Shown here: positions 1-32,000 of the stretch, in pieces
Layout: each line of letters opens with the position of its first letter
How positions within the stretch are numbered: position 1 is the stretch's first letter
Source: an uncultured archaeon
GTDB taxonomy: Archaea; Asgardarchaeota; Thorarchaeia; Thorarchaeales; Thorarchaeaceae
Direction of reading: 5' to 3'
Length of the DNA: 32,000 nucleotides
Assembly: GCA_964354495.1 (NCBI GenBank)
Contig: CAYHAA010000018.1
Coordinates: 19,285-51,284, forward strand
Notes under the pieces: model-generated
What the model was told of the DNA's origin: nothing
Seen by the model: the letters and a program-made list of their open reading frames with translations, nothing else
The model's database searches: none
Program-made: the position numbers and the translations under genes

Positions 1-92
1 GAAGAATCGCTGGTGGACTCGACTTCAAATCTGGACCGGCCCCCTGCAACTTCTTTCTGAACACCAAGGTGTCCGTTATGATTCGATGAATA

Positions 93-569
93 CTATTCGT
101 TGATATTCCTCAACCACTCTGGAGCTCTATACTTCGTGACCACCATCCATTTTCCTCGCTCCCAGTCTGGATATGGTTTGATATCCAAGACCGGTGTGCC
201 ATCATAAGCATCAAGACCCCGGACCCAGAGTACATTGTCTTCCCGCTTGATGATCTCGACCAAGGTCTGACCTATCGGATTCGGTCGAGCGGGGGATCTT
301 GTGGCGAACACACCAACGAGAGGCAGGTCTGGATTACCAAAGGCATGTTTCTTTAGAGTGGCGACATCCGTTTGCTCGACCCTATTCAACCAAAATATGA
401 TATAGATATGTGAGAACTCGTCGATTCCCGACAGGCCCTCGGAGAACTCGGCATCAAGAACCACTCTCGATATGGTTCTCCTATCCTTGACGTCTTCATC
501 AGGTTTCTCACGTTGCACAAACCCAATTGGGCTCATCTGAATCTTGTCTTCAATCGACACGGAAACCAC
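93..569 (-). CDS. trmO: tRNA (N6-threonylcarbamoyladenosine37-N6)-methyltransferase TrmO/TsaA (YaeB-like)
   Basis: Family motifs PIGFV, GLSGIDEFSHIYIIFWL, GVFATRSPARPNPIG and GLDAYDGTPVLDIKPY. Confidence 0.88.
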   Translation of the reverse strand: MVSVSIEDKIQMSPIGFVQREKPDEDVKDRRTISRVVLDAEFSEGLSGIDEFSHIYIIFWLNRVEQTDVATLKKHAFGNPDLPLVGVFATRSPARPNPIGQTLVEIIKREDNVLWVRGLDAYDGTPVLDIKPYPDWERGKWMVVTKYRAPEWLRNINE

Positions 570-888
570 GCTGCAAGTCTATTTGGAATCTGATGATTAG
601 CTAGACGGATATAAGTCAGGCGGGTCATAACATATCCATCAGCTCATGGAGTTGGATTCTTCCTCTCCCTATGTTGCCTACTCAATCATATTTCCGCCAA
701 ATGTCACTATGCTCAGGAATCTTATTTCTGTTGCTCCATAGAATTGCCTCTTACTTCTATGGTCGCCCTCTCTATGAGTTACATGAGTATGCCGTTCTCG
801 GTTACCTAGAATGGTCTGCTCCACTTTCACATAATGCTTCTTTCAAAAGCCAGACGCTATGCTTACGAAAACTGAAGAAGAACAGAAC

Positions 889-1077
889 CTAACCACGAAT
901 GCGGATGCCGTGTCGGTTCTTGTGTGTCCAGTTGTACTGACGGAGCTTTGCAGAGGCTCCGAAACCACAGTAGGCGCATTTCTTGTGTCTGACATGGTAG
1001 GATCTCCGGCCGCATCTTCTACAGCGGATCATCTTTGGATTGTTTTTCTTTCCCTTTGCTGGAGTTCCTTTTCCCAT
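889..1077 (-). CDS. rpl37e: 50S ribosomal protein eL37
   Basis: MGKGTP start, CRRCGRRSYH and CAYCGFG zinc finger, basic tail; follows the LSm gene as in the conserved archaeal lsm-rpl37e pair. Confidence 0.95.
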   Translation of the reverse strand: MGKGTPAKGKKNNPKMIRCRRCGRRSYHVRHKKCAYCGFGASAKLRQYNWTHKNRHGIRIRG

Positions 1078-1094
1078 GGGTCCCTTCTCCTACA

Positions 1095-1340
1095 CTATTT
1101 TGGCGGAGGTGAAACGAGGATTACATTGTCGCCTCGTACGATGACTGTATCTGCCTGAACGACAGTCTGCTCATTTGTTTCTGGGTCGAATGAAATCTCC
1201 TCGGCATCCTCAAGGATGAGGTTGAGGTGTTGGTCAAAGCCTCGCAGTTTTCCCTTGATCTTCTTCCTGCCTTTCAGTTCGACTAGCACTTGTGAGCCAA
1301 TCGAGGTTTGAAGTAACTCCATGGGTTTGCCTGCGTTCAT
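1095..1340 (-). CDS. lsm: Sm-like (LSm/SmAP1) RNA-binding protein
   Basis: Sm1 motif VLVELKGRKKIKGKLRGFDQHLNLILEDAEE and Sm2 motif VIVRGDNVILVSP. Start trimmed to the ATG at 1340 (MNAGKP); the ORF track extends to 1382. Confidence 0.93.
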   Translation of the reverse strand: MNAGKPMELLQTSIGSQVLVELKGRKKIKGKLRGFDQHLNLILEDAEEISFDPETNEQTVVQADTVIVRGDNVILVSPPPK

Positions 1341-1401
1341 AGATTCACCAACACAGAAGACTGTCATATGACCTAAGGCCACACGACGTTGGCGCTAGTT
1401 T

Positions 1402-1419
1402 TTGGGCACCACTTAAAAA
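1402..1419 (-). promoter_or_regulatory. Putative TATA box plus adjacent motif upstream of lsm-rpl37e
   Basis: Minus strand TTTTTAAGTGGTGCCCAA about 60-80 nt upstream of the lsm start; nearly identical to the element upstream of rpl21e. Confidence 0.45.
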
Positions 1420-1503
1420 CATGACGATGGCGACGCTCCGCAGTCTGCTTCAAACTGTGCTTTCGCAGGCTTCAAAAGGCAAGAGTGCGCCAATCTATAC
1501 AAG

Positions 1504-2007
1504 ATGCCTAAGATTGAACGCATAAAGAAACGTCATCTCCTGAAGAAGCGTGAACAGAAGCTTGAGCTCGAGAGACTAGAAAACGACCTCGGCTCATCCA
1601 TAGGCCTGGACTCAGATGTGCAGCTTGAGAGCGGTATTCTTGATGATGGCTCAAGGATTCTGCTTTTGAATGGTGACATTGTCTTCTTTGAATCAGAGGG
1701 CCGATTCTTTCCAACTCTCAATGCTCTTCTCGCTGGTATAATACACATCCCAAAGGTCACAGTCGATATGGGCGCAGTGAAGTTCGTTGTGAATGGCGCT
1801 GATATCATGAGGCCTGGAATCACGCAGGTGGATGATGATATCAAAGAGAATGGCATTGTTTCAGTTGTTGATGAGTGGCATGGCAAGCCTCTGGCTGTGG
1901 GGATCTCGAGTTTCTCCGCAGCTGATCTTCGAGCGGCCACCAGTGGGAAAGTAGTGAGGTCAGTGCATCATATCAACGATGAGCTCTGGGACTTCAGCAA
2001 GCAGTAG
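1504..2007 (+). CDS. PUA-domain RNA-binding protein (pre-PUA + PUA, MCT-1/Tma20-like)
   Basis: FFPTL pre-PUA segment, VTVDMGAVKFVVNGADIMRPGI, GKPLAVG and HHINDELW. Confidence 0.88.
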   Translation: MPKIERIKKRHLLKKREQKLELERLENDLGSSIGLDSDVQLESGILDDGSRILLLNGDIVFFESEGRFFPTLNALLAGIIHIPKVTVDMGAVKFVVNGADIMRPGITQVDDDIKENGIVSVVDEWHGKPLAVGISSFSAADLRAATSGKVVRSVHHINDELWDFSKQ

Positions 2008-2010
2008 GAC

Positions 2011-4680
2011 TCACTCGCCATCGTCCTCTCTGATGATCTTCGAGCGAATATGCATCATGGCTGCTTTGTAGACCTCTTTTGCCTGCTCGGGTTCCAGACC
2101 ACAGTTCTTGGAGAATCTATCCCTTGCTAATCCCCTCAGATTTGCGTCAATATCCTTCCTCACAACATCTGAGATTGACTTGTATCCATGTTCGTACAGG
2201 ACTCGCGCAGCGTTTCGTGACAGTCTGCTTGATGGCGAGTTGTCACTCTGGATGAGAAGGAGTTCAAGCAAGTCCGAGTTTGCCAAGTCCGGCCGAACAC
2301 CGTACTGCAACTGCCTGCCCAAGATACGGAATCGTTCAGCAATGCTTCTCTTCTTCTGAGTCAGGTAAAACCTGTTCAGACTCTCTGCCACACTGCTGCA
2401 GATACCAAGGAGCGAATCCAGGTCTCCTTCATCGAGACTGATACCCTTGACCATCTCTCCAGTTTCATTGATTATCGAGGTAATGTTCTGTTCATCTAGC
2501 CATCTAGTGAGAACTGATTTCTTGATTCTCAGCCGCGTAGGTATCAGTTTCATGTACCAGTCTTCAGGGGCTCTTAGTCCCATCATCTCAATCTCTATCT
2601 GTGACGGTGCCAGAGTTCTCGGTCTGACCGACTGCGGCAGTCGAAACCTCAACAGCAAGTCAACAAGATCGCTATCTGCGGTGTCTGCCTTGACTTCGGA
2701 GAAATCCTGTCTTCTCTGCATGTAATCAACAGGATCTATTCCTGAGAGTACTGCATCGCGAGCCTCCTTGGTCAAGACGAGGCCGCTCTTGCCGCTCTCA
2801 AGGACCCCTTCATCGGTCAGCCATTGGACTAAGGCATCAAAGAACCTGTCCATCCTCGAACTGTAGTCTTGATCAATTGTTCCTCTGAAGGATCCTCTGA
2901 CAAACTCCACGAACTTCCTCCGGATATCTTGCAGAATTGCTGGGCGTCCGTTGATGAGTGTCCTGACTAACACACTGACTGCTAGGCTCGGGTACATCAC
3001 ACCTGGCTCAAGCGCCTCAAGGGGTCTATGAAGGAGGATCTCTTCCATTGCTTCTGGAGTTGGGAACTCCTGTGTAGGCCCCTCAAAGACGAGATACACT
3101 CTTCCCCCATGTTGTCTGAGATGGTACTCACCAATTCTCCCGGCAATCTGTAGATAGCGCGACCTGGCGGAAAGGAAATACATGTTGGAGTCAAGCAAGA
3201 TGACAACACAGTCAAACGGGAAACTCATTCCTGATGTGATACCTGCTGTTGAAACGACAGTTCTCACAACTCTACTTCTGATTGCATTCTCAAGTCGCTC
3301 TCGTACACCTGCATCTAGACCTGAATGGTGAAATGCGGCTCCGTATCTCAATGTGTTTGACAGTCTGCTACTCAGAGGGAGGCTCTCCCCTGTTCCTATT
3401 ATCTGATTCACTATCTCTGGGCCTATCTCTCTTGGGTGGCTTCTTGCGAGCCTTCTGGCGATTCCTTGGGCTCTGTACCTCGACCCGACAACGAAGAGTA
3501 TCGACTTCTTCTTGTAGTCCTCTATATGCTCCAAGACTGCGTCAAGCACATCTTCCTGCTGAGATGTACTTCTCTGAGTTCCATCGCTGCTCACAATCTT
3601 GATTCCCTGACCGCTCTTGCTCACAATGAACTCGTCGGGGGTCAATCTAAAGTCAGGTCGAAATGCTGTTGCGTTGAGCCATTCTGTGGTCTTTTCGGTC
3701 TCACCGAATCTTGAGGAGAGTGTCAGGATCTGCATCTGGCCTTTTAGCAGGGTGATGATACAGTCTAGTTTCACACTTCTATCGGTACCAAGGTCTTGGG
3801 ACTGCATGTCGGGCTGTGAGGAATCAAGTTCCGTCAATTCATCGACGACAGCAAGGTGCAACTTCGCTGTCCATTTCTTCTTCTGAAGTGCTGCAGAGGC
3901 AAAGGTCTCATACATCGCAACAATAAGATTGGCCTCTTCCAGTCTGCTGTCTGTGACAGGCGATAACCCATCATGTCGGACGACAGTATATCCAAGCTCT
4001 TCTAACAGGGCTCCGTATTCATCCATGATTTGTCTGCTGAGTGACGTATAGGGACTGAGATAGAGACACCTAACACCCCTCTGCAGCCGCAAGAGAATCA
4101 CAATCATTGCGAGAAATGTCTTTCCCGAGCCAGGAGGCATCTGGATCACGAGGTTGTCATTGATGTCGCCAATCTCGCGGAGGAATTTCTCCTGCGCTGG
4201 AAGCAGGGCAACGAAGTTCTTGTGTTTCAGAAGTATACCCGCAGCTCTCTGGACCTCTGTTCCTGTTCCTATCGGCTCTCCAAGCCGCCCGACAGAGGCT
4301 AGCGCAAGCCTTCCGTCATGAGTTATCATGAACCCTCTCTGTTTTCGACCCCTGTCGCCAGAGGTCGCCACAAAACCCACTCTCACAAGTTTGTTCATGG
4401 TTTCATAGATTGTTCCGCCAGAGATTAGCCCCTGGCGTGAGAGCTCATACTCGACCTCTTCTTGGGATTTCTCGTCTCTTGGACTTGACCTAGGTTTGCT
4501 GATTCCATCGAGGGCTAAGAGGCCTTCCACAATTGAGTCCCATCCAAGTGTGGGTACCATCTCTCCAGTCTGAGGACTCAACGCCTGAAGAATCTCAATT
4601 GCATGCCTGTTACTGAGCGCCTTCAGTTGTCCTCGGAGTCGAGATAGCGGGTCATTTTCCTCCTCTATGCGCATGAACAT
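2011..4680 (-). CDS. Ski2/Hel308-like SF2 helicase paralog with N-terminal winged-helix-like region and degenerate motifs
   Basis: Q motif LLPAQ, Walker A MPPGSGKT (4117-4140), motif II VVDELT, AAFHHSGL, motif VI QIAGRIGE, C-terminal HhH-like RNAARVLYEHGYKSISDV. The N-terminal ~130 aa resemble a wHTH (YETMNKLVRVGFV...GFMITHDGR). Confidence 0.8.
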   Translation of the reverse strand: MFMRIEEENDPLSRLRGQLKALSNRHAIEILQALSPQTGEMVPTLGWDSIVEGLLALDGISKPRSSPRDEKSQEEVEYELSRQGLISGGTIYETMNKLVRVGFVATSGDRGRKQRGFMITHDGRLALASVGRLGEPIGTGTEVQRAAGILLKHKNFVALLPAQEKFLREIGDINDNLVIQMPPGSGKTFLAMIVILLRLQRGVRCLYLSPYTSLSRQIMDEYGALLEELGYTVVRHDGLSPVTDSRLEEANLIVAMYETFASAALQKKKWTAKLHLAVVDELTELDSSQPDMQSQDLGTDRSVKLDCIITLLKGQMQILTLSSRFGETEKTTEWLNATAFRPDFRLTPDEFIVSKSGQGIKIVSSDGTQRSTSQQEDVLDAVLEHIEDYKKKSILFVVGSRYRAQGIARRLARSHPREIGPEIVNQIIGTGESLPLSSRLSNTLRYGAAFHHSGLDAGVRERLENAIRSRVVRTVVSTAGITSGMSFPFDCVVILLDSNMYFLSARSRYLQIAGRIGEYHLRQHGGRVYLVFEGPTQEFPTPEAMEEILLHRPLEALEPGVMYPSLAVSVLVRTLINGRPAILQDIRRKFVEFVRGSFRGTIDQDYSSRMDRFFDALVQWLTDEGVLESGKSGLVLTKEARDAVLSGIDPVDYMQRRQDFSEVKADTADSDLVDLLLRFRLPQSVRPRTLAPSQIEIEMMGLRAPEDWYMKLIPTRLRIKKSVLTRWLDEQNITSIINETGEMVKGISLDEGDLDSLLGICSSVAESLNRFYLTQKKRSIAERFRILGRQLQYGVRPDLANSDLLELLLIQSDNSPSSRLSRNAARVLYEHGYKSISDVVRKDIDANLRGLARDRFSKNCGLEPEQAKEVYKAAMMHIRSKIIREDDGE

Positions 4681-4803
4681 CTAGCTCACTGCATCCTATG
4701 TTGTCGCAGTGATAAGGATTAGCTCCTTGTTTCAGCCCTATAATACTCGGTCTTTTCTCTATTCGACGGGACTCCTGTCTTGAAGAACTGAGGTGGCATA
4801 ACA

Positions 4804-5202
4804 GTGAGGTTTCTCTTCAGACGAAAACAAAACAATGAGGTTTCTACGGAGACGAGTACTAGGCGGACATATCCAAGCCTAGGGGTCTTTTCTCCCGTTG
4901 TTGAGACCTCCCAACCTGATCCTCGCAAGGAACTCAAGAAGCTGAGTGAACTGGAAACGATCTTTGTCAGGTCAAAGAAGCTGGAGTCACTTGCTGATGT
5001 TCCCTTCGTGGTCGATGAGATCAAGGGTGGCAATATTGTCTTGCTTGATATCTCCGGCCTGAATGACGGAAATGAGCAGACCCATCTTGAGCTGCGTCGT
5101 ATCATCGAGAGAATCAGAGGTGCCACAAGAGGCTATGAGGCTGACATCGCTCTAGTCAACGATGCGTGCATGATTGTCACACCCAACTTCGTGAAGCTAT
5201 GA
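4804..5202 (+). CDS. sepF: Cell division protein SepF (archaeal type)
   Basis: C-terminal core LESLADVPFVVDEIKGGNIVLLDIS...LRRIIERIRG...DIALVND..MIVTPNFVKL. GTG start preceded by GAGGTG. Confidence 0.82.
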   Translation: MRFLFRRKQNNEVSTETSTRRTYPSLGVFSPVVETSQPDPRKELKKLSELETIFVRSKKLESLADVPFVVDEIKGGNIVLLDISGLNDGNEQTHLELRRIIERIRGATRGYEADIALVNDACMIVTPNFVKL

Positions 5203-5208
5203 CCTTCA

Positions 5209-7122
5209 CTATCTCAGCTTTATCGTTTCGGTCACCATAGGTGCTCTTGTCTCTATGTTCAATGCTTTGTGGATAGTAGATGCCAGTCCGAGTGTCTTTG
5301 ATGCCTCACCATGAGCAACAAGAATTCGCTCAGGAGCCGGACTCACTCGTTTCACAAAGCTGAGAATCTGCTTCCTATCAGAGTGTCCGGAGAATCCCTC
5401 TACAGTGGCGACTTCTAGATTGACCTGGACAACTGTTGTCTGTCCCTCTCTGTTCTTCATATTGGCCTCTTTCCATCCCTTCTGGATACGTCTGCCCATC
5501 GTATTCTCTCCCTGATAGCTCACAAAGACTAGCAGGTTCTTCTCATCAGGGGCGAGTAGTCTGAAGTAGTCGACACTGGGACCGCCAGCGAGCATGCCTG
5601 AGGTTGCCATGATGATACATGGCTCACCCTCCACAATCTCCTCACGCTGATCAGGATTGTCGACCTGCACGAATATATCTGCTAGGAATGGATTGATACC
5701 CTGATGGAATATCATCTCACGAATCTTCTTACTGAGAGCCTCAGGATGTGTAGTATGGATTGCAGTGGCTTGCGCAATCATTCCTTCAATATATACAGGT
5801 ATCTTGGGAATGCGCCCCTTGGATACCAAGTCCTCAATGACAAGAATGATCTCCTGTGCACGACCGACTGCAAGAACGGGGATGAGGACCTTGCCACCAC
5901 GTTCTAGGGCTCTCTTCAATATCGTGGCGAACTTTCTCTCCACTTCTTGCCTAGGAGGCATCCTATCAGTAGGATGTCCGTAAGTGCTCTCTATAATGAG
6001 TGTTTCAAGTCTTGGGAATGTGAAGGTAGCTGGTTCAAGTAGTCTGGTCCTTCCAAACTTGAAGTCCCCAGTGTATGCCATATTGTACTGTCCATCTCCG
6101 ATATGGAAGTGGACAATTGCTGAGCCAAGTATGTGGCCTGCATTGTGCATGGTGAGTCGTACATCGGGGGCGATATCGGTCACTTCTCCATAGTTGAGGG
6201 AGATTGTGTGAAGGATTGTCTCTTTCACATCACGGTCGCGGTATGGCCTGAGCTTGCCCTCTCGCTCTGCGACATCAATGTAGTCCAGCTGCAGCAGAGT
6301 GGCTAGATTCAGAGTTGGTGCAGTCATGTAGACTGGTCCACGGTACCCATACTTGAAGAGGAATGGGACCATCCCTGAGTGGTCCAGATGCGCATGTGTG
6401 ATCACTACCGCATCCAGACTTTCGACATTGAACTCGGGCATATCGAGCCTTGGAAATGCCTTGCTGGGCGCTCCCACGTTCACGCCACAGTCAATGAGGA
6501 TATTGCTCTCAGAGGTCTGCAGGAACATACATGACCTTCCGACCTCTCTGAAACCTCCCAGGGCTGCAAGTCTAATCCAGCCATTATTGAAGAGCATAGG
6601 CCTGTGTATTCGCCGGCCAATCTCACGGAATGACTTGTTTCTTGTTGCTGCCTCTGATTGAATGATGTAGCGAACCTGTTTTATCAGCTTGCTCTCAATG
6701 GGAGGAGTTCGCATGACATTTGGCCGCCAGAATGTCTGACGAGTGATCTCTCTGAGCGTGGTCCCACTTCGTCCAATTACAAGGCCTGGTTTCTGTGCTT
6801 CAATGATTACCTCACCTCGAGAGATGTCGAAGTCTATCGTGGTTATCTCAGCCTCTGCTGGTACCAACTCACGAACTGCCTTCTCAGTTTCTTCGTGTGT
6901 CAACCTGACATCAGGAGCAGATCTGACAACAATGCGTTTTCGCATCTTGCGAGCAAGTGCCTTTATGCTATCGCCATCATCCAGCAGTATCTTGGGAGCC
7001 TTGGAGTATATGGCTATCTCAGGTCCCTCATATTCGACTGAGGTGACTGCGGCTGAACGAGGAAGTGCCTTCTTGATTTCCTCTCTGATATCTACATATG
7101 CGTGTTCATCATTGGACTGCAT
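5209..7122 (-). CDS. cpsf1: KH-domain beta-CASP ribonuclease aCPSF1 (transcription termination factor FttA)
   Basis: Two N-terminal KH domains (VEYEGPEI; KPGLVIGRSG), MBL motifs DCG, THAHLDH, AGHILGS, TGD and beta-CASP motifs ESTYG, SGHSD, HGE; adjacent to psmB as is usual in archaea. Confidence 0.95.
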   Translation of the reverse strand: MQSNDEHAYVDIREEIKKALPRSAAVTSVEYEGPEIAIYSKAPKILLDDGDSIKALARKMRKRIVVRSAPDVRLTHEETEKAVRELVPAEAEITTIDFDISRGEVIIEAQKPGLVIGRSGTTLREITRQTFWRPNVMRTPPIESKLIKQVRYIIQSEAATRNKSFREIGRRIHRPMLFNNGWIRLAALGGFREVGRSCMFLQTSESNILIDCGVNVGAPSKAFPRLDMPEFNVESLDAVVITHAHLDHSGMVPFLFKYGYRGPVYMTAPTLNLATLLQLDYIDVAEREGKLRPYRDRDVKETILHTISLNYGEVTDIAPDVRLTMHNAGHILGSAIVHFHIGDGQYNMAYTGDFKFGRTRLLEPATFTFPRLETLIIESTYGHPTDRMPPRQEVERKFATILKRALERGGKVLIPVLAVGRAQEIILVIEDLVSKGRIPKIPVYIEGMIAQATAIHTTHPEALSKKIREMIFHQGINPFLADIFVQVDNPDQREEIVEGEPCIIMATSGMLAGGPSVDYFRLLAPDEKNLLVFVSYQGENTMGRRIQKGWKEANMKNREGQTTVVQVNLEVATVEGFSGHSDRKQILSFVKRVSPAPERILVAHGEASKTLGLASTIHKALNIETRAPMVTETIKLR

Positions 7123-7243
7123 GGATAATCACATCACAATTTTAGGCCTATTTATGCCCCATATTGCCTGATATTGCACCCAACTCTTCGTCGGGTGAGA
7201 TGTAGCGCAAACTAGTGAACTACAATTGCAACAAGTACTGTCA

Positions 7244-7897
7244 CTATGGTCCTTTCCAGATCTTCATGATGGCGTCTTTTGGAATCTCTTGATAGCCGTC
7301 CTTGTCAATCACGCTGACCAGAATTGAGTTGCCCGTAGCGGCGTCTCGTTCAATGGCAGCTGCAATGGCACGAATAGCCAGCTCAATCGCCTTTTTCTTT
7401 GGAAGATCGTCTTTGTACTCGACCTCCAGAACACCAAGTGCTACTGGTGAACCAGAGCCATTTGACACGAACTTGTCAGGAATCACTGATCCCACAAAGT
7501 CCGTGTAGTACACTTGTGGTCCTTCATCATCGAAGCCTCCAACAAGACTTCCCAGCATGTACGCCCCACGAGCTTGAAACATGATGTTACTGAGCAGACG
7601 TGTCAATGCTTTGACACGAATTGGCCGTCCCCTCTGAATCTCAAAGAGTTTGGCCTCTGCAGCTAATAGTTCCATGATTGATTGGGCATCTGCGACAGAT
7701 CCTGCAATGGTTGCACCAATACGATTCGTGATCTTGTAGATCTTCTTCGCTGTCTTGGACGCAATTAGAAAACCCATTGTGGCTCTCTGATCACTTGCCA
7801 AGACTACGCAGTCCTTAGCAATCATGCCTATTGTTGTAGTGCCCGTACTTAACTCAGCCGGGGGATGTACGTCAGGTTCCATGGTAACAAACTCCAT
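7244..7897 (-). CDS. psmB: Proteasome beta subunit
   Basis: Propeptide ending STG followed by TTTIG (Thr1 nucleophile), ASDQRAT, KKIYKI, AGSVADAQ, GSGS and ERDAATG. Confidence 0.96.
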   Translation of the reverse strand: MEFVTMEPDVHPPAELSTGTTTIGMIAKDCVVLASDQRATMGFLIASKTAKKIYKITNRIGATIAGSVADAQSIMELLAAEAKLFEIQRGRPIRVKALTRLLSNIMFQARGAYMLGSLVGGFDDEGPQVYYTDFVGSVIPDKFVSNGSGSPVALGVLEVEYKDDLPKKKAIELAIRAIAAAIERDAATGNSILVSVIDKDGYQEIPKDAIMKIWKGP

Positions 7898-8009
7898 CTA
7901 GAAGAAGAGTCATAGAGAACAAGTGACAAGCACCCGTTCTTTGGTGCATTATTAAGGTTTTCTCAGTGAACATTCCTGTCATCGACGGACGAAAAGGTCA
8001 ACCTGCTAC

Positions 8010-8840
8010 TCAGGTCTGGTTCTCTGCCTTCCGTTCTGGACGCTTGAATGTTGTGACAATCTTTACTTCGTCAATGTCTTCGTCGGCCTTTAGAATATCT
8101 GCCGCTATACCTATCTCTCCGTACTGGATGTTCTCAATATATCGAGTTTCCTGTGGAAGTTCAACGGTTACAACCTTCTTGCTGTGGGTGATACTGTATC
8201 TGTCCTCAGGTATTCCAGGGATTCTTCGCCTTAGGACTGCCTGAAGCTTCTTGATATTCTCGGATACAATCTCTCGGATAGTGACATCGTAGACAAGGGT
8301 CTTTCCAGCGAATGAGCTGTTGAAATCGACTCTGACCCGACGACCAAGGTCCGCGGTGACAAAGCCCCGTTCTTTGCCAAACTTAATCTCTTCGCCCTTG
8401 TAGCCTTTTGCACCCTGCTTTGCAAGCTTCACCTTTGCAATCAGTTTGATCTTGTTGGGATCTCTGGGCCCTGCACCTTTTTCTGGAGGGATCTCAATAG
8501 TCTTCGATTCGCCGACCTTCATACCAATGAGCTGTTCTTCAACTGCCGAGAGGAGCCAGTTCCAACCAACTACAACAAGTGCTGGTTCGTAACGGTCATT
8601 CTCTCTGAACAGGCCCTCTTTCTTTGCAACCTCGAGAAGCGTTGTATCGTATACAATACCATTATCCTTTGTCTTCGCAACGAAATCAAGATAGACCATG
8701 CTCTTGTCGCTTACGAGGGTCTCAACCTTAGCTGAGTCCTCTTCTTGAGCCTTGGTCGTCTTCTTTGTCGTCTTCTTAACGGCTGGTTTTTCCGCTGCCG
8801 CTTTCTCGGCGGCCTCTTGGGTTGCTTCTTTCTCAGTCAT
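8010..8840 (-). CDS. slyD: Long-type archaeal FKBP/SlyD-like PPIase/chaperone with divergent active site
   Basis: VYDTT, LIGMKVGESKTIEIPPEK, IF-domain insert, RVRVDFN..AGKTLVYDV, plus the archaeal C-terminal extension. Confidence 0.82.
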   Translation of the reverse strand: MTEKEATQEAAEKAAAEKPAVKKTTKKTTKAQEEDSAKVETLVSDKSMVYLDFVAKTKDNGIVYDTTLLEVAKKEGLFRENDRYEPALVVVGWNWLLSAVEEQLIGMKVGESKTIEIPPEKGAGPRDPNKIKLIAKVKLAKQGAKGYKGEEIKFGKERGFVTADLGRRVRVDFNSSFAGKTLVYDVTIREIVSENIKKLQAVLRRRIPGIPEDRYSITHSKKVVTVELPQETRYIENIQYGEIGIAADILKADEDIDEVKIVTTFKRPERKAENQT

Positions 8841-8891
8841 GGCCAGTTCCCTCTCAAGTTTCCGGACTATCTAAGGTCCTCCACTGGAGTG

Positions 8892-9497
8892 TTATAAAAC
8901 GGTTTCCTTTTGTCCTCGGAAGATGCCTCTGAGTACTTGTATCTTCTCGAAGAACAAGGATTTCTCTGCGATACGCTCGACCTGAAATCCATTGTTTCTG
9001 AATGCCTTCATCACAGCGCTCGTGTCTGCAAGGGTCGAAACAACGACAAAGAGTTCTCCTCCCTCGATGAGGTGTCGAGAGGCCTGACCGATGAACTTCT
9101 GTGTGAGTTCACTGCCGAGTTTTCCTCCGATGAGTGCATGGTCCATCATGGTGGAATTGCCATCTGCAGGCAGATAGGGTGGATTGAAGAGAATAATCGA
9201 GAATCTACTTCTGATGGAAATAGCAGAGAGAAGGTCTGATTGAACAACCCCTGCAGTACGCTCCATGTTGTTTCTCTTGAGGTTTGCAGCTGTATTCTTT
9301 GCTGCATCAAGCGATATGTCAATCCCCACAACACTGCTTGCCTTGGATGCAGCAATGACGGTTCCTAGTCCTGCGCCACACCCGACATCTAACACGCTGT
9401 CTTCAGGCTTGAAATCAATCGCGTCAAGGAGGAGGTAAGTGTCGTCTGATGGAGGGTACACACCATCAGAGACATCGATTTCAGGATGCTCTCTCAC
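8892..9497 (-). CDS. hemK: HemK2/PrmC-family N5-glutamine methyltransferase (probably acting on release factor aRF1)
   Basis: VYPPSDDTYLL, SAM motif VLDVGCGAG, DIS and FNPPYLP. Confidence 0.88.
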   Translation of the reverse strand: MREHPEIDVSDGVYPPSDDTYLLLDAIDFKPEDSVLDVGCGAGLGTVIAASKASSVVGIDISLDAAKNTAANLKRNNMERTAGVVQSDLLSAISIRSRFSIILFNPPYLPADGNSTMMDHALIGGKLGSELTQKFIGQASRHLIEGGELFVVVSTLADTSAVMKAFRNNGFQVERIAEKSLFFEKIQVLRGIFRGQKETVL

Positions 9498-10416
9498 TTC
9501 TCAGCCCTCTTGGATCTGGAATTCTTCCTTCCTCTATCGAACCAAGAATCGAGTCAGCAAGGACCACAAGGTCTTCAATACCGATATTCCTCAATCGGTC
9601 GTCGCCCTTGGGGTGTCCAAGACAATTGTGAACTATCTCCTCAGCGAGGCTCTTTTCCACTCCTATGTTTCGAAACCATATTCCAAGAGCCTTCCTGAGG
9701 GTCTTGTTTGGATACGAGTACAGCCCTGTCACCATCCAATGGAACACATCATCACGCTTTGCACGAGGCCCTTGTGTTCTATGCTTCATCCTCACTACAA
9801 CGGAGTCAACCTCCGGCATGGGGTAGAACATGGTTGCTGGAACGTCCATGAGACGGTCCACTTCTGCTTGGTACCTGATATTGATTGTGAGCCGTGAGTA
9901 GTCCTGCGTTCCTGGGTCTGCATGCAGCCGCTGTGCGAACTCCTTCTGATACATGAGTACTGCCTGATTGAATCTATGCTCGCGCAACAGCCTGAATGTT
10001 ATCTCTGATGAGATACTGTAGGGAAGATTGGAGACCACCTTGGTCGTTTCCGGGAGGGCAATCACCAGAGCATCACCCTCGATGATGGTGATGTTTTCAT
10101 GCTCCCTCAGCAGGTCGCGGAGAGCCCTTGCAAGTCCTGCCTCCAGCTCAATCACATGTACATGACCTGCCCTATGCGCAATCTCTTCTGTGAGAATGCC
10201 GAGTCCTCCCCCGACTTCCAATACCGTATCGTTTCTCGTGACATCTGCAGCAGCCACTATGTCTCGGGCAACAGCTCTGCTCTTTAGAAAACTCTGCCCC
10301 AGTTTCTTGTTCGGTCTCACCCCATATTTCCTGAGTAGCGATTGAATCTCATTGTCAGACAGAGACTTCACCTGAATGTTCACAGTTCTATCGTCGTGGT
10401 CGACGTTCTCGTTCAT
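9481..10416 (-). CDS. rsmA: 16S rRNA m6,6A dimethyltransferase KsgA/RsmA (Dim1)
   Basis: KKLGQSFL, VLEVGGGLGILT, IELE, GDAL, VVSNLPYSIS, YQKEFAQRL and FYPMPEVDS. The start is uncertain (ATG 10416 or GTG 10371). Confidence 0.93.
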   Translation of the reverse strand: MNENVDHDDRTVNIQVKSLSDNEIQSLLRKYGVRPNKKLGQSFLKSRAVARDIVAAADVTRNDTVLEVGGGLGILTEEIAHRAGHVHVIELEAGLARALRDLLREHENITIIEGDALVIALPETTKVVSNLPYSISSEITFRLLREHRFNQAVLMYQKEFAQRLHADPGTQDYSRLTINIRYQAEVDRLMDVPATMFYPMPEVDSVVVRMKHRTQGPRAKRDDVFHWMVTGLYSYPNKTLRKALGIWFRNIGVEKSLAEEIVHNCLGHPKGDDRLRNIGIEDLVVLADSILGSIEEGRIPDPRGLRSERAS

Positions 10417-11011
10417 GCTCTTCGTCGTCTCGTTTTGGAGGCCGCACAAAAATCCAGCGCTTGACGTCCTCTCGGAGTTCCTCAACTATCCTGGCTGTCA
10501 CGGCCTTCTTGGGATTCTGAAGTTTCGTCCTTGCTGCAATGTCATCAAATGTCTTGAAGGGTTCTCGCTTTCGTTCTTCCAGAATTGCCCACATCAGCGT
10601 TTGGCCTATTCCGGGAAGCAATTGAAGTGAATGCTTTCTTGTGGTTAGTGGAGCTGCCTCATTGAAGAACTGCACAAACCTATGCTCGTGTTTTGTCACA
10701 ATCATCTCCACGACAAGAGGTAGCTCGGTGGCACTCTCGGGAGCAAGATCCTCGTAGAGTATTCGCCTCTTGACATGATCAATCTTACCCTTTGAGTTCT
10801 GTTCGATTGAGACTCTCTCCTGGGAGTGCAGCTTGACACCTCTCTCGGGCATCATCTCGAGGAGTGTAAAATGAGACTCGCCAATACCCTGTGCTATTGG
10901 CTCGCCGCGAGGTCTGGAGTCCCTCAGGTACTCTTTTGGAGGAATGACTGACAGGACGTATGCATGTGTCTCGAACATCCTGTTTTGTTGTCCTTCCAAC
11001 CATGACCACAT
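10388..11011 (-). CDS. DUF655 putative RNA-binding protein
   Basis: AQGIGESHFTLLEM, FVQFFNEAAPLTTRKHSLQLLPGIG and PFKTFDDI; sits in the conserved rpo4-DUF655-rsmA order. The start may be the ATG at 10978. Confidence 0.88.
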   Translation of the reverse strand: MWSWLEGQQNRMFETHAYVLSVIPPKEYLRDSRPRGEPIAQGIGESHFTLLEMMPERGVKLHSQERVSIEQNSKGKIDHVKRRILYEDLAPESATELPLVVEMIVTKHEHRFVQFFNEAAPLTTRKHSLQLLPGIGQTLMWAILEERKREPFKTFDDIAARTKLQNPKKAVTARIVEELREDVKRWIFVRPPKRDDEEHERERRPRR

Positions 11012-11134
11012 CCGGTTATACTGGAGTACATTGTGGTATTGGTCTTCGGCAACGGATAAAAACTAATCGGACCAAGAAGCAGTCCTCGGCCTTCTGGCAC
11101 GACTGCTCGTGGGATTAAGATATGTCTATACTGT

Positions 11135-11470
11135 CTAAGATCGGCTCTTGACCATCAGGTCTAGAACCTCGATGAGTTTCTCATCGGTGAAACTCGTCAG
11201 GCGGGTATCGAAGATGGACTTCAATTCCTCCACCGTGATAGGAGCAATATTCACGATTTGGACTGCTTGGGACCTCGTGACGCCATAGCTTTCTATCAGC
11301 TTCTCGACAAGCTTTGTAGCTACTGCAGGTGCCATCCTCGAAAACGTTGTGGCATGTTCGAGAGTTATCGACTGCTGAAAAGACAGTTCTCCCTCTTTTG
11401 CTCGTTGGGCCAAGACTTTCTTGACCTGTGGAAGAGTGATTTCTTCCTCACTGATTATCTCCTTGGGCAT
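11135..11470 (-). CDS. rpo4: RNA polymerase subunit Rpo4 (RpoF)
   Basis: IISEEEITLPQVKKVL, LSFQQSITLEH and AVQIVNIAPITVEELKSI; directly downstream of rpl21e. Confidence 0.9.
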   Translation of the reverse strand: MPKEIISEEEITLPQVKKVLAQRAKEGELSFQQSITLEHATTFSRMAPAVATKLVEKLIESYGVTRSQAVQIVNIAPITVEELKSIFDTRLTSFTDEKLIEVLDLMVKSRS

Positions 11471-11479
11471 TTCTATCCC

Positions 11480-11776
11480 TCAATTCTTATTGACTCGGAG
11501 ATGCTCAGGTCTAATGATGAGGCTTCTCTTGGCTTTCCCTATGCCGACATCGACAAGAACGGCTCGCCCACGAACTCCAGTGGCGATTCCCGTCTTTCCC
11601 TGATATCTCTTATGAGGCATACCCTTGTGGAAAGCTGAATCGATGACGATATTCACACGCTGGCCTGCTTCATATTGAACGAGTACATTGTCTGGTGAGC
11701 TCACGCCCTTCTCACGCACTCTCTTGGTCATGAGGGCACGTGTACGGACTCGGTATCCATGACTCTTCTTTACCAC
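11480..11776 (-). CDS. rpl21e: 50S ribosomal protein eL21
   Basis: SHGYRVRTR, FHKGMPHKRYQGKTG and IIRPEHL. Confidence 0.96.
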   Translation of the reverse strand: MVKKSHGYRVRTRALMTKRVREKGVSSPDNVLVQYEAGQRVNIVIDSAFHKGMPHKRYQGKTGIATGVRGRAVLVDVGIGKAKRSLIIRPEHLRVNKN

Positions 11777-11851
11777 AAGTCATCACTACGAATTACTCTC
11801 TCTCGAGTGCTCTGCCTGAGCTGAACTACACTCGAGGTCCAGCATGACCTC

Positions 11852-11876
11852 TTGGGTCACCACTTAAGGATTTCGC
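11852..11876 (-). promoter_or_regulatory. Putative BRE-TATA promoter of the rpl21e-rpo4-DUF655-rsmA-hemK operon
   Basis: Minus strand GCGAAATCCTTAAGTGGTGACCCAA: a purine-rich BRE-like CGAAA followed by CTTAAG, about 90 nt upstream of the rpl21e start. Confidence 0.5.
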
Positions 11877-11903
11877 AACAGTCACTCTTTTCGAGAAGTG
11901 GCA

Positions 11904-13301
11904 TCAGCGCTCGTCACTGTATATTGCAGTGACATTAAGCTCCTTACAAACACAGCCTGTTCCAAGCACTTCGGCGATAGACGGCTTGGTCCTTCCTGCA
12001 TCTCCTGAGATGAGCTCCTTGATGTACGTACCACCTTGGACCTTGAAGAATGCTTGAAGAGTACCATCTCTCTCGCGTGTCATGCGAATCTGGTGAATCC
12101 GTTTCTTTCTCACCAAGTCGCTCCTTCGATGAGAGACTCGATTCGGAGTCCTCTGTTCAATCACAACATCCTGAAACAACTGAACTACCCTCTGGATCGC
12201 ATCATCAGTCACGGGATTCTCAGTCTGGATGACTGCAGCATATTCCTTGACATTTGATGATGCATCCTCCTTCAGTTTCTGCAGGCGATGCCTGTCAGTA
12301 AGTTCCAAGTCCTGAACTTCGATTCTACCCCCGGCCTCGCTGTTAATAGTCCGGGTTAAGGCTTGGAGGTCTGGTTTCCGTACTCGCGGCTGTGTCACCT
12401 CGACAACAAAGGGTCTCCCCTTGCCCAGCATGAGGACATCTACATCCTCTCTACCTGCAGCATGGAACTTGAAGCGAGAGCCATATGCAAGGCGCTGTGC
12501 ATGAATCCCAACATATTCTGATATTGAGTCTGGGTACTTCCTTCCGGTTCCGCCACAATCATCACAGCCCCTACCCTTGCACTTCTTACAGTCCCATCTA
12601 CTCTGAGGCACACCTCGGACCAACTTCCGATATCTCCCGTAGATGAATACTGGATTGATCTGCAGTCGCACCTCATCTTGATTCATATCATAGATGAACA
12701 CGGCATCCGGTTTCTCAAAGTCTACGGGCTTTCCCAATAGCTCCTGTAATTGAATGCCTGTTAGACGATTGAAATGTGACTTCAAGGTCTCTGAGTGCAG
12801 AGTCGAGTATGTTGCAGTCATCTCATCTTGCCGCTCTACTAAGAGGGGCGAAGGTATTGATCCCGCAAGGACAGTCTCGAATTCGACCTGACCTGCACAT
12901 TCAGCCATCCGTCGAGCAATCATCGGGATTCTATCAAATATTGAGCTACCGTCAATGAAACATAGGTGACAGCTATCTCTCGTCACATAGTCGATTGAGT
13001 TCTTAGTTGCGATGGCCTGTGCAGGAGCAAACATACCATTGCCAGCAAGGGTCTCAATGGAATGCCTTCCTGCGTCACTGTCCTCGGACTTAAGCTGGTC
13101 ATCGGCAATCATACATAGGATTAGCTTAATGGAATGCCCCCGGTCCTCATTGGATGTTGCAGTGCCCAACCACGCGAATTGCCGGCCTAGACATCGATCG
13201 CAGAGAGTGTGCTGATTGAGCATCTCTTGTGCAGTTTTCAGCATACCATATTCATCAAGATTAGTCATAGGCCTTGACCTCTTGCCGCTCCTGACGGGCA
13301 T
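11904..13301 (-). CDS. pus10: tRNA pseudouridine(54/55) synthase Pus10
   Basis: LCDRCLGRQF, YGRYRKLVRGVPQSRW, catalytic FHAAGREDVDVLMLG, GRPFVVE, EQRTPNRVSHRR and GGTYIKELISGD. The start may be 13268. Confidence 0.95.
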   Translation of the reverse strand: MPVRSGKRSRPMTNLDEYGMLKTAQEMLNQHTLCDRCLGRQFAWLGTATSNEDRGHSIKLILCMIADDQLKSEDSDAGRHSIETLAGNGMFAPAQAIATKNSIDYVTRDSCHLCFIDGSSIFDRIPMIARRMAECAGQVEFETVLAGSIPSPLLVERQDEMTATYSTLHSETLKSHFNRLTGIQLQELLGKPVDFEKPDAVFIYDMNQDEVRLQINPVFIYGRYRKLVRGVPQSRWDCKKCKGRGCDDCGGTGRKYPDSISEYVGIHAQRLAYGSRFKFHAAGREDVDVLMLGKGRPFVVEVTQPRVRKPDLQALTRTINSEAGGRIEVQDLELTDRHRLQKLKEDASSNVKEYAAVIQTENPVTDDAIQRVVQLFQDVVIEQRTPNRVSHRRSDLVRKKRIHQIRMTRERDGTLQAFFKVQGGTYIKELISGDAGRTKPSIAEVLGTGCVCKELNVTAIYSDER

Positions 13302-13305
13302 CCAT

Positions 13306-14517
13306 TCATAAAAACGGATTGATATATCTAATAGCTCGAAGTCCCAATAGGACCATCCGAGGGTCTGTCACTAGTCTCTTTATGACTTTCCCCTGAAGGT
13401 CCATATCCCCTTCGCTCTTCACAACATCAAGAAGTCCTAGTTCTGCCGCATCCTTGATGATGGAGTCTAATCCCTTGTCGCTCAAGGATGACAGAGCTCT
13501 CTGCGTCAGATACATTGCACGCAGTTCATTGAAGACCATGGACTTGCATTGTTTCTCATATTGTTTGATGCTTCCTACTTTAGCGTCTTGAGAGAGAGCT
13601 TCAGCAACCGCCTTACCTGCTATTCTCGCTGTGATTCCCCCCAAGATTACGCCCCCACCAGTTGTGGCCTTCACAATGCCTGCAGTATCACCCACGGCCA
13701 GAACATTCCGATGAGTCAGCTTCGCAATAGGCATCCCGACTAGCACAATACCCCCAAGTGATCGTTCAATCTTTGCGCCCTCTAACCTCCTAGCTAGTAT
13801 CTTGTGATGGGCAATGAGTGCATCGAGACGTGCCCTTGATTTGTTTCGAGCTGCTAGTCCTACTCTGGCTCTTTTCTCTCCTAGCGGTATGATCCAAGCA
13901 AAGAATCCCGGCGCGACATTTCGTCCATAGAACATCTCCACCATATCGTCATCAAGATTGACACCTGAGACTTCATACTGGAATGCCGGATACTTGCTAG
14001 ACTTCTCCACGGCAGGAAGCCCCACACTTCTCGACAAGCGACAACGAGAACCCTCGGCAATGATGAAGCATTTCGATTTCAGTTCATTCTCATTCTTCTC
14101 ATTGACCCGAATTGTCCGGACTAGGGCGCCTTCTCTAGTGAATCCTGTTGCCTTGGCATTGGTTGTAATGTCTACTCCTGAATCTATCGCTCTATTTGCA
14201 ACCCATGCATCAAAACGTCTTCGATCGATAACACACGCCTCTCTTTCTGCCCGCTCAATGGTCACGGAATTGCCCGAGGGAGAATAGATTCTCGCACCCG
14301 ATACCGTGTTCTGTATGATGCCCTCTGGCATTCGCAGTCCTAAGCGTGCGAGTCCTGATGTGCTGAGAAGTCCTGCACAGTGGTCTGGCTCGCCAACACG
14401 CTCATGTTCCTCTACCACACGAACATGGAACCCTCTCTTGGCTATCTCTGTCGCTGCAAAGAGACCTGCTGGCCCAGCGCCAATGACAAGAGCATCATAA
14501 TCCATTGTTGTACCCAT
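13306..14517 (-). CDS. Geranylgeranyl reductase-family FAD oxidoreductase (DGGR-like)
   Basis: Rossmann motif VIGAGPAG, CAG, IDRRRFD, APGFFAWIIP and AVGDTAG...GGG. Confidence 0.85.
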   Translation of the reverse strand: MGTTMDYDALVIGAGPAGLFAATEIAKRGFHVRVVEEHERVGEPDHCAGLLSTSGLARLGLRMPEGIIQNTVSGARIYSPSGNSVTIERAEREACVIDRRRFDAWVANRAIDSGVDITTNAKATGFTREGALVRTIRVNEKNENELKSKCFIIAEGSRCRLSRSVGLPAVEKSSKYPAFQYEVSGVNLDDDMVEMFYGRNVAPGFFAWIIPLGEKRARVGLAARNKSRARLDALIAHHKILARRLEGAKIERSLGGIVLVGMPIAKLTHRNVLAVGDTAGIVKATTGGGVILGGITARIAGKAVAEALSQDAKVGSIKQYEKQCKSMVFNELRAMYLTQRALSSLSDKGLDSIIKDAAELGLLDVVKSEGDMDLQGKVIKRLVTDPRMVLLGLRAIRYINPFL

Positions 14518-14577
14518 TCAGACATGCCGAGGGCACGTTTTTAACTCTCCCCTCAGAAGAGCTTTGGAGCGCCCACG

Positions 14578-14946
14578 ATGATAGCAGGGAAATTCCAGTA
14601 TAAACAGGTCATTGCTGTCAGAACTGACCTTGGCATGAGCAGAGGGAAGATGGCAGTGCAGGTGGCACACGGGTCGCTGAGTGCTTCGGAGAATGCCCGT
14701 GTCGCACACCAAGATATCTGGCATGCCTGGTATAGAGAGGGTCAGAAGAAGGTTGCAGTCAAGGTGTCCTCTGAGGAGGAGCTCTTGGAACTGAGAAGAC
14801 AGGCAATAAACCACAGACTGCCGCATGCTTTGATTCGCGATGCTGGAATGACCGAGCTACCTCCTGGAACAATAACAGTCTTGGGTATTGGCCCTGCAAA
14901 GTCTGAAGTCATGGACGGAGTCACCGGAGATCTCAAGCTACTATAG
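14578..14946 (+). CDS. pth2: Peptidyl-tRNA hydrolase 2
   Basis: YKQVIAVRTDLGMSRGKMAVQVAHGS, GQKKVAVKV, IRDAGMTELPPGTITVLGIGP and VTGDLKLL. Confidence 0.96.
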   Translation: MIAGKFQYKQVIAVRTDLGMSRGKMAVQVAHGSLSASENARVAHQDIWHAWYREGQKKVAVKVSSEEELLELRRQAINHRLPHALIRDAGMTELPPGTITVLGIGPAKSEVMDGVTGDLKLL

Positions 14947-14956
14947 AGGGATTTTG

Positions 14957-16297
14957 GTGAAGGAAGGTCACCCTTTTGAAAAGCCATTTGGTATGGAGTT
15001 CTATTCCACGGACAGCATCGGAATCGGTGGCAGGCTCAAGAGGAGATACGAGGACTTCCTGGTAGAGGAGATTGCTTCCGATGGAGTAGTAATCAGTTTC
15101 AAAGACTGGCAAGAGAGACCAATCAGAGAATCAGTCATTGCAGGGAAGAGAGATAGGTATGTTATCTTCACGGTTCAAAAGATGGGCATCTCGACTATGG
15201 ATGTTTCAAACATACTTGCATCGTCACTGAAGCTTCCGCGGAATTTTGTCTCATATGCTGGGTTGAAAGATAAGCGTGCGATTACAGTCCAACAGATGTC
15301 AGTTTCCTCTCAAGCAGCAGGTGAGCTGACAAAGCTAGAACTCTCACGGATAGATCTTCGTGATTTTTGTTACACTCGCCATCCTCTTCAGATAGGTGAT
15401 CTCTGGGGGAATAGATTCACAATCATCCTTAGGGATCTGGAAGCTGACCGTGTCACGGCAACACAAGCAGTGGAAGCAGTCCGAGGAACTCCTCTGCTCA
15501 ACTATTTTGGAGTTCAACGGTTCGGACTTCCTAGACCCAGCACTCATCTTGCGGGGAAATCTCTCATCAAACGAGACTTCGAGGAAGCAGTCCGAATCAT
15601 GCTCTGTACTGAAAGTGCATTTGAGTCAGAGGAGCTGAAGCAGGTTCGGCTGAGACTGACTGAAGACCTCACGCCCACGGAGAATATGATTCGCGCCTTT
15701 CCAAGAGACCTGAATTATGAACGGACCGTCTTGACTGAACTCATCAAACATCCTGGTGAATTCGAACGTGCTCTGCAGAGGGTGCCACCACGTGTTCTCA
15801 CATTGATGGTGCATGCCTACCAGTCCTACCTCTTCAATCGTCTTCTCAGTCAGCGAGCAGCTGCGAAACTATCCCTTGTCCAGCCAATACCTGGTGACTT
15901 CATGATTGAACTGGACACGACCCACTCAGGGCGCGATTCGTGGCTCTTCGTGACTGAGCGGTCATTGGAGGAACGAATCAAGCAGGTAGAAGTGGGAAAA
16001 TATGGACTGGCGCTACCGGTACTAGGGTACACGACTCGACTTCCGCCAACTCCACAGACAGACTCACTCAGGGCGCTCATGAAAGAAGAAGGCATCACAC
16101 TTCGGGACTTCAGAGACCCAAACACAAGGTCTCTCGACTCGCCGGGAGGGCTCCACCTCGCAGCGATTCTGATAGATGATCTTGATGTATCGTTTGTTGA
16201 TGAGGGTCTCCGGGTTGTATTCAGCCTGAGAAAGGGATCATACGCAACAGTAGTTCTGCGCGAACTAATGAAGAACCATCCAATCAATCGAGTATGA
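14957..16297 (+). CDS. truD: tRNA pseudouridine(13) synthase TruD
   Basis: EDFLVEEI, catalytic YAGLKDKRAITVQ, GDLWGNRFTI, NYFGVQRFG, HAYQSYLFN and FSLRKGSYAT. Start trimmed to the GTG at 14957, just after the pth2 stop. Confidence 0.95.
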   Translation: MKEGHPFEKPFGMEFYSTDSIGIGGRLKRRYEDFLVEEIASDGVVISFKDWQERPIRESVIAGKRDRYVIFTVQKMGISTMDVSNILASSLKLPRNFVSYAGLKDKRAITVQQMSVSSQAAGELTKLELSRIDLRDFCYTRHPLQIGDLWGNRFTIILRDLEADRVTATQAVEAVRGTPLLNYFGVQRFGLPRPSTHLAGKSLIKRDFEEAVRIMLCTESAFESEELKQVRLRLTEDLTPTENMIRAFPRDLNYERTVLTELIKHPGEFERALQRVPPRVLTLMVHAYQSYLFNRLLSQRAAAKLSLVQPIPGDFMIELDTTHSGRDSWLFVTERSLEERIKQVEVGKYGLALPVLGYTTRLPPTPQTDSLRALMKEEGITLRDFRDPNTRSLDSPGGLHLAAILIDDLDVSFVDEGLRVVFSLRKGSYATVVLRELMKNHPINRV

Positions 16298-16304
16298 TTC
16301 GCAG

Positions 16305-16892
16305 CTACCTGGAACGCTGATCCTCTATCTCTTTCATGCGTTCCTCAAACTCGTCTTTAGTCTCTTCGTCTTTCACTATTCTCCTCCGATCATCTCGGAA
16401 TTCGAAGAGAACAGACTCGTTCATGATAGCTGAGATGATGAATCGAAGCTCCTCCTTACTGTACTTGATTCTCTCCCTGTCTGCTTCTCGGAGTATGACA
16501 ATGCTCTCCCTCGCTCCATCTGGTGAGTGGAGACTATTGACGCCCACCTCATTTGCTGGAGAAATGAACTCTCTGACCACAGTCCGTAGTTTCGCAGGTC
16601 CCTCTATGACAATGAGCTCCCCGAATCGCTCAGTCATCTCATGAGTCAAGGACTCCTCTGAGAGTAAGAGCTCCTTATTCTTCTTCTTCACCACGAGGAC
16701 CAGGCGGTTTCCTGCCTTGGCTGCTTTCAAGATAACCAGGTTCTCAAGATTCGGATGTTCCTTTTCCCTGTCCAGTAACCATTTGCTGAACTCGATGTCG
16801 AATTTTGTGATTTCCCCTCGTTCAAGCCTAGCTTGGCAGTTTGAGCATAACATATCAGATTCTACATCAAAGTTGCAGACCGGCAGTCGCAT
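16305..16892 (-). CDS. Archaeal NusA-like KH-domain protein with N-terminal Cys cluster
   Basis: MRLPVCNFD...MLCSNCQARLERGEITKFDIE matches the N-terminus of the archaeal NusA-like (second NusA paralog) family as I recall it; degenerate KH-like core. Confidence 0.65.
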   Translation of the reverse strand: MRLPVCNFDVESDMLCSNCQARLERGEITKFDIEFSKWLLDREKEHPNLENLVILKAAKAGNRLVLVVKKKNKELLLSEESLTHEMTERFGELIVIEGPAKLRTVVREFISPANEVGVNSLHSPDGARESIVILREADRERIKYSKEELRFIISAIMNESVLFEFRDDRRRIVKDEETKDEFEERMKEIEDQRSR

Positions 16893-16958
16893 TTGTTCTT
16901 CCTCGCCAGTTTCGAAGGCTCAGTAGAAACTGGACTTCGGGTGACAACATAAATGCAT

Positions 16959-17297
16959 CTATTTTGAGAGTGTTATGTCAATGGTTGACACATTCAGGTC
17001 GCTGCCTTTATCCGTCTGGACCGTGGTAGTGTCGATCTCAATATGCTTGACTGAGAGACCCTCTATGAATCTGTGTCTAGTGATCTCTGCAACATCGACA
17101 GCGCGGCTGATGAGCCGTCCTCTTGCCTTTATGACGACTTCTGTTGCGCCCTTATTGAATAGTGTCACACAAGCCAGTACATAGGACATGACATTCTTGT
17201 TACCAACTAAGATGCAGTCCATGTTGTTGTTTCCCCGCAGTTCCTTTTCTTCAGTTTTCTTACTGCTGGGTCTCTTTCCAGTGCTTTCCTCCGTCAT
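16959..17297 (-). CDS. albA: DNA/RNA-binding protein Alba
   Basis: [33 protein letters not shown] and VSTIDITL; charged N-terminal extension. Confidence 0.95.
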
Positions 17298-17489
17298 GCG
17301 AACTCTCTCCGCCTACTACTGGGACCTACTCTTAGTGATGAGTCGTACCTTCCTTATGTAGATTTTGTAAAGCTATAGGCCTCAAGGGCATGTGTAAACC
17401 AAGAAAAATCTGTTTTGGTCTTCACAAGGATACCTTTGCAAACCTTTTTCTTGGCCAGACAGTGGCGTGCAGCTGGATGTTGTCTGCAG

Positions 17490-18755
17490 ATGGCGAAACT
17501 AACATTTCTTGGTTCCTGTAGAGAGGTTGGCCGTTCTGGTTTTTCCCTTGAAGAAAAGGATGAGAGCTTTCTTGTAGACTTTGGTGTCAAGTTTACAGAA
17601 CCTCCTACATTTCCTGATATGATACCAACAGAGGGCCTTCAGGGAGTCGCTCTTACACATGCTCATCTTGACCATTCTGGAGGTATTCCATTAATCCTTA
17701 AGGCGACCGAGGCATCTCTCTTCTGTACGCCAGCGACCCGTGATCTAAGTATCCTTCTTCTTCGCGACATGTACAAGATATCACATGGTAGATTGCCGTT
17801 CACTCTCAAGGATATTGCCGCTATGCGGAAACAATGTCAGTCCACATCATACGAGGAAACCATGCCCATTGGTCGTCATTTCGAGATGACCCTCTTCAAT
17901 GCAGGACATATACCCGGCAGCGCCATGGTTTCAATCAGAGTGGATGGCAAACGAATTCTATTCACTGGGGACTTCAATGCAACTGAAACGCATCTCAATC
18001 CTGGTGCCAGAAAGAATCTTCCGAAACATGATATTGTTGTGACGGAGAGCACCTATGCTCGTCGTATCAACCCTCCGCGACAGGCCACCGAAGAGGCCCT
18101 CATTCAGACGGTCATCGAGACCGTCGAACGTGGGGGTACTGTTCTCATTCCTGCCTTCGGTGTGGGCAGAAGTCAAGAGATCCTGTGCATCCTAGAAGGA
18201 GCGAATCTCCCCAAGAAATACCCAATCTATATCGATGGAATGGCACGCGCTGTCAACGAGATACTTGTACGCCATCCTCAATATCTGCAGAGCCCTCAAG
18301 CGCTTCAGAGAGCTGCAGGGCGTGCGCTCATCATCAACGACGACCGCGACCGAAGAAATGCGGTAAAACCGGGCAGCGTCATCGTTTCGCCTGCAGGCAT
18401 GCTCAAGGGCGGCGCATCAACTCTCTATTTCAAGATGCTTCATGATGACCCTAAGAACGCGATTGTGTTCGTGAGCTTTCAGATTCCAGGCACTCCTGGG
18501 GAAGAGCTTCTCCGGACAGGAAAGGTCATGGCAGGGAATCGTGTGTACAAGGTGGCTGCAGATGTCCGTCAACACCATCTATCATCACACTCTGACTCCA
18601 GAGGTCTGCTAGATATGCTGACGATGATACCCGGTGAGCCTGAATTCTACCTAGTCCATGGCGAGTCTGAATCCTGTGATGCACTTGCTGAGAAACTGGA
18701 AAAACGAGGAAAGAAGGCTCATGTCGCAGAGCTCAATCAGAAGATAGTATTCTAA
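17490..18755 (+). CDS. beta-CASP metallo-beta-lactamase ribonuclease without KH domains (aCPSF1b/aCPSF2-like)
   Basis: LTFLGSCREVGRS, DFG, THAHLDH, AGHIPGS, TGD, ESTY, GRSQE, SSHSD and VHGE. Start trimmed to the ATG at 17490. Confidence 0.9.
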   Translation: MAKLTFLGSCREVGRSGFSLEEKDESFLVDFGVKFTEPPTFPDMIPTEGLQGVALTHAHLDHSGGIPLILKATEASLFCTPATRDLSILLLRDMYKISHGRLPFTLKDIAAMRKQCQSTSYEETMPIGRHFEMTLFNAGHIPGSAMVSIRVDGKRILFTGDFNATETHLNPGARKNLPKHDIVVTESTYARRINPPRQATEEALIQTVIETVERGGTVLIPAFGVGRSQEILCILEGANLPKKYPIYIDGMARAVNEILVRHPQYLQSPQALQRAAGRALIINDDRDRRNAVKPGSVIVSPAGMLKGGASTLYFKMLHDDPKNAIVFVSFQIPGTPGEELLRTGKVMAGNRVYKVAADVRQHHLSSHSDSRGLLDMLTMIPGEPEFYLVHGESESCDALAEKLEKRGKKAHVAELNQKIVF

Positions 18756-18973
18756 GCCTCTCCAGGTTTGGTCTCTGTTCTAGCCTCGATGATCTGGCAC
18801 TTCACCTGCTGGAGGATCTCTTCAGCCTTCTGGGGCTCAAGGATGATGGTGTAGAGGTATCTATTCGTGCGGAGTTTGAGCTTGACCGAATCCGTGCCCC
18901 TCTTGACACGACACTCTTTCGCATCCTCGGTCATCTCGAGGAACTTGTCAACATCGGTGATTATTCTTGGCAT
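18752..18973 (-). CDS. rpl38e: 50S ribosomal protein eL38
   Basis: MPRIITDVDKFLEM...DSVKLKLRTNRYLYTI...KAEEI parallels the eL38 consensus MP+.I.+...FL...VK.K+R..RYLYT+...KAE.L. Confidence 0.88.
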   Translation of the reverse strand: MPRIITDVDKFLEMTEDAKECRVKRGTDSVKLKLRTNRYLYTIILEPQKAEEILQQVKCQIIEARTETKPGEA

Positions 18974-18998
18974 TTGAACGCCCCATTGTGCTGTTTGG

Positions 18999-19021
18999 TG
19001 GTGGGCCGGGGGAGGTTTGAA
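18999..19021 (-). other. Isolated tRNA-3'-end-like fragment (T loop, T-stem 3' strand, acceptor 3' strand, ACCA)
   Basis: Minus strand TTCAAAC-CTCCC-CCGGCCC-ACCA, preceded by TGGAG (imperfect T-stem partner, 3 extra nt); no 5' half nearby. Confidence 0.5.
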
Positions 19022-19210
19022 TCACTCCAGCGCGACTAATTCGGAGGTCAATTGCTTGCGTTATAACTGTAACGATAGGAATTATGATGTCCTTCCAATC
19101 TGTCAACTGCGAAGAGGGGAAGACAACGCGACTACGGGGACATTTGTGGACAGGGAGCTCCTTGAACAAATCCTTAGCTAAATCAGTAAAGCCGCATGAT
19201 AGCGTCATTC

Positions 19211-19216
19211 TTATAA
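19211..19216 (+). promoter_or_regulatory. Putative TATA box of tRNA-Val
   Basis: TTATAA ends 27 nt upstream of tRNA nucleotide 1, a typical archaeal spacing. Confidence 0.6.
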
Positions 19217-19267
19217 CTACTAAATTCCCGAACGCAGTGTATGGGCCGGTGGTCTAGACCGGTTATG

Positions 19268-19297
19268 ATTGGGTCAGACTTCTTGACCTTCTAACAC
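19268..19297 (+). other. tRNA intron 1, D arm, position 23/24, 30 nt
   Basis: Central helix GTTA (19262-65)/TAAC (19292-95), 3-nt bulges TG|A and AC|A, intron hairpin GGGTCAG/TTGACCT. The intron-side helix is offset by two mismatches (relaxed BHB). Confidence 0.82.
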
Positions 19298-19311
19298 ACG
19301 TCGCCTTCACA

Positions 19312-19375
19312 TGCGAAGTTCAATATCGAGCTTGGATTGAAAAAAAAACCAGACTCGGCTGTGCTTCTCTGGAAG
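19312..19375 (+). other. tRNA intron 2, canonical position 37/38, 64 nt
   Basis: Central helix TTCA (19306-09)/TGGA (19370-73), bulges CA|T and AG|C, intron helix GCGAAGT/GCTTCTC with one mismatch, inner hairpin CGAGCTTGG/CCAGACTCG with an A-rich loop. Confidence 0.9.
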
Positions 19376-19396
19376 CGGCGAAGGCCACGAGTTCGA

Positions 19397-19426
19397 TCAT
19401 TTCGAAACCACTTCGAAATGGAACAA
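19397..19426 (+). other. tRNA intron 3, T loop, position 58/59, 30 nt
   Basis: Central helix GTTC (19391-94)/GAAC (19421-24), bulges GA|T and AA|A, perfect 9-bp intron stem CATTTCGAA/TTCGAAATG with loop ACCAC. Confidence 0.88.
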
Positions 19427-19535
19427 ATCTCGTCCGGCCCACCATCCTGATCATCATTTTCTGCTTTCTTGTTTCCCAAATGCCGATTATTCATGCGGTG
19501 AGGTCTGCCAGACCGGGATCAACAAGTGAAACCTC

Positions 19536-19958
19536 TTAGCTGGATTTTACAGCTTGTTTCATCCGCTCAAGGTCTTCCCAATCCATCGATAATGCATGCA
19601 TCGCCCAGTGGGTTTCACGATGGCATTTCTGGCACAATGAAATCCAATCATCAGGATTCATCACTCGAAGATGCTTTTTCCTTTTCAGTATGTCTCTGCC
19701 ATGCCGTCGTCCATCTTTCCTGTGAACAGTCAGTGTTTTCTCACGATAATGCACGCCACAATGGAAACAGGTTTCGCCAAAGAGAAGGCGTCGCAAATCA
19801 TAATCACCTAACTTTGGATTCTCGATTATCTCAAGGAATTTTGCTGAAGATGGTGCATTGTCATCAGTTTCGTAGAACGGCTTTGCTTGCTCAACATTGC
19901 GATTGGCTTTTGACTTCTTGGGTACCCCGCTCTCTTCGCAGATCTCTTCTTTTGTCAT
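19536..19958 (-). CDS. HNH-like zinc-binding protein (degenerate HNH endonuclease fold)
   Basis: TCFHCG...LTVHRKDG...WISLCQKCHRETH. Start trimmed to the ATG at 19958, preceded by an SD-like GGTGAGAGG. Confidence 0.7.
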   Translation of the reverse strand: MTKEEICEESGVPKKSKANRNVEQAKPFYETDDNAPSSAKFLEIIENPKLGDYDLRRLLFGETCFHCGVHYREKTLTVHRKDGRRHGRDILKRKKHLRVMNPDDWISLCQKCHRETHWAMHALSMDWEDLERMKQAVKSS

Positions 19959-20301
19959 CCTCTCACCTAAGAAACACATGTGCTGAGATGTATCAAGAAT
20001 GTTTGGCAAGTCGTAGAGACCCGACAATAGCGTTGAAAATCGAATATCAGGAGCTGATAATGGTCAATGGAGGCTAATCGCCGGCGAGAATAGGTCAAAC
20101 TCTCAAGAGCGCTTCTAATGTGGGAATTCTGGGGACTTCAAGTATCAAAACTGCAATCTCCTGACATTCTCGCAAGGCGATTACGCTCTTCGAGTGTTCG
20201 TACCCCTGCAGAACATTGGCCAACTCTGTCTGGAAAGCAGCTTCATACTTGCATCTCGAATGTGAGTCGGAATATCCGGAGAAGCATGGATGAACGGGGA
20301 C

Positions 20302-20823
20302 TCACCGGGTCTTGACTATCTCAATGGTCCCTGAGGCACGCAGTAGTCGCACATGTAGACTCTGTCATCCTTAGTCTTTGATACATCTATGTCGGCATCG
20401 CATCTTGGACAGAGAATCAATGAAGTCATGGCCCGCCATATGTTGATTCCTGTGCTCTAAGCTACACCACAAAACAGGCATGGGAGTGCAAGCAGTATGA
20501 AGATTAGCGGAATGCCGATGCCATACGCCCGAGAGCTTGGTTCCATTGCTGCTATGGTGACAAGAGAAAGAATCACAAAATACAGAAACATGCCAATCAG
20601 AAGGCTTGCTCCACTTGCTGCCGCACAATCATCCGAACAGTGGATACCATATCTGTTGACTCGCCAGTTGTCACTCTCGATCGTTCCACACCATTGAGAT
20701 CTGACAATCTTTGTAGAGTCTACTGCGACATATATCAGAAGCGACTCTCTGTTCTCTATCATGTCCCCTCTGACGTCAGCTTGGATTCGAAGGGTTATAT
20801 TCATTCCCCTCTTCATCAGTCAT
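20302..20823 (-). pseudogene. Decayed paralog of the Zn-finger / 2-TM / Zn-ribbon membrane protein at 24764-25393
   Basis: Pieces MTDEEGNEYN | LRIQ...IYVAVDSTKIVRSQWCGTIES...IHCSDDC...TM-TM...CGVA* ...LCPRCDADIDVSKTKDDRVYMCDYC | ASGTIEIVKTR. Frameshifts at about 20793 and 20338, in-frame TAG at 20457-20459. Confidence 0.75.
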
Positions 20824-20899
20824 GCTTCGTATCTCTCGTATCAATGATAGCCTTGGAAGTCCGAACAGGCCCATCAGCTGTGACCGAGCCAGACTTGGT

Positions 20900-20908
20900 A
20901 ATATATAA
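20900..20908 (+). promoter_or_regulatory. Putative TATA box of the GNAT gene (near-leaderless)
   Basis: ATATATAAG about 27 nt upstream of the ATG at 20935. Confidence 0.5.
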
Positions 20909-20934
20909 GAAGCAGTCCCCTCTACTATGATATC

Positions 20935-22209
20935 ATGAAGCCTCAGAACCTCGGTGATGATCTGGTCATGCGGAACGCGACCCACGAGGACATCCCCGCA
21001 CTACTGGAACACTTTGGCACGGTCCATGGCAGACAGATCACTGACGAGATGAAAGCCCTCCTTGAGCAGTATCCCAGACGCTCGTGGGAGGATGTCTTCG
21101 TCATAGTGAAATCCGAATCGGGGGAGGTTGTCTCATGTGTCATGCTCCAGCGAAATGCGTGGACCCTAGGTGGCATCCAGTTTCCCACTGTCGAGATGGA
21201 GGCAGTAGGCACGCTAGAGGCATACCGTCATAGAGGACACATGCGCTTGCTCAATGATGCATATGAGAGACGGGTATCTGAGATTCAGCCTGTCTTCCAG
21301 GCAGTGGCAGGAATCGAGAACTTCTATCGCAACTTCGGGTATGAATATGCTGCTGCCTTGGGAGGCGGTTATCCAGTGACACCGGGATTCATCCCGAAAC
21401 TTACTAAGGGAGAACAGGAGCCAGTCACCTTCGAGAAGGTGGACAGGAAGAGCTTCAAGAAGTTCCTGAGATATCGAGAGGAGAAGGCATCAGGCGTGAT
21501 ACAGAATACGACATGGCAGAGGATGATCCACCCAGAGGACTCAGCCTACCTTCTCTTCGAGCCAACGACTGATGAACAAGAGGCCTTCTTCTATTACCTT
21601 GTAAAGGAGAAGCAAAGAACTGTAGGAGTGTTCTACCTGTCGCGCTGGGAGAACAGGGTCGACGTTGTAGAGCTGTACCTTGACACGTACAACCATGTCG
21701 ATGCAGTCCTGAGGTTCGCTCAGGCAAAGGCACAGGAGTGGGGCGGACTCCCTGTCAGGGTTGTACCTCCAAATCAGGCACAGGTCAGCGAATACGTACA
21801 TGCAAGACCAGCCTATGGCACGAAGAGCATCAATCGCTATGCGTGGTATATCAAGATTACCTCCGTCCCGCGATTCATCGAGACCATGGCACCGCTCCTC
21901 TCTGATCGTCTGAAACAGACCGAGTTTCATGACTTCACCGGCGAACTGAAGATAACAGATTACAAAGAGGGCTGGACCCTCACCTTCAGCAACGGTGCGT
22001 TCATTGGAATCGTCGAGAATGAAGGCAGAGACCCTGGCAAGTACAGCCTCCGTATACCAAGGGGCCCCCTGACAAGGCTACTCATGGGCTACGAAACCTA
22101 TGACTCTCTCGCTGGTCATGAACCAGATGTGGTATGCTCTCCAGTGATGCAACCACTAGTGAGAACACTCTTCCCACAGCTGAACGCCAATGTCGATCCC
22201 TTTTACTAG
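20935..22209 (+). CDS. GNAT-family N-acetyltransferase, Eis-like architecture
   Basis: AcCoA motif A VGTLEAYRHRGHMRLL, NFYRNFGYEYA and C-terminal SCP2-like segment PLTRLLMGY. Confidence 0.8.
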   Translation: MKPQNLGDDLVMRNATHEDIPALLEHFGTVHGRQITDEMKALLEQYPRRSWEDVFVIVKSESGEVVSCVMLQRNAWTLGGIQFPTVEMEAVGTLEAYRHRGHMRLLNDAYERRVSEIQPVFQAVAGIENFYRNFGYEYAAALGGGYPVTPGFIPKLTKGEQEPVTFEKVDRKSFKKFLRYREEKASGVIQNTTWQRMIHPEDSAYLLFEPTTDEQEAFFYYLVKEKQRTVGVFYLSRWENRVDVVELYLDTYNHVDAVLRFAQAKAQEWGGLPVRVVPPNQAQVSEYVHARPAYGTKSINRYAWYIKITSVPRFIETMAPLLSDRLKQTEFHDFTGELKITDYKEGWTLTFSNGAFIGIVENEGRDPGKYSLRIPRGPLTRLLMGYETYDSLAGHEPDVVCSPVMQPLVRTLFPQLNANVDPFY

Positions 22210-22413
22210 CGCCTGAACGATACTCTGCACTGGTGGGGAAATACAGAGAATAGGATATCATCTTCGATGGTTGTGTAAGGCAATCCACCGTGAGCAATCC
22301 ATTGTTAGAGAGAAACTGCAATTGTGTTGGCACGCCTACGAACAAGTAGATTAGGCAGTGGAACACAATGAGTGTCAGGCTCATATGCAGGTCCAAGTCG
22401 AGGAGGAGGACAG

Positions 22414-23247
22414 ATGCTAGCATTCCCGCCAACTTACGCCATTCCTATTTCCTTGGTCTTCATCTGTACTGTGTTGCTCTTTTGCTATGCGCCCGTACGT
22501 GAAAGGCTGCGCCCGCAACGGCTGCTCATTCTTGCACTCGCAGCGACACTCATATGCGTTCCAGTCTATGCCATCAACTATCAGCAGACTCCAGCATACG
22601 ACGTAGGAAGTGTTGTCTTCAGAGATAGAGCCTGGGACTTCACAATCTGGCCAGGGAACACAGAGAGAATCGACGATATATCCAATATTCATGCAGTAGC
22701 CGCCGCATATATCACGATAGTCTGCGACTCGAACGTGACATTCTACCTCATCGATCAAAACAGACCAGAAGCGCATCACCGGGAGGCCAACTACTCAGAA
22801 GTAGAAACTACATTTCGTCTACCCTATCTCTACACAGAGACAGGGGTGCCAGCACAATGGTCAATCTGTCTAACGAACTCCAATCCCACACTCCTACATG
22901 TCCGTATCGAATCAATATGGCTTGAGGACAGCATCGAAATGGCGTGGTGGGGCATAGAGTACAGTCTTTATTTGCCGTTAGTACTCCTCTTTGCAGTCTG
23001 GATGGCACTAGGTCTACCTATGTTGATTCTCTACCGAAGGAGAGCAGAATCACAGGAATTCATGACTGGTCTGGCTCTCACAATTCTAGGCGTCGGTCTT
23101 GGAGTAGTTCTAGCTTCCCTAGTGCCATTCTATCTACTCTCTCCGAGTTCGATTGGGATACTTGTGATTGTTGCGCTCTTTCTCGTTTACGGATGCAATC
23201 GAAAGAAAACAGAAGCGCCTCCTGCGCCAACTCCAGCTGTCGTATAG
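22414..23247 (+). CDS. Multi-pass membrane protein with extramembrane beta-rich domain
   Basis: Two N-terminal and about three C-terminal hydrophobic helices around a ~130-aa soluble domain; strong SD GAGGAGGAGG before the ATG at 22414. Confidence 0.7.
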   Translation: MLAFPPTYAIPISLVFICTVLLFCYAPVRERLRPQRLLILALAATLICVPVYAINYQQTPAYDVGSVVFRDRAWDFTIWPGNTERIDDISNIHAVAAAYITIVCDSNVTFYLIDQNRPEAHHREANYSEVETTFRLPYLYTETGVPAQWSICLTNSNPTLLHVRIESIWLEDSIEMAWWGIEYSLYLPLVLLFAVWMALGLPMLILYRRRAESQEFMTGLALTILGVGLGVVLASLVPFYLLSPSSIGILVIVALFLVYGCNRKKTEAPPAPTPAVV

Positions 23248-23423
23248 ACTCTAAGACTGACATGAGTCTTACCTAGAAGGTACAATAAGAAAGTCATAAG
23301 ATATGTCGATGAATCAGTCCAGATTTCCATCAGTAATTAGTCCCGCATTTTGACCCCAGAGCTGTATCCTATTCAGATAGTAACATAGGACGGCTGGAGT
23401 CCCGAACACTCGGTGCTCAATAG

Positions 23424-24767
23424 ATGACAGGTTTTGAGGAACAATACCGAGCTCGGACTCAGAAATCGTTCAATATGTTCCAAGAGGCTAGCAAATCGCT
23501 CCCTGGTGGAGTTGCTGCTAATGGAAAATTCCTAGAGCCCTATCCCATATACGTGGATAGAGTGAGAGGAGCATACCTTTGGGACATAGACGGTAATCAA
23601 TACACAGACCTCCTGATGGGCGCAGGAGTTCACATACTTGGACACAACCCAAAGATTGTCTTGGACGCAGTCAAGAGGCAGTTGGAGATGGGTGTCCATT
23701 ACTATTTGCCAGCTGAGGCAGAGGTGAAACTGGCAAAGAAAGTATGCCAGCTCATGCCTGCAGTTGAGATGGTCAGGTTCCTGAACACTGGCTCAGAGTC
23801 TACTATGATGGCTCTGCGAACTGCCAGAGCATACCGGAAGAAGGACAGAATTGCGAAATTCGAGGGGAACTTTCACGGACAGCATGATTCAGTACTGGTC
23901 AGTACCATGAGCACCGGTGGGGAACCTACAAATCTCCGTCCAAACATAGATAGTGCAGGTATTGCAAAGGCAGTCGCTCAGGATGTTCTAGTCCTTCCGT
24001 ATAATGACATAGATGGAGCTATTTCTGCAATTCGCAAAGAGGCGAATAGTCTGGGAGCAGTGATTGTTGAACCAGTATCAGCGTTTGGCCTTGGTAGTGT
24101 TCCAGCTGACAAGGAGTTCCTCAAGGCGCTCAGAGAGGTCACGAAGGAGAATGATATTCCCCTCATCTTCGATGAAGTTGTCACCAATTTCCGACTGGCA
24201 CTCGGAGGAGCAGTAGAATTCTTCGGTGTAAAACCAGACCTTGAGTGCCTTGGGAAGATACTAGGAGGAGGTTTCCCCATCGGCGGATTCGGTGGAAGGA
24301 GAGACATCATGGACAAGATGGTCACACCTAAGACGGGACTCTGGGACCTCAAAGAGCAGATCTTTCAATCAGGGTGCTTCTCAGGCAATGCCATATCCAT
24401 GACCGCCGGTCTTGCTGTCTTGGAAGAACTCGAGAAGAAGAAGGTCCATCCTCGTCTGAACTCTCTGACAGAAAAACTGCGAAATGGTCTGTCTGAGATT
24501 GGAAAGCAGTACAAGTATGACATGCTGGTGACCGGAGTCGCATCAATCCTTCAGGTTCACTTCGGCGTAAGAGCCATCAGAAACAAGCGTGATGCAATGA
24601 AAGTGGACAAGGCGATGACCAAGGCATTCCATCTGGGGATGCGAGCAAAGGGAGTCATGGCAAGTGCACATCCGCTCTTTCTCTCTACAGAACACACAGA
24701 GAAGGATGTAGCGCACATTCTAGAAGTCGCTGAAGTAGTTCTGAAGGAAATGAAGAGTCATAACTAA
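23424..24767 (+). CDS. Class III PLP aminotransferase, glutamate-1-semialdehyde aminomutase-like
   Basis: GAYLWDIDGNQYTD, RFLNTGSESTM, KFEGNFHG, VIVEP, LIFDEVVTNFR and Schiff-base lysine in LGKILGGGFPIGG. The substrate is unverified. Confidence 0.85.
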   Translation: MTGFEEQYRARTQKSFNMFQEASKSLPGGVAANGKFLEPYPIYVDRVRGAYLWDIDGNQYTDLLMGAGVHILGHNPKIVLDAVKRQLEMGVHYYLPAEAEVKLAKKVCQLMPAVEMVRFLNTGSESTMMALRTARAYRKKDRIAKFEGNFHGQHDSVLVSTMSTGGEPTNLRPNIDSAGIAKAVAQDVLVLPYNDIDGAISAIRKEANSLGAVIVEPVSAFGLGSVPADKEFLKALREVTKENDIPLIFDEVVTNFRLALGGAVEFFGVKPDLECLGKILGGGFPIGGFGGRRDIMDKMVTPKTGLWDLKEQIFQSGCFSGNAISMTAGLAVLEELEKKKVHPRLNSLTEKLRNGLSEIGKQYKYDMLVTGVASILQVHFGVRAIRNKRDAMKVDKAMTKAFHLGMRAKGVMASAHPLFLSTEHTEKDVAHILEVAEVVLKEMKSHN

Positions 24768-25393
24768 CTCAGGTCAGCTCCAAGAATCTTGATGGTTCCT
24801 GTCGCACCGCATTGGTCACACCTGTATGCCATATCAGGACCCACTTTTTTCAGGTCAATACTTGTATCGCATTGCGGACATGGAGCAGTGGGAGGCAACA
24901 CCTTCAGCAGAGATGTGTTCGAGGGAACTACAGCGTCGCGAGAGTATCTTGGAACTGCTCTCCGATGGCGATATTCTCCTAGTCCCTTGATGAGCAGTGG
25001 CGAAAACAAAACCGTAACAACCAAGAAGATACCAAGGTATGCAACTATAGACGTTATTCCTGCGATGCGTGCCGAACCGGCTATGAAACTTGGAAAAATG
25101 AACACAGCAAGAAGGAAATTGCCGAGTGTTTCATCCACTTTACTAGCTTGAACGCATTCCCGCGAGCAGTATACTCCTGTATGAGTGGTGGTCCATGCTG
25201 GACTCTCTGGAGTGCCACACCAGAAGCATCGCACAATCTGCCAAGCATCAACTTTGATATAGATCTCCGATGACGACTTGCTACTTATCACAGCTGGCGA
25301 GAGAATCGCCCCCTCATGACATCTATATCTCAACTGGTTATATTCGTTCGCTTCCTCGTTTGAAAGGTGTGTTTCATCAAGATGTCGAGTCAA
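24764..25393 (-). CDS. Membrane protein: N-terminal C4 finger (CFWCG...YCSREC), two TM helices, C-terminal zinc ribbon
   Basis: CxxC...CxxxC motif, two hydrophobic stretches and a CPQC...CDQC ribbon; a homologous decayed copy lies at 20302-20823. Confidence 0.75.
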   Translation of the reverse strand: MTRHLDETHLSNEEANEYNQLRYRCHEGAILSPAVISSKSSSEIYIKVDAWQIVRCFWCGTPESPAWTTTHTGVYCSRECVQASKVDETLGNFLLAVFIFPSFIAGSARIAGITSIVAYLGIFLVVTVLFSPLLIKGLGEYRHRRAVPRYSRDAVVPSNTSLLKVLPPTAPCPQCDTSIDLKKVGPDMAYRCDQCGATGTIKILGADLS

Positions 25394-25407
25394 TGATTCA
25401 AGTAGTC

Positions 25408-26384
25408 TTAGACTGTTGAGACCTGAATTATCTCTAGAACGCCAGTCCAGTCTGCAACATATACGAAATCACCGACGACATCCAAGTTGATAGCTTCACC
25501 GCCATCGTAGAAACTGGCAATCAATACTGGGCTCTGTGGAGTGCTCATATCAACGATGAGTAGCCCCAATTCAATGTCTGCCACATAGGCGATGCTGCCT
25601 ACGACATGAACAGCGAAGATTGAGCCATTTGCATCGAACAGCCCAGTCTGGATGATCTCTGATGGGTCACTCACATCTAGAATCCGTAATTCTCCACCCT
25701 CCAGAGATCGTCGTCAGGCATGTAGCTCCCAGCGAATGCTGGGTGCGATGGGTCACTGATATTCAACACTTTGATGCCCGTCTGGGCACTTCTATGGTCC
25801 ACAACAAATGCAAGATCGTCAACGACATGAAGCTGGTGACAGGCTCCTGTGATGGAGTAGCTTGAGAGATATTCCGGATTGCTGGGATCAGACACATTGA
25901 GGATTATCAGACCATTGTTCCAGTCTGCAACGAAAGCAAGGCTGCCGACCACTTGCACATCATACACCTCGCCACTGCCAAGATACTCACCCACCTTGTA
26001 GGGACTTACTGGATTACTGACATTGATGATTTCCAATCCATACTGTGCATCAGCTATGTACGCGCAACTCCCTGCAACATCTACCTTGCGGGGCCATCCT
26101 CCATCACGATACGAGGAGAGCTCAGTAGGATTCGATGGGTCGCTGATATTGATGAGTACAAGTCCCCCTGGAGTGTGCTCATTCTGGTCTATGACATAGG
26201 CAATGTCCCCAACCAGTTTCACATCCACTGCCATCTCTCCAATATCGAACTGGCCAATCTTTGTCAGAAGTAGTGTTGGCTCGGGGGTCTGATTGTTCTG
26301 GAGGATAACCAAAGAGATTGCCACGCCAACTGCCAACATGACTGCGATTGTGAATGCAATGACGCGGACTCGCCCACTTTCCAT
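25408..26384 (-). pseudogene. Membrane-anchored LVIVD-repeat beta-propeller, interrupted by a deletion/frameshift near 25701
   Basis: N-terminal TM and about 7 repeats of V.V.G..AYVAD...GL.I+NVSDP..P. Repeat 5 lacks its middle strand and switches frame (DDDLW | EGGELRILDVSDP). Confidence 0.75.
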
Positions 26385-26700
26385 GTTCCATCCTCCTCTA
26401 TTCTCTTCATTCCCCAACCACGAATACTGCAACCAAACTGACAGACATTGATAGGGGAAGCTAGTAATCACATCTGGTTGGTCACTATTTAAGAGGAAAC
26501 ATCAAAGCAACATGTTTTCAACTTTAGAGTGCTGATTCCTTGGTTGCCACATGAATTTGAAAGGAGAAGAATAGAATGTGTGTTGTCAGATTCCAGGTTC
26601 CAGACCATGAATTTCATCCTCAAGCAATATATTGCAGTACTAGTATATGTCAGCAGCCTGCACAATACAAGATACTGCAGCAGAGATAGTGGTGTCAGAC

Positions 26701-27519
26701 ATGACTGTCAACCTTGACCAAGAGTCCGCACATATCTTTCAACAGAAGGTCATGGACTGGTGGAGCAAGAATGCCAGAGATCTCCCCTGGCGAAACAATC
26801 CTGGTCCCTATGAGGTCCTTGTGTCCGAGGTCATGCTGCAACAGACCCAGGTCAACAGAGTAATTCCGAAGTACCTAGAGTTCCTGCGGGAGTTTCCCAC
26901 TGTGGAAGCCCTTGCCTCTTCAGAGACGAAGCGATTGCTGACTGTCTGGAGCGGGCTCGGGTATAATCGCCGAGCCGTATGGTTGAGAGAGGCTGCACGC
27001 GAGATCGTAGCAAGAGGCGGTTTTCCGCAGGAGGTCAAGGACCTACGAGAGCTGAAGGGTATCGGTCCCTATGCATCCCGGTCAATTCTGATATTCGCAT
27101 TCAACAAGGACCTGGCTGCAGTGGATACGAACATTCGGCGGGTCCTCATTGCATCAGGATTCGCTAACGAATCGATGACACACAAAGAGGTTCAGGCGGT
27201 GGCTGATGCGTTGCTCCTGCGGGGCAGGTCGAGTGACTGGCATAACGCCCTGATGGACTACGGCTCTGAGGTACTCACGGCTAACACGACAGGTATTGCT
27301 CCGAAGTCTAGACAGCCTAAGTTCAAGCAATCAACCCGGCAAGTTCGCGGGATCATCGTCCGTGTTCTAACACAGAATAATTCTATGTCCCTGAGGCAGT
27401 TACTCTCCCAACTCGATTTTGAATGTAATGAAAGAGATATCCAGCCAATACTTGACCAGATGGTGGCAGAAAAACTCATCGAGTTCACAATGACAGGCAA
27501 CTACAGGATTGTGGACTAA
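26701..27519 (+). CDS. mutY: MutY-like HhH-GPD adenine DNA glycosylase lacking the [4Fe-4S] motif
   Basis: RDLPWR, VSEVMLQQTQV (catalytic Glu), WSGLGYNRRA, HhH LKGIGPYAS, VDTNIRRV (catalytic Asp) and NALMDYG. Start trimmed to 26701. Confidence 0.85.
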   Translation: MTVNLDQESAHIFQQKVMDWWSKNARDLPWRNNPGPYEVLVSEVMLQQTQVNRVIPKYLEFLREFPTVEALASSETKRLLTVWSGLGYNRRAVWLREAAREIVARGGFPQEVKDLRELKGIGPYASRSILIFAFNKDLAAVDTNIRRVLIASGFANESMTHKEVQAVADALLLRGRSSDWHNALMDYGSEVLTANTTGIAPKSRQPKFKQSTRQVRGIIVRVLTQNNSMSLRQLLSQLDFECNERDIQPILDQMVAEKLIEFTMTGNYRIVD

Positions 27520-27563
27520 GGTCAATGGACCTCTGAGTCTATCCCATTCATCCCGATACTCGG

Positions 27564-28337
27564 CTATTCACTCCAGTCTTGAAGAGCCACCTTGACTGAA
27601 CGGCGCATCTCTGCTGCGAACGTAGAGCCGGTCTTCCGCAGGAAGACACTCTGCCCAAGATTCTGAGCGCCGCCAAAGAAGCTGCTCGGATGACCAAAAT
27701 GCTCCATGAGCATGGCCTCGAACTCCTTGCTGTCTACGTGCGAGTACTTGTCCTTGAAATACACGAATCGTTGAGGGAATCGGGGTGTCTTCTCACGGTC
27801 AGCACGTTCTCCACCAACGGGATAGCCAAAGCATAGGAGGGCGATGGGGAATACCCACTTAGGCAGATCAAACATCTTACGATGGGTCTCTATGTTCTCC
27901 ATGATGTCCCCGATATAGCACGACCCAATCCCCAGTGACTCGGCTGCGATTACTGCATTCTCTGCTGCTACCAATGCATCACAGCACGCAAGCAGGAGGT
28001 CAGACTCTTGTGGTGTGACATAGTCGAGACCTCGCTCCCTGCACATCTCTGGCACACCTGAATATCGAAAGAGGTCGTACCACCTCTGCAGGTCTGCGAG
28101 GAATAGTAGAACTAGAGGGGCCTTCGCAATGAAGGGTTGATTGTCGCATGTTGTGACCAGCTTATCCTTCATCTTCTGGTTCACCACCTCAATGACTGAG
28201 TAATGCATCATGTTTCCAGCTGTAGGAGCACGGAACATGCTGTGAAGGATCCACTCTTTGTGCTCTTTTGAGATAGGCCGAGGGTCATATCCCCTCAGGG
28301 TCCTTCGATTATCAAGCACTTTCAGGGTCTCGTTCAT
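27564..28337 (-). CDS. Nitroreductase-family flavoprotein (NfsA/Frp-like)
   Basis: NRRTLRGY, RAPTAGNMMHYSVI, NQPFIAKAP, AAESLGIGSCYIG and LCFGYP. Confidence 0.88.
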   Translation of the reverse strand: MNETLKVLDNRRTLRGYDPRPISKEHKEWILHSMFRAPTAGNMMHYSVIEVVNQKMKDKLVTTCDNQPFIAKAPLVLLFLADLQRWYDLFRYSGVPEMCRERGLDYVTPQESDLLLACCDALVAAENAVIAAESLGIGSCYIGDIMENIETHRKMFDLPKWVFPIALLCFGYPVGGERADREKTPRFPQRFVYFKDKYSHVDSKEFEAMLMEHFGHPSSFFGGAQNLGQSVFLRKTGSTFAAEMRRSVKVALQDWSE

Positions 28338-28445
28338 AGATGGCCTATGAGTAAGACTCGCATATAACAGAATCCCATGAATGGAAGACCTTATAGTCCT
28401 TCGATTGTTGTACCAAACATCATTGAAATTGATGGGCTGATGTGA

Positions 28446-29012
28446 GTGAGCGGTACAGAGGAGTGCGTAAGGGCTGTGGCTGATGAGATCTTACGCGGGC
28501 ATGTGCTGAAACTCGATGAGCCATTGTCGTATCCGGGAATTGCCATCATTCCAATCATCAGAGTGCAAGAACAGAAGCAGTCCAAGAGGCTCATGCATAT
28601 CCCCAGGTCCACACTGACTGAAGATGTCCACAAGGTCATAGTGGGAAGTATACCGATGAATTCGTGTGGCGTGCTCATTCTAGACTCGCTTGGCGATGTC
28701 ATAACCTTCAAGTTGCATCAGGAAGTCCGTGCATTCTGGGAACGTATCAACTTCGTCGAGAAGATAGTTGCAGAAACCTACAGAGACACAAGAAAACCAC
28801 TGAGCAGGGCAGGTGCCACTGCCAGAGTGGTGGCCTTTCTCACGCGGCTTAGAAACGATGGAACTGAGGCAGTCGTGACGGAGAGGACAAACTACTTCGT
28901 GGTTTCATTGACTGATGCAGCGAAAGAAGCAGGAACCATCCAGAACCATCTCGAGGCGACTGCGGCGATACTGTATAGCTCAGCGAGCAGGCAGCAGATT
29001 CCTCTTGCGTGA
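28446..29012 (+). CDS. Roadblock/LC7 (MglB)-like domain protein with N-terminal extension
   Basis: The C-terminal ~125 aa show an alpha-beta-beta-alpha-beta-beta-beta-alpha pattern: CGVLILDSLGDVITF ... YFVVSLTD..KEAGTIQNHLEATAAIL. Confidence 0.5.
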   Translation: MSGTEECVRAVADEILRGHVLKLDEPLSYPGIAIIPIIRVQEQKQSKRLMHIPRSTLTEDVHKVIVGSIPMNSCGVLILDSLGDVITFKLHQEVRAFWERINFVEKIVAETYRDTRKPLSRAGATARVVAFLTRLRNDGTEAVVTERTNYFVVSLTDAAKEAGTIQNHLEATAAILYSSASRQQIPLA

Positions 29013-29081
29013 TATCAGGGAAGATACGTCAAAGAGAAGACATATACTATCATTTTAGTATCTTTTCGGCGGTGAAGATAC

Positions 29082-29342
29082 GTGTCGATACAGAAGCTCA
29101 GCTCTCTCGAAGGCAAAGGGCCAGAACCCGACTATGATGCAATGAGAACGAGAAAAGAGTGTAGGAACACGGCAATCTACTGTGTTGTCTCATTGGGTCT
29201 GCTCATTGCCGCCTTTGCGATAAGTAATCCCGCGGTAGCCGCAGCCCTCCCAGGCGGACCAGCGACTGTCCTGTTCTTGGGCATTCTCATCATCATTTCT
29301 GTGCTATTGCTCTGCTACTGGCAGAAACCGAGGCGAAAGTAG
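29082..29342 (+). CDS. Small 2-TM membrane protein
   Basis: Two hydrophobic helices and a basic C-tail (KPRRK); fills the gap between flanking genes. Confidence 0.6.
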   Translation: MSIQKLSSLEGKGPEPDYDAMRTRKECRNTAIYCVVSLGLLIAAFAISNPAVAAALPGGPATVLFLGILIIISVLLLCYWQKPRRK

Positions 29343-29391
29343 TACATTGCAAAAGGGAGTATGAGGGAATCTCCTAGTACCTTACGTGACT

Positions 29392-29406
29392 CGAAAGGAT
29401 ATAATA
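29392..29406 (+). promoter_or_regulatory. Putative BRE-TATA of the racemase operon
   Basis: CGAAAG-GATATAATA ends about 35 nt upstream of the ATG at 29442. Confidence 0.5.
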
Positions 29407-29441
29407 ACCGGCAGCAGACATATCCGTTGAAGGTGCGCGCA

Positions 29442-30185
29442 ATGGAACTGCTCTATCTAATGCCAGGAAATGGTATGCCAGATGATGAGGTCAAGCGACG
29501 AAACGAGGTCGCAAATTCGCTGACCAGACAAGGAACAAGGGTCACCGTCGAGGAGGTAGGAGAGGGACCGCTCTCGATAGAGTCTGCCATTGAGGAGTAC
29601 ATCTCGATTGGTCCGATGCTGAAACGACTCTATGGGATTCGAAAAGAGAAGAGGTACAATGCCATCATCATCGGGTGTGCTGGAGACCCCGGACTACGAG
29701 CAGCCAGAGAGCTCATGGACGTTCCAGTCATCGGACCGGCAGAATCATCGTACCACTTTGCCTGCATGATAGCAGACCGATTCAGTGTGATCACCCCAAT
29801 GCAGGCGGGGGTGGCATCAGCTGACGAGGTCATTGTGCGGATCAGAGAGATGGGGCTCTCAAGCCGGCTCGCCTCTGTCGAGTTTGTTGACATACCAGTT
29901 GCAGAGATGTGGACAGATGACTCTGCTGCGGTGACCAAGCTGGCGACAAAGGCAATCAAGAGGGCAGAGGAGAGTGGTGCAGGTTGCGTTGTCCTCGGCT
30001 GCATGTCCATGGCGTTTCGAACCACAATGTCAGCATGGAGAGGTGTCAGTATTCCTGTCATCAACCCTCTCAAGATAGCAATCAAGACTGCTGAGTGCTT
30101 TGTCGACCTAGGCGCACAGCATAGCCGCATCACGTATCCAGCAGCAGACTTCGAGAAGCTTGTGGGAACTGTGTTCAAGGACTAG
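29442..30185 (+). CDS. Asp/Glu/hydantoin racemase-family protein
   Basis: GPLSIES, two catalytic Cys motifs IIGCAGDPGL and VVLGCMSM, VPVIGPAE and VINP. Start trimmed to 29442. Confidence 0.87.
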   Translation: MELLYLMPGNGMPDDEVKRRNEVANSLTRQGTRVTVEEVGEGPLSIESAIEEYISIGPMLKRLYGIRKEKRYNAIIIGCAGDPGLRAARELMDVPVIGPAESSYHFACMIADRFSVITPMQAGVASADEVIVRIREMGLSSRLASVEFVDIPVAEMWTDDSAAVTKLATKAIKRAEESGAGCVVLGCMSMAFRTTMSAWRGVSIPVINPLKIAIKTAECFVDLGAQHSRITYPAADFEKLVGTVFKD

Positions 30186-30201
30186 AGAGGTGGAGAAGAG
30201 A

Positions 30202-30627
30202 ATGGGCAAGAAGATCTACTGGGCGAATGCATTGTTCTCTGAGGCCGATAGAAAGTTCAATGAGGTGTCTGTGGCTCGCGTGCGTGCAGCTGGGTATACC
30301 GTCTTTCTTCCACAGGAGGCATTTAGCAAAGATGCAGACCCCACCAATGAGGAGATCTTCAGAGTCGATACAGAAGAGCTTCAGTCATGTGATGTGATTG
30401 TAGCATGCCTGGACCAGTTTCCAGAAGACACCGGAGTCGCATGTGAGATTGGCGTTGCCTACGGCGCCAACATTCCAGTGATAGGTCTCTATACGGACAT
30501 CAGAAGGTATAGAACAGGTCCGGGAAGGATGTACAAGAACCAGTACGTGCTTGGAGCGATTGAGGTAAATGGCGAGATTGTATCCAGTGTAGATGAGCTG
30601 CTAAAGACGCTGCCAAAGTACATGTGA
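30202..30627 (+). CDS. Nucleoside 2-deoxyribosyltransferase / N-glycosidase-family protein
   Basis: KIYWANALFSEAD, VFLPQE and DTGVACEIGVAYG (catalytic Glu). SD GAGGTG before the ATG at 30202. Confidence 0.85.
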   Translation: MGKKIYWANALFSEADRKFNEVSVARVRAAGYTVFLPQEAFSKDADPTNEEIFRVDTEELQSCDVIVACLDQFPEDTGVACEIGVAYGANIPVIGLYTDIRRYRTGPGRMYKNQYVLGAIEVNGEIVSSVDELLKTLPKYM

Positions 30628-30699
30628 TGGCATCTAGTCCAGTGGCGAGGTCTCCGTTTCAGAGCTTGATTAGTCCACGACAAGCGAAGGTGTATTTCA

Positions 30700-31221
30700 A
30701 TGGAAAAGACGTTCGAAAAGGTCGAGAAGAAGGTCAGGGGGAAGAGCTTCGGAGTCCTGAGCACGATAAGTCCGTCGGCATGGGCGCAATCCTCCGCTGT
30801 GCAATATGCCGTTTCAGAGAGGAAATCCAACTTTGCCTTCTACATCCTGTCCGACGGAACCTATGTGAAAGTCAAGAACATACAACAGAATCCCAAGATC
30901 TCGTTCGTCATTCCTTTTCCGCACCACATCCTGAGATTCATCCCAGCACCGACTGTTTCTTTCCAGGGCACTGCGGAAGTCCTCCCGTTCGATGATCCGA
31001 TGGTGCGAGCTGCCTATTCAGGGCGTGCGCAAAAGGGGATGATCCGGTTCACGGAGGACTCCAAGTACAGGGAAACTGCGGTCTTTCTGAAACTGACACC
31101 CATCGGGAAGCTGACGTGCTTTGGACTCGGTATCAAGCTGACAGAGATGATGAAGGACCCACTCAATGCCCGGTACACAGTACAGATTCCTTCAGAGCGG
31201 GTGCAGAGTCAGAATGAATAG
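30700..31221 (+). CDS. Pyridoxamine 5'-phosphate oxidase-like flavin-binding split-barrel protein
   Basis: FGVLSTIS, KVKNIQQNPKISF and VSFQGTAEVL. Confidence 0.8.
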   Translation: MEKTFEKVEKKVRGKSFGVLSTISPSAWAQSSAVQYAVSERKSNFAFYILSDGTYVKVKNIQQNPKISFVIPFPHHILRFIPAPTVSFQGTAEVLPFDDPMVRAAYSGRAQKGMIRFTEDSKYRETAVFLKLTPIGKLTCFGLGIKLTEMMKDPLNARYTVQIPSERVQSQNE

Positions 31222-31262
31222 GAAGGATGGAAATGCTTCCACATATTATCATTGACTGAGTT

Positions 31263-31835
31263 TCAGTGTCGGCTCCTAGAAAGAACTACCGCAGCGCATA
31301 GCATGAACAGGACTAGCCCGCCACCCAGAAAGAGACAACCGAGGTTCTGTGTCTCGTAGAAGCCGGGCGAGGTCCAGAAGACAGAACCGTCTACATGCAT
31401 TACGAACATCATTTCATACCAGAATGTCACGGTCGTGTTAGTGCCCTCCCAAATCACAATCACATCGAAATCCTGACTCTCTACCCCGCTCTTAGCAGAA
31501 ACGTTGGGAAATGTCAAGCCACTCACTGCTCCCGAGACCATTGACTGGTTTGGAATAGTCCCATTACATTCAGAAACGACTACAATCGACACATTCGCTC
31601 CACTGGTGTTGAAGGAGTAAATGCTGAGTCTCTGGGCACTGATTGTTATATTCGCCTGTTGGCAAGATGCATTCACATTCAGACTGACTACGTCACCACC
31701 CCAGTGTCCCCACCAGAAACTCACAGGACCAATCCCACTCTGGATGAAGGTGCCGCTGTACATGAGTAACAGGCATCCCGGGGAGATGGTAATGATGAGG
31801 ACAATTACAAGGGACCTGAGTGAGCGCTTGTTCAT
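31263..31835 (-). CDS. Membrane protein with N- and C-terminal TM helices and a beta-rich extracellular domain
   Basis: Hydrophobic termini and several N-x-S/T sequons in the middle domain. Confidence 0.65.
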   Translation of the reverse strand: MNKRSLRSLVIVLIITISPGCLLLMYSGTFIQSGIGPVSFWWGHWGGDVVSLNVNASCQQANITISAQRLSIYSFNTSGANVSIVVVSECNGTIPNQSMVSGAVSGLTFPNVSAKSGVESQDFDVIVIWEGTNTTVTFWYEMMFVMHVDGSVFWTSPGFYETQNLGCLFLGGGLVLFMLCAAVVLSRSRH

Positions 31836-31925
31836 AATACAGATACTATTCTAGGTCTGGCAATAATAGTCTTTGCAATTAAGAGTGTGGACTTGCAGAG
31901 AATGAGCTCCAGTATTCCAGCTACT

Positions 31926-32000
31926 TCAACGAGTCGGCGCCAATCTGGAAACTGCATCCTTCAATCGTTTCTTGAATCCTTCACAGTCGTCACTGTCAAG
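31926..32000 (-). CDS. 3' end of a CDS truncated by the window edge
   Basis: Open frame LDSDDCEGFKKRLKDAVSRLAPTR* from the window end to the TGA at 31926-31928; too short to classify. Confidence 0.35.
   Translation of the reverse strand, partial: LDSDDCEGFKKRLKDAVSRLAPTR

Follow-up and report, generated by a model that had tools for sequence, protein, structure and literature searches.

The window analysed here is a stretch of 32,000 nucleotides from a thorarchaeal metagenome assembly (G000) of 3.30 Mb in 51 contigs, with 97.7% completeness and 3.8% contamination. At 19243-19444 (+) it carries a 202-nt tRNA-Val(CAC) gene, in which four exons of 25, 14, 21 and 18 nt alternate with three introns of 30, 64 and 30 nt. 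In total, 124 of the 202 nt (61%) are intron.

Exon 1 (19243-19267, +) comprises the 5' strands of the acceptor and D stems, the D loop and the first two nucleotides of the D stem 3' strand (Sprinzl 1-23; we assigned the numbering ourselves, placing 17a and 20a in the D loop). It is identical to the exon of the G017 orthologue; most other orthologues differ by one nucleotide, with C in place of A16. Intron 1 (19268-19297, +; 30 nt) interrupts the D arm between positions 23 and 24 with a relaxed BHB motif built around a central helix; compact orthologues have no insert here. Exon 2 (19298-19311, +) provides the remainder of the D stem, position 26, the 5' strand of the anticodon stem and the loop up to position 37, including the anticodon CAC. 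The 64-nt intron 2 (19312-19375, +) occupies the canonical site 37/38 and has a full hBHBh' motif. Exon 3 (19376-19396, +) extends from position 38 over the 3' strand of the anticodon stem, the variable loop and the 5' strand of the T stem into the T loop up to A58, where intron 3 (19397-19426, +; 30 nt) follows between positions 58 and 59, with a BHB motif composed of a 9-bp inner and a short outer helix. Exon 4 (19427-19444, +) completes the T loop, the T stem and the acceptor stem with their 3' strands, and ends with the discriminator A and an encoded CCA (19442-19444).

Removal of the three introns leaves a 78-nt tRNA-Val(CAC) that already carries its CCA end. This product and the intron share had been proposed in an initial annotation made from the sequence alone; its coordinates and sequences proved exact, and the 61% follows from counting. 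ARAGORN accepts the spliced 78-mer as tRNA-Val(cac) over positions 1-78 with a regular cloverleaf, which includes a 7-bp acceptor stem, D, anticodon and T arms, U8, G18G19, U33, T54-T55-C56 and A58. The intron-less orthologue L020, which is 1 nt away from the spliced product and serves here as a stand-in for it, reaches 65.1 bits against the Rfam tRNA model (RF00005; gathering threshold 29).

About 30 nt upstream of tRNA position 1 lies a TTATAA box (19211-19216, +), probably an archaeal TATA element. In six aligned syntenic loci TTATA (19211-19215) and the C at 19217 are invariant while the remaining upstream flank varies, so that both position and conservation point to a probable promoter role. 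Downstream, a T-rich trailer (19457-19474, +), recognised by reading the sequence, is a probable transcription stop; such trailers follow most tRNA genes of the genome.

The gene is situated beside a cluster of RNA-processing genes (window 5209-18755), which encodes FttA/aCPSF1 (5209-7122, -), Pus10 (11904-13301, -), a TruD/Pus7-like protein (14888-16297, +) and a second beta-CASP nuclease (17415-18755, +); the latter is a conserved neighbour of the Val(CAC) gene across the genus. Additionally, we observed a tRNA-like 3' end at 18999-19016 (-), about 230 nt upstream of the Val gene, consisting of a T-arm remnant followed by CCGGCCCACCA. No convincing 5' half for it could be found up to 330 nt in the 5' direction on the same strand.

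Boundaries and BHB motifs of the three introns

In each of the three introns all four pairs of the central helix form: GTTA/TAAC in intron 1, TTCA/TGGA with one G-U pair in intron 2, and GTTC/GAAC in intron 3. Two 3-nt bulges on opposite strands flank every central helix, and cuts after the second bulge nucleotide give exactly the junctions described above. The three BHB introns claimed in the initial annotation, with their 4-bp central helices and 3-nt bulges, are thus all present, with the flanking helices of introns 1 and 3 being relaxed. In intron 1, the bulges TGA and ACA are combined with an outer helix of 2 bp and an inner hairpin that starts only past two mismatches. Intron 2 uses the 5-bp anticodon stem as its outer helix and has one mismatch in the inner helix. 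Intron 3 has the bulges GAT and AAA and an inner helix of 9 bp; its outer helix of 2 bp pairs in a shifted register, in competition with the T stem. A strict hBHBh' motif, defined by flanking helices of at least 2 bp contiguous with the bulges, is found for intron 2 only; introns 1 and 3 were assigned to the relaxed class because of the offset of the inner helix in the former and the register competing with the T stem in the latter. The motif of intron 3 takes up G53-C56, so recognition of this intron is incompatible with a complete T stem. When the T-loop segment (intron 3 plus flanks) is folded on its own, the minimum-free-energy structure contains the T stem and not the central helix. Inspection of the 64-nt intron 2 by eye revealed neither a C nor a D box.

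The same three boundaries emerged from the initial annotation, from a blind BHB search and from an alignment that makes no use of the motif. For the blind search we wrote a SPLITS-like solver, which collects BHB candidates within a span closed by a 7-bp acceptor stem and NCCA, demands a central helix with 4/4 pairs and keeps those intron combinations that yield a cloverleaf. Applied to the 202-nt span, it gave just one solution, with the boundaries of the initial annotation. The motif-free alignment, in which long gaps are free, used L020, the intron-less Val(CAC) gene of a congeneric genome, as the 78-nt reference. The exons aligned with a single mismatch, and the inserts fell after linear positions 25 (30 nt), 39 (64 nt) and 59 (30 nt); position 59 appears instead of 60 because the boundary of intron 3 slides by 1 nt. 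Sliding by this one nucleotide, an A, leaves the product unchanged, so intron 1 could be placed at 23/24 or 24/25 and intron 3 at 58/59 or 57/58; the BHB motif fits at 23/24 and 58/59 alone. When each boundary was shifted by -6 to +6 nt, a 4/4 central helix was obtained at shift 0 only. A 4-bp central helix is formed by 273 (2.1%) of the 13,034 possible pairs of start and end within the gene, and hence the chance of finding three out of three at independently fixed boundaries is about 1e-5.

tRNA set and splicing enzymes of the genome

Neither ARAGORN, in plain and in intron mode, nor the Rfam families at gathering thresholds report a tRNA at this locus in the unspliced window, and a search of the whole genome with the Rfam tRNA model did not find it either. 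This bears out the expectation of the initial annotation that standard annotation would probably miss or truncate the gene. The Rfam model is also blind to the single-intron orthologues L005 and L006. Over the whole genome, ARAGORN finds 14 intron-less tRNAs and the Rfam tRNA model 26 candidates above threshold, many of them 100-140 nt long. Our solver resolved 28 tRNA genes: ten without intron, eleven with one, six with two, and Val(CAC) with three. This census is a partial one, with about 38-40 tRNA genes recognised out of roughly 46 expected; the about 6-8 expected tRNAs that were not found may be encoded by more heavily disrupted genes.

Nearly all tRNA genes of the genome encode the CCA end, and most contain introns similar to those of Val(CAC). 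Most of the resolved non-canonical introns are 28-30 nt long and share one architecture, in which a single nucleotide is followed by a hairpin of 9 bp with a loop of 5 nt, a 4-nt strand of the central helix and 2 nt. The T-loop introns of several tRNAs, in this genome and in the genus, end in GAAC-A-A, where GAAC pairs with the conserved GTTC of the T arm. Second genomic copies of the three Val(CAC) introns were sought with blastn-short, which gave only matches of 10-17 nt at chance level; the genome thus shows no sign of a multi-copy mobile intron in this search.

A second copy of the gene, including an intron-less one as considered in the initial annotation, was looked for with ARAGORN, the Rfam tRNA model, an exon-pattern search and a scan for CAC anticodon arms; none of them turned up another Val(CAC) gene in the assembly (97.7% complete), although a copy disrupted still further might escape such searches. 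The Val paralogues are also interrupted, as seen by motif-free alignment to a compact Val(GAC) reference. The Val(GAC) paralogue (G000:C28:12154-12293, -) has a 32-nt insert of unrelated sequence at the D-arm site of Val(CAC) and a 30-nt insert at 37/38. In the Val(TAC) paralogue (G000:C6:37023-37133, -) one 33-nt insert lies 3' of the anticodon loop. For this insert and the D-arm insert of Val(GAC), parsing by hand and with the solver yielded no clean BHB.

The EndA families PF01974 and PF02778 match exactly two ORFs of the genome, one of 188 aa (G000:C7) and one of 212 aa (G000:C6). The best solved relative of the 188-aa protein is the catalytic alpha subunit of A. pernix (3P1Z_B, E 1e-42), to which it aligns without gaps across the Crenarchaea-specific loop (CSL): VEKPR aligns with IRKPK, and K44/R46 correspond to K/K. 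The active-site Tyr, His and Lys are kept; at the aligned His, the near-identical A. pernix chain 3AJV_B has an Ala. In the 212-aa protein, which has an acidic tail at its N-terminus, Asn replaces the His expected ten residues past the conserved Tyr by comparison with the M. jannaschii EndA. Judged by this missing catalytic His, it is probably the structural beta subunit. RtcB is encoded as well. Looking into the EndA subunit architecture, as the initial annotation had advised, thus revealed one catalytic and one structural-type single-unit gene. Close relatives of EndA alpha are found in Candidatus Thorarchaeota records (best match isolate OWC2, 93% identity); the organism is an Asgard archaeon, as the initial annotation had presumed.

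It is the loop and K44 that enable the A. pernix enzyme to cleave D-loop and relaxed motifs in vitro (PMC3241643). Homology would therefore predict an (alpha-beta)2 heterotetramer with a broad substrate range for the enzyme of the present genome. Of the broad-specificity EndA that the initial annotation had postulated, the two-gene layout with a loop linked to broad specificity is found, and the range itself is a prediction from homology.

The Val(CAC) locus across the genus

We compared the locus among 28 species-level genomes of the genus, with G000 being the genome of the window. In most of these 28 genomes Val(CAC) adjoins the same beta-CASP paralogue, and the genes were therefore regarded as orthologous. 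A syntenic Val(CAC) gene with none, one or two introns is found in 19 other genomes, the mature sequences being near-identical; the G017 tRNA is 100% identical to that of G000. Intron number at this locus thus ranges from zero to three, with a patchy distribution across the genus. According to motif-free alignment, G000 has introns in the D arm, the anticodon loop and the T loop. The D-arm intron occurs alone in G012, G011 and G008 and together with an anticodon-loop intron in G013. G017 and G009 carry the T-loop intron only, and G007 combines it with one in the anticodon loop. An anticodon-loop intron is the sole one in G016, G018, G022, G015, G024, G003, G021 and G002; in G004 the only intron lies in the variable region, and G020, G005 and G023 have none. 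The comparison with related assemblies that had been suggested in the initial annotation hence shows the same intron sites recurring, and the compact orthologues confirm the exons.

Exons are conserved between orthologues while flanks and introns diverge. Homologues of intron 1 are present at the same D-arm site in G012, G013, G011 and G008, those of intron 3 at the same T-loop site in G017, G007, G009 and G007b, where the central helix is kept. The hairpins of these D-arm and T-loop introns vary by pair-preserving or compensatory changes (G-U to A-U or U-A in intron 1; A-U to G-C and G-C to A-U in intron 3), and the 4-bp central helices stay intact. The 37/38 introns of the relatives belong to several unrelated types of 29-45 nt, or are absent; the 64-nt intron of G000 is unique among them.

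In a nucleotide tree of FttA, G000 is the sister of G012 (SH-aLRT 99, 96% identity). On this tree the three intron sites require at least 4, 7 and 3 changes, which are minimum counts from a single gene and do not give the direction of change. Such a distribution shows frequent intron turnover at the Val(CAC) locus within the genus. The initial annotation had gone further and assumed active intron gain, which is only partly borne out: intron content does change often at the orthologous locus, and these changes may stem from gain, loss or allele exchange alike.

The sister genome G012 (L002/L053, G012:C38) shares the flanks with G000 and has an intron 1 that is one substitution apart. It lacks introns 2 and 3, and its T arm differs, with the stem CCCGG/CCGGG. 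The 3' half of the G000 gene, including the T-loop intron, matches that of the more distant G017. The combination of flanks and intron 1 shared with G012 and a 3' half matching G017 suggests recombination between alleles, inside the tRNA gene. From this we tentatively propose that tRNA introns of this genus turn over about as fast as its species diverge, in part through exchange of whole alleles or half genes rather than by de novo insertion, an idea that we consider possible but less than likely.

Two further loci were observed in the genus set. G007 has a second Val gene (L079, G007:C38) of about 169 nt, with three inserts, in the D arm, the region of the anticodon loop and the T loop at 58/59, and with CAC or GAC as anticodon; since L079 is triply interrupted as well, this layout is not unique to G000. 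In G011, a 5' half resembling that of a Val gene, with an intact anticodon arm and the anticodon TAT (L054, from G011:C20:48306 onward, +), lies 2.5 kb from the Val(CAC) gene. No T arm was recognisable in the roughly 200 nt behind it, and L054 may represent a fragment or a split gene, or else a gene interrupted by a very long insert.

Proposed splicing of the Val(CAC) precursor and known intron-rich tRNA genes

We are confident that 19243-19444 is the single functional tRNA-Val(CAC) gene of the genome, the precursor of which is spliced by EndA and joined by RtcB. In this model, the conserved TATA-type promoter would drive synthesis of a precursor of about 200 nt with three BHB introns, at 23/24, 37/38 and 58/59. 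A heteromeric (alpha-beta)2 EndA with the loop on its catalytic subunit would cut within both 3-nt bulges of each motif, at six sites altogether, and RtcB would ligate the four exons to a 78-nt tRNA that already ends in CCA. Gene structure, motifs, enzyme genes and the conservation of exons beside variable introns are observed directly; transcription, cleavage, ligation and any order of intron removal at this locus are deduced from the motifs, the encoded enzymes and the patterns of selection. A search of sequencing runs listed no RNA run carrying the locus, and the one RNA run compared with the stretch (X17) gave no match to it, which speaks neither for nor against expression; among DNA runs, none contained more than 13% of the sampled words.

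Relaxed BHB motifs in two of the three introns and a locus that standard tRNA finders do not see would also be expected of a decaying tRNA pseudogene, in which some or all of the inserts stay in the transcript. GUG might be read by tRNA-Val(UAC), and the Val(CAC) gene might accordingly be dispensable. Decay is nevertheless very unlikely in our view, as the exons are 0-1 nt away from those of intron-less orthologues whereas flanks and introns diverge, compensatory changes preserve central helices and intron hairpins, and the promoter box is invariant. Moreover, no further Val(CAC) gene was found, and most tRNA genes of the genome have similar introns. If the gene is functional, its non-canonical inserts could still be handled in a way that departs from classical EndA splicing, with ordered removal, a cofactor, or inefficient removal that leaves little mature tRNA. 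The use of G53-C56 by the central helix of intron 3, which is incompatible with the T stem, and the preference for the T stem when the T-loop segment is folded alone could be taken in this sense. T-loop introns ending in GAAC-AA, however, recur in several tRNA genes of the genome and the genus, which argues for a routinely used site, and the CSL-bearing EndA of A. pernix cleaves relaxed motifs in vitro (PMC3241643); we therefore give such special handling only a very slim chance.

One or more inserts might, on the other hand, stem from assembly or binning, through chimeric joins of strains that differ in their introns. The sequence is indeed a metagenome assembly in 51 contigs with 3.8% contamination, and wetland strains with other intron combinations exist. 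A separate wetland metagenome contig of 1,880 nt, however, has all three sites filled in one molecule. It covers 19201-19311 and 19371-19461, including both the D-arm and the T-loop intron, and has 24 other letters in place of 59 nt of intron 2, resulting in a 29-nt intron; its intron 1 shows four differences, each of which either turns a G-U into an A-U pair (two cases) or lies in the hairpin loop. The presence of the three-insert layout in this second assembly argues that it is not an artefact of the G000 MAG. Each insert also has counterparts at its site in other species whose genomes were assembled independently, and both flanks are collinear with the sister genome G012, so that an artefact has next to no probability. 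A functional gene with a spliced precursor thus remains our preferred interpretation.

Whether such an intron combination had been reported was left open in the initial annotation. Multi-intron tRNA genes of Asgard archaea, with up to five introns, and a loop-bearing (alpha-beta)2 EndA have already been published (PMC11291895; PMC5829648; 10.64898/2026.10.13.758758), and this possible novelty falls away: the Val(CAC) gene is a clear new example of a gene layout already described for Asgard archaea. In Atabeyarchaeia and Freyarchaeia, introns were reported in 92-95% of the tRNA genes, with several introns in more than half (PMC11291895). A 2026 preprint on Asgard tRNA genes (10.64898/2026.10.13.758758) describes up to five introns per gene, D-arm introns missed by annotators and many reconstructed gains. 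It regards EndA as a permissive background, not as an explanation for the sites at which introns accumulate, and sees in how BHB introns are gained and lost the main problem still to be solved. Kaneta et al. (2018, PMC5829648) had assigned to Asgard archaea an (alpha-beta)2 EndA with an L1 (CSL) insert, in a survey that included Thorarchaeota SMTZ1-83, and noted incomplete tRNA sets that hint at undetected disrupted genes; the EndA genes of G000 agree with that assignment; their report contains neither a gene-level description of a triple-intron Val(CAC) gene nor a within-genus comparison. We found no gene-level account of this Val(CAC) gene or its within-genus series in the literature.

Like G000, the Atabeyarchaeia, Freyarchaeia and Jordiarchaeia have several BHB introns per gene (Valentin-Alvarado 2024, PMC11291895; Goswami 2026, 10.64898/2026.10.13.758758), many of them in D and T arms, and their presence or absence varies among relatives, as it does in the genus of G000. 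Unlike these three focal Asgard families, G000 is a Thorarchaeote, a class that is not named in the main text of 10.64898/2026.10.13.758758. The intron load of G000 seems to be lower than in the three families, as suggested by 14 intron-less genes among about 40 recognised in our partial census. For the Thermoproteales (Pyrobaculum, Thermofilum), which belong to another phylum, tRNA genes with as many as three non-canonical introns are reported (Sugahara 2008, Fujishima 2010, as cited in 10.64898/2026.10.13.758758). As described there, they resemble G000 in having up to three short BHB introns and an (alpha-beta)2 EndA with the Crenarchaea-specific loop. Related introns recur across their tRNA genes, which has been read as transposition, whereas the introns of the G000 gene are without a second copy. 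The A. pernix enzyme (APE-EndA) resembles EndA alpha of G000, with a gapless alignment across the CSL and basic residues at the K44/R46 positions (PMC3241643). The D-loop intron of A. pernix pre-tRNA-Thr(UGU) is a demonstrated substrate, cleavage having been shown for A. pernix only (PMC3241643).

For the organism, the sole tRNA found with the GUG-specific anticodon would need three splicing events, two of them at relaxed non-canonical sites. In Asgard MAGs, tRNA genes go undercounted, and gene loss should not be concluded from an "incomplete tRNA complement". The main added value of the present analysis is the series of zero to three introns at the Val(CAC) locus, since one syntenic gene varying in this way within one genus lends itself to clean comparisons of how BHB introns are gained and lost. 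If introns indeed turn over as tentatively proposed above, this syntenic locus in 28 genomes would be a tractable natural system for studying how BHB introns arrive and depart.
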